Source of the DNA: Carcharhinus longimanus
Taxonomy: Eukaryota
NCBI GenBank assembly: GCA_030264375.1
Contig: JASCQW010000133.1
Span: 31,637,554-31,701,553, forward strand
Direction: 5' to 3'
Length of the DNA stretch: 64,000 bases
The notes beneath the pieces are model-generated. The model saw only the letters and a list, made by a program, of their open reading frames with translations, was not told the origin of the DNA and did no database searches. Shown one piece after another: positions 1-64,000 of the stretch. Positions within the stretch are counted from its first letter, which is position 1; the number at the start of each line of letters is the position of its first letter. The position numbers and the translations under genes were made by a program.

Positions 1-97
1 ATGTTAAAATTCTTCTATTATTCTACTCAGTTACAAATTTTATAGCTGGCACACAACATGGTTTTGTGTCACAGAAATTATATTTGATTAATTTATG

Positions 98-388
98 AGG
101 ACAGTGTTTAGCACTGTGCCTCACAGCGTCAGGGACCTGGGTTCGATTCCCAGCTTGGGTCACTGTCTGTGCAGAGTCTGCATGTTCTCCCCATGTCTAT
201 ATGGGTTTCCTCAGATGCTCCAGTTTCCTCCCACAGTTTGAAAAACATGCTGGTTAGCTGTATTTGCCATGCTCAATCCCCCCTCAGTGTACCCAAAGAG
301 GCGCCGGAATGTGGCAACTAGGGGATTTTCATAGTAACTTCATTGCAGTGTTAACGTAAGCCGACTTGTGACACTAATAAATAAACTT
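98..388 (+). mobile_element. tRNA-derived shark SINE, tail type A
   Basis: tRNA-like head (cagtgtttagcact...gggttcgattccc), body ctccagtttcctcccacagt, tail cttcattgcagtgttaacgtaagccgacttgtgacactaataaa; several related copies in window. Confidence 0.85.
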
Positions 389-399
389 AAACATTAAAC

Positions 400-1705
400 T
401 TTATTAGAGCTCCAAAGGAAGTATCTTGGATAAGGGAGACCTGCAGGTGTGGTATATTTGGGGTTTCCAAACTGCATTTTATAAGGTGCCATATCAAATG
501 TTACAATACAAAATAAGTGCTTATGGTGTAAGGGCTAATGCGTTATCATAAACAGAAAGATTGGTTGGCTAACAAAAAACAGAGAATAGGGAGAAATGGG
601 TCTAGTGGAGTGGCACAGGGATCAGTACTGGATCTTCAACTATTTACAATCACCATCAAAAACACTTGGGGTGAATGGGATCAAAGGTTATTGGGAGAAA
701 GCAGGATTAGGCTATTGAGTTGGACCATCAGCCTTGATAGTGATGAATGGCGGAGCAGGCTCAAAGGGCTAAATGGCCTCCTCCTGCTCCTATCTTCTAT
801 GTTTCTATGATTTGGATAAAGAAACAGAATACNNNNNNNNNNNNNNNNNNNNNNNNNNNNNAAAGTAGGTAGGAGATGAAAGGTGTGAAGAGTACATAAG
901 GAGTCTGCAAAGAGATATAAACAGGTTAAGCGAGTGGGTGAAAATTAGGCAGACGAAGGGAGTATCACATAGGAAAATGTGAACTTGTCCACTTTGACAA
1001 GAAGAACAAAAGCAGTATATTATTTAGATAGAGACAGACTGCAGAACTCTCGTGGTGAAGACACCCAAGTGTCCTAATACATGAATTGCAAAATGTTAGT
1101 TTGCAGGAACAAGTGATTAGAGGAAAATAAATGCAGGGAAAAAAAAGTTTTGCTACAGAGCTTTGGTGGGAGCACATCAGGAGTAGTATATCATTTTGGT
1201 CTCCTTACCCAAGAAATTTAGCAGTTCAGAGAAGGTTCACGTATCGGATTCCTGGGATGAAGGGCTTATCTTAAGAGGAAAGGCTGGACAGGTTAGGCCT
1301 ATAGAAAAATGAGAGGTGAACTCACTGAAACAAAAGATCCTGAGGGGACTTCATAAGGCAGATGCTAAAAGAATGTTTCCTTTTTAAGGGAGAAATGAGA
1401 ACCAGAGGACATGGTTTAAATTAAGCATTCTCCCATTTAATTCAAGGATTAGGGGGTTTATTCCCCATCCCCTCCCCAAGAGGTCTGTATGGTGGAAATC
1501 TCTTCCTCTGGCAGTGGTGGAGACAAGGTCATTGAATATTTTAAGACTGAATTTGATAAATTCTCAATTGACAAGGGAGTGAAAGGTTGTAGGGAGTAGA
1601 CAGGAAAGTAGAGCTGAAGCCACAGTCAGATCAGCCACGATCTTATTGCATAGCAGAACTGGCTCGAGGGGCCGAATGGCCTATTCCTGTTCCTAGTTCA
1701 TGCGT
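400..1705 (+). mobile_element. Degenerate CR1-type LINE (RT 3' part and tail) with a nested CR1 tail at ~660-810
   Basis: RT-like remnants (gggatcagtactgg...tatttacaat); typical tail ggctcgaggggccgaatggcctattcctgttcct. Confidence 0.75.
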
Positions 1706-1789
1706 TTATATTGTGTAATTCCAGAGTGACCTCCACAGAATTAACTGCAAATTTGACCAAATTCCATTGTTTCTAAGAGTGCGGAAGAA

Positions 1790-2170
1790 GCTTACAGAAT
1801 CAGTCTCGGGGATGCGAAACTTCAGTTCGGAGGATTCGCTGGAGAGAAGGCGGCTAAGGGGAGATTTGATCAAGATGTTCCAAGTCAAGAGTGGACTGGA
1901 CAGCGCAGATAGGGAGAATCTGGTCCCACTCATTAAAAGGGCAGATTTCAAGTGATTTGCAAAAGAAATAAGTGTGTTGCAAAAAAAAACATTTTTCCAC
2001 GTGAGTGGTTGGGTCCTGGAATGCACGGTCTGGAAGTGTGGTGGAGGCAGCTTCGATCTGGAACACTCAAGAGGGGAAATGATGAAAGCACTGAGCCATA
2101 ATGCTCACTTGGAGAACTAGTGCAGGCAGGATGGGCCAAATGGCCTCCTCCTGTGCAGGGCCAATTATGT
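1790..2170 (+). mobile_element. CR1 LINE 3' fragment
   Basis: ORF 1767-1955 contains SLERRRLRGDLIKMF, a CR1 ORF2 C-terminal motif. Confidence 0.7.
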
Positions 2171-2751
2171 GAAGTCACTTATTTTTCTTACGGATCGCAA
2201 GACAGATTTCTGATATCCCACCCAGGCACAACTTTGCTAACAAGTACCAGCTGCTTTCAGCTCTGCAAGGGACAATTTGTGGCCATTAAATGCATGTTGG
2301 CATCTGAAACATCCAGCCAATGGATATAAATCTAGTAGTTAGCTACCGAAAGAGACAGTGTCAATGTCATGTCCTTGGCTCATCACTATGTCTGCGCAGG
2401 AGCGCCATCATGAGCCATAGTGCGGCTTGCTTTCGCGTCTGTCAAGGGCACTGGACTGGTAAATAAGTGTTTTACCAGAGGCAGCAGGTATGTACCTTCA
2501 ACACAGAACTGCAGTGGTTGCACTGAAAACAAAACCTTAGTACAAATGTACATTAAAATCTCTTCTCGAACCTTAAACAAGCTGTAGATAACTGATTCAG
2601 GCTGGGGTGAAAACGCAGGTTTACTGGAAAACTGATAGGAAGCTGCCAGCTACAGCCTGTCGCTCAGGCATGGAAAGGACTTTAAAAGATGGGAAAATCA
2701 GGGCCTCAAATTCTCTGTTAAAAAAGGAATGGACTCAGCAACTGAGATAAA

Positions 2752-3050
2752 GTAAAGTTTATTTATTAGTCACAGGTAGGCTTACATTCACACTGTAATG
2801 AAGTTATGTGAAAATCCCCTAGTTGCTACACTCCGGCAACTGTTTGGGTACACTGAGGGAGAATTTAGCATTGTCTACGCACCTAACCTACAATTCTTTG
2901 CACTGTGGGAGGAAACCAGAGCACCCAGAGGAAACCCACGCAGGCACGGGGAGAATGTACAAACCCCACACAGACAGTGACCCATGCCGGGAATTGAACC
3001 CAGGTGCCTGGCACCGTGGGAGCAGTAGTGCTAACCACTGTGCCACCGTG
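2752..3050 (-). mobile_element. tRNA-derived SINE, tail type A
   Basis: Reverse complement of the 98-388 element. Confidence 0.85.
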
Positions 3051-3122
3051 ACGTTCCAATCGAACACGGTTTAAAGATTTCAGCTGAAGTCCCACATAAG
3101 GTGGAGATTACTCGACAGCTTT

Positions 3123-3155
3123 AAAATTTAAAACACCGCCGGTGTTTTAAATTTT
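3123..3155. repeat. Perfect 16-bp inverted repeat with 1-nt spacer
   Basis: aaaatttaaaacaccg-c-cggtgttttaaatttt. Confidence 0.9.
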
Positions 3156-4628
3156 TAAAAAAAGGTTGCTTGGCCAAAAGACGTACAGTTGGCAACCTTC
3201 CCCCTTTAGACCAAGAGCCTGTGCTCTTGTTTAGAGAATAGAATAGGTGCAATTGACAGGGAAACAGAAAAAAAAGCAGAGAAATGAAATATCCAGCCTG
3301 GGTGTGCAAGACAGAAAAGTCAAAACAATCCTGAAATTTGGAACTTGGTAAGAGCGGGTGTTTCACTGCCATCTTTCCACGGCATGTGAGCTTCTCATCA
3401 CATTAAGCATGGAATACTTAACAAATGACTGGCAAATTAGTTAGAGCAATTTTAATAGAAGCTGAATACTGTCCTTTCGCAAGTGCAATTCCGGCATTTC
3501 TTCTCTCAGTAGGTTTAATAATATATACTCTTCAATTAGCGCAACACTGCAGGATGTCCTTTCACTTAATTACCATGGAAACACTGAAGCTTTCTATGAC
3601 TCTTTACTGCTTTCTTATTTTTAAAAAAAAAATCTGCTTTTCTACTTATTGAAGGAGTGGGGGAATGGTGGGGGTAGCAGGGAGTGGGGAGGGGGCTGCA
3701 GCCTCCCCCTCCTTTGCTTCTTTTCTCTCTCTCTTTCTCCCCACCCTCCCACCAACTCCTGCTCCTCTTGGCTCCTTTCCATCTTCCCTTCTCTGTAATA
3801 AACCTGTCAAAAAGTATCACATCACACTCCTTTTTGCACAAATCCAGATTATTTCAATACTTTTTCATTTTGATGATCACTTGTGTGCTTATGCTACTTT
3901 AATTGCTTACCATTTGGAAGAAAACTAACATCTATGTAATTTAGAGAACACGCACTCCGTCACTGACCCTTGTTAATTTTATTCCTCACTATTTAAGTGT
4001 TTAAGGGCGCAGTGACAGACCTCAGGCACTCCTGCCACATTAAAGATGGATATGTAATCAGGGTCATCGCTGATGTCTCTCTAGACTCAACTGTCAATTT
4101 CCGCTTCCCACCTGGGACCAATGATCTAAAATTATTGTTGCCAATCGTGACTACAACATCTGCACCTGACAGTGAGAAAATTTGATGCTCCGCACTCTAC
4201 TCAACCCCTAATTTCAGCAATGTTGTAATGAGGAATGTGGGTACATTGTGATATTAAAGTGCAGAGCTCCACCAGTGCTACTATGCAACAGCTTGTGTAG
4301 TTTCTGAGGGCAGCTCGATTGTAAAATTCATATCTTGGTTTACAAATCTCTCCACGCCCCAGTCCCCCTCCTCTCCACAACCTCATCCATCCCCTACAGC
4401 GTTCCAAGATCTCTGCACTCCTCCAATTCTGGCATTTTACACATCTCTGGTTTTAAACGCCCCACTATTGGCAGTTATGTCAGCCTTCAGCTTCAGAGTT
4501 TCCTCTTTAAACCACTGGCGCAATCTTATCAGCCGATCATGCCACGCTCCTGCTGCAGCGAGGTCGGACAATTTGGCGCCCAGCCAAATCTCCGTTCACT
4601 GCAGCGGGATGGGAAAATCCCAGAGCTT

Positions 4629-4730
4629 GAGTTCTGATGAAGTGTCATCCAGACTCGAAATGTAGGCTCTATTCTCTCTCCACAGGTGCTGTCATACCTG
4701 CTGAGATCTTCCAGCATTTTCTGTTTTTGT
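4629..4730 (+). mobile_element. Penelope-like element terminus with minimal type I hammerhead motif
   Basis: GAGTT CTGATGA A GTGTC atcca GACTC GAAA TGTA GGCTC (4629-4669), then tctctccacaggtgctgtcatacctgctgagatcttccagcattttctgttttt. Confidence 0.7.
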
Positions 4731-5264
4731 ATCATGAGGCACCGTTGGAGTAGTTTCTCTTCCACCCTACCTCCCTCACACTTTATTGCCCATTTTCTCC
4801 ACTCCTATCCTCTCCTGAATATTCTGACTTTTTAACCTGGGTACAATTCCATGGGCACCCATTGCTTACCTTGTCCTAATAATTACTGTTCATCTGCAAA
4901 AAAAAAAGACAATGAAAACTGGCAGACTGTGTAATCGGTGAAGACTAGTCCAACAGTGACAGTACATCCATATTTCCACTAGGAAATGGTCATCAGGAAT
5001 TCTGGTCAATTTTCCCTTTCAGCCAAAGGTGCTGAGGCACATCATTCCACCCTGATGATGGCCCCAGCCGACATTAACCAATTCTTTGCTGATGGGACCG
5101 GTCTTTATGCTGTAGCTGCTTCCCCCAAATATGCAGACTAACCTTTGAGCCATCAGGATTGGAGTTATTAAAGAGTTGATGGATGTTAGTTGAACATCAA
5201 CTTAAAAGTCTCATAAAAAAGGTACATGCTTATCAACCTCAAAGCACAACACAAGAATATAAAG

Positions 5265-5536
5265 CATAGGAGTAGACCAATCAGCTTGCTGAGCTTGATC
5301 CACCATTCAATGGGATTATGCTAGATCTCCTGCTTCACATTATTTTCCTATCCCCATATCATTTCAGATATGTCGAAATCTATCCAACCCAGTCTTGAAC
5401 ATACTCAACGACTGAACCTCCACAGCCCTCTGTGCTATAGGATTCAAAAGATTCACCACCCAGTGGAGTGAAGAAATTTCTCCTCACCTCAGTCCTAAAT
5501 GGCCAGTTCCTTATTTGGAGACCGTGTCCCCTGGTT

Positions 5537-5581
<45 letters not shown>

Positions 5582-5860
5582 CAGGGGAATGATCCTTCCT
5601 GCATCTGTCCTGCTGAACTCTAAGAATTTTGTACGTTAGCATGAGGTCACCTTTCATTCTTCTAAACTCCAGAGAATAAAGGCTCAATCAACTTAAACAC
5701 TCCTCAAAGGGAAACCCTCCCTTCTAGGTGTTAATTTAGTGAGTCTTTGTTGCACTCGCTTTACAGCGAGTATATCTTTTCCTTAGGTAATGCAGCCACA
5801 ACATGGTGCAAATCTCCAGGTACAATCTCATGAAGGCTCTATATAATTGCAGCCATGGAT
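5265..5860 (-). mobile_element. CR1 LINE 3' fragment containing a (CA)n microsatellite
   Basis: Minus-strand TRGHGLQIRNWPFRTEVRRNFFT motif and CR1 tail. Confidence 0.75.
5540..5579. repeat. (CA)20 microsatellite
   Basis: Directly visible. Confidence 0.95.
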
Positions 5861-7187
5861 TTGATAAGGAATAACACATGGCTAATACTGCAGGAGTTGT
5901 GTTATTGCCACAAAGTTTAAAAATTGTCAGGCAGATCATAAAGAAGTGGGATTTGGTTTCCATTGTAATTACAGATTTTCTCGCGCCAAGATAAGGATAA
6001 TGTAATAGCAACAAAAACAATTGGTCCTTGAGGTGTGGCCAAGTCACAAATGAAGCAATCACTGAACAAGGGATCAGCACAGAGCTGTTTGAGGAAGTGG
6101 ATGCAGTCCATAACTGTACTCTAATCTATGCCAATGGTGAAAATGGAAAATGTGGGAAAATTATTTAGTTAAAAATAGAATTGCGAGTTCTCAGGTTGAT
6201 TCCCATCTTGTTCAATTGGTAGTCCAACATTATCAATCAACGAAGCGGTTTAAAATTTTAAGTTTGCATTCTGCGACTTCCCTATAAACTGCAAAGAAAT
6301 GGCAATCCTTGACATACTGCGTGCCAGAAGCGTGTTGAAGGAAGTCTACAATTATCTAAATCCCACCCACCAATGGTTTCTTCACCCCTTCCAAAAATGA
6401 AAATGTGAGAAACTAGAGCAAAGAGAAAGACAACGACAGACCACCCAGAACAGTTAAAAGACAAGGCATCTTCACCCATTTAACTGTGAAATTAACTCCA
6501 TACACATGGAATAAATTGAATCCCGGAACACATGGACAATCAAAAAGACATTAGTGGTGAAATTTGATTGCACAGTTTTCACATATAGTTCTTAAACATT
6601 CTCAATCTAAATCATGCTGTTTGCATGGTGAAGAATGCATTCAGTGGTGGCCCACATAAACAGTCACTGCATTTCATTCTGTAAAAAATACTTTGATGCG
6701 ATAAGATGCCATTTAACCCCAATAATAATGTCAAATTAGAAAGTAAAGGGCTGAAGCTTTCTTCTCTACCATCTCATCCTACTGTTCAAAGGTCAAAATG
6801 TGAACTCTGACTCCAAGATGTCAGGGAAGAGTTTCTATCACAAGTGACCTCTAAGGACACCAGATTTCTGAGCCTCTCAGCTGCTGTCGACATCACACGC
6901 TGCCAATAAAAATGATGAAATGGTTCAAAATCAATCAAAGCTCATTACTGACCACTGTCTGAAAGGTAAACAAATGCCCTTCAAATCACAGGTGGGGGAC
7001 AGAGTGTTCTCTGGTGCCTAAAGCAGAACAGCAGCAATTTAACCTTAACTGCCTCAACTGAAAATGGAGGTTTGTTGTTTAGAAAATATTCTCTATGGTG
7101 TACAAAAGTAGACACAAAAATGACCCCATTCAGCCAAAAATAAATGCATTCAATGGAAAGCAGTAATGACATCACATGAGTCTAACA

Positions 7188-7493
7188 TCATAGAATCACA
7201 GAACCCCTACAGTGCAGAAGGAGACCATTTGACCCACCAAGTCTGCACCAACCACAATCCCATCCAGGCCCCACTCCCGGAACCCATTAATCCCCTGACA
7301 CTCGGGTCAATTTAGCATGGTCAATCAACCTAACCTGCACTTCTCTGGACTATGGGAGAAAACTAGACCACCCGGAGGAAACCTACACAGGGAGAACGTG
7401 CAAACTCCACATAGACAGTGACCTAAGGCTGGAATTGAACCCACGTCCTTGGCACTGAGGCAGCAGTGCTAATCACTGCGCCACCATGCTGCC
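7188..7493 (-). mobile_element. tRNA-derived SINE with CR1-like tail (HE1-like)
   Basis: Same tRNA head as other copies; tail reads gcactgtaggggttctgtgattctatg on minus. Confidence 0.8.
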
Positions 7494-10029
7494 CGTTCCT
7501 TCAGGGAACATCAACATTCCATTTACTGAAAAAGTTGAAAATCAGCTGGAAAGTTTAAAAAAAAGACTACAATTAGACACATAATATACATGGCTGTTTT
7601 AGTAAACAACTAAGTGCAGTAAGATCCAGCATGATCTAACAGGAAAGATCACCTGGAGTCCTCAGTTATAATACAGCCTCTCTTCACAAGTTTATTCAAC
7701 ACATTTAGGAGATATATCTGCATTCACAATTCACAAACTATGCAATTTCAATATGCACAAGCGTTTAAATTGCTTCACAATTCCTGGCACCCCTATACAG
7801 TGTGCCCACACTAGACTGCGAGGTAATTGAAGAAAGCTTCATCATCAATGCTTGACATGGCAAGTTTCTGCTTCAGACATCTGCCCTCACCAGCTTATTA
7901 GCAACAGAGAGCAGAAAACAGGCCTTCTGCCCAACCTCTCTGTTGGAAGAAGGCAAGTTGAATCAAAATGATTGGCATTTCTGTATTGTGCCTACTTGGA
8001 TTGTGAATAGCACTAAGCAGTTGAGACTCAGTTAACAAACCTAGTCTGGTGAGTGTATGCTGAGCTGTAAAACATGAGAAAGTAGTGGTTACAGTTCTGT
8101 CACTAATGGTTGGAGCAATTTGAGATGATAATTAAGGGCATCAGAAAGACATTAAATTAAATGTTTTTATTAAATTATATTGGCTTAATTAAGTTTTCAC
8201 CAAATACATCAGTGCCAAAATGCTAAATAATTCTCTGGATAGCATTTGTCAAACACGTTCTGCAGTGGGTCACAGTTGTAAAAAAAATCACTATGTTTAG
8301 TAAAACAATGTCCAGTGTGGTCAAATGACTTGGCTGACCTGTGAAAGGTCAAGAACCACAGCTTTAAAACAGCACCATAGCAAATATTAGGACTCATGAC
8401 TGGGCGGGGGGGGGATTGTGTGTGAAAATCAAACTGTACGCTGGGCAAGGTGGGGGAACTTGAGAATCAAACTAGGAGTCCAACACTTTTCCAGAAAATG
8501 CACAAGGCACAAATCCAGCCTTTAAACAGATTACATGCTTCATCTGCTTAGACATTGATTCCAACTGATGCAAAGATTTGTTGTATTTTTCCAAGATCCT
8601 CAACATCTGGGCAAGATATTTTTTTTATGTATAACACATGATAGCTCAAGTTATTTCCTGCAAACTGTGGTGATTGCATCATTTTTCTTATTGGTAATTT
8701 TCCCCCTTCAAGCCAAACGACCCCTATTTTTCCCAGTTGGCCCAGCCTCGACATCATTTACCGTGGAGAGTCGGCGACCTCTTCCCTGAGTTGGACGAAC
8801 GATGGAAGCTGAGGTGCAGCAGCAGGGCCTGAGCTATGCTCCAACCTCCCTACTGGTTGCACAGCCTGCAGTCTATGTTTGCTCGTCCATACAGTAAAGC
8901 TCAGACCATGAAGTGAGCACAGTAAAAGGTCTGAACCTACATCTTCCCTCTCCAGGGCTAGCAATAGTCCACGTCAACTTAATCCTTTACCATCATGTGT
9001 TAACCAACTCCATTGAGTGTTAACCACATCAAACATCTTCCAGCACCCATTACAAATAAACAAACACGAAGTAAAACCAATTCTTTGAAAAAAAGGATAG
9101 ACAGTAGTGATTTGAGAGGTATAATCACCTCTTTGAGGTCCAAATAAATCTTAGTGCATAAATGTTTTTAAGCACAGAGAACAGAAATCAGTGCAAATGA
9201 GGCCCTTGGATTGTTTGGGCCACTCTTGTTTTTCCTTCCTTTTGTAAAAAACAAAGCAACTTGCGAGGGGAGGGTGTTAGGTGTGAGAAATGCAGAGTAA
9301 TAAACTATATAAGGCTTTATTGGCCTGATGCTGAGATCTGAATGCCAGGATTTGATTATTTTGTGTTTTATTTTCCAACCACCCCCCCCCTTCACTTTTG
9401 AAAATGAACATTCCTGCCTTCAAAATAAGAAACCGTTAGAAGGAAAGAAAGCTGGTGATTTCCTTCTGCACCACCCCCCCCCCCCGAAACTCCCTTCCAC
9501 TGGACTAAGTGAGGAGATTGGGGGACCCTGTTACACACATGGAGTTGCGGGGGGGGGGAATAGTTACCAGTTACAATCATGGGGTTAAAGTTAATGAGTG
9601 CAGTAGCTGAATGGCTTGGGGGGGATGTGTTAGATGGGCGATGCCAGAAATCCTGTACTCACTCCACTCTTCCCAGGCCCCACACTCCTTCCAGCTCCGT
9701 TACAGCAAGGGGTGGGGGGGGACAAAAAAACTTGGTTCTGTAACAGTAATTAATCCCTACGCGGGTTACACATCAGCCGGACATTAAATGCTCCTTCAGA
9801 TGCGAAACCTTCATTTAAAAAAAAAGTAGAATCGAGTCGAAATCTTTCTTATTTTTTTTTAAAAAATGCACGTACACCACACTTTGGAAAGTTTAAACTC
9901 GGGACAAAAGTTGAGATTTCCTCGCCCCACCCCTCTGTCAACATTTCTAATGATTCAAATAAAGGGGGAGAGAATAAAGGAGAGAGGGTGAGCCGCTGGG
10001 GTTGGTGCAGACAGAGTTAGTGTACTCAC

Positions 10030-10336
10030 CTTCTCTCTCTTGCTGTTTGCTGTCATGGTGCGGGGCTCCTGGACTGCGCTGCTGGTTAGCGGCTCACTGG
10101 CCGGTCCCAGCACCGGCAGATCTCGCCATCCACTCGGACAAAAGCTGCAGTGACTGGGCTCAATGAGCCGGCCTCTTCTTCCCCCCGGATTCTCCCTCCC
10201 TCTCTCTCTCTGATGCTCCTCTATGCGTTTATTAAAAGTTCGCCATGTTGTTCCACATACTTTTCCCCTTTGGCAGCAGCAGGATCCGTCCTTCCTTTGC
10301 TCAGGCTCTGCGATGTAACGGATATGGCTGCGGGAT
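10030..10336 (-). other. Probable CpG-rich first exon of an unidentified minus-strand gene running off the left edge
   Basis: Locally CpG-rich, non-repetitive; strong donor AAG|GTGAGT at 10030/10029; short frame MTANSKREK ends at the donor; upstream part in N gap. Confidence 0.5.
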
Positions 10337-10809
10337 NNNNNNNNNNNNNNNNNNNNNNNNNNNNNNNNNNNNNNNNNNNNNNNNNNNNNNNNNNNNNNNN
10401 NNNNNNNNNNNNNNNNNNNNNNNNNNNNNNNNNNNNNNNNNNNNNNNNNNNNNNNNNNNNNNNNNNNNNNNNNNNNNNNNNNNNNNNNNNNNNNNNNNNN
10501 NNNNNNNNNNNNNNNNNNNNNNNNNNNNNNNNNNNNNNNNNNNNNNNNNNNNNNNNNNNNNNNNNNNNNNNNNNNNNNNNNNNNNNNNNNNNNNNNNNNN
10601 NNNNNNNNNNNNNNNNNNNNNNNNNNNNNNNNNNNNNNNNNNNNNNNNNNNNNNNNNNNNNNNNNNNNNNNNNNNNNNNNNNNNNNNNNNNNNNNNNNNN
10701 NNNNNNNNNNNNNNNNNNNNNNNNNNNNNNNNNNNNNNNNNNNNNNNNNNNNNNNNNNNNNNNNNNNNNNNNNNNNNNNNNNNNNNNNNNNNNNNNNNNN
10801 NNNNNNNNN

Positions 10810-11240
10810 TAAATACCTCCACATCAATATCCCCAACCTCAACTAAATACTCCCCATTATCAATACCCCAGCCTCATCTAAATACCTCCACATCAATATC
10901 CCCAACCTCAACTAAATACTCCCCATATCAATACCCCAGCCTCATCTAAATACCTCCACATCAATATCCCCAACCTCAACTAAATACTCCCCATTATCAA
11001 TACCCCAGCCTCATCTAAATACCTCCACATCAATATCCCCAACCTCAACTAAATACTCCCCATATCAATACCCCAGCCTCATCTAAATACCTCCACATCA
11101 ATATCCCCAACCTCAACTAAATACTCCCCATTATCAATACCCCAGCCTCATCTAAATACCCCACATCAATATCCCAGCCTCAATTACATACCCCTGTATC
11201 AATATCCTCAGCCTCAACTAAATACCCCACATCAACATCT
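10810..11240. repeat. C/A-rich minisatellite: 34-35-bp subunits forming alternating 69/68-bp units
   Basis: Units start at 10810, 10879, 10947, 11016, 11084, 11153; then degenerate; abuts N gap. Confidence 0.95.
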
Positions 11241-11759
11241 ACCTCCTCACTAATAAGACCATAAGACATAGGAGCAGAATTAGGCCACTCAGCCCATCGA
11301 TTCTGCTCTGCCATTCAATCATGGCTGATATTTTTTCATCTCCATTCTCCTGCCTTTTCCCCATAACCCCTGATCCCCTTATTAATTCCCTTATTTGCAG
11401 CCACAACCCCAAGTACTTCACATCAACAGTCCCATTAATTCTCCCAAACACATCATCTAATGCCCCAACAGGCAATCAAATACCCTACACTAACCCGCAT
11501 GGTCTCATTAAACCATCGACACATAACCTCCCAAATATCCCACAGCAACTCATATAATTCCATAGCCACAACCCCAATAAGTACCCCGCATCTTCCCCCA
11601 CAACCCATTAACCCTTCCCAATATAGCCATAACCCACTATCAAATACACCAAACCTCAAGGACATTGTCCTCTGAAGCATTATTTCCCCCTCCCCTGCAA
11701 TGCAGCCCCAACCCTCAATCATAAACCCCATCACCAAATGAATGTGGCAGTTGCCCTGA

Positions 11760-12230
11760 AGAGTGGGGAGGGGGCAAGAAGGAGAGCTGGAATAGAAAGT
11801 GGAAAATGAAGGTGAGAAAGAAGGATGATAAAATGGATGAATGAGATGAAACAAAATAAATGGGAATGGGGTGAAGGTGGAGGAGAGAGTTCATGGTCTG
11901 AAGGTCTGGGACTTGATGATCAGTTCATAAGGCAGTAAAGGGCCCAAATGGAAGATGAGGTGCTGTTCCTCCAGTTTGCCTTGGGATTCGCTAGAACAGT
12001 GCAAAAGGCCAAGGATGGACATGTGGACAGGAGACCTGGATGGTGTGTTGAAGCGGCAAGCGACAAGAAGGTCTGGGTCCTGCTTGCGGACGGACCGAAG
12101 GTGTTCAGCAAAGCGGTCACCCAGTCTATGTTTGGTCTCTCTGATGTAGAGTAGACCGTATTGGGAGCAGCAAATGCATTAGACCAGATTGAAGCTGCTT
12201 CACCTGAAAGGGGTGTTCAGGACCTCCTGT
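11760..12230 (-). mobile_element. Penelope-like element fragment (GIY-YIG endonuclease C-terminus)
   Basis: Minus translation CICCSQYGLLYIRETKHRLGDRFAEHLRSVRKQDPDL...KLEEQHLIFHLG. Confidence 0.8.
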
Positions 12231-14075
12231 ATATGGTATCACACTCCCCTTAGGCCGCTGCAACTGTTATCAGGTGTTTCTAAATCCCCAGCAAACAATG
12301 ACACATGCCCATGAGATCCCCAGCAAAAGGTAACACACTCCCCCAGGGTGCCCTGTAAATAATGATAGTCTCTCAAGATGTTATAAATGATGACATCGTC
12401 CCCTGAACCCCTGCAAACATTTACACGCTCATCAAAAACCCTTGCAAAAGATGGCAGACTCCCCATAGACCTCTCTCGCCAAGGTCCTCTGCTACTGTTG
12501 ACACTCCTCTGGTATTCATCTTACCTTCTGTATCAGCTAACTAAAAAAAACATTTCCTATCACAGACAATGATTTATATTAGCGTGCACTAACAATCTGC
12601 AATTAATTCAGTACAAAAATCTCATGAAGGTAACCAGGGTTTTTGAGACATCCTCTAGGGTCCACAATTTGAATACCCAACAATATCCACAGAATGCCCA
12701 AACCTCAAAAACCTCCAGTATTCCATCAAACTCTTTCAACTCCTTTTAAACTATCTCTCAGATTGACAACCTGATACCTGAACTCTCCATCAGACCCCAG
12801 ATGCTGCACCTCAATCTTTGTTTAATGAAGATTATTTTCACTTCTATTCTGGGAGTTGCAGCACCGTGTGTTCTTACATTTCTTTACATAGTCGAATCCA
12901 TCACTACAGCTAATTTTCAGTCCCAAAATCTATTTTAAAATTCAATAAATTGCTATTAATGTCAGTGTATATTACTCTCCATCATGAGGTTACCTGTGCA
13001 ATCCATGTTACAGCCATTTAATTTGGTCAAATTGTACATATTCCCTGCATACTAACCTGGGATACAATTGTCAAGTGTAAAAAGGATGCATAATGGTGGC
13101 AATCTTTTGATATACAGTATTGTGTTTAACACAGAATTCTGCATGTGTTTCTGTTGCTAAATATAACATGACACATCTTTTATAGTACCATATCAGGTTT
13201 GTCAGCCTAGTACACAAGTGACTAGACTGTACAACCTTTTAAGTGCTTTTGAACATCGGAGAATGCCACAGCAAAGAGATCCTGGAGAGTTAGTGATTAA
13301 TGAAAGTGGACAGGTTTAGAACGCGAGGCAGAAAGGATTAGTAGGGAATTTGCAGGAACAGGGACAACAGACACAATCCAGCAAGCCATCTAAAATGGGT
13401 GAGGAGATTCATCCCTTTCTTGTGGTGTGTTTCAGGCACCCACAAAGGCAAAACATACATAAAGACAATAACAGTCGCCAGTTTGGGGATGGCTCCAGAT
13501 CCCCAAGGCAAAAATATTCAACTACTGGTAGTTTAAGGGCAAAAAAACCCCTCTACATTCATTCTACAAACAATCAATCAATTAAAAAAATGTCAATAGC
13601 TAGATATTTGAAGAAATATCAACTCATTCTTACATTTACCAAAGGGAGTTTTGCTTGAACGGAGAGAGAAATGGTTAGTGGTTCTAATCTTCGTAATGTT
13701 TTTGGCATGGATGAACAGCATATCTTGCTATATGCTTCCAGATATAAGCTTAACTTTTAAAGGGTGAATGGCAAAGTGGGGCAGAATGAGAAGGAATGTT
13801 TAATAGGACTCAAGTGCAAATCAGAGAGGAAAGGAAGAAAGGTAATATCAATGAAAATGAAGATTGAAAAATTCTCATGCTTGACACAAGGACCATCTAG
13901 TCTCGTACTGCACAGATAAGAATGTTTATTTGCAGGAACTGAAATATTTCTCTATAGCAACCTAATTGGAAAGAATTGAAAATAAAGAATAGGTTCTCTC
14001 ATCAGAATTTTTTAATGTCATCCTGTAACACAACTTCAGAATAGCAGAATCCCAACGAATAAATATACACTGGAC

Positions 14076-15395
14076 TTGAAATTGCTAGAATCAATCATTA
14101 AGGAGATAACTGGGCATTTGGAAAGACAAAGCTCAATCAACCATTGTCAGCATGGTTTTATGAAGGGAAACTCATGCTTGACAAACTTGCTTGAATTCTT
14201 TGTGGGTGCAACAAGGTGGATAGTGGGGAGCCTATGGATTTGGTATACCCAGACTTCAAGAAGGCGTTTGACAAGGTGCCGCATAAAAGACTGATCCAGA
14301 AGGTGAGATTGCAGGGGATTGGTGGTGGAGTATGAGGTTGGATTGAGGATTGGCTGACTAACAGAAAGCAGAGGTTCGGAATGAGTGGATCCTTCTCTGG
14401 CTGATAAAATGTAACTGATTGGGTGCAGGGGTCGGTCCTTGGACCTCAACTGTTTACAATCCATATAAATGATCTGCAAGCAGGGACAGAGGGCAACATA
14501 GCAAAATTTATGGATGATACAAAAATAGGTGGGAAAGCAGGCAGTGAAGAGGATATAAAGATTCTACAGACGGATATAGATAGGCTAAGAGAATAGGCCA
14601 AAATTTGGCAGTTGGAGTTTAATAAGCATGAGATTATCAATTTTTGCAGAAAAACAATGGAAATGCAAGTTATTGCCTAAATGGAAAACAGATTAAAAAT
14701 ATGTCTGGGCAGAGGGATCTGGCTGTCTGTGTTCATGAATCACAGAAAGTCAGTATGCAGGTGCAGTATGTAATAAATAAGGCAAATGGGATGTTGGCAT
14801 TTATTGCAAAAGAACTGGAGTATAAAAGTGTTGTTGCAATTGTATTGGGTGTTGGTCAGATCACATCTGGAATATTGTGTTCAGTTTTGGTCTCTTTATT
14901 TGAGGAAGGACGTAGTGGCATTGGAGGCAGTTCAGAGGAAGTTCACCAGATTGATTCCAGGGTTGAATGAGTTGACATATGAGGAGAGATTAAAAAGTTT
15001 GGGCTTGTATTTGCTAGAGTTTAGAAGGGATCTGATTGAGGTATATAAAATTTTAAAAGGGATTGTTAACGTAAATATCGACCAAATGTTTCCCCTTATG
15101 GGGCAATCTAGAACAAAAGGTCACAGGTATAGGTTGCAAGGCAGTAGATTTAAAACAGAGATGAGGAGGAACTGCTTCTCGCAGAGGCTGGTAAATTTGT
15201 GGAACTCGCTGTCCCATAGCGCAATGGAGTCTGAATCGTTGAATGGTTTCGAGAGGGAGATAGATATATTTCTAATAGAGAAAGGAAAAGGGGGATATGT
15301 GGTACAGGTGGGGAGGTGGATCAGCCATGATCTGATTGAATGGCTGAGCAGGCTCGAAGGGCTGAATTTGTCTACTTCTGCTCCTAATTCCCATG
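14076..15395 (+). mobile_element. 5'-truncated CR1 LINE (RT domain to 3' tail), frameshifted
   Basis: QHGFMKGNSCLTNLLEFF, LVRSHLEYCVQFWS, RNCFSQRLVNLWNSL; CR1 tail. Confidence 0.92.
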
Positions 15396-16706
15396 TTGGC
15401 CTCTTATGGAACACCCTAAGGTTCTTCTCAGAATGTTCCTGTTGCTGTCAGTGATTCCCAAGATGTGAACTGATGAATGTTATAATATTGCTGGAGTCAC
15501 ACTGTCCTTAGTGCAACTAATTGTACTGGAGGAACAATAGAGCCAAATAAAACCAGGGACCAGCACCAGGTGCTGCAAGTGGAGCAGAATTTCCAGGCGA
15601 TATTAAGAATGACATCACTCCAAGATAGCAAATGATAACCATGAATCATAGAAACTGGTAAATGAAACATCAGAACACTTTAGTTTCTGACATAATTTCA
15701 ACAAATCTATATTCATACTTTAATTTGGACGCAGTGGCTACTAATGATTGGAAAAAGAGCATGTGGAAAAGACTTTGTTGATAATCTTGAATAACCAGTA
15801 AATACCAGAGCTGAGTTTATTAAAGAAAGCATGCAAAAGTACCAACGAGAGCATGTAAATTTCCAATGCAGACTTTGATCCTGTATGATTGAATACTGAA
15901 ATAATTTGTGCTGGAGAAGGGTGAAACTAAAATGTTCTCAATTGTTACGGGACTCTGAACTCAGTTCACCAGCAAAACAACCACAAATTGTTCACACTGA
16001 ACATTTTATTTGAAAACACTCAAGAAATAATTGTTTTGTCATTATAAGGATGAGTACAACACCTAGAACTAGTGTAAAATCTCGGATGTCATCATTTCTG
16101 TTCACTTGCTGTTTAATTTGGCAGTTTTATTCCACTGTCTTCCAACAGTCAAAGTAGACCAGGAGAGCTAAAACCCAGCGATAAGGCATTATCTATTCAA
16201 CTCCTGGATTCACCCACGCCTTATCTGGATGCCAGACAGATGAAGGCATATGCCAGTCTGTTGGAAGCAAAACTAAGACTTGAATGAATGGTGTCAGCCA
16301 AAGAAAAGTATGCAACATTACTGAACTAAAGAGAAGTATCTGGGGTAAAAACGTAACTGAAGATTTGCATTTTCTATATAAAACCCACCTCATGATATTA
16401 TTTTGTTTAAGCAGCAAAACAGCTGTTAGTAGAGTTCCAAAGTTGCATCATCAAACAATACTTAGCGAAAGTGAAAATGTACTATGTTAGAGAATCAGCC
16501 AGTACAGGATATTCTGACTACAAACGTTCATTTTCCTGAACAGAAACAAAATCTTGTCATATGGAATCTCTCTCTTCACCTTCCAAACTCTTGATATTTG
16601 TCTTAATCTTTCTTGTCTCCATTTCACCTGATAACACTGGTAACATTCTCTCTAAATGTTCCTCGACATATTATTCCAAACATTTCTGACCTAACTTTAG
16701 AACAGT

Positions 16707-17539
16707 GGGGGCGATTTTCCCATCTCACCTGGAGACTCGAGCAGAGGCCATTTTGTGGGCTCCCTACTGGGCTCCATGGTTTCTGCACGACTCCGGCAGC
16801 CGGATTTCCAGCGACATCAGCTCCGTGCCAGAAACCAGCAAGGAAATGAGGAAATTACGCCAATCTTGATTGAAATCGCTGGGCCTGCTAGCCTCTCCCC
16901 CACCACCCCCCCAGTCAGGAGTGGCTCACTCCAGCAGGGTTTACTATAGCGCCCTGGCCCTGCTGGAGTAAAGGAGGGGGCCACCCCCCAAGGAGGTCGG
17001 AGCTGAGAAGGGTAGCCCAAGGGGCAAAGTGCCAATGGCCAGAGGGCACTTTGGCACTGCCCACCAGCCAGTGTCAAGGGGGTGGGACCTACTGGGATAG
17101 TGTGTCCCGCTGCCACTCTGCAGGGGATTTTCATGTAGGGAAGGAGCTCAGCTATTGGGACTAGGCACCTGAGCGGGGATGGAAATCGGGACAGCAAGGC
17201 TGTGGGGGAGATCGAGGCATGACCGGGGGGGGGGGGCATGTTTTGAGGCTGGCCCAGACATGTTCACGGAGCCAGCGATCAAGCTGGTCAGATATTGGGA
17301 GGCCAGCAGTGCAGGGCTACTGCACACGTGCTTATCTCAACACTGACAGGTCGCGCATGTGCAGTGGCCCGCTCAGTGATATGCCGTCAGCTTCTCCAGC
17401 AGGAAGGCCCCTGCTAGTGCACTCTGCAGTGCACAGAACCTGGCAGATTCATTTTGAAACTCCTGCTGAAAAAAAGTGGGATTTACCCCAGTTTTTACGC
17501 AAATTCGACACTTAGAATTTTTTTGGGAGAATCGTCCCC
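16707..17539. mobile_element. GC-rich non-autonomous DNA transposon (MITE-like)
   Basis: 15-bp TIRs gggggcgattttccc / gggagaatcgtcccc (13/15 match), CAGT on both flanks, GC-rich interior. Confidence 0.7.
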
Positions 17540-19212
17540 CAGTATATTTTAAACAAAGTCCCCATGATTCTGTGAAATCAAGGGGAGCTCGAGGAAGTTG
17601 ACAACAACCTCCCATTTTCTACATGGAATGTTTGAAATAGTCTGCACAGTCTCCCTCAACTTGCTTCAGAAACTACAGAAAAAGCGCACTCTGCAAAACC
17701 TACAGCCTAGCACATCACATAATCTCCTGAAATATACCAAAAGTGCTGGAGATATACAGGTCAGTCAGCATCTGAAAACGGCAAAAGACTAGTTAAACTT
17801 CCACAAGCATACATTCACTAGAACTGCAAGCATTTTAATACAGTTAGGAAAAATTGAGAGGGGCAGAACTCCAATCACAGAGAAGGAGTTAAGGAATTAA
17901 ACAATGAGACTATTTAACAAAAAATTGTTAGGTGTTGGAAAATGTCAGACAGGTAATGAAAGGACTTAAAAGGAAGGTGCAAATATTGCAGGCAAAGAGA
18001 AAGTCGATGGAAAAAATCTGCAAGTGCACAAGTCAAACAAAAACAGAATCACTATATATGATCACACTCTAAAATCACTATTTCTGACTTATTCTTTCCC
18101 AAGACCCATGACACTCCTTTAATTTAGATTTGCTCTTTCTGAGATACCGCTAGCAAATTTAAATAAAAACCTTGGAATAACGGGGACAGGGGAAGTTCAA
18201 CATTTTGAACATGTTGCTAAAGTATATTAATAGGGAACAAGAGTGTTTATGACAAAGGCAGTATTTTTTTTAAATGAGTGAATCTGCACATGGTTGTCAA
18301 CTGGAGAAAATTGTGAATGATAGAGTTAAAGTAAGTTGCTAATGATTTCTGATTGGTTTCCCAAAACCAAAAAGAACATTTTATTATTCTATGGACCAGC
18401 TTAAAGTGTGGTTCATGCTATAAACAAGACTTTCAACATACCATTAGAGAAACTTGTACCACTGTTCCTAAGTTGGAGGACAGGTTGTTTTATAATGCTG
18501 AGTCCATTATATCATGGCTAGGCATAATTTATTAATTTACTGCTAAAATGGAACAATGTTTATCCTAGCCTCACACTGGCCAGTTGTAGACAAATCTTGA
18601 AGCCAATTACAAACTAATTGCATTTGCTGGATAAAGTTAGTAGGTTGGCAGCTATTTGTAAATCTCTTGTTCCTCACCTTGGGGAAACTTTATCTTATTG
18701 AGGTTAAAGGGAATTAGAGCTTTCCTTGCCCTCAAAGATGCTACTTGATCATTGGTAGGTCTCTACCTGATGAGAGTAGTTGCCGTTTTAGGAATAAGGC
18801 TAGTGTGATACTTCAAAGAATGAGCAGCGCCTGAGCTGCAACATTTTTCTTCATGCAGGATTTTACAAATTGTCTATTGGAAATTACATTGTGAGCTGCA
18901 TTGAATGCTTGATTACTGGTCTGAACTATAAGGGGATTGGAGGATTCTGACCACATTAAAAAGTAGCTTTTGCTCTTCTCTTGACTGGNNNNNNNNNNAG
19001 CAGCTGCTGTCAGAATGGAATCCTGATGTAGCGTTGATGCTTCTCTACATGAAGCTGGGAAGGAGAATTGGAGGCAAAATTGTCTATTTCACACAATCAA
19101 CCAGTTTATTGTAGGTGGATGCTGATCTGGACCATGAACTGTCCACCTACTTGATTTTGTGTCTTGAGTGTAAGGCTTAAAGAAAACAAATATAGAAAAG
19201 TAGAACAAGTTT

Positions 19213-19445
19213 ATAGAATCATAGAATCCTACACTGCAGAAGGAGGCCATTTGGCCCACTGAGTCTACACCGACCACAATCCCACCCAGGCCCTATCCCT
19301 GTGTATTTACCCTAGCTCGTCCCCAGGACACTAAAGGGCAATTTAGCATGGCCAATCCAACTAACTCTCACATTTTTGGACTGTGGGAGGAAACCAGAGC
19401 ACCCGGAGGAAATCTACACAGACATGGGGAGAGTGTGCAAACTCC
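19213..19445 (-). mobile_element. HE1-like SINE, 5' truncated
   Basis: atagaatcatagaatcctacactgcagaaggaggcc tail and SINE body. Confidence 0.8.
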
Positions 19446-19651
19446 TCTAATAACAATAAAGACAGCAGCATAGTTACAGGCAGCATGATTCCTGACATGA
19501 GGAGACAGTGTTACTTGTCAATGGCATCCTTCACTCCATTGTTTCTAATAACAGCGACTCTGGCTTAATGATCCTTATCTGTTTAACATCTGATAATTTT
19601 ACTGAGATTAAAACATTGATGTTGATACTGTTATAACACCAAAATCCTGGG

Positions 19652-19657
19652 TTTATT
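19652..19657 (-). promoter_or_regulatory. Candidate TFIP11 polyadenylation signal AATAAA
   Basis: tttatt on plus strand, ~290 nt past the TFIP11 stop. Confidence 0.55.
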
Positions 19658-19949
19658 GTTCATAAATAAAAGATCTTAAAAGAAACAAAAAAATGTTACA
19701 GGTTTTAAAAAATACAACAGGTAACAAAGTGGGACTCCCTAAGAAACAAATATTGGAATCAGTCATTGAGTAAGGATTTTGGTTAGGGAATAAGAGTCAA
19801 ACAGATCTGTGACGATCTCCTCACTGTTAAAGTCTCTTCCTCAGTCACCCCAGTTCTGGGTAAACAGGTGAAGTCTTCTTGTGTAACTGGAATGAAGGAA
19901 CAGGACATAAAGCAGAGAGAAGCACATTGCTGCATCTCCTGTTTGCATG

Positions 19950-20305
19950 TTACTTAGCCATGTCAATGAGGCTCTGAAGTGATGTTGGCACCCATGTTTT
20001 CTCTCCCTGAACAAACACAACCCCTCTGTCAATGTAAATAACTATCCGCCCAAAGGTATAGAGCTGTTTCCCCTCGTGGCGTTTGCCCATCAAAGGCATA
20101 AAGACAATATTGTGCTCCTCGGCCTTTGCTTGGATCAGGTCCTTGAAATTCATTGGAATCGAGGCTGAGCTGACGCCAATGCCACGGTGTGCCATGTTCT
20201 CAGCCTCACGGCGCTCCTGCATTGCCTCATACTGAAAGTCCCTCCGGCGTTCCGTGTGGGTGAGGTATGCAATGTTCTCCCGAGCTCCTGGCTGCATGTA
20301 ACCGC
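19950..20305 (-). CDS. TFIP11: TFIP11 (tuftelin-interacting protein 11 / Ntr1) last coding exon
   Basis: [32 protein letters not shown]...[14 protein letters not shown]; AG acceptor at 20306-20307. Confidence 0.96.
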
Positions 20306-20829
20306 CTGTGTAAAAGTAAAAGAAAATCCTTTACTCTACATCCAAGGATTGACAAAATTCCTCTTGGCTAATTGCATAGCATAGTGAAGGTTTTAAATAT
20401 CCGGGCACACTCATTAAAATTTGGTTAAGTTAGTAAGAGGACAATTTTGTTTTCTGCCCAAAAGCTAACAAAACTTGGGAATAAGTTACCAAGAATTACA
20501 TTGAAGTGAACAGTCTAAGAATACAGGTTTATTACAACTTAAACAAACTCAAAAATTTACCAAATTTTACAAGCATGCTTTGCAAAGCCAAGATCTTTTC
20601 ACACCAAACTGCACTTCTGAATTCTGCAAGCCATCCTTTACCTTACCTGCAGCAGAGGCCTGTGGATCAGGGAAAAGGTACTGTTGTCAATCCATAGGCC
20701 TGAGGCTCTCTATATCACCCATAATGTAATCTTGGCTGAAACCAGCTAACACATTCCTGAACGGGGATAAAACCTAGGACTTTCCTGGTCTAATGCCTCC
20801 AGAAATTACTGAGCAGCAACATCCTGGGG

Positions 20830-21665
20830 GGTACCATTGACCAGAAACTGAACTGGACTAACCATAAAAATACTGTAGCTACAAGAACAGGTCAGAGGCT
20901 GGGAATCCTGCAGCAAGTAAGTCACCTCCTGACTCTCCAAAGCCTTGCAGCTCGAGCAACAAAGCTTGACACCACCCAGGACAAAGCAGCTTGTTTGATT
21001 GGCACCACTTCAACAAACATTAACTCCCTCCACTATCAATGAATAGTGGTAGCAGTGTGTACCATCTACAAGATGCAGTGCAGGAATTCATCCAGGCTCC
21101 TTTGGCAGAGCCTTCTAAACGCACAAGTACTGCCATTTAGAAGCATGAGATTAGCAGCCATATGGGAACACCACCACCTGGAAATTCCCCTTCAACTCAC
21201 TCGCTATTCTGACTTAGAAATATATTGTCATTTGTTTACAGTCGCTGGGTCAAAATACTGGAACTCCTTCCCACCAGCACTGTGGGTAGACCTACATAGT
21301 AAAAAGTCTGACAACACCAGGTTTTAGTCCAACCTATTTATTTGATAATATTCTCACAAGCTTTCGGGTNNNNNNNNNNNNNNNNNNNNNNNNNNNNNNN
21401 NNNNNNNNNNNNNNNNNNNNNNNNNNNNNNNNNNNNNNNNNNNNNNNNNNNNNNNNNNNNNNNNNNNNNCTATCAGTCTCTGTTCAGCGACTCTGCGCTG
21501 TCGTGTGTCGTGAAGGCCGCCTTGGAGAATGCTTACCCGAAGGTCATGTAGACCTACATCATAGGGACTGCAGTGTTTCAAGAAGGCAGCTCGCCAGCAC
21601 CGTCCAAGGGCAATTAGAGATGGACAATAAATGCTGGCCGGGCCAGCAACGCCCACATCACGTAA
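20830..21665 (+). mobile_element. CR1/L2-like LINE 3' fragment interrupted by a Penelope insertion
   Basis: VAVCTIYKMQCRNS RT-tail motif; tail gggcaattagagatggacaataaatgctggcc; same family at 38490-39435. Confidence 0.7.
21298..21547 (-). mobile_element. 5'-truncated Penelope-like insertion with 12-bp target-site duplication
   Basis: Minus DLRVSILQGGLHDTRQRRVAEQRLI (GIY-YIG C-terminus); terminus gaaagcttgtg...aacctggtgttgt; GTAGACCTACAT at 21286-21297 and 21548-21559. Confidence 0.75.
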
Positions 21666-22588
21666 ATAAATTTTTTTTAAAAATTATTAATGGTTTGTAA
21701 GATGTTTTATGTCTATAACATATTAAAATCTTATATCTGTGTACACTTCCTGTTAGATTTTCCATTATAAAATCTCTTAATTTATGAAACTATGGCAACT
21801 GGTTATGCTGTAATTATATGGTCCTGCTAGTGGGGGTGCAGAGGAAGGTGGGAGGGAATGTGTTCCAGGATACAGATAGGTTGCTGCTACAGAACACAAC
21901 TGTATTGGCTTAATGGCATGGTGAGATTGGTCTCAAGGTATAAAGCATTGGCAGGGGGTATTGTGCTGGTGGCCTCAATGTCTGTGAATTAGTCAGGAGT
22001 GTAATTACAAGGTGTGGGAGCATTGAGTCTGTGGCAGCAGGACCTGATTTTACCAGCCTTGTAGGCTGTTCCCCACCTAGTGCAAGAAACCCTCTTAGGG
22101 AATGCCACCTCCACATGAAGAAAGTGGTAACTGAAAATTAATGTTGGGTTGGTTTGATGCTTTTAGAAGTGTTAATTATTCATTTTAAAAGCACCAAAGA
22201 GACTTAACCAAGATAATATTTATTCCTGAACGAATATGGAAAAGATAGATTTGTCAAGTCATATATCTTACTGTTGTTTGTGAGACCTTTCTGTGCACAT
22301 ATTGGTTGCTGCATTTCCAAACATTACAACAAAAATACACTTTAAATGTACTTCACTGGTTGTAAAGCACATTGGGACAAGTCGCAACGACTGCAGTACC
22401 CCTTTGAAAGGATTTCAAAATCCTTGCTTTTCCTTTCTTGAACTCTTTGTACATATAAGGCACATTTTTTTCTCTTTCCTACTAGTCATTTTCATGTCTC
22501 CATCTTTCTTTCCATTTCCAAATATGTGCTCTTCCCATCCTCATCATCCGGAGAGCATCCAGAAGTAACAAAACCAAGAGATGCTTAC

Positions 22589-22754
22589 CTACTGTGGATG
22601 TGACAGCCCGATTCATAATGTCCAGGGCTTCATTAAACTTCTCCTTGATCGTTGGGTGAGCCAGTACCTGGTCAGAAAACATGGACTTCCAGCCCAAGTA
22701 CCATTTAGTGACCTCTTCATAATTGGGACTGTTACTGAGCCAAGAACATAGCAC
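22589..22754 (-). CDS. TFIP11: TFIP11 coding exon
   Basis: [26 protein letters not shown]...NRAVTSTV; AG/GT boundaries, phase consistent. Confidence 0.95.
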
Positions 22755-23020
22755 CTGGGCAGGAGAAAGGGGGTAATTTGGGGAATTCAAAGGAGAATAA
22801 AGGTCACATATTAAAAGTTGTATGTGAAGCTACATGAAGGAATTGCAATGAATTGTATAACCATTTCATGCTTCCCCTCTTTTCATACAATTCTAATAAT
22901 TCAATCCTTCCAATTTGTTCAATGAACAGTAAACAAAGTACGACTGCCATATGTACCAATGATTGAGACAGAGAAAAGTAGGAAGTTGACATACTGCAGC
23001 TCGGTCATCACAAGACTCAC

Positions 23021-23163
23021 CTGCAACCATTTTGGGAAGAAGTTTTTCTCAAGCAATCCTATGAGGCTGGAAGGTGAGATCATGTCCTCCCAGTCCATCA
23101 CCCAGTGGAAGGTGTCCATGTGTTGTTGGTGAGGATTGATCACAAACTCTGCTAAACACATCC
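23021..23163 (-). CDS. TFIP11: TFIP11 coding exon
   Basis: [24 protein letters not shown]...FFPKWLQ; cag/gtgag boundaries. Confidence 0.95.
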
Positions 23164-23667
23164 CTGTCAGGGATCAGAAACAAATAACACTGAAACGCAT
23201 CTCCGTCAGGAGTTAGCAACAGCAACTCAGCGTCAAATTTCAAATTGGCAAAACTCTCTAAAAAGCCATCTTAATTTTTTGTGTTATCAATCTTCTCCTT
23301 TTCTCGTAAATGGGGATTTTTCAAGCTAGGAGATTAGTGGTAAGTTTGGACGTTTAGCTACAATGACAGCACTCACACATGCAGCTTTAAACCAAAATGG
23401 TCAGCAATTGCAAGGACATGGTAGTGCAATGGTTATGTTACTGAACTAGCAACTGAGAGTCCTACAAGAGTAATCCAAAGGATTCTCAAATCCCAATTTG
23501 ACATTTGAACATCATTTCAATTAAACTTATCAATAAAAAAAATTCTAACAGTAAAAGTGACCATGAAGCTGTCAGACTGTATAAATATCCAACTAATTCA
23601 CTGATGCTCGTTTAGGGAAGGAAATCTGCCATCCCGTATGTGACAGAAAACTAAAACTTTTTCTTGT

Positions 23668-24003
23668 TCATTCATGGGACGTTGACATTGCTAGCTGGCC
23701 AGCATTTATTGCCCATCCCTAGTTGCCTGAGGGCAGTTGAGAATCAAGCACACAGTTGTGGTTCTGGAGTCACTTGTAGGCCAGATCAGATAAGGAGAGC
23801 AGATTTCCTTCCCTGAAAGACTTTAGTGAACCAGATGGGTTTTTCTGACAACCAATGGTTTAATGGTCATCAGTAGATTCTTAATTGCAGATATTTTTTA
23901 CTGAATTCAAATTCCATCATCTGCTGTGGCAGGATTCGAACCCAGGTCCCCAAAATATTAGCTGAGTTTCTGATTACCTGACTTGATAATACCCCTAGGC
24001 CAT
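23668..24003 (-). mobile_element. Second SINE family (tRNA-like head, LINE-derived tail; possibly Deu-type)
   Basis: Shared core ggagtcacatgtaggccag...agatttccttccct...gaaccagatgggtttt, also at 30478-30855, 30920-31315 and 46168-46513; opposite-orientation remnant at ~23415-23645. Confidence 0.7.
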
Positions 24004-24469
24004 CATTTCTTCAATTTAAGATTAATTCTTGACTGCCTTCAAAGTGGTCTAGCAAGTCACTCAGTGGAAACGAACTGCTAGAACGCAGTCTGCTACAACA
24101 TTATCAAGACAATACCCTTAAAAATAATTAAAATAATTCTAGAGTCTCACCAATAAAATTTTTCAAAAAGAAATGAAATAGTTACAAAGAATGCAGTTGA
24201 ATGGGGGTGGTTTGAAACTTGCTTCCTGTGACAAATTAACAGTGGGATGCATGCAGATAGTTTCCTAAAGCAAGTTCCTTCAACCCAACAAGGCACATGG
24301 GATACTCAAATCAGTCTGAACAAAACAGAAAAAGAGAGAATATTGCCACTGGCAGAAGGGTTGGTAAGTACAGGACACAGATTTAAGATAATTGGCAAAA
24401 GAACCAGAGGTGAGAGCAGAATGTTTCCTTTTAAATACAGTTGCTATGATTTTGGTAAGAAACTGGATA

Positions 24470-25240
24470 CATAACAACTTGTATTTGTAAAGCTCCTTTA
24501 ACATAGTGAAAAGATCTAAGGAACTTCAAAGGAGTGGCTATCAAACAAAAATTTGATGCTTAGCTACATACGTAGGTGTCAGGACAGCTTGGTCAAAAAG
24601 AGGGCTTTTAACTAATGTTTTACAGGAAGGGAGAAAGGTAGCGATGCCTAGGGAGGAAATTCCAGAGCTTAGGGCCACAAAAGGTGGAGCGACATAAATC
24701 AGCGATATACAAGAGGTCAGAATTGGAGCAGCATAGATATCATGCTGAGTTGTAGGGCTGTAGGAGTTACGGGTATAAAATGAGACAGGTCATGAAGGGA
24801 TTTGAAAACAAGAAAGGCAATTCTAAAGCTGAGACATTGTGGACCAGTGCAAGTCTCGTGGTAAGTTAGGATTTGGACAGTAGAATTTTAGATGAACTCA
24901 AAGCTTACTGAGGGTGTTCAGTGGGAGACTGCCCAGGAGAGGATTGGAATAGCCATGTCCAGAGAGAAGAAAGGCATTGGTGGGGCATTCGACAGCAGAT
25001 GAGCTGAAGCAGGGCAGAGACGGGCGATGTGATAGCAATGGAAGTAGACAGTCAGCAATGGGAGAGGATTATGAAGTTTGGAGGCTCAGCTCAGGATCAG
25101 ATGGGATGCTATGGTTGCAAACAATCTGGTTTAGCCTCAGACAGTAGCCAGGGAGAGTGACAGTTGGTGTGAGGGAATGGAATCTATGATGGGTATCAAA
25201 TACAATGGTCATTTTAAGTCTCCAGCAATAACGAAGAATT
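24470..25240 (-). mobile_element. Old L2-like LINE remnant
   Basis: acaacttgtatttgtaaagctcctttaacatag end motif followed by degenerate purine-rich antisense RT-like sequence. Confidence 0.45.
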
Positions 25241-26262
25241 AAAAAAGAAAAGAAAATTGATCCCATTCTCTGGTTTTAACAGAGGTGCGCTGGGAGCATG
25301 AGCAACTAACCTGCGTTCAGGAAGTCGTCCCTAATTTAAATATTTCAATGAAACCGCCTGCTTCCAACTTTCGCTCTCTTACAGTTTAACGCTAGTCAGC
25401 TAGATTTCCCCCAGCCTCAGGAAACCCAGCAACTCAAAGGATGTGACAACAGCTGGACAGAAAAATTAAATGTTTTTCCAGCACTGATTTAACTTTCCCA
25501 CAGACCCAACAAACCAATCATCACCACTCCACACAACCAAGACCCTACAGTTACAACACTCCGTGATGCACGACCCATGATCTCCAACATACACCTTCTG
25601 AAAGTTCAGTGATGGCCGATCAAGATAGTATCCACATTGAACTATGATGGCAGACTGGGTAAAACTGGGTTATATTACCTGGAGGTAAGGACTTTAACGG
25701 TTGATCAACATGTTGGAAATGTGAAGGAAATTAATTTAATAGGTAGGCAATTCAGAACAAAGGGCCAATAATGTTAATAGTGAATCAAATAATAACTTCT
25801 GTGCAAAAAAAGGACGGTGACAACTTGAAATAACTTCCATAATTGTAAATCAGTGGAAAGTATTTAAAAGAAAGATATGTACTGACTTACACAAAAATAT
25901 TAAGGAATTATGGGCCAAACTGGTCTGTCCTTATTTACATATTCACACTGCATCCCTAAGTTAAGGGCAAAAAAACTAGCTTGTGTTCCCACTCAGCTCT
26001 CTATCTAATAACTTCTGTTGGTAAGTGCATATTTGCAGATGTCGGGACCGACCGGAAAGTGACCTGGTTGTGATGATCCCTGACAATCAATTAACCTGCT
26101 GAAACTCAATCTTGGATCAACATAGATACTAGCAAACATGATTTAAGGTGCTGAATGGCAATTGGCAACTAAAGAGTTGTACAATACAAAATGCCAGTAT
26201 CTTAAAAAGTAGAATAAAACTGTTTAAGTTGCAACATAAATTACATTTATACAGTTTCTCAC

Positions 26263-26506
26263 CTAACTTTGGAACAATGTTTTTCAACATGAAAGCTTCC
26301 CAAGATCCTGGTGTGAACACATTCTTCCAGGGCAACAGGATCAGTTTTGCAGAAGAGTCACTGGGATGCCACTTCTGCAATGCATTGGAAAGTTTGTTGC
26401 GGATTGGTGAATACAAGGGTTCAAGGCGCATCTGCATCAGTGGAAGCCATGGGTGAATCCAGGCGTGGATTGGGACCGTGTCTGTCAGTGGATTCCAGTT
26501 CTCAAC
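26263..26506 (-). CDS. TFIP11: TFIP11 coding exon (GCFC domain)
   Basis: [24 protein letters not shown]...[15 protein letters not shown]...NIVPKL; tag/gtgag boundaries. Confidence 0.96.
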
Positions 26507-26944
26507 CTAAAAAGAACACAGAGGTCTGTGCTGATGAGGGACAGTGGCTGGAGTTACATATCTTTTATTGATTTTTGCCTTTTCTTGATGATGCATGAGG
26601 CCTTTCTCAGTAATTATTAGGCTAATTGTTCTTCCAATCCCCAATATTTTCTTCCAACTCTTCTCAGTTCCATTACAACTGCTGGTTATTGAAATAAGGT
26701 CATTTCCTTGGCAACCTGATGGAACCAGATAAGGTACCTTAATGAGCCTTTCCCACGCTCCATACATGTTCTGACTTTTTCTATCCAATTTCTCCTTGAC
26801 TCCTATCTGTCCTGATTATCTCTTCCTTTTCCTATTTGCTTCCCATTCTCCAATTTGGATGTTTCTTTTACTCCTTGCAGTTGAAAATTTGTTCTTTAAT
26901 AAACTCGAACATTTTGAAAGTTGAAATCAATGTTTTTAAAGCTT

Positions 26945-27232
26945 AATTCATTAGTGTCACAAGTAGGCTTACATTAACACTGCAATGAAGTTACTGTGAA
27001 AATCCCCTAGTTGCCACACTCCGGCGCTTGTTCGGGTACATTGAGGGAGAGTTTAGCATGGCCAGTGCACCTAACCAGCACGTCTTTCAGACTGTGGAAG
27101 GAAACTGCAGCAGCCAGAGGAAACCCAGGCAGACATGAGGAGAACGTGCAGACTCCGCAGACAGTGACCCAAGTGGGGAATCAAACCTGGGTCCCTGGTG
27201 CTATGAGGCAGCAGTGCTAGCCACTGCGTCAC
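26945..27232 (-). mobile_element. tRNA-derived SINE, tail type A
   Basis: Matches the 2752-3050 copy. Confidence 0.85.
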
Positions 27233-27284
27233 CCTGCAAAATATGCAAACATGCCTTGTAACACTAATAAGATAAGGCTCCTAC

Positions 27285-27453
27285 CTCACGCTGTAATTTA
27301 GGAAAGATCAATTGTTCAAGAATATTGTCCAGTATCCAGAGAGGGATAGCAGGCATCCAGTTCTCCAAGAAATCTACCATAGGAGCACAATTCCGGGGCA
27401 GCCACTGGGATACAACATTACGGACATATGGCATCCATACCTCCCACATCAAC
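27285..27453 (-). CDS. TFIP11: TFIP11 coding exon (GCFC domain)
   Basis: [32 protein letters not shown]...IFPKLQRE; cag/gtagg boundaries. Confidence 0.95.
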
Positions 27454-28170
27454 CTGAGAATGTGAAAAGAGGAAAAAAAAGTAACTAGGAATAGTTCACT
27501 CAACCCAAAGACCAAGTTTTCCAACACACTGCAAAGCACTCATATTCCAACCCCTCCTCAATTTCTTTCATTTCCTTCCTCCACCTTCATTCTCTTAATA
27601 TAATGAAACATCTCACTGTGCTTCACGTGTTCAAACAACAGTTAACACCGAGCCACATAAGGAGATATTAGGCTAACTCTTGCATGATGAAAGCAGTTTT
27701 AATCTTGTGTAGAGAAATAATTCTGGATTTTAAGCTGAACAGTTTTGAAACAATTTGAAATACAATGGAAGCTGAGTTCAGGGACCAGTCCTGGTGACTT
27801 ATCAACTTTAAATAGTGCCAGCCTTTCTAATACCTCCTTTTTATTAATTTTTAGCCAATCCAGCATCTCAACAACCTCATCTGTCTTGAGCAATATAATG
27901 ATGCCTATTCATGGGCTGGGATCCAAATGTTAATCAAATTGTTGACCATCTGAAGGACAACTGGTATCTGCAGCAGTCTGGAACAGAGAATCAAACCTGG
28001 AACATTCTAATGTGCTAATCTGAGGAATTACTCTTCCTTTAATTCTGATCTTCATAAGAGTCTTGACCTGGTTGAAATAAAGTGTGTGTGAAGTCCAGTT
28101 TACCTTCATCATCTGAAAGCAATCAACATTTCTAATTATCATTCTAAAAGTTTTGATTATTCTTTCTTAC

Positions 28171-28277
28171 CTGTGATAGGGGTCCAATGACAATGCATCA
28201 CACCCTCCATGCTGCAGCTGGTCTCGCTCTAGAAGTTTCCTCCACTTGGACATGACGTCTAAGCCATAATTGTTATC
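28171..28277 (-). CDS. TFIP11: TFIP11 coding exon
   Basis: DNNYGLDVMSKWRKLLERDQLQHGGCDALSLDPYH; tag/gtaag boundaries. Confidence 0.92.
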
Positions 28278-28342
28278 CTAAATGAAGGAAAGAAACAATG
28301 TGGATTACTCCATCTCAGTTCATCACTATGAGGGATGGATCG

Positions 28343-29067
28343 CTCTCTTCCTTATTTTCGAGTGAATATATCAGAAAAAAAATCCCAACAGGTCAGGTCT
28401 AGTAATGGAGCATCTCCTCTCTGTTGGAAGCTCATTTAACCTGAGGTCTAGAATTAAGTTTTACTATTGCATTACATTACCAAGTGCTCAAGGAGAGGCA
28501 AGGCATGGAATGGAATTTAACATATTCAGTCCTACGTTCATTATATTTGGCAAAGTATGGGATCTTTTTGGTGTATGGACTCACAATCAATGGCATTCCT
28601 CTGTTGACTCACTTCATTAACCTTTCTTCACCACGTGAATCTTGACAGTGAACGATGCCACGTTTTTCACCATGCAACTTGTCCTCATTAAACATCAATG
28701 TAGACACACCTTTCACCAAGAGATGCTGGACAGCAATCACAAAAGTGTGAAGACTAACTGATTTTAAGTGAATCCTACAATCACAAAATTATTTTCTACG
28801 GCTGCGGTTGAGAGTGCTATCCTTTTTGGATATCTGTTCTGGTCGTTTTGTCTTAGGAAAGTAAACTTTTGAAGGGTACAGTATTGAGCCAGGAATGGTA
28901 TTTCTTGATTAAATCTGTTCTCAAAGAATTTTGACAATTTAGATAGAACTTAATTCTAGACCTCAGATTAAATGAGCCTCCAACAGAGAGGAGATGCTCC
29001 ATATTAGAGCTGACTTGTTGGAATTTTTTTTCTGATATAGTCACTGTATAAAGTAAGGAAGACAGAG
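28343..29067. repeat. ~125-bp imperfect inverted repeat arms (28343-28465 and 28941-29067) with ~475-bp spacer
   Basis: ORF track shows the near-identical peptide MEHLLSVG(S/G)SFNLRSRIKFY on opposite strands. Confidence 0.9.
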
Positions 29068-29540
29068 TTCTGAACAATGAAAATTATCCTTGTCTCATTA
29101 TTACTGCTGGTTGCGTCCAGGGAAAAGGCTACAGTCCCTCAGATGCAGGACAGATCAGTTCTTGAGCTTGTTTGTGCCTCTTGACATTTAATAGGAGTTT
29201 GATGAATGGATGAAGAAATGAACTCAGGGTGGGACTCGCTGATTATTTTAATGTACTAGAATAGATTTTAATACATTTTAATCAGTTAGATTTTCATGGT
29301 GGGGTTTTCTCCCTTTGAATGTTATCTTAATTTATAAATAATTTTGTTTTAACGAACGAGCTATGTACTCAAAATGAATTCCTGAATGGACAATAAAGTG
29401 AAATTGAATTGACTTCCCTTTCTTGTTAGTCCCATAGGCAATGGGGACTTCAAACCAATGATCATCCTAGCGTGTTGCCCAGGACCATAATGGGTATGAT
29501 GGGCATGATAATTACTCACTTTTCTAGTGGTAGTCCTTAC

Positions 29541-30044
29541 CTGCAAAGGATTCCAAGTCTTAAAGAATTCTTTCAGCAGTGGAAATACAATGGCAATGGA
29601 AAGCTCTGCAAGGTCAAACATTTTGTACTCCTCAAAATATTTCTCCTGCAGCATCTCAAAGATTTTTGCACATTCTTCCAGGGTCAATGGATTGTCACAG
29701 TTCGGCTGAAGTCTCTTCTCACAGTCCTCCACAATCTGTAAGATGCTGCTGAGCTTGTCTATGATCTTATCCTCATGGGCGAGGATTTCAGAGAGCTTCT
29801 CATTCTCATGGGAGAGGTTGACCACCATGTCCCTCTCATACTGTAGCTGACGGTCATTCTGGATGATCTCTTGCTCAGTCATTTCAATGAGCAGTTGCAG
29901 GTTGTGCTCCAGCTCGGGGAGGGAAAAACCTTCTGACTTGGCATCTTTAACAGGGGACTGCGTGTCATCAGGAATATCATGCTTCTGGTTCATCTGACTG
30001 TAACTGTAGTAGACTTTCTGCTCCTTTCCCGTCATGTCTATAAC
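29541..30044 (-). CDS. TFIP11: TFIP11 large coding exon
   Basis: [17 protein letters not shown]...[14 protein letters not shown]...WNPLQ; tag/gtaag boundaries; 504 nt. Confidence 0.96.
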
Positions 30045-30477
30045 CTACACGAAGAATTAGGTAGTTAGAAAGTCACAATGGCTCAATTTTAATTAAAGTC
30101 ATAACCAACTAATCAGCTGTCAACTAGCTTAGAAACTAGTTTCACTAACTAGACCTCACACAACACACATTTTCTGACACAATTAAACAAGCAGGTGTAC
30201 TTCATCACTAGTTGTAAGAAGTTGTCCGCTATGTTTCAGTCATCTTAATCTGATTACATGGTAATATTNNNNNNNNNNNNNNNNNNNNNNNNNNNNNNNN
30301 NNNNNNNNNNNNNNNNNNNNNNNNNNNNNNNNNNNNNNNNNNNNNNNNNNNNNNNNNNNNNNNNNNNNTAAGTCAAGATTAGTTAACAAGAGTGTGTATC
30401 ACTATATATGTTTTCAGATGTTCAGGGAATTGGTAGCAGATATTGCTGACAGTAAAAAAAACATGCATTTTTTCAAA

Positions 30478-31315
30478 AATCATGGGTTATGGTGTCATTG
30501 ATTGGGCCAACATTTATTGACCATCCTGTTTGCCCTTGAACTGAATGGCTTGCTAGGCCATGATGTGGAGATGCCAGCGTTGGACTGGGGTAAGGCCATT
30601 TCAGAGGTATTTAAGAGTCAGCCATATTGCTGAGGATTTGGAGTCACATGTCAGATTACCTTCCCTGACACACATTAGCGAACCAGCTGGGTTTTTACAA
30701 CAACCAACAATGGTTTCAAGGCCATCATGAAAGACTTTTAACTACAGATTTTTACTGAATTCAAATTTCACTTACTGTATGGTGGGACTCGAACCTGGGG
30801 TCCCAGAGCAGTACCCTGGGTCTCTGGATAACTACTCCAGTGACAATACCACTGCATCATTATATACTGAGTCTTTGTGAAGAAGACTATTAAAAAGGGG
30901 AAATCCATTTTTTTTTAATTCAATCGTGGGACCTGGGCGTCACTGGCTGACCAGCATTTATTGCCCACCCCTAACTGCCCTTGAGAAGGTGGCAGTGAGA
31001 ATTGAGTGGCTTGCTAGGCCATTTCGGAGGGCAGTTGAGAGTCAACCACATTGTTGTAGCTCTGGAGTCACATGTAGGCCAGACCAGATAAGGACGGCAG
31101 AATTCCTTCCCTAAAAGACATTAGCGAACCAGATGGGTTTTCCCTCCAATCAATACCAGTCATCAGTAGATTCTATGTTCTATGTTCTTAATTTCAAATT
31201 TTTAAAATTGAATTCAAATTCCATTATCTGCCATGGCGAGATTCAAACCCAATTCCCAGAGTATTAGCGGAGTTTCTGGATTTATAGTGGAGCGACAATA
31301 CCACTAGGCCATCGC
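30478..31315 (-). mobile_element. Two adjacent copies of the second SINE family
   Basis: Copies at ~30478-30855 and ~30920-31315, similar to 23668-24003. Confidence 0.7.
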
Positions 31316-32284
31316 TTCATAATTAGTCCTGATCCTGGAGTAAATTTGCACATGGGCTGACTTCCCTCCCATTACCACACATGAATACCAGTTCAAGGAG
31401 TATTCCAGCATGTGAAAAGGAGTAACCCTGGATTTCCACTGTTTTTTTCATACCACATAGCATTCTAACAGGCAAATGGACAAAAACAGGAAGCACCCTC
31501 CTGTAACATAAGCCAGCTTACAAATATGACAATGTTGCAGGGGTATTGCTATTACACCCACCTGTTATTTTTTTGCCTTTACACTAGGTGCAAACATTAT
31601 CTATCAAACAGACAAAGTATTATTGGCCACTGAGTAGTTTATGGAAGAAGGTTTCAAGGGCCAAAAAAAAGATTTATTTAACCATTTTTTAAAAAGTTTT
31701 ATTTTCTGTTAGCATGTGAACAACTTTGTGCAGTTGTCTTATTTTCTCTCCAGCATTAGTTTATTTTCCAAAGCTCATGCGAGGTGGATGACCAATGAAG
31801 CAATTTCAGGCAAGACTTATGACAGCTAGTCTCTGCCAACACTTGCAAATCCACATCTGCAGACAGAGGTTATTGGATCTCTCCTCAGCTGATCCCCAAT
31901 ACATGCAGTGGCTCCAGCTCCAAACGCAAGTTAAATCAACAGGTTCAGGGCACTCAAAAGCATGGTCTAACTAATCATCATGCTAGAAATTCACCGAGGG
32001 TTCATGTTACAAGACATGAAAAAGGCGTGGTTGGATGATATGAATTAAAAGAAAAATCTGGAATTAAGAACCTCCTGATGACTATTGTCAATTGTTCAAA
32101 AAGCTCACCTAGTTCATTAATGTCCTTTGGGGATGCAAATCTGCCGTCCTTGCTTGCCAAGTCCAATTATGCAATCTTAGATGCCACCAACCACATTAGT
32201 AGGCACCATCACACCTAGTTGATAACGACTGTCTTTGCAACTTCAGAGTCAACAGAAATTCATATGCAGAACTACACCACCTGC

Positions 32285-32645
32285 TATAAACCTTCAAGTT
32301 CCTGAGGGGTATTGATAAGGTGAATGTGGAGAGGATGTTTCCTCTTGTCAGAGAATGTACAGCTAGGGACAATTGTTTAAAAATAAGGAGTTACTCATTT
32401 AAAGACAGAAATTATGAGATTTTTTTTTCTCTGGGAGTCTTGCATCTCTGGAAATCTTTGTCTCATAGGCAGTGAAAGCAGAGATTTGAATATTTTTAAG
32501 GCAAAGCTAGATAGGTTCTTGATTGACAAGAGGGTATCAATAGGCAGGAATGTGGGGTTGAAGTTACAAGCAGATCAGCCATGATCTTATTGAATGATGG
32601 AGCAGACTTGAGTGTTCGAGTGGCCTACTCCTGCTCCAAATTCGT
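32285..32645 (+). mobile_element. CR1 LINE 3' fragment
   Basis: gataaggtgaatgtggagaggatgtttcct...cagatcagccatgatcttattgaatgatggagcag tail. Confidence 0.75.
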
Positions 32646-32876
32646 ATGCATCTTGCAAATATCACAGTGTCAGTTCAGTGCCAGTTAGCTGTAGCCACAG
32701 CCTTGATTATAACTCCTGTCAGCTACACTAATACTCAGTTTGTGGGGATGATGCTATGGAACAGCAGAGAGCAAAGCAATAGTACCCAATGTTCACAGGT
32801 CTACATCCAGTCAAAAAAATTACATATGGAAATGTCTAAACATTTGCAGATGAGGAGAAAGCCCTTTCCCATGCAC

Positions 32877-33035
32877 CTTGACTTGTGAAAGTTCTGTCTG
32901 AGGTGTCGCCATTTTCCTGCCCAGGCTTGTTGCTCCTTTTGCTTTCAGTTCCTCCACAGTTTTGAAGCTGTACTTGGGTTTCTTCTTTCCACCTGTGGGA
33001 TCCTTCCGCCACTGGCTCATCTCCTTCTGAAACTC
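32877..33035 (-). CDS. TFIP11: TFIP11 coding exon
   Basis: [31 protein letters not shown]...SQVK; cag/gt boundaries. Confidence 0.95.
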
Positions 33036-34746
33036 CTGCACACAAAGGGTTAATTAGTCACTGGGCACTGACCGCCCTTCGTTATTGACAGACTAGGAAA
33101 CATCCCCTCAACTGTCATCAATTTCAGAGATTCAGTCACTTGAAGCCCAACTCAATTTACTCTCAAATTTCATCTAGGGTCCAGGTACCAAGCAGTGGCT
33201 CATTGTGCGTGAGGCAGACAGTTAAACTGCAGGGGTGGGGTATGTTAACCTGACACTGGCAGAAGCCCAGGTGCAGTCTGCCAGCCAATGCTCTCAGCTG
33301 CGCACAAATTGCCCACTGTATTTCCAACATTACAACAGTGACTGCTTCAAAGGTACTTCACCAGCTTTGGACATAGTGAAGTCACGAAAAGTGCTAAATG
33401 AATCAAGTTTTCTTTTGGCAAAGGAAAGAAGAGATAATTCCCACCCCCCCAACCACTCCCTGCCACCTGCCCCACCCCAAGTAAACAGTACAAGACTTGA
33501 CACACAGCAGTGCATAATGCTTCTTGAAAAAGGATGCATCAATCTTGATGGGAAAGTAAAACAGTAAAAACAAATCTTCTTATTCAGGATTTCTACTGAC
33601 ACTTTTCACATTTCTGAACATAATTCAACCTATGGCTACTGTAAGCAGTTATGAATGTCAATTAGTAACCAGACAACATGAAATGGGCATTACAGGGAGG
33701 CACCACTTCAACTATTTTCCCCATTCAACTAACTGAAGTTATTTTATTGGGAAATGGTTCACTTGTTGTCCAACTCTAAGTATTATTCCAATGCACTCTT
33801 GGCCAGCCTCCACATTCACGCTCTCCAAACTTGAAATCATGCAACACTCTGCTGCCCTTACTTAACACTATCCAGTGCACACATCAATCATGTGCTCACT
33901 GAACTACATTGCTTCCCAGTTAAGCAACTCAATTTTAAAAGTATCATCTTTATTTTCAAATCTGTCCATGCTCTTGCCCCTTAGCCTTATCCCAGAAACC
34001 TCTGAGTTCCCTAACCCTGTCTGCTCGAGATCCCTGATTTTAGTTCCTCCACTATTTTCGATCGTACCCTCAGTTACTAATGTTCTCAACCCTGGAATTC
34101 CCTCTCTATACCTCTCTGATGCTCAAGCCGGAATTTTACCGCTTTTCCTACCCTGATTGTGGGGCGGGTGAGGCTCGCAGAACGGAATTTTCCGTTGGTC
34201 TCAGGTGGGATCTCACATGAGCGAGGTCATAAAATCCCACCCTCTACCTTTCTTTACTCTGGCTAAGATTTTGTTCATCTACCCTTATACGTCCTTATGT
34301 AGTTCATGTCAAATGCTGCATTATAACACCCTTGTGTAGCACCTTGCAATGTTTTATTATGTTAACAGTGCTATGTAAATACAAATTTTTATTGTTGTGC
34401 TGTATCTTACTACAAACTGCCCCTCTATTCACCAGTGCAACACTAAGCATTAAATGTTAAAAGAAGATTGATTTACAGGGATGATTGATGCAGATACACG
34501 TACTTGTTCTTTGTACTTTTAGACTGGGGCCAGGGTCAGGTGAGGGGGAGAGCGCAGAAAGTAATTATTCAGAGTCTCTCATCTAAATTGCTTTCCATTA
34601 ACCCATGCTCAGAAACGCATGTGCATGATTGGAGAAAAGATCAAAATTGAACTATCTGGAACAGCTCCTTCAGAAAAAGGGAAAAATTGTGGATTTGATA
34701 CAAAAAAAAATACAGATAACAGGACAAGAGTTGTATTATTCCAAAC

Positions 34747-34874
34747 CTCGTCTGCTTCTTCATCAGAGTCAACAATGGGAAAATCCTTTAGTGACTGTTC
34801 TGTTCGTTCAGACCCATAAGCTCCAATTGCTCCTTTCCCCTTCCTCATCTTTGCCTCAATTGGTGCCACAATTC
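34747..34874 (-). CDS. TFIP11: TFIP11 coding exon (G-patch C-terminal half)
   Basis: [42 protein letters not shown]. Confidence 0.95.
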
Positions 34875-35320
34875 CTGCAGAGCAACAGAAACAGCATTAC
34901 TAATGACATGACTGCACAACTCCTAAATCCACAAACTGGGCAAAAGATGAAATTACATGGTTTGGAGCTGATGAATCCATGGAATGTCACGCTCAGGATG
35001 GCAACTTGTTTAGGTTCCACTGTGAAGAATACCAAGTTAGATTGGGTGGTGGGGTGAGATTGTGGCAGTTGCAGGGATGAATTTAACCATTTCTCAGGAA
35101 ATTAAATGGATGGAAGCATAATAATTGTTCCACACTCCACTGGAGTACTCATCAATATCCATCAGGGGAACAGCACTTTCATCTAGAGACATGTGTGGCA
35201 GCCCAGCGGATGGACACAGCTCTTGCCCAACTTTCCCTAATGAACGCAATACATTTTGTGGAATTAGTTACAGATGGAGAATTATCGCTATCGTTACTAA
35301 TAATTTTCTGTTAACTGTAC

Positions 35321-35477
35321 CTTGTGCATTCTTCCCAAGACCTCTGCCAGGTACGTAACCCATCTTCTGCAGCAGTTTCTGTCCAATCCCTTTGGTGTGT
35401 TTTTCCCAGGTGCCAATTTCCTGATTTGTTCGATGTCCTCCAGTGAATCCTTTTGAACTAGATTTGAAAAAGCCACC
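35321..35477 (-). CDS. TFIP11: TFIP11 coding exon (G-patch N-terminal half)
   Basis: [32 protein letters not shown]-patch; tag/gt boundaries. Confidence 0.96.
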
Positions 35478-36355
35478 CTATGGAAAAAAAATTGCTAAGT
35501 NNNNNNNNNNNNNNNNNNNNNNNNNNNNNNNNNNAGAGGAGGGGGAGAGGAGGGGGAGAGGAGGGGGAGGCTATTGTGAGGTTGGGGAAACATACACATG
35601 TCCACTTAAAGAATCTGGAAAGAAGTGTACAAAGATTCTGCCCAGCGAAAGCGACAGTTTTTTGGTGCCTGGACAGTAAGTATTTAATGTTTTATTCAAC
35701 CACTACAGCTGGATAAATAGCTACTCTGAATGCATGACTATTTCAGTGAACAATACCAGTTACCCAATTGTCTAAAAAACACAAAGCACACATGATGTTA
35801 CCATTTACCCCATGCAAACAAATAGCTGACAGCTGTTTTCGTGTAAACCTTTGTTTCAAAAGCTTCAAATTTACTTGATTTTGGGAAAACAACTTCACAT
35901 ACTACCATATCCTGACTAAATACACTTTTTGACATTTACTGAAAATAACGATTGTTTCTGAATTTATAATAAAAGCAAACAAAGCTCAAGTTCTCTAATC
36001 ACCCTCAACATTCTGTCTCCTGACTAAAGTCAAAATTGAACCGTTAATAAATTTAGATGTGAAACTTAACCAGAAAGACACAATAATACACAATGCATCA
36101 CATGATATAACATTCTTGTCCAAATATGGTTACTCCAGGCTGCTGGAAAAGTTGGATATTTACACAGAATGTTCAGGGCAGCAGAAAAATAATCCCACCG
36201 ACATACCTCAAAGAACTTGCTTAAAATTCAATTCAAAGTTGAGGTGAGATTTTCTTAGCCCTTAAAATATACAGTTCAAAAATGTTTTTTTCTCCAAATA
36301 TAAATGTTTTGATAACATAAAACCAGTGCTGGAAATAGGATCAATCTGTCTGACT

Positions 36356-36657
36356 TCATAGAATCTACAGTGTAGAAGGAGACCACCCGGCCCATCGAGT
36401 CTGCACCGACAATAATCCCACCCAGGTCCAATCCCCACAACTCCACACATCCACCCTCCTAGTCTCCCTGACACTAAGGGGCAATATAGTATGGCCAATC
36501 AACCTAACCCTGCACATCTTTGGAGTGTGGGAAGAAACCGGAGCACCTAGATGAAACCCATTCAGACACAGGGAGAACGTATATACTCCACACAGATAGT
36601 GTCCCAAGGTCAGAATTGAATGCAGGTCCCTGGTGCTGTGAGGCAGCAGTGCTAGCC
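36356..36657 (-). mobile_element. HE1-like SINE
   Basis: Same head, body and tail as 7188-7493. Confidence 0.8.
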
Positions 36658-36957
36658 AAAGTGTCGACTTCCATCATGACTGGAAAAAGCTGCCAGAGGT
36701 AGTAGTAGACGTGGGTACAATTTTGTCTTTTAAAAAACATTTAGACAGTTTTGTGGATAAGAATGGTATAGAGAGATATGGGCCAAATGTGGGCAATTGG
36801 GATTAGTTTAGGGGTTTAAAAAAGGGGCAGTATGGAGAAGTTGGGCTGAAGGGCCTGTTTCCATACTGTAAACCTCTATGATTCTATGTCTTTTGATGAA
36901 TCAACATTCAATCACAGCTATCTAGTGTCATACCCAGGCCCTTGATCGAATACTTAC

Positions 36958-37117
36958 AGTTTTCAGTTTCTTTGGTGCGAAGTCTTTTGGAAAATCTTCT
37001 CGCTTAACTTTCTCCTCTTCAGAGTCATCAGAGTCCTTCTCTTCCTCATTTTCTTCGGCTGCAGGTCGACGGATTCCAGCACTGATGAAATTAACTGGAG
37101 CAGTGTAATCTTTGGAA
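36958..37117 (-). CDS. TFIP11: TFIP11 coding exon
   Basis: [22 protein letters not shown]...[12 protein letters not shown]; tag/gtaag boundaries. Confidence 0.94.
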
Positions 37118-37639
37118 CTATGGAAACAGTGTAGATATGGCCAAGTTTAGATACAGCAAAAAAGTTATTGTACACTGCATTCAAAAGTCTAACTGCCATT
37201 CTTTAAATCCAATGTACAACTACTAGCATCTGAAAGTATGCACACAAGAGAATCAAGATAGGAAACACACAGAAATCTGAACACAAATGCTGCTATGTTC
37301 CAAAAAGATAAACCCAATTGAATTTCTGAATAATTAGCTATGCTGCAATTGCACCTATCTAACTGGGCTGCGGAGAACCAGTACTGAACACATCCTAACC
37401 GGGTGAATGGACATCTATACACTGAACATTATAGCACGAGTTAAATAATCCAAAATCAATCAGCCATCACAGGTGAATTGCCAAAAGTCTTCCAGGCCTC
37501 ACCAATGACAAACACAGTAGTTGTCTATTCATTCCAAGGCTACAGACATAATTCTTCCATGAACAATCTGTACTGGTCTGGTGACAATCAGTGCCACAGT
37601 GAGCAAGTGCAACCCCAGACCCAGACTTAAGTTTAAGTT

Positions 37640-37915
37640 TAATTATTTATTTGTCACAAGTAGGCTTACATTAACATTGCGATAAAGTTACTGTGAAATT
37701 CCCCTAGTTGCCACACTCTGGCACCTGTTCGGGTCAATACACCTAACCAGCACGTCTGTCAGAACGTGAAAGCGGAAACCGGAGCACCAGAAGAAATCCA
37801 TGCAGTCACGGGGAGAACGTGCAAACTCCGCACAGACAATGACCCAAGCTGGGAATTGAACCTGGGTCCCTGGAACTGAGAAGCAGCAGTGCTAACCACT
37901 GTGCTACCGTGCTAC
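37640..37915 (-). mobile_element. tRNA-derived SINE, tail type A
   Basis: Matches the 2752-3050 copy. Confidence 0.85.
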
Positions 37916-38489
37916 CACTTCTCCACTCAACAAACTTTTGATTTTGGTGAGAAAGAGAAATAGTGAAACTTGGTCCCAACAATGACAGTGGCAAAATACT
38001 TCCCATGCTTAAAATGGTAGCCAGCATGTTTCAATGACTCACAGCTACTGGTTACAAAATAGGTTGAAAGGATGTCAGAGTCATATCACCCGGACAGCAT
38101 CCGTCATCCAACAGTGCAAGAAATGGATAGGGGAGTCCAAGAGGTGACAAATGTCCAAACAAATGAAAAACTGAAAAATGAAATTGGTGAGGCCTGGAAG
38201 ATATTTTCCCTACTTCTGCCCTAACTAAGTTATCTGATTTAAGCCTAGGCTGAAGCAATTGCATCTGCTTCTTGAGTCTAGCAATGATATTTGGCAAGAA
38301 AGTTGAGATGCATAAATAAGTTGTCTGATAAATCAAGGGTTTTAGAACTCTCCAATGGTTCATCTCATTTAGAGAATAATTAAGCCATAAAGTGCAGGAA
38401 AGACTGCGATTTTATCATTGATCTAGACTTATTGATCACAGGTTTAATCCTTTGCTGCGCCATGGGAAAATTCTCCAACTCGTTTGAAT

Positions 38490-39435
38490 CAATCATCACA
38501 GTCCCAAGACATTGTAACAGGAGTTTTTAAGTGTAGTGTCCCAAGCCCACCCATCTTCATCTGCTTTATCAATGTCTGTCCTTTCATTATATGGTCAGAA
38601 GTGGAGATGTTCACTGACAATTGCATAATATTCAGTACCCTTTGAGACTCCTCAGAAATATCCACGCCATATGCAGCAAAACCCATATTCAGGATTCGGC
38701 TGATAAGTGGCAAATAACTTCCGCACAAGTGGCAGGCAATGACCATCTTCAATTAGAAAGAATTTAACCATCTCTTCATGACGTTTAATTATATCACCTT
38801 TGCTGAATCTTCCACTATCAATGTCTTGAGGATTACCAATGACCAGAAACTGATATGAATCAGATATATAAATACTGTAGCTACAAATGTAGGTCAGAGG
38901 TGAGGAATTCTGTGGCGAAAAGCTCACCTCCTGATCTCCCAAAGCTTGAAGACAATCTATGAGGCACAAATCAGAAGTGTGATGGAATACTTTCCATTTG
39001 CCTGGGTGAGTGCAGCTCCAGCAACACCCCAGAAGCTCGACACCACCCAGGACAAAGCAGCCCACTAGATAGGTGCCTCATCCGCCACCAATGCACAGTG
39101 GCAATAATGTACATCATCTACAAGATACAACACACCAAGACTCTTTCAACAGAACCTTCCAAACTTGCGGCCTCTACCAAGAGACGGAGAAAGGTAGCAG
39201 ATACACCACCTGCAAGGTCCACTCCAAGCCACACACCATCCTGACTTGGAAATCTATCACCTTTCCTTCACTGTCACTCAGCTAAATTCCTCAAACTCCC
39301 TCTCAAACAGCACTGTGGGTGTTCCCACAATACATTGACTGCAGCAGTTCAAGAAGGTTGGCTCACCATCACCTTCTCAAGGGCAATTAAGAATGGGCAA
39401 TAAATAAATGCTGACCTAACCAACATCACATGAAT
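38490..39435 (+). mobile_element. CR1/L2-like LINE 3' fragment
   Basis: Degenerate RT (atgttcactgacaattgc, MF(A)DDC-like); same tail as 20830-21665. Confidence 0.7.
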
Positions 39436-39553
39436 GCATGCATATTTTAAAAGTCATGATTTGTTGATAAATAAATGTNNNNNNNNNNNNNNNNNNNNNN
39501 NNNNNNNNNNNNNNNNNNNNNNNNNNNNNNNNNNNNNNNNNNNNNNNNNNNNN

Positions 39554-39710
39554 CAGCCCACATGCCATAGATCGCATCCTCCTTTGTCTGTCGGTGGCGC
39601 ACACGGTCTGGGTTGAACTCATTTTCCAAGTCCCAATCTGAAATCTCAAAGCGCTCCATTTCCACCTCATCGTCATCCTGGTCTTTCCCATACAGATGTG
39701 ACATCGACAT
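39554..39710 (-). CDS. TFIP11: TFIP11 first coding exon (3' end lost in N gap 39479-39553)
   Basis: [52 protein letters not shown] matches the TFIP11 N-terminus. Confidence 0.94.
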
Positions 39711-40763
39711 TTTTACCTCCCAGATAATAAAACCAACAATAAACATGGTGTTAATCACATTTCGTTACAAGAATCAAATCTATTAACTTTAGCTTAAATA
39801 TCCCTTTTGCTGTGATATTTAAATCCCAAAATTGATCATTTTTGATCAGTAAAAAAAGGCCCAATATTTCGTAAAACAAATAAAGTACATCATGAGTAAT
39901 TGGATTCTGAATGAAAACAAAAATTGCTAGAAATGCATCGCTGGTCATTGAGCATATGAGGCACAGAGATGTATTAATACAGTGAAATTTCGATGTGTCA
40001 AACTCACATGAGGCAAAATTCCACTTGTGTCAATGTTATTCACCATTCCCACTGGAAGATTAGCAACAGCCATTGAATGATGCCTGTGATTAGCCAAAAT
40101 ACCAGTAGTTGAAATGGTTTAGCTGAAACTTTTCCAACAAGGAAAATAATTCCAAATCAAATTACAAAAGGGATGCTTCCCCACAACATGCCAGGCTGAC
40201 CAGAATGGAGTGTTTGGACCAAGCATGTTAAAATATGAAGTGCTGGACAAGCCTTCATTTCACATCAAAATTTCTCTCTGAAGTGACATGCAAGCATGTA
40301 AATGTGGCAAAACCTGCATGAAAGTTAAATGCCCACTTGCTCACCCACCTATTTCCCAGGAGAACCACAGCAAAGGTCTTACAGATGCTCTGGGATTTCA
40401 GACTGCAGCACCGAAACATTNNNNNNNNNNNNNNNNNNNNNNNNNNNNNNNNNNNNTACTGCACAAGTATGAAAATAGCACACGAAGCAATAAACAATAA
40501 CAGAGTTCTTCCAGTGCTAAATCCAATTCTTTTCCCAGGCTAAACCCCCAGCTTTTTTCAAGGATGACGTAGAACCATGTGAGATCTGCAGCTATCACAA
40601 GTTCTGTTTAACTTGAATTTTAGTGTTGAACCGTGTAATTTGACTCATCAAAAGTTTACTGTAGTTAGCTGATAAGGAGTTTCAATTGAAATCTCATCTT
40701 TCTTTCCATTTAAAATGCCAATCAAACTGATGTCTTCCACTTTCTGATATTTATTAACATTAT

Positions 40764-41040
40764 CAGGGGATTTTGCATAGTAACTTAATTGCTGTGTTAA
40801 TGTAAGCTTATTTCATAGAATCCTGCAGTGCCACCATACGACCAGGCCCTGTCCCCATAACACCATGCATTTACCTAGCCAGTCTCACTGACACTAAGGG
40901 GCAATTCAGCACGGCCAAATCACCTAACCCTCACACCTTTGGACTGTGGGAGGAAACCAGAGCACCTAGAGGAAATCCACGCAGACACGGGGAGAATGTG
41001 CATATTTCACAGCATACTTGTGACAAAAATAAACAAAAAC
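40764..41040. mobile_element. Nested SINEs: minus-strand HE1-like SINE (~40812-41010) inside a plus-strand type A tail
   Basis: Type A tail is split (...gtgttaatgtaagctta | tacttgtgacaaaaataaac) around the HE1-like body. Confidence 0.6.
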
Positions 41041-41987
41041 ATTTGCTGATTCTTTTCAATCACAGATGTCACAATAAAAGAAATTTCTTGGCTAGGAGTT
41101 GCAAACAGTACCACTGCCAGTCTCTGTTCAGAAATAAATTGAAATAAAGTCTACTCCCAGCTATATCTTTTAATCCCTTTGTTGGAAAAGCCAAGGGAAA
41201 AGAACAAAGGGATACATGGACAGTTAGGTTGTTAAACAAGAGAGGGCAAGGTTTGGACCATAAGGTACAAGTAACCTAGAGAGAAAGGCAAAACACCCAA
41301 CCTACAAAAGAGTAAGGGCACATGGTATAGCATTTTACCCCACATTTTTAAAATTTATCACGTGTATTAGTATACAGTGAAAAGTATTGTTTCTTGCTTG
41401 CTATACAGACAAAGCACATAATATATAGAGAAGCAAAGGAGAGGGTACGGAATGTGATGGTACAGTCATAGCTGGGGTGTAGAGAAAGAAAAAACTTAAA
41501 ATATAAAGGTAGCTCCATTCAAAAGTGTAATCGCAGCAGGGAAGAAGCTATTCTTGAATCGGTTTGTTCATGATGTCAGACTTTTATATCTTTTTCCAGA
41601 CTGAAGAAGAAAGAGAGAATGTCTGGGGTGTATGGGATAAGCTGTTGAACTGAAGCATTGTTACTGAACTTGAAAGAGTTAGAGTAGAGTTTTAAAACCA
41701 TAGGATGACATTAAAAGACAGAATTAGAAGGTATGCCGGGTACAGTTTGCAAGAAGTCACCATGCTCCTTTGCCATCTTGGAGTCAGAGAGATTCTGTTA
41801 AGTAAGTGCAATTTGTTATGACCGTTCCCTATAGGGTGGCGGGGCAGGCTCGAAGGGCCAGATGGCCTACTCCTGCTCCTATTTCTTATGTTCTTATGTT
41901 CACTTGTCAAGTGACACGTGGTTAAAGATTTCTAACTAGCCCTGTCCCACTAAATTTCATCCTGCTTTCAACAAGCTTGGACACAGA

Positions 41988-42545
41988 AAGATGTCTAACA
42001 ACACCAGGTTAAATTCCAATAGGTTTATTTGGAATCACAAACTTTCAGAGTGCTGTTCCTTCATCAGGTGGTCAACGAGATTGGAGATAGAGCGATGAAA
42101 TCAGGTTCAGTTCACGAGGGTCTCCAATGTTATGTCATTACGTTAGTATATATTGGGCATGACGACCTCACTCCTAACAATATATCATTTAGTAAGTCTC
42201 ACAACACCAGGTTAAATTTCAACAGGTTTGTTTGGAATCACAAGCTTTTGGAGTACTGCTCCTTCATCAGTTAAGATCAACAAGATTGGAGATATACATT
42301 TGAGAGAGAGTGATGGTATTAGGTTCAGCTCATGAGCGTTTTCAAGCTTATGTCATTACATTAGTATATATTGGAATGACGGCCTCACTCCTCACAATAA
42401 GACGTTAAGTAAGAAGTCTCATAACACCAGGGTTAAAGTCCAACAGGTTTGTTTGGAATCACGAGCTTTTGGAGCGCTGTTCCTTCCTCACCTGGTGTGT
42501 GAGACTTCTTACCGTGCTCACTCCTGACCATAAGACACTCAGTAC
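41988..42545 (-). repeat. ~2.5 diverged tandem ~210-bp units, each with a Penelope-type terminus and degenerate hammerhead motif
   Basis: acaccaggttaaa..ccaacaggtttgtttggaatcac.agcttt.ggag...ctccttcatcag recurs at ~42001, ~42204 and ~42424; spacers also similar. Confidence 0.85.
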
Positions 42546-42559
42546 ATTTACAGGGGTGG

Positions 42560-43026
42560 CCATCAGCACACGACATGTAAGGTCTCCGCCTGGGGTGGGG
42601 GGAAGCGGGACCCGTGCGGCTCCGACAACCACCCAGCAGAATCCACTGCGAGACTTACCGCACTCCCGCAGCCAGCCCCAGAGCGGCTGCTTTCTCTCCC
42701 CTGTTTCGAGTTAAATCGATTTGTTTTTTCTCCTCCCGGGACCCAGCGGTGCTAGGGCGCCATCTTGGGATGATGTGCCCGGCGCGAGTCTCCGCTGGTG
42801 GGAAACACGGAGCGCGCAACAAAGGTTCCGGCCCGGCATTGGGGACACTGGGAGGGGGGACGATAAACCCTGTGACACCGCGGTTCCTGCGAGCTGAGAG
42901 ATCACCGACACTGAGGAGGAGCCAGGCGCCAGGGAATGGAAAGGGAGGGGGGCATTTAGTCACAGGTTTAAAGTTTTGTCCTTACAGAGGTTACCTTGCT
43001 CCATATCTCCGAGTTTTATTCTACAG
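42560..43026. promoter_or_regulatory. CpG island / probable bidirectional TFIP11-SRRD promoter
   Basis: High CpG density; YY1-type CGCCATCTT at 42758-42766; lies between the divergent 5' ends. Confidence 0.8.
42659..42770 (-). other. TFIP11: Probable TFIP11 non-coding first exon
   Basis: Donor CG|GTAAGT at 42659/42658 within the CpG island; 5' limit inferred. Confidence 0.6.
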
Positions 43027-43224
43027 ATGAAAAGTGTGTGTGTTTGTGTTTTCTTTGCCTTTTTCACAACATCCAAACTGTGACCCATCAGCCCCACACT
43101 GCTGCTCCTGACCCTGGGCCAAGGCTCTCAGTACCAGCTCCCTAACACAGAGGATGCAGGATCCACCTGGCCTTTCTTCACCTTTTGATTGAGTGGCCAC
43201 AGAGAGAGAAAGAGGAATAAAGAG

Positions 43225-43382
43225 ATGTCTGCCTGTCCAGCAGGAGGGGAATGGAAAACCATCAGCAAGAAAAGGGGGATAAAGAAAGGGAGAGAAAACA
43301 TCAGAGGCATGCCCTGTCCTGAAGTGGAGTTTGTGAGCGTGGCTGAAGGGAAGAGAATCCAACAGAGAATACAGGAAACAGT
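43225..43382 (+). CDS. SRRD: SRRD (SRR1 domain-containing) first coding exon
   Basis: MSACPAGGEWKTISKKRG...RIQQRIQET; donor GT|gtaagt; phase joins the next exon; possible acceptor at 43026. Confidence 0.75.
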
Positions 43383-43505
43383 GTAAGTTGGCATGGATTT
43401 GGTCGTCAGAACTCACCGTCCAGTGCTGCCATGGAGTGTCTGGGGGATAATATGGATCTGGAATTTAACCTCTTCATTGTAGGGAATTAGCAACATGGTT
43501 CATTT

Positions 43506-43835
43506 TGGGTGGCACAGTGGTTAGCACTGTTGCCTCACAGCACCAGGGACCTGGGTTCCATTTCACCTTCGGGTCATTGGCTGTGTGGAGTTTGCACATT
43601 CTTCCCGTGTCTGCATGTTTCCTTCAGGTGTTCCAGTTTCCTCCCACAGTCCAAAGATGTGCAGGTGAAATAGATTGGCCATGGGAGATTGCTCCTTAGT
43701 GTGCCAAGATGTGTAGAGTTAGGAGGATTAGTGGGGTAATGGGGATAGGACCTGGGTGAGATGGTCTGTTGAAGAGTCTGTACAGTCATTGGGCCATATG
43801 GCTTCCTTCTGCACTGTAGAGAGTCTGTGATTCTA
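43506..43835 (+). mobile_element. HE1-like SINE, full length
   Basis: gggtggcacagtggttagcactgttgcctcacag head; gcactgtagagagtctgtgattctat tail. Confidence 0.85.
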
Positions 43836-44494
43836 TCTCAGTCTCTCATTACCACCATGACAGAGATAACATAGAAGGTAGGAGCAGGAAGAGGCCATCT
43901 GGCATAGGAAGTCAGCAATATCTGAGGATTGTAGGCATACACATAATATCAACTGATACTGGGCGACAATGAGCAGTGACAGAGCAGCAAAGTGCAAAAT
44001 TAATAAAATTTTAACTCTCAGAAATCACTGAAAATGGAAGGAAGTCAATCTGGTTTACTCATGTGGCCAGCCACCTACTGCATGTTGAACTGAACTTGTG
44101 TTGACATTTAAGGCTCACTTTTTACAGCCACTATGATCTGTGCATCAGCCAATTCATTTTTCCTAGTCAATAATAACTTCTTTGGTGGTAAAGGGAAGAA
44201 GAAAGATTTGTGTTTACCTTGGGATCTGATAAGATTATAAGATACAGGGACAAGAGAATATTGGTCTGGTGTGCAGTCCATCTGGCTTATTAAATTCACC
44301 TATGTGCTTTGATCGGTTTGTACCTTCTCTTGTCCAGTTCACATCTGTCTGTTCTGTGATGAATTGAATTCTGCTGTTTCATATTTGAATTCTTAGCATT
44401 GCCAGCATTGGCATCCAAATAAGTAATGTGTGGAAGAGACTAAATGGACCTTAAGTTCCAATTAGTTTCCTTTAATTTCCCATTCTTTTCAAAA

Positions 44495-44988
44495 GAATCA
44501 CAGAATTGTTACTGTGCAAAAGTAGGCCATTTGGCCCATCATGTCTGCATCAGCTCTCTATAAACGAGCATGATTTAGTGTTTCCCCATACCTCTGTACG
44601 TTGTTTCTATTCCAATAATCATCTAATGTTCCCTTGAATGAACCTGCATCTACCGCACTTGATAGCTGTGCATTCCAGACCGCAATCACTTGCTGTGTGA
44701 AAAAGTTTTTTCTCACATCACATTTATTTCTTTTGCAAATCACTTTAAATCTGTGCTTTCTTGTTCTTGAACCTTTACAAGCAGGAGTAGTTTCTCCCTT
44801 TCTGCTCTGTCCAGACCCCTCATGATTTTGAACACCTCCATGATTTTGCCGCACAAAAGGTTGCTTCAGAAGGTTAGGGGGCATGGAGTTGGAGGCAAGG
44901 TGTTAGCGTGAATAGAGGATTGGTTGTCTAATAGGAGGCAGAGAGTTGGTATCAATGGGTGCTATTCTGATTGGCGGTTGGTGACTAG
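44495..44988. mobile_element. CR1 fragments in opposite orientations (minus 44495-44845, plus 44840-44988)
   Basis: Minus RKNFFTQQVIAVWNA; plus WLSNRRQRVGING. Confidence 0.65.
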
Positions 44989-45624
44989 NNNNNNNNNNNN
45001 NNNNNNNNNNNNNNNNNNNNNNNNNNNNNNNNNNNNNNNNNNNNNNNNNNNNNNNNNNNNNNNNNNNNNNNNNNNNNNNNNNNNNNNNNNNNNNNNNNNN
45101 NNNNNNNNNNNNNNNNNNNNNNNNNNNNNNNNNNNNNNNNNNNNNNNNNNNNNNNNNNNNNNNNNNNNNNNNNNNNNNNNNNNNNNNNNNNNNNNNNNNN
45201 NNNNNNNNNNNNNNNNNNNNNNNNNNNNNNNNNNNNNNNNNNNNNNNNNNNNNNNNNNNNNNNNNNNNNNNNNNNNNNNNNNNNNNNNNNNNNNNNNNNN
45301 NNNNNNNNNNNNNNNNNNNNNNNNNNNNNNNNNNNNNNNNNNNNNNNNNNNNNNNNNNNNNNNNNNNNNNNNNNNNNNNNNNNNNNNNNNNNNNNNNNNN
45401 NNNNNNNNNNNNNNNNNNNNNNNNNNNNNNNNNNNNNNNNNNNNNNNNNNNNNCTTATTCACACTTGTAAATAAGTTAGAGCATTTTGATTCTTGCATCA
45501 ATACAGCAGACGCAGGGGATGAAGTCATAGCTTGGGTCCACTGGCTCTGTCTCTGTATATTTAACATGGACAAAACAGCCAAAGCTTCCTATGACTGGAA
45601 ACTGATCATTGAATTTTGTTACAG

Positions 45625-45665
45625 AGAGGAACTGCGGAATTCAGAATTCTGGACTGATTGCAATG
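45625..45665 (+). CDS. SRRD: SRRD coding exon
   Basis: EELRNSEFWTDCN; cag/gtgag boundaries; phases consistent. Confidence 0.85.
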
Positions 45666-45749
45666 GTGAGTTGGAAGATTTAAGTATTTGCAATTTATGG
45701 GTCTTTCAATCTGTTTTCCCTACATGGTTATTGTGACAATTTGTTTCAG

Positions 45750-45976
45750 AAACAATTCAAAGAGTTGTGAATATGTATCATACAGCTACGCTGGCATTTC
45801 CATCGATATCCTTCCCGAGTGGGGAAGCTCCAGAGTCCCTTGAATACAAAAAGGACAACAAAGACCATTGTCAAACTACGCTTGACGTAGTGTGTTATGG
45901 AATCGGAAACTTTTCCAGTTCTGTAACATCTCGCTATCAACTGGCCCTGCTGTTCCTGCTACTAGAGACACTACAG
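45750..45976 (+). CDS. SRRD: SRRD coding exon (SRR1 domain start)
   Basis: VVCYGIGNFSSSVTSRYQLALLFLLLETLQ; cag/gtaag boundaries. Confidence 0.94.
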
Positions 45977-46167
45977 GTAAGCATAGTCAGGTGCCAAGAT
46001 GGTAAATGCATGGGAGTAAAAGAGACCAATGAGTAATGTCAGCTTCCGTTATCCCTGAATGCTTAGGGGCCCCATTTTCTATTTGAGGAAAAAGGTTAAA
46101 ATTAGCTTGTTAAAAGTTTGTGATCTCATTCTTAACATCGGGATGAAACATGTTTTTATTTTTTTAA

Positions 46168-46513
46168 TTCATTCATGGGACATGCGTATCACTGGCTGGC
46201 CAGCATTTATTTTGTTGTCCTGGTTGCTCTTGATCAGAGAGTAGTTGAGAGTCAAAAACATTGCTGTGGCTCTGGAGTCACATGTAGGCCAAACCAGGTA
46301 AGAATGGCAGATTTCCTTCCCTAAAGGATAGTAATGAACCAGATGGGTTTTTCCAGCAAAGGTTTCATGGTCATCAGTAGATTCTTAATTCCAGATTCTT
46401 TTTCATTGAATTCAAATTCCACCATCTGCCGTGGCGGGATTTGAACCTGGTCCCCAGAACATTACCTGAGTTTCTGGATTTATAGTCTAGTGGTAATGTT
46501 ACTAGGCCATTGC
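46168..46513 (-). mobile_element. Second SINE family copy
   Basis: Matches 23668-24003. Confidence 0.7.
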
Positions 46514-47344
46514 CTAGTTGCTTTTCCATCTTTGACTCCAGTGGTGAATCTGCTTCTCCCATTACTTATTGCATTTTTCATCTGTCATTCTTTTATAGCC
46601 TAGTACTTCAAAAGGCTTGTGTGGAACCCAATCAATGCTATGCAGCCATGTTTAGCACATTAATGTTCTATTGCAGTGCTATAAATGGACATCTGCAGCT
46701 TGAATGGCTTGTTCAAGATGCAGATTGTCCATCTTGAACAGTCAATACAATATATTTAAAAAAGGCAAAAGTTCTACAACTGTGATTATTAATATGCGTA
46801 CAAATACTGTCTTGGAAATCATTGTTACAAAGCAAGCTCTGGGGGAATATCATTACAAGACCTTATTGGGACAGCTTAGGAGAGGCTTTACTTTGGATCT
46901 AACTGACATCCTGTATGACCAAGAAAAACTTCATGGCAATCACAAATAAAATAATTTTCATGGTTTTGTGCACAAGTCTTCCATATTTTTGCTGTATGAT
47001 GTTGTATTGGGCAGCAGGTGTAGGAACGCAGCTGGGAGAGACTTTCTAATCTTCATTTCCATTTCAGAGAATGCAGCTGGCCTTATTTGAACCACCTCTG
47101 TGATAGTCAAGGATCAGATCATTAATTCACTACACTCAGCAGGGAGCTGTGGATGGGTAGAAAGAGGCAGTGGCTTGTCTTATACCACTCTGCAGCATCC
47201 ACGCACAATTTGAACTGAAACAACCAGAAAAATCAACATTTTAATTTCACCAATAATCAGAGTGCTGCACTAAGTTTCCTGCCTTAGTATGTTGTGATTT
47301 TAATTTGTGAAAAATATTAAATTTTACATCATTGAGTCCAACAG

Positions 47345-47443
47345 ATCCCTCGAGCTGGCTGTCTTCTCTTTGATCCTCTATTTACAGAATGGGAGAAGAG
47401 ATTCTTGAAGGATTGTGGGATGGTGGTACTCAAGGACAATGAG
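47345..47443 (+). CDS. SRRD: SRRD coding exon
   Basis: IPRAGCLLFDPLFTEWEKRFLKDCGMVVLKDNE; cag/gtaa boundaries. Confidence 0.93.
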
Positions 47444-47692
47444 GTAAAATACTTGGTCACATGCATATTTTGTTTTACTTATTGTGTTCCAGGTAATCTG
47501 TCTGACAAAAATGAAGAATTTCTATCTGGTTTTAGCTTTCTAAACGACACCTTTTATTTCAATCCCTGATCAAAACACGTTTTTCTAATGGGGCCACATA
47601 ATTTCAGTAGCAAACCACACTTGGTGTGATCAGAAAGGTTTCTTTTTGCATCCCTTGATGTTATTGACAATTTTCTTTTTAAAAACTATCAG

Positions 47693-47844
47693 GAGGGAAA
47701 GCGGCCCATCAACAAACCAACGCTCTTCTACATGATTCATTGTGGCAAAGCCCTTTACAATAACCTCCTATGGAAAAACTGGTCATCAGAAAAGCTTGCA
47801 CAAACCATTCTCATTGGAAACAGTTTTAAAGGGATGGAGGAGAG
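47693..47844 (+). CDS. SRRD: SRRD coding exon
   Basis: [31 protein letters not shown]...[11 protein letters not shown]; cag/gtaag boundaries. Confidence 0.95.
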
Positions 47845-48352
47845 GTAAGAAAATTCTGTGCTTGTTAATCCTTCACAGTGAAAAAATGTCAGTGGGGGGA
47901 GCATGGGGGACAATAGGGAAATGGGAACAAATTATGCTCTGAGGGAGGGTTATGGATCAATAGTACTGTGAGAGGAAAGGGTTCCAGAATTGGGACTTCA
48001 AAATTATTGAGTAAGATTTCCTTTGTAAAAAAATTTTGGGATGATCTATTTTGAATTTTTAAAGAGGAATTGATAAATTTTATTCAGACAAGCTGTTCAC
48101 TATGATGAGGGATTGAGGTGCAAGGAATGAACTTGGTGTAAGAAGGGAAGTCAAGGGAAAAGTTCTCAACTGAATGGTAATAGAGCTGTGGAATAAGATA
48201 TCAGGGACAGCCATTGGCATGGATGTAACAAATAGATTTATAAGTCACCTAGATATATGTTTCTGAAGGTACTGAAAAAGGTGGTATGAAAGGAGATTTA
48301 AGAATATCAAAATAGTTAGGTTTAATGATTTTTAAAAAAAATTATATTACAG

Positions 48353-48398
48353 ATTACCAGCCCGAGTACTACAGAGAGACTACACATATATCAATCGT
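48353..48398 (+). CDS. SRRD: SRRD small coding exon
   Basis: LPARVLQRDYTYINR; followed by GTATCCTT donor. Confidence 0.88.
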
Positions 48399-48640
48399 GT
48401 ATCCTTCTCTGATTTCAGTCAATGATTCAAAGATTATTGCAATTGAAACTGGACTAGTAACAACCAACACCAATCATGGTTCCAAAGCTGTACCCCTCAA
48501 GAGTCCACACATTGAAGATTGCCTCCTATCTCTATTTTTAGTTTTCACATAGCTGCTCTGTTACAGGGGGCACCCACTGTTAGTCAAACACACAGTTTTT
48601 ACATTCCCAGTGGGAACATTACCAAAACTCCAACATTAGT

Positions 48641-48850
48641 GCACTCAAAGATGTTGTTAACGAACAAGTTCAGGATGCTGATGGCCTTGGAGGAGATGCC
48701 GGTGGCGGGGTGAACCTCTTCATCACTTTGTAGATGTAGATGGAGTAACTCTGCTTCCTGGACCTCTTCCTCTTCTTGCTGCCCTTTGGGGTTGTTTTCT
48801 TCACGATTTTCTTGGACCCTTTCTTGGGCACTCCTGCTGTTTTGTCTTCA
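48641..48850 (-). pseudogene. Histone H2B pseudogene fragment (N-terminal part)
   Basis: [38 protein letters not shown] / 1-nt deletion ~48717 / [25 protein letters not shown]; no ATG, no C-terminus. Confidence 0.9.
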
Positions 48851-49359
48851 CCTTGATAAAATGGTTGCTTTTCATAGTCAACTTGAACTGTGAGTTGTTA
48901 AATATTTGACTTTAGGGAGGACCCATCACAGCTCAATCTAATCCGGTTCTCATTTATTGTCCCTTTCAGCACGATTAATCAGGAGCAGGCACACAGACTA
49001 ATTTTTAATCTATGATAAAAATCCAGTCACAAATACCAAGAGCTTTGGAGCCAAACTGTAGCACTTCACTAGCACCGGTAGGGATGCTGTGAATTGATTC
49101 TATACAGAGCTGGGTCATGATGGGGGTAATTTGCCTTGAGCTGTTAACTTATGAGAATCAAACCTAAGAATTGTCAGGAGACACAACCCATTAACTCACT
49201 ATACACTGAAAAAGTATTTTCTTAAAACCTCCCTCCTCACTAGCTGAGAGGTTTTAAATTGATGATTCGCAATCAAAATTAGACATTTTGTTCTTTGCCC
49301 ATTATAAGCTGAAAAACAGTGACTCGCCATTTCTGCTCCAGTAGAAAATCTTCCAATAC

Positions 49360-49770
49360 GCACAGTGGTTAGCACCACTGCCTCAGCCCCATGGATCTGG
49401 GTTCAATCCCAGCCTTGGGTGACTGTGTGGAGTTTGCACATTTTCCCTCTGTCTGCATGGGTTTGCTGAGTGCTTGGTTTCCTCCTACAGTCCAAAGTTG
49501 TGCAGATTAGGTAAATTGGCTATGCTAAATCGACCCTAGTGTCGGGGGTTAGCAAGGCAAATGTGTGNNNNNNNNNNNNNNNNNNNNNNNNNNNNNNNNN
49601 NNNNNNNNNNNNNNNNNNNNNNNNNNNNNNNNNNNNNNNNNNNNNNNNNNNNNNNNNNNNNNNNNNNGGGTAAATGTTACAGGCTGGGGATGGGCCTGAG
49701 TAAAATGCTCTGTTGGAACGTTGGTACACATTCAATAGGCTGAATGATTTCCTGCACTGTAGGAGATTCA
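49360..49770 (+). mobile_element. HE1-like SINE with internal N gap
   Basis: gcacagtggttagcaccactgcctcag head; gcactgtaggagattc tail. Confidence 0.8.
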
Positions 49771-50980
49771 ATGCTAAGATTTTCTTTATGAATTATAGTT
49801 TCCCAGCCTGGGTAAAATGACTACAACTCACATCACACATCTAGATACTGGTGCAGGAGGTCTATTAGTGTACAAAACCTGCACATTGTTGCTACCTGTA
49901 GATTAAATTAGTGAATGTTACATTATTTGCTTTCAAACCGGACCATATGTCTCAGTACTGACTATCCATATGGGGACCAATCTTTCATTCTGTTTTGCTC
50001 TGGGAGATATCACTAGAATATTATATGTATTGTAACATGTGAACTAAAATGATGCAATATCACAATTGAATACACATATGTGACTAGACATTATAAAAAG
50101 AAACTTAAAAGGGTTGAATCCTAATTGTGGTGCACAGCAAGGAGTGATCTGCACCACAATCAACGTTGTGGTAACTGTGTGTTGAGAATGCCGTTCAGAG
50201 AGTCATCTGATGATGATCAGATGCAACTGGTGCCAATGCCCTTTACTTCAAGGCATTTTGTCATGGTTGGTTCTGAAATAAGATGTTAGTTACACAGAGC
50301 TTGTCTATGGTAGCAGCAAAGCCCAATTAGCCTCAGTGCTACCTTTCCCAAGCCCTGATGTCGGAGGCAGGATGACTGTGCCACGTGGTCTGTACCCACC
50401 CTTGTATAGAAATGCCCCAAATCGGTAAAAACATACTGACTTACGATCCTGCTGGTAGCGGTGTCAAGCTCTTCATAGAGCTGGTCTTTTGCCTCTGTGG
50501 CAAAAGTAGACTTGGGATATTGGAAGGATTTCCATACAGCAAAAATGGTGGTACACGTTTTTCCAAATGGAACTATGTCATTTATTTTGATGCGGGAAAA
50601 TCTTAGTGGTTACTCAGCTACTGTGGAGAAGGGTTAAAAAAAATGATTTGTTATGCAGAGCATTATGAAATTCTACTGTCAAGGTGAAGAGAAGTGCATC
50701 TTGTTATAACATAATTGGATGAATATTTGGAGCAGATGATGATCCACAACTATTGAGATGGAGATAGGCAGCAGAATTAGTTTTAGAATGCTCTGGGAAA
50801 GAGCCAGAACAACCAACCTCCTTCAGTGTCTCAAACCTTAGTGCTAGGTTGGACACTAAAAGGAAATGCATGCTATACACAGGACTTAAGGATATGTACT
50901 ATATGTATCTCAAAGCTTTTGAAGACAAAACCAAGACACTCTTGTCCTTCATATATTGATCCTTAACTTGTATTCATCAG

Positions 50981-51187
50981 ATATTGGCCTTAACTGAAGA
51001 GACAGCATTCCCCTGCAGTAGTAGATACACTGATGTATTTAATGACACATCCATCCACCAGTTTCCTACAAAAAAGCTTATTGCAAAGCCTTCAGAGTTC
51101 TGGGAAGGTGCTGCTGAACCCACATACCAAGAGTGTGAGGACTTGGAAATAATCCAGAAGGGCATTAAATGTTTTTCAGTTACATAG
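50981..51187 (+). CDS. SRRD: SRRD last coding exon
   Basis: ILALTEETAFPCSSRYTDVFNDTSIHQFP...EPTYQECEDLEIIQKGIKCFSVT*. Confidence 0.94.
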   Translation: MLALTEETAFPCSSRYTDVFNDTSIHQFPTKKLIAKPSEFWEGAAEPTYQECEDLEIIQKGIKCFSVT

Positions 51188-51559
51188 CTGGGAGGAAAAT
51201 AGGAGTGAAACCAGTTTCAAAGCTTGTTGAGGCAGAAATATCTGGCACAGAGGTTACCTATAAGAATCAGCAATTTCACCCCTTTGGGATGGGTTGAATC
51301 TGCAGTCCAAGTCCAGTTGCCTTGGTACAGAAATACTTTCAAGCAGGAGTTTTAACTGCCTGAACCTGTTGGTCACTAGGAATTAAAATCAAGTAGCTTT
51401 GTTTGGTTGAAGCAGGGCTACAACTGAGGTTCAGGAGCCTCATTTATATGCAAACCAGTGCAACATGAGCCCCCAATGGCAACCTATTGAAAGAAATGGG
51501 CTCTCCTGGAAGATAAGTTTTCTACTTAATTTGCCGCCCTTCTCATACTCTTCCCTTCA

Positions 51560-51980
51560 AACACACAAAGTAGGAGAAATAGGCCATTAGGCCCATTGAG
51601 CCTGCTCTCCACCATTCAATAAGATCGTGGCTAATCTGTTTGTGTGGAGATCCACATTCCCTCTTGATTCCCTTGCTTAACAAATATCCATCAACATCTA
51701 TGTCATAAAAATATTCAATCACCCCACTTCCACCACCTTCTGAGATAGAGAGTTCCAAAGTCACACAATCTTGGGAAAAAAATGGCAGGTGGGGGCAGAC
51801 AACAAAGGTCCGTTGACCTCAGATGGGATTTTCCGGTTTTGGGGCAAGCATGGGTAGAAAATTCCACCCATTCTCCTCATCTTTGTCCTAAACAGGTAGC
51901 CCCTAATTTTAGAACAATGTCCCCTGGTTCCAGACTCACCCACAAGAAGAAACATCCTTTCCACATCCACTTTGTCAAAA
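51560..51980 (-). mobile_element. CR1 3' fragment with small GC-rich MITE-like insert (~51775-51870)
   Basis: DKVDVERMFLLVGESGTRGHCSKIRG; CR1 tail. Confidence 0.65.
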
Positions 51981-53114
51981 TTGCAGAATGTGTTGCTCCT
52001 CATCACAACTGCTGCCTTCCTTGCACTCAGGTGGACTTTCAATTATATTTGGAAGCCTTGTCTTCACTCAATACTGAGAGGGTGATGATACCCTGCATGC
52101 CTGAGCTCGCCCCACAAGCAAACCCACTGACACCCGTGTCCAGTGGTCAAGAGCTCCCTAGCAGCCACTCATCCTCTTATTAGCCCAATATGTTTTCCTC
52201 TGGGATGGACATGACCAGCTGTCTGTTGTGTTGCTGCTCCACTATCTGACTCAATGTGTAGCTGCAACGTGTAGCTGCACACTCCCACCAGATTTTCAAC
52301 AGAGCTCTCTACGAGCTTTCAAGTTCTTTCACAATCTTAGCTGGACCTATTTGGGAATCAGGCAGATTTCCAAGACCAGCCTTCAGTTGAAGCTCAATGG
52401 GAAACATGGTACCACTTTTTTAAAAAATTGGAAACCCACGTACCCCTCCTCTGCTGGCGGAGAGAATGAGAGAGACTGGACTATGGGGAGAAAAATAGGG
52501 AGCCAAATGCAGCTGGGCAACACTGGACTGAAGCGGATTTTTTCCCCTCAAGCCAGATGGTAGTTTCCTAGTGGGATGGAGAGTGGGAGAGGCTAGAATA
52601 AAGGAAAGTGGATGGGAAAGAGCAGAAGGGATAGCGGTGGCACATTCCTTCCTGATGGAGAGGGGAACATGATGAAAGAAGAGTTGCACTGGATTAGGTA
52701 GAGTATGATATCCACCTCCACGGAGCTGACTTTCTTCAGCTGGGGTAAAGACTTTCTGTTCAACTATACAGTGGGCTGGGAGGGATGCGGTAGGTGCTTA
52801 GTGGAGAGAAGGTCTGAAGTGTGCTCTTAGCAGAGGGGTTGGGATTGGCAGTTACGAAGCTGCAGTCACAATTCATATTTTTAAATTTACAATTGAGTAA
52901 CCGAATTCCACTCCAGAAGCTGTCCCATTTGATTGGATGCTTCATCTTCACCTTTCCAAGAACAATGATGTCCATTGGCTATTTATTTGGGGCAGGGGTG
53001 GACCTCCCATCCTCAGCTGCTGCTAAGTTTTGTAATTTTCGCCATTTTCATTTTGCATCTCTCATCTTGAATACAAATTTTTTGATTTTCTGGTGAAACT
53101 AGGGAATTAGAGGC

Positions 53115-53580
53115 ATAGAGGTTTACAGTTTGGAAACAGCCCCTTTGGCCCAGCTTGCCCATGCCACCCAGTTTTTAAACTGCTAAGCCAGTGCCAATTG
53201 CCCACATTTGGCCTAAATTCCTCAATACCCATCTTACACAAGCAATTGTCTAAATGTTTTTTTAAAAGATAAAATTGTGCCCGCCTTTACCACTGCATCT
53301 GGCAGTTCATTCCAGTCACTCATCACCCTACATGGAAAAAATTGCCCCTCTGAATCCTTTTGTATCTCCCCCCTCACGTTAAACCTATGCCCTCTAGTTT
53401 TAGACTCCCCTATTTTTGGGAAAAATGTTGATTATCTAGCTGATCTATGCCCCTCATTATTTTATAGGCCTCCAAGATCACCCCTCAGCCTTCTACACGC
53501 CAGGGAAAAAAGTCCCAGATTATCCAGCCTCTGTTTATAACTCAAGCCATCAAATCCTGGTAAATCTTTTCTGCACCATT
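53115..53580 (-). mobile_element. CR1 3' fragment
   Basis: Antisense C-terminal ORF2 sequence (cctctagttttagactcccc; atcacccctcagccttctacac). Confidence 0.65.
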
Positions 53581-54241
53581 TCTTAATGGTTCTTGGATAT
53601 GGTCCTTTCACAACAAATGTTCTGAAAAAAGTTTATTTGCAACTGCAGATATATAGCTCTTGCAAAGCTACCAGCGCTACTTACATTAAGCGAGGAATTA
53701 ATTGTGATTACTCAGTCTTTAGGGTGGTCATATTTATATCACCACCTATTGGCATCTTGAGATGATTCACCATTTTTAATACATAATGGTATATCAAAAT
53801 AGAAGTCCAGTCTTGCTTTCAAAATACAACTCATTCTGGCTTTTCTTCAGACTTCACCATCACCCTATAATTTTAATTCTACAGCCAAAATCAGCCCACC
53901 ATTCCTTCCCCAACTTTTGGATGGTCTCAGTTGAATACCTAAGCAGGTGATCTGTGTTCCTGCTTTCTGCCATTTGCAACTTACATGATAGCGACCAGCC
54001 TGACTTCATTCCCTCAGGAAGCCTCCATCCATCTGTTCCTAATGACAGTACAGCCAAGGTTAGGCTATCAACAAGTGAGGAATCATGGGAACAAGCCAAT
54101 CTGAAATATTGTAACTCCTAACCTTACATTTTTAGAGAATCCTCGTCAATTGTTCAGGCAGCACCTTGGTATCAAGTGAATAAAGCTTGTAGGCAATCTA
54201 CCCAAAGCACTACGATTCTTCAACAGAATGCCTCGCTATAC

Positions 54242-54413
54242 CTTCTACCACTCGGAGAACCGATCCATCCTTCAGTCCTTCTATACTGGACAATTCCACA
54301 AAGTTATCCAGAATGTTGCCATCGTGCTGGAGAGAGAAGCAGGTCCGATGGCATGTGTCCTCCCGTTCCATCAGAACCTGGATAATCTCCTGGACCATCT
54401 CTTGAGCTGATAC
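54242..54413 (-). CDS. CLUH-like (clustered mitochondria protein) exon, CLU N-terminal domain
   Basis: [57 protein letters not shown] closely resembles vertebrate CLUH; cag/gt boundaries; orthologue versus paralogue unresolved. Confidence 0.88.
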
Positions 54414-55214
54414 CTGGAGAAAGGGCACAAGATGATTTGTGTCAAGTTGCATACAAAGTGTGAACCTTTACCAAATGGTCATAGAGCAAACCGTTTCAAA
54501 TAACTGGGCATTTATTATAGCAAATGAACACTCCAGGCATATTTTTTGTGTGATAATCTGAACGTTCAGTTCCTTTGAAACCTCCAAAATTAAATTGGCT
54601 GTGGGTTCTCCAAAGTGGCCTATTTTGTTGCTGAATCATCATCCATGACTTTACCATGTCTAATCCATTCATCTTCCCCAATCTTGATGAATATCACTTC
54701 ACCCAAAAGCTGACTGTTCACATCCAACTGTTCACCTAGACGAGCTCCGATATTGGCTGCTAATCTCACACTGCCTCAAATTTAAAATTCTCAAAATCTT
54801 TCTGTATCTTTGCCTCTTTCTATCTCTGCCAATTGTCCTTGTGCTCTTTTCTCCCAAGCAAACTCTCCATTCTTCTGGCCCTGGCATCATTTGTAGCTCT
54901 GTCTTCCCTTCATCTCACTAAAGAGAATGGTGCCTTCGTCATCTGGGCTTCATATTCTGGAAAAAAAATTTGCTCCAAACCTCTTCAATCAATCCTTCAG
55001 GATCCTTCTAACGCTCGCCCCTTTCACCAAACTCTGGGTCACCACTTCAAAAATATATCCTCTATTGTTCTGGATTAATTTCTCTTTTGATTAGATCTCC
55101 ATAAAGCACTTAGAAAAAGTTTTCTACACTCTACTGTAATAAAAGATTGCAGTTGTTGAGAGATGCTGTTAGGAAACCAAAATGCCAAAATGAGAAAACA
55201 GCTAATTAACCCAC

Positions 55215-55390
55215 TTGCAAGTCAATGGCGTCACTTCCGGCTGCATGGATCCTGATCTTAAGCGTGTTCAGAGTGGGATCGACCTCTGCAACACCATTTG
55301 TATGCACATCAGCAGCAGCAATTGGACTATTCACTGGCAGAGTCCTCTCAGAGCTTTTACCATTGGATAGAGCTTTAGTGCTCTCAGGAT
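55215..55390 (-). CDS. CLUH-like preceding exon
   Basis: PESTKALSNGK...TLKIRIHAAGSDAIDLQ splices in frame to VSAQEM (compare CLUH FSVKILAPGIEPFSLQ|VSPQEM); ctgcag/gtggg boundaries. Confidence 0.78.
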
Positions 55391-55703
55391 CTGCAGAGAA
55401 TGAAACATAAACTCTAAAGGAACAAAGCTTGAGAATTGTGACCAGTAAATTTTAATGTAAATGACTGCACACCATAACAGAAACCATGAAGCATGAATAC
55501 ATAATACAAAGCTGCTATTCAGAGACATAAGAACATAAGAAATAGGAGGAGTAGGCCATCTAGCCCTTTGAGCCTGCCCCGCCATTCAATAAGATCATGG
55601 CTNNNNNNNNNNNNNNNNNNNNNNNNNNNNNNNNNNNNNNNNNNNNNNNNNNNNNNNNNNNNNNNNNNNNNNNNNNNNNNNNNNNNNNNNNNNNNNNNNN
55701 NNG

Positions 55704-56540
55704 CAGATCGACTTCAGAGGCCCCCGACCCACTCGCCGAGGGAAGAAATATTGTTTAGTCTTAATCGATCAATTCACCCGCTGGGTGGAAGCATTCCCAA
55801 CTCGGGATTGCGAAGCGGTCACCGTGGCCCGCATCTTAGCATACGAGATCATCCCGAGACGGGGAGTCCTGCTGCAACTGGATTCCGACCAAGGGACACA
55901 CTTTACGGGCAAAATAATGAAACAGGCTTACAAAACCCTGGGAATCCGACAGTGATCCCATATCCCGTACCGCCTTCAGAGTTCTGGGATCGTCAACGGA
56001 ATGAACCGCACACTGAAAAATGCGATTGCAAAGTCAATCGCAGAGACAGGTCAGGGGTGGGTAGATGTCCTTCCCTACATCTTAATACGCCTACGAACCA
56101 CCCCAGGTCACACCACAGGACTCACATCATTCGAATTAATGACGTGGAAGGCAATGAGACTCCCAGAAAATACAGCAGTAGAAGGAGAAAAGATGGCACC
56201 CCTTCGGGATAAAATGAAAAGGTATGTGCAACAGTTAGACCACTAACTCAGAGAGTTGCACCACGCAGCCGGAGACCAACAAGCTATAAGGGACCAGGCT
56301 AGGAAGCAGGACATCAGCCACACCACCAGACTTCCCTGAGTAGGGGACAAAGTCCTAATCCGAGTGGCTCCCGACCAAACAGGATTTTCACCAAAGTGGA
56401 TAGGACCCCATGAGATTATCCTCAGCAGCGACACATGTGCCTGTGTCGATATCAAAAAGAAAGGCCGCTGGAAATACTGGTCTCAGTTAAAGGCATACCA
56501 CCCCCCGGGAAGGAGGGAAGGGGTGCGGGGGGTGGGGTAG
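55704..56540 (+). pseudogene. pol: Endogenous retrovirus pol integrase (core and C-terminal region) with in-frame stops
   Basis: QIDF...YCLVLIDQFTRWVEAFPT...EIIPR...DSDQGTHFTG...QSSGIVNGMNRTLK...WVDVLP...GLTSFELM...SPKWIGPHEII...WSQLK; 5' part lost in gap. Confidence 0.92.
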
Positions 56541-56827
56541 GGAGGGTGGGAGGGGGTAGGGGGAAGACAGGACAGGCCGACGGCAGGGACGAGGATAATC
56601 CGAGGATACATAACAGGCCACTCAACGACCCCTAACTAACCACCCTTGTCCACACAGCGGAGGCCGAGCTAACAACCTTCATTTCTAGCACAGAGGAGAG
56701 CCACATGTCAAACATGGCTCCGATATTTGTATGTATGTATATAGATGTGTGTGCATGCTTAAGTAAACTAGTTAAAATATAGTTAATACTGAGATCGTAA
56801 TATCTGGCGGCCACCAGGCTTTGTGTA

Positions 56828-56848
56828 CCCTCCCCACCCCCTCTCCAG
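56828..56848 (+). promoter_or_regulatory. Probable env splice acceptor
   Basis: Pyrimidine tract ccctccccaccccctctcCAG, 13 nt before the env ATG at 56862. Confidence 0.55.
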
Positions 56849-56861
56849 GGCCACCTGGAGA

Positions 56862-58925
56862 ATGATCCTCATTGCGATCTTCTTGACGAGTGTCGCCTTC
56901 CGGGGGCACAGCATCTATCAACAATCCCACCGAATAATGTTCAAAACGTCCGAGGCGTTGTGCGCGCCGGCGGCACCATGCCCCGAGAACAACAGAATGC
57001 ACTCAAATGCATGGTTACAGGTCCATCCAGGCATCGATGTGATCTGCTTCACTTGCACACTAGATATGCTCCGAACATGCATCCAAAGGCCAGACTCGCT
57101 GAGCGACCCTGGCTGCAGTTTCTGGGCCATCTGTGCCCTCCCTGAAAATCCGCAGATCCCACTGCAAAGGGACATTCTCAAACCGGACATTGATACTTGT
57201 GGATATTACGGACTAGTTGAGGCTCCAGTAGTCTCACTATATGTATGTTTTGCACTTCCTATAACGCGGACCCCCACGACCACAACACGCGAAATCTTAC
57301 CCTGCCCCTTACTGAGCGGGGGGTTTCGGGGGTGGGGGGGCGGAGAGAGGACTGGTGATCGTGCCTGTTCTGATCGATATCTCAGGGATCCAGGTGCCGG
57401 GATACTGTTCAGAACAGACACGAGACATGTACCAAATGCTGGGCAGGGAAACCATAAAGCGGGCTATAGATGCGATGGGAGCAACACACTATAGAGGCAA
57501 CACAAGCACACACACACACGCACACAGAAACAATGGGGGTATAGTCAATGACATCCTCACAGGAATAAACACCGGATCCACCGTAGTCAACTCAATTTTC
57601 ATCCAGGGCCTCAATAATAAGATCGAACAATTAAAGGGAATGATGAAAGATATTCTGCAACGGTCACTAGACCAACAGGCGGAGAAGGCGCTTTTAGGGG
57701 AGAAGGGCGCCCATGTCCAACGTGATGGAATCACAATATTAGAAACGCACACCCGTACCATTAACCGCCTCATAGATAGAGAGAGGGAAAACACAGCCCG
57801 GGTACAACAGGGACAGCTGTGCCGTGCATACGGTCAGTGGATGATAGGCCCATTGAGGCATAATTTGGACGAGGTACACAGGGGGGAGGTGCCCGATTGG
57901 ATTGACAGCACCCAGCTAGCACAACTCGCAGATCAGAAAGTGGGTGCTGGATAACGGACCTTGAAAGGAATGACACGGGTTTATCCAGTGATCCCGGACT
58001 ACGAGGTTAGCGAGAGTACGGGAGTAGGGATTGTCCTATTGATTCCGATAGTTACACCAGACTCGGGACCATTCCCTATATTCCAGATTGAGAACATTGG
58101 TGTGATTAAAGGCAATACCTCCCTCCGCTACTACATAACCGAAGTCACGGCCTCTCGAGGCATGTCGTGAAGTTCAGTACCTCCCTCTCGGGATGCAATC
58201 AAAGGGGAGAGGTAACCATTTTCCCTCACCCACTGACACAAGGAGAGGTAGCTGAATGTGGGTTCAATCAAACACAGGGCTGTACTCTACAAATCATACC
58301 GACAGACCCACACTTTGCCTGGGCAGGATATGGAGGACGAAACGGGTACTGCGTAGCCACAACAAATTAATCCTTTGCATATAACGGGCTGACATGTCCG
58401 ATCCCCAGCCCAAACTTTTACTTCACCCCTGGCAGACCAGTCACTATTGGCCAGGTCCACAGCACCAACATTCGAACTCGGCAGACCCTGACACTTAATG
58501 CCACGGACCCACTGAGAAATGACCTCAATTATTACCGAGAGCCAGAACAGGCTCCCATCCTACACCTAGCCGAAGTACTGAGAGAGCTCCGTCTCAAAGT
58601 GGGACACACCGTTCGGCTGTACCACCAGTTACAATCACACATCAAGACCCTAGAGCATGACACAGAGTCAGACTTACAGAGCCAAACATGGGCACAGAGG
58701 GTATGGGACTGGGGCCTAAATGTGGACTTTCACCCCTCGATCCGGATATTCTCACACATACTGGTTGCCACCCAACTCATACTCGCAATATCTTGGGGAA
58801 TAGTGATGTGCTATACATACCGCCAGCGCAAGGAAACTAAAACACGGAGGAAACTAATCAGAATGATTGGCGATGTGGGGCAACTAACAAATCGGGAGGA
58901 CTTCTCCCGCATACACCTAGTTTGA
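56862..58925 (+). pseudogene. env: Endogenous retrovirus env, ~690 codons, with stops and frameshifts
   Basis: Signal peptide MILIAIFLTSVAF; fusion-peptide/heptad segment GIVNDILTGINTGSTVVNSIFIQGLNNKIEQLK; Cys-rich region; TM IFSHILVATQLILAISWGIVMCYTY followed by RQRK; lies between integrase and LTR. Confidence 0.85.
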
Positions 58926-59055
58926 CAAACCTCGGGGGTCCCCTAAACTGCACGACTTCAGCGTGCAAATGCAGGGAGCACCTGACACAAAATGTGTTAA
59001 AGAAATCGGTCTGAGGGAGGCGGAACAAGTCCGCTCCCGACCGACAGCGGGGAAC

Positions 59056-59708
59056 TGTTATCGGACAACAAATTGTATGAAATTGGGTACACAATATGGA
59101 AGCAGATTAAAGCTGCACTCAGAGCCTCCTCACTAAAGATCACAAGGGAACAGATCCAGACAAACAGGCAAAAGGCATGTTTTTAAACTGCAAACTTGGC
59201 CTAGCACACAAAGGGAACCAGACAGGATGGCACCAACAGGAACTAAATTAAAAGTACACCACCATCTCATCAAATCAGCACATCTAATCAAGTAAACCTC
59301 TATGGAGACACTTAAAGATTAACATAACTAGGGAAGCCTCCCTGGCCTCACAGACTTCCTAAAATCAGCCAAACACCCATTGCTCAAACCCCTGAGATTC
59401 TAGACCATTGATAAACCCATCAGACAGAAACGATTAACACACACTTAAAAACATTGTTACGTTACTTGAAAACATCGAAACAGAATGCTCAGAGTCAAAC
59501 ACTGTAAATAAAACATTAACATTTGAACCATACAATGTGTCAAAGCTTGAGTGTAACTCTAGCCCATTGTGGCGGGCCTTCAGAGTGCTATCAGGACATT
59601 CTGTATGTATGTCCTGACTGCACCTCCGTCGACGTTAAAATAAAGCTGTACCGCTGTTGAACCTGACTCTGAGTCCGTAGTGGTCGTGCCCGCCCACTCG
59701 CGCTAACA
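59056..59708 (+). mobile_element. 3' LTR of the endogenous retrovirus
   Basis: Starts TGTTA, ends TAACA; preceded by purine-rich agcggggaac; AATAAA at 59639-59644. Confidence 0.8.
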
Positions 59709-59894
59709 CACACTTTTGTAGCTGTACTGGAACAGATGTGTTAGTCGTGCGCCAAATTAAGGAGTGTTCGCAGTCAGAACTATTACTGAAATGTTATCAG
59801 TCTCCATCGGCTTTCTAGGATACAGATTGTCCAGCTGTTCCTATACATTCCGTGGAGTCAAGCGAATTGGCTAAATACTGATATCAGAACATAT

Positions 59895-61260
59895 ATGCAT
59901 AAGATATAGGATCATAGTTAGGCCATTCGGCCCTTCGAGACTTTTCCATTCAATAATGGATGGTGATTTCTCAAGACTATTCTCATTTTTCCCCCCTCAA
60001 TCCTTGATTCTTTCACCAAGCAAGAACGTGTCTGTCTCTGTCTTATATGCACTCAATGTTCTGGCCTCCAAAGCCTTTTCTGGCAATGAATTCCAAAGAT
60101 TCACGATCCTCTCGCTGCATAAATTGTTTTTCATCTCTGTTCTAATTGCCGTCCCTTTGGTCTGAGGCTCTTACTGAAAACCCCAATGTCTTTGACTAAT
60201 GGAAACATCTTCTGCATGTCACCCAAACCAGGCCTGTCGCTATACTATGCGTTTAAATGTGATTCCAACCCCGCCCCCCACCCCACCCCACCCCCCGCCC
60301 CATCACCACCACCACTACCACTAGACTCCATCGAAGTCGTCTTCCTAGATCAAGCTTTTCATTCCTAGCATCATTCTGGGGAGCCTATGGTGTGTTCTTT
60401 CCAAGGCCGGCACGTATTTCCCTAGATATGAGATGCAAAATTGCTCACAATACTTTAAGTGTGTTTCACCAGACACTTACAATTCCTCAGCAGTACAGCT
60501 GTATTTATGTGCCAGTACTCTCGAAACTAATGCATTCGCCTTCCATATACCAAGCCTATCTGCAGTTTAACCTTAAGGGAATCCTGAGCAATAGTCCCAA
60601 CTCTCCTCGCACTTCTGAATACTGAATTCTGTCCCAACTGATAAAATGGTCTATGTTTCCAATCTTTGTACCATGTGCACAACTTCATATGTTTCCACAT
60701 TTTATTCCATTTAACACTGCTTTGTTGACTCTCCTAACCTGTGCATGCCTTTCTGCAGTGCCCACATCTTGTCAATGCCACCTGTTTTCATCTGTTTTTG
60801 CATCATCTGTAAACCTAGCCAAAATGCCGCAAGGACCTTCATCGAGCTCATTACTGTATAGAGTGAAAAGTTGTGGTCTCAACACAGACCCCTGTAGAAA
60901 TCCACTAGTCACCAGCTACAATTGAGAAAAGTACTGCTTTATCTACACTCGTTGTCCTTTACATTTCTGCCAATCTTCCAAACATGCTGGTACATTGATT
61001 CTCACACCACGAACTCTTACCTTACTTAGCAGTCTTTTGTACGGCACATTGTCAATGATTTTCTGGATATCTAAGCAGATAATATTGGCTCTCCTTTGTG
61101 TCACCCACTCTATACCTCCTCAGATAATTCTAAAAGATTTGCCAGTCATGAAGTTCTCTGATGAAAACTTACTGAATTCGGCCAATTTTACCATGCAGTT
61201 CAACCTATCCTGAATCTCATCCTTAAAAATGGATTTTAGAATCTTAACATCGACGAAGAA
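59895..61260 (-). mobile_element. Old degenerate CR1 LINE
   Basis: CR1 tail at left end and antisense RT remnants. Confidence 0.65.
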
Positions 61261-61351
61261 AATAATAAACGACTTGTGAGTTGCCGTTATTTCCTCCCTC
61301 CCTTCTTAAACAGGCGTGTGCCATTACTAATTTTTTCAGTGTTCTGAGATG

Positions 61352-62690
61352 TAAGAACATAAGAACTAGGAGCAGGAATAAGCCATTTGGCACCTTGAGC
61401 CTGCTTGTCCATTCAACACGATCATGGCTGAACTTTTCGTGGACTCACCTCCACTTATCCACCCACTCACCATTGTTCTTAATGCCTTTACTGTCCAGCC
61501 ACAACTGCTTCACTAAGCAAGGAATTCCACAGATTTGGAACCCTTTGTGTGAAGAAGTTCCTCCTCTGTCCTAGATCTGCGATCTTTATTTTGAGGCCAT
61601 GCCCCCGAGTTCTAGCTTTGCTTACCAGTGGAAACAACTTCCCTGCTTCTATCTTATCTATTCCCTTCATAATCTTATATGTGTTTTTTTTATGTATAGG
61701 ATTCCCCCCTCATTCTTCTGAATTCCAATGAGTATAGCGCAGCCTGCTTAGTCTCCCCTCATAATCCAACCCTCTCAACTGCTGAATCAACCTAGTGAAT
61801 TTCTTCTGCAGCCCCTTCAATGCAAGTATATCCTTTATCAAGTAAGCAGACCAAAACAGTACACAGTACCCTAGGTGTGGCCTCACCAGCACCTTACACA
61901 GCTGCAACATTAACTCATTGTTTTAAAATCCATCCCTCTAGCAATGAAGAACAAAATTCAATTTGCCTTCTCAATTTCCTGCTGCGTCTGAAAACCAACG
62001 TTTTGTGATTCTTGCACAAGGACACTCAAGTCCCTCTGCAAAGCAGCATGTTGCATTTTTTTTTTGTCATTTAAATAGTAGTCCATTTTGCTATTATTCC
62101 TAACAAAATGGATGGCCTCACATTTACCAACATTGTACTCCATCTGCCACACCCTTGCCCACTCACTTAGACGATTTATATCTATTTGCAGACTTACAGC
62201 GTCCTCTGTACATTTTGCTCCACTCCGCATCTCAGTGCCATCTGTCAATTTTGACACACTACATTTGGTCCCCAACTCCAAATCATCGATGTAAATCGTA
62301 AATAATTGCACTCCCAGCGCTGATCCCTAAGGCACACCACTAGTCACTGATTACCAAACAGAACAAGACCCGTTTATCCCACTCGTGCTCTCTGTTAGTT
62401 AACCAATCCTCTGTCCACGGTAAGACGTTGCCCCTAACACCGTGCACTTTTGTCTTATGCAGCAGTCTTTGGTGCAGCGCCTTGTCAAATGATTTCTGGA
62501 AATCCAGATACACCATATCAACAGGTTTCCCATTGTCCACTGCACATGCAATGTTCACATAGAATTCCACTAAATTAGTCAAACATGACCTGCCCTGCAT
62601 GAACCCATGCTGCGTCTTACCAATCGGACAATTTATATCCAGATGTCTCGCTATTTCTTTCTTGATGATAGATTCAAGCATGATAGATTT
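61352..62690 (-). mobile_element. CR1 LINE RT region to 3' tail
   Basis: QHGFMQGRSCLTNLVEF, VYLDFQKSFDK, QLFTIYIDDL, LVRPHLGYCVLFWS, RNFFTQRVPNLWNSL. Confidence 0.92.
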
Positions 62691-62759
62691 TACCTTCTCA
62701 TGTTCCATCTGTATTTTAAATTCAAACATACTGTGATCTCTTCTTCCAAAATGATCCCA

Positions 62760-63125
62760 ACTGAAAGATAATTATCTATTCCTGATGAATAAATCACCGA
62801 GATGAGACGGACTACATCCCAGAGTTCTGAAGGACATAGGTGAAGAGATAGAGGAGGTATTTGTGGTGATCTTACGAGATTCACAGAAGTTATGCAGTTT
62901 CTCTGGGTGACCACCAGACAGTGGAAGAGAGATAGACAGGAAGTGCAGAAATCTCCGGCGGTCATTTCCCTGCAAGTCAGATCTGCCGCTTTGGATACTG
63001 TTGGGGGGACTGACCGCTCCAGAGAGAGCACCAGCAGCCAAACGCTACCAAACTCCACCACAGCTGGTTCCGTTGCAGAGGGAAGGGATAAAAATTCCAC
63101 CTCGGCCCCCATGACTCTCTTGTAG
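62760..63125 (+). mobile_element. CR1 ORF1-like fragment in opposite orientation
   Basis: WVTTRQWKRDRQEVQKSPAVISLQVRSAALDTVGG resembles elasmobranch CR1 ORF1. Confidence 0.5.
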
Positions 63126-63129
63126 TTTT

Positions 63130-63990
63130 GGTATGCTCCTGGTGATTTTCACTTTACGACTGACGTGCTTTGCTTATTCAGTTCCTGCACTTTTCCTTTG
63201 TTCCCCAAAATTACCTCTCCTGCATCAGTTTCCAGCAGTCCAATGTCCACTTTTACTTCTCACTTACCTTCCATAGATACATAAAAAGAAACTCTTGCCC
63301 TCTTCACTTATATTCCTTTCCAGCTTCCCTTTATATTTCAGGACTCCCTCCACCACACCCCCAATACACCTCCTAGCCCCCCGCACCCACCCCGCCGCCC
63401 CACACATTTATTTTTAGTTGTCCTCTGTTGATCATGAACAGATTACAAACACCCTGGCTTCCTACTACTGTGCGCTAATTTCTGCGTTTTATTTAGCTTT
63501 TTGTTGTCGTTGACATTCCCCGTCAGCCAGATTTTGTCATCCTCCCCTTAATAAGCTTCTAAATTCTTGGGATGAAATTTTGTCGTGTCTTCTCAGTTAC
63601 TCCTAGAAATCCTGCCTTTACATCGTCTTCCTGTTAGGCTTCTCTCCCGATCAACTCTGACAATTACTCCGTCAAGTCTTTACAACTGTCTTTACACAAG
63701 AGTAATCTTGTATCTGATTCCAGCTTCCCTTTTCAAAGTCAAGTTTATTTTCATAATATTACAATTACTGAATCCCAAGCGTTCCATAATCTTAAGCTCC
63801 CTTATCAAATTTGCCTCATTACAAATCAGCAACTTCATAATTGTGTTTTCCGTAATATACCCCACTACACCCCGCTCCAAAAAAAAAACTCGTGGACATT
63901 CCATGAATTCCTCTTCTTCGGATCCACTAACAGCCTAATTGTTCCAGCGCACCGGTATTTTTAAGTACCCTTGTATTTCTACACACATTT
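63130..63990 (-). mobile_element. Degenerate CR1 ORF2 (endonuclease-RT linker)
   Basis: ICNEANLIRELKIMERLGFSNCNIMKINL resembles the CR1 endonuclease C-terminal LGxSDHN region. Confidence 0.55.
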
Positions 63991-64000
63991 TCGAACACCT

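Follow-up and report, generated by a model that had tools for sequence, protein, structure and literature searches.

A decayed shark provirus from a retrovirus family that appears to join a canonical Pol to an F-like (class Ib) Env

Lokiretroviruses have an F-like Env core with a single R-x-K-R site and a dual RNase H, together with a PFG-type RT, an RNase H of the foamy group and a CGIN1-like integrase (IN) (PMC7947760). Wang and Han found them in 0 of 6 chondrichthyan genomes, that of Chiloscyllium punctatum among the 6. As no similarity could be detected, Wang and Han 2022 favour independent acquisition of env by lokiretroviruses and by canonical retroviruses (PMC9040795). In Fernandez et al. 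2024, orthoretroviral Env is class Ia, foamy Env is class Ib, and fusogens showing a stepwise gain of domains are said to be lacking (PMC11468914). Foamy Env carries its RBD as an insert between the subunits, has two furin sites and starts with a long leader peptide (PMC11468914; 8ozh, 8rm0, 8rm1). The epsilonretroviruses WDSV and WEHV-1 have accessory genes and Envs of 1159–1317 aa. CmiERV lineage I of Callorhinchus milii, in the SnRV clade, has a simple gag-pol-env layout, LTR ends TGTTA...TAACA and a gamma-type env with ISD and CX6CC by eye (PMC4422223).

We analysed 64,000 nucleotides of Carcharhinus longimanus DNA, called the window here. Positions 55703–59708 hold the 3′ end (integrase, env and 3′ LTR) of a decayed shark provirus (Table 1). 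Because the element starts at a 100-N gap, the window lacks gag, PR, RT, RNase H and the 5′ LTR, and no second copy was found within the 64 kb. A sequence-only reading of this DNA had reported an integrase with SDQGTHFT and an LTR with TGTTA...TAACA ends, and both were found. The integrase has internal stops at 55953, 56244 and 56337, and the third of its catalytic acidic residues is not conserved. AATAAA occurs at LTR positions 452 and 584. The same reading had named a splice acceptor. Candidates exist, but not a unique one: 4 of the 13 YAG sites between integrase and env have at least 10 pyrimidines among 15 bases, with 56846 as the best. The spacers, 320 nt from integrase to env and only 130 nt from env to LTR, are too short for accessory ORFs of the kind seen in fish foamy-like ERVs.

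Table 1. Features of the provirus remnant (positions in the window).
Feature	Positions	Strand	Remarks
Assembly gap, 100 N	55603..55702		Provirus truncated there
Integrase core and C-terminal part	55704..56540	+	Single frame; Pfam rve E 4.7e-12, MLVIN_C E 0.039
Candidate env splice acceptors	56641..56848	+	YAG at 56655, 56686, 56691, 56846
Start of Env with a short, hydrophobic, signal-like stretch	56862..56915	+	Inferred from sequence
Cys-rich, beta-rich N-terminal module, ~130 aa	56916..57296	+	Ahead of F core; putative receptor-binding
F2-like segment with Cys-Pro hinge, beta strands and helix	57297..57537	+	Ends at decayed furin site 57526-57537
F1-like ectodomain	57538..58739	+	Amphipathic fusion peptide, long heptad helix, Cys-cluster beta domains, second helix
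Transmembrane helix (~58740-58820) and short cytoplasmic tail	58740..58925	+	Stop at 58925
Short purine-rich tract, PPT-like	59046..59055	+	Directly before LTR
3′ LTR, 653 nt, TGTTA...TAACA	59056..59708	+	

The env gene runs from the ATG at 56862 to its stop over 688 codons split over three frame segments, against the ~690 read earlier, and all motifs quoted then are present. By tblastn, intact Mustelus Env aligned with the window over residues 3–158 (62% identity), 182–444 (76%) and 444–701 (70%). On this alignment, the window env is more than a chance reading. The F2-like segment has a frameshift and sequence loss at about 57318–57357, and the F1-like ectodomain has stops at 57952 and 58368 and a frameshift near 58150. 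The window copy is a dead, inert fossil of a shark ERV family.

Cleavage had been placed near 57525, and this position stands. About 461 codons lie downstream of the site, in agreement with the ~460 aa proposed. The distance of ~225 aa after the signal peptide needs correction, since the ~225 codons count from the start Met with the signal included; in an intact relative, the same count gives 239 aa. At the aligned position, intact relatives carry R-x-K-R, which supports the suggestion that RNNG is a decayed furin site. It is the single furin motif in Env. The fusion peptide is weakly hydrophobic (KD19 0.17), and the hydropathy of the TM segment reaches 1.8 in an intact relative. The beta domains of the F1-like ectodomain carry a conserved Cys cluster; 8 F1 cysteines are conserved in about 19–28 of the 20–29 rows where covered (C394 19/20, C459 28/28, C534 24/28).

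Intact Env relatives were found in Mustelus at 62–76% identity. The nearest relatives come from sharks, which supports the shark host proposed earlier. Homologs also occur in further shark species, in a skate and in frogs, making the family deep and diverse, and intact multi-copy ORFs are present in Mustelus and Mantella. Chiloscyllium punctatum carries the same Env family. The linkage of integrase and env was seen again in gene models of Chiloscyllium (P0006) and Heptranchias (P0067, E 1e-20), and P0248 is a bare F core relative. We kept eleven of 46 new profile matches out of the folding alignment because they were short, frameshifted, chimeric or false (P0216, P0218, P0220, P0222, P0227, P0233, P0239, P0241, P0245, P0255 and P0257). 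P0245, a Calx-beta repeat protein, was a false match.

To describe the fold, we used a structure model built from intact Mustelus Env, not from the window copy. Its quality is middling (pLDDT 63.6, pTM 0.42), with residues 4–147 under 50. All 39 matches listed by Foldseek against PDB were paramyxo- or pneumovirus F proteins, the best at E 1.5e-10 over 473 columns. VIA gave hPIV3 F at Z 12.1 (rmsd 15.4, 325 aligned) and Nipah F at Z 11.3 (rmsd 4.8, 283 aligned). In an independent, wide search, NDV F scored Z 10.1, foamy Env 8rm0 Z 8.0 (rmsd 6.0, 266 aligned) and foamy Env 8rm1 Z 7.1. Whole-chain rmsd values were large in the structural matches. F 26–432 aligns with model residues 161–555, a stretch that includes the cleavage site. 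The sequence-only reading had proposed an F-protein architecture and a structural comparison with F and foamy Env; in that comparison F was best.

Among the best 50 of 59 BFVD matches, arthropod and fish RNA-virus glycoproteins came first (E 1e-14 to 1e-12), followed by WDSV/WEHV at 2.8e-10 and feline foamy Env at 3e-5; SnRV Env did not appear in those 50. TM-scores to the WDSV/WEHV models were low (0.15, 0.26). Atlas features indicated Baculo_F/Fusion_gly/Gypsy env, with low recognition (1608). A 41-sequence Env profile, compared with solved structures, matched the TM subunit of foamy Env over ~190 aa (E 1.6e-5 to 3e-4). At E values up to 10 it matched no F protein. We treat the foamy match as weak because three sub-profiles failed to recover it, leaving 1 of 4 profiles. 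Against paramyxo- and pneumovirus F, the best structural matches, residues 160–620 of intact Env correspond at 8–14% identity. Neither the Env pieces nor the intact Envs matched Pfam Fusion_gly (PF00523), and 0 of the 46 new profile matches did so at E 0.05. Searching PDB with the window pieces by phmmer gave no useful match.

CX6CC and ISD-like motifs are lacking in the three window Env pieces and in intact relatives P0005/P0007, and Pfam TLV_coat and GP41 had no match with the Env pieces or intact Envs. This agrees with the earlier remark that no gamma-type motif is seen. In the model, Env is a class Ib (F-like) fusion protein with F-type domain I–III topology, to which both subunits contribute. 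We consider the F-like reading right because the intact Mustelus model matches F, foamy Env and predicted models of WDSV/WEHV Env, and because CX6CC and ISD are lacking. The family has this modelled fold, the domain order, the furin motif in intact relatives and the TM segment.

The description "short F2" proved misleading. Alignment with F begins only at residue ~160 of intact Env, and the part before cleavage consists of a ~130-aa Cys-rich module and a ~88-aa F2-like piece; F itself starts at the core. The stretch before the hinge varies from 21 to 228 aa among 13 relatives examined, truncated ones included. One relative's N-terminus is labelled Ig-like by UniRef, and another gave V-set at E 0.045. 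Comparing the shark module as a degenerate Ig domain with five relatives' N-termini by hhalign gave this idea no support, all probabilities being below 1%. The module model (pLDDT 54) reached a best Z of 4.2 in VIA and had 0 BFVD matches at E 0.001 or below, and Atlas gave no useful match for it. Many weak VIA rows for the module were beta-sandwiches, which we did not count as evidence. By analogy, the N-terminal module is a putative receptor-binding module.

The window has no RT of its own, and RT and RNase H were assigned to the family through the integrases of P0120/P0075/P0118. These integrases are the closest found (62–74%; P0120 62% over 175 aa) but not resolved as sister to the window integrase in the tree. 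Named references for loki, SnRV, foamy or epsilon were absent from the trees, and comparisons with them were made by eye. Against PDB, the assigned Pol matched MLV RT-RNase H best (368 bits, residues 104–709), followed by foamy (177 bits, polymerase only) and Ty3 (156). MLV/XMRV RNase H was matched at 73–99 bits, and the foamy RNase H stretch was not matched at E 1e-5. The family RT has LPQG, and so do all 15 canonical retroviral RTs compared; PFG is found in 5 of 5 loki RTs compared. Over a 49-column RT block, identity by eye was 36 with CmiERV-I (including LPQGFHNSP, from the supplement of PMC4422223), 32 with SnRV, 25 each with FFV and MuLV, 24 each with WDSV and Loki-Lca and 23 with Loki-Xla. 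Over two RT blocks of 102 columns, it was 59 for SnRV, 52 for lamprey Loki-Lca and 39 for WDSV, a modest gap between SnRV and loki. The RNase H resembles WDSV/Xen-1 RH by eye (33/61 for WDSV vs about 17/61 for SnRV). A dual RNase H is a feature shared with lokiretroviruses. These RNase H results depend on P0075 being a member of the family. The window integrase has an acidic residue before F-x-x-W-x-E and an EIIP motif. Neither occurs in any of 17 complete loki IN rows, whose motifs by eye are T[VC]xC-F-T-K-WVECLP and W-D-x-K-L-P-L-V. SDQGTHFT is not diagnostic of lineage, because loki IN has it too.

By eye, this Pol appears closest to that of CmiERV lineage I, which also has similar integrase motifs, the same LTR ends, the same simple layout and a chondrichthyan host; its gamma-type env differs from the class Ib F-type of the shark family. 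We give a probability of roughly 0.75 to a shark ERV family with a canonical non-loki, non-foamy Pol in or next to the SnRV clade, an epsilon-like RNase H and integrase, and a class Ib Env. Of the two lineages that the sequence-only reading had offered, a new F-env retroviral lineage is supported. Membership in the lokiretroviruses is not supported, the features of RT, RNase H and integrase being those of canonical retroviruses near the SnRV clade and epsilon group.

In intact copies, Env would be made with a signal peptide and would then trimerise. A single furin cut would yield an N-subunit of ~220 aa, made up of the Cys-rich module and the F2-like strands and helix, and a C-subunit of 462 aa. 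By analogy with F, the subunits would be held by shared beta sheets and probably by a Cys198–Cys334 disulphide, both residues being conserved. Paramyxovirus F relies on a separate attachment protein. Here the N-terminal module may bind the receptor, like the N-terminal module of coronavirus spike, and we propose that a separate attachment protein would therefore be unneeded. On triggering, the first heptad helix would refold, the fusion peptide would insert, and the second helix would close a six-helix bundle. Members of the family may be able to exchange the module, and entire env genes of class Ia or Ib may have been exchanged on the same Pol lineage.

The strongest alternative keeps this identity and has the F-type env captured secondarily, from a lokiretrovirus or an RNA virus, onto an SnRV-like backbone, instead of descending from the retroviral ancestor. 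The similar Pol and LTR ends of CmiERV lineage I with a gamma-type env mean that env swaps occurred in the clade, and frequent Env/Pol incongruence is reported in anamniotes. The RNA-virus glycoproteins at the top of BFVD, above WDSV/WEHV and feline foamy Env, also fit. On the other side, foamy Env, not F, is the one solved structure matched at the sequence level, epsilon Envs also match the fold, and the family, present in sharks, a skate and frogs, is deep and diverse. We regard secondary capture as a serious possibility at less than even odds.

It is unlikely that the family is an early branch of epsilon-like (class I) ERVs whose Env is a compact form of that of WDSV/WEHV. The C-half of RNase H, the EIIP-x-[WR]-G motif with the weak MLVIN_C match, MLV as best PDB Pol match and the BFVD matches to WDSV and WEHV-1 Env speak for it, and epsilon Env has been described as belonging to neither the gamma nor the beta type. 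However, the RT blocks by eye favour SnRV/CmiERV-I over WDSV, and MLV may be merely the nearest Pol available, because the PDB matches include no SnRV or WDSV Pol. The TM-scores are low, and WDSV/WEHV Envs are nearly twice as long.

That this is the first cartilaginous-fish lokiretrovirus is largely refuted and very improbable. In its favour are the F-like Env, the shared SDQGTHFT, the lamprey loki RT identity by eye and the core start 'GP-x-G-[IL]VL', a first-strand motif similar by eye to that of four loki Envs. However, the assigned RT is LPQG-type, the RNase H is MLV/WDSV-type whereas loki RH groups with foamy RH, the window integrase lacks the loki motifs, none of the 46 profile matches hit Fusion_gly, and loki was found in none of the six chondrichthyan genomes. 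In 4 of 4 loki Envs compared, the F core follows right after the signal peptide, cleavage falls at about residue 115–130, the fusion peptide is strongly hydrophobic and there is no N-terminal module. "NYNRIN-like" labels on frog and eel Pol matches were dismissed as a sign of loki affinity, those RTs being PQG-type. An endogenous foamy(-like) virus of cartilaginous fish is equally remote: the class Ib fold, the profile match and Z scores to foamy Env and PFV as best solved-integrase match (52.8 bits) point to it, whereas the profile match came from one profile, the extra module is N-terminal with no inserted RBD, long leader or second furin motif, the spacers leave no accessory ORFs, and the Pol, with foamy RNase H unmatched, is not foamy-type.

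A bolder reading, which we put at less than even odds, is that the F-type (class Ib) Env was the original one of all vertebrate retroviruses, retained by the loki, foamy and epsilon lineages and by this SnRV-like one, and that a gamma-type class Ia env later took its place. The shark and frog family would then preserve the missing intermediates: a bare F core (P0248), and an F core with a captured Ig-like or Cys-rich module at the N-terminus, as in spike, in contrast to the inserted RBD of foamy Env.

Our literature searches turned up no description of this family; PMC13524379 announces a vertebrate ERV study for separate publication. An Env survey that used only gamma- and beta-type queries (bioRxiv 2021.11.23.469661) would miss such an Env. 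The published positions on independent env acquisition (PMC9040795) and on class Ia versus class Ib Env (PMC11468914) both presuppose that canonical non-foamy retroviruses have no F-type Env. The shark family, with its assigned canonical Pol, class Ib Env and variable N-terminal module, bears on both and challenges the equation of orthoretroviral Env with class Ia.

The element begins at an assembly gap and no second copy of it lies within the window, so only the integrase (IN), env and 3' LTR are present. IN is a single frame with three stops (Pfam rve, E 4.7e-12). In env, frameshifts occur near 57318-57357 and 58150, and internal stops at 57952 and 58368. GC content of the element is ~0.51, compared with 0.40 in the flanks, and CpG o/e is 0.64 versus 0.27. 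The window copy cannot give a working protein.

Features of the provirus and of the rest of the window
Feature	Position	Strand	Remarks
Assembly gap, 100 N	55603-55702		5' limit of the element
env	56862-58925	+	three frame segments
3' LTR	59056-59708	+	ends TGTTA...TAACA
Protein-like 76-codon frame	54180-54410	+	~1.3 kb upstream of provirus; no Pfam match; probably a host exon
Host exon	29361-30044	-	GCFC domain match, E 1.3e-11; resembles TFIP11
Sequence resembling a decayed histone H2B N-terminus	48670-48897	-	no Pfam match at E 0.05
LINE RT remnant, presumably CR1-like	61488-62771	-	RVT_1 match, E 8e-8, at 62343-62771
LINE RT remnant, presumably CR1-like	14777-15454	+
LINE RT remnant, presumably CR1-like	51543-52042	-
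LINE RT remnant, presumably CR1-like	53234-53431	-
Tandem repeat	10810-11240		~34-nt unit (68-69 nt dimer), adjoining gap
Nested inverted repeats	28361-29045		59 nt at 95% and 44 nt at 89%, ~480-600 nt apart; MITE-like
SINE-like dispersed repeats			many in the window

The middle env piece matched three proteins, all from sharks, among 2909 candidates. Intact Env was found in Mustelus asterias (XP_078074422.1, 714 aa; XP_078084570.1, 701 aa) and gave 8 matches among 7980 candidates, from Mustelus, Chiloscyllium, Heterodontus and Pristiophorus. Since the window env is 62-76% identical to Mustelus Env, we infer a shark host, as the sequence-only reading had it. A 6-sequence profile searched against 1.84 billion representatives yielded 49 matches (E <= 0.001). 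Organisms for 8 of 10 profile matches looked up were Chiloscyllium, Scyliorhinus, Heterodontus, Pristiophorus (2), the skate Rhinoraja and the frogs Pelodytes and Mantella. The Mantella cluster has 677 aa in 12 of the 15 members listed, and these copies suggest recent spread of the family in that frog. Profile comparison shows that a remote Env group is genuinely homologous: hhalign gave 99.9% probability over 508 columns, and Mustelus Env scored E 4e-59 against a profile built from 9 members of that group. Three shark gene models (P0233, P0239 and P0067) combine host domains (Niban-like, caspase, PF01105) with pieces of the Env family and are probably annotation chimeras.

The intact relatives carry one furin site, two heptad helices and a TM, and their F-type fold is that of a predicted model. 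The single furin motif of intact Env ends at residue 239, is followed by 462 residues with the TM near 639-667, and sits where the window Env has its decayed site, which bears out the earlier suggestion of a lost furin site. Neither CX6CC nor ISD was found in intact Env, again as first read. We modeled intact Env with AlphaFold2 from a 41-sequence alignment (pLDDT 63.6); the beta domains are good and residues 4-147 are poor. Foldseek against the PDB gave 253 matches at E <= 0.001 (best E 1.5e-10), and all 39 of those listed are paramyxo- or pneumovirus F. With VIA, hPIV3 F scored Z 12.1 (rmsd 15.4, 325 aligned) and Nipah F Z 11.3 (rmsd 4.8, 283 aligned). In the top 10 of a Foldseek-independent structure search, F proteins took ranks 1-6, 8 and 10, foamy Env rank 9 (Z 8.0) and an unrelated helical match rank 7. 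These matches uphold the proposed F-like architecture. At the sequence level, foamy Env was the sole convincing match of the 41-row profile (E 1.6e-5; next, unrelated, 0.0045), and it was not recovered with three sub-profiles of the alignment.

Among the BFVD matches listed, arthropod and fish RNA-virus glycoproteins ranked highest; below them came baculovirus F, the Envs of WDSV and WEHV-1 (E 2.8e-10, with low TM-scores) and feline foamy Env (3e-5). The second-best was a fish filovirus glycoprotein (A0A2P1GML9, E 1.7e-13). The predicted WDSV and WEHV-1 Envs (A4GTG3, Q9WHI8) both match the F-type model, which suggests that epsilonretroviral Env may belong to class Ib; no such statement was found in the literature searched. 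Fernandez et al. (PMC11468914) define class Ib and assign orthoretroviral Env to Ia, and the survey of Chen et al. (bioRxiv 2021.11.23.469661) covers gamma- and beta-type Env only, with epsilon Env as neither.

In the structural alignment, Env pairs with F from ~residue 160 onward, opposite the start of mature F. Ahead of the cleavage site, Env therefore consists of a ~130-aa Cys-rich module and an 88-aa F2-like piece. As a description of this part, the short F2 first proposed is misleading. Searches of the shark module by sequence and model gave no fold assignment. Relatives have from 21 aa (P0248) to 228 aa upstream of a conserved Cys-Pro hinge. Among five long N-termini (10 pairs), kinship was detectable only between the two frog ones, and one relative's N-terminal part carries an Ig-like label.

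The window IN gave 99 matches among 572 candidates. The closest were two Pol relatives from one cluster, P0075 (74% over 73 aa) and P0120 (62% over 175 aa); Mustelus XP_078069418.1 belongs to that cluster as well. This Pol comprises PR, RT, tether, RNase H and IN. In the PDB it matches MLV RT-RNase H best (368 bits), and foamy virus matches the polymerase part only (177 bits). The RT tree separates an 11-row group containing this Pol, at 100/100, from 16 Ty3/gypsy-like rows. For IN, the window and this Pol share a 10-row group (94/96), but the tree does not resolve them as sisters. Two short RT rows and one short IN row were excluded by length. Gene models from Chiloscyllium and Heptranchias carry this type of IN fused to the Env family. 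By this IN linkage, a canonical Pol is placed next to the F-type Env.

Named reference retroviruses were compared by eye against printed alignments and are not in the trees. Over a 49-column RT block, identities were 36 for CmiERV-I, 32 for SnRV, 25 each for FFV and MuLV, 24 each for WDSV and Loki-Lca, and 23 for Loki-Xla; with an extra upstream 53-column block, the gap was narrower (SnRV 59, Loki-Lca 52). RNase H is nearer WDSV (33/61) than SnRV. The family RT reads LPQG, as do 15 of 15 canonical RTs, whereas 5 of 5 lokiretrovirus RTs have PFG. The window IN is without the motifs of the 17 complete lokiretrovirus IN rows shown. On the tests feasible here, the element is not a lokiretrovirus, contrary to the membership first suggested as a possibility. 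Wang and Han (2021, PMC7947760) define lokiretroviruses by RT, group their RNase H with that of foamy viruses and their IN with CGIN1, and found none in the 6 chondrichthyan genomes they screened, C. punctatum included.

By eye, the closest known match in Pol and LTR ends is CmiERV lineage I, which Han (2015, PMC4422223) places with SnRV; in contrast to shark Env, its env has ISD and CX6CC. Wang and Han (2022, PMC9040795) favor independent gains of env. No description of the Env family was found in the literature searched, key subscription papers being outside that search.

Intact Env would form trimers, with subunits joined by an inter-subunit disulphide. The N-terminal module would bind the receptor, and fusion would proceed by a six-helix bundle. 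Shark Env would work like paramyxovirus F or foamy Env, with an attachment module built into its N-terminus. Because F-type retroviral Envs are already known, it is a variant within a known category and not a new one. As far as we searched, what is new is that an F-type Env is paired with a Pol of the SnRV/epsilon-like kind, that the family occurs in chondrichthyans and frogs, and that its N-terminal module varies.
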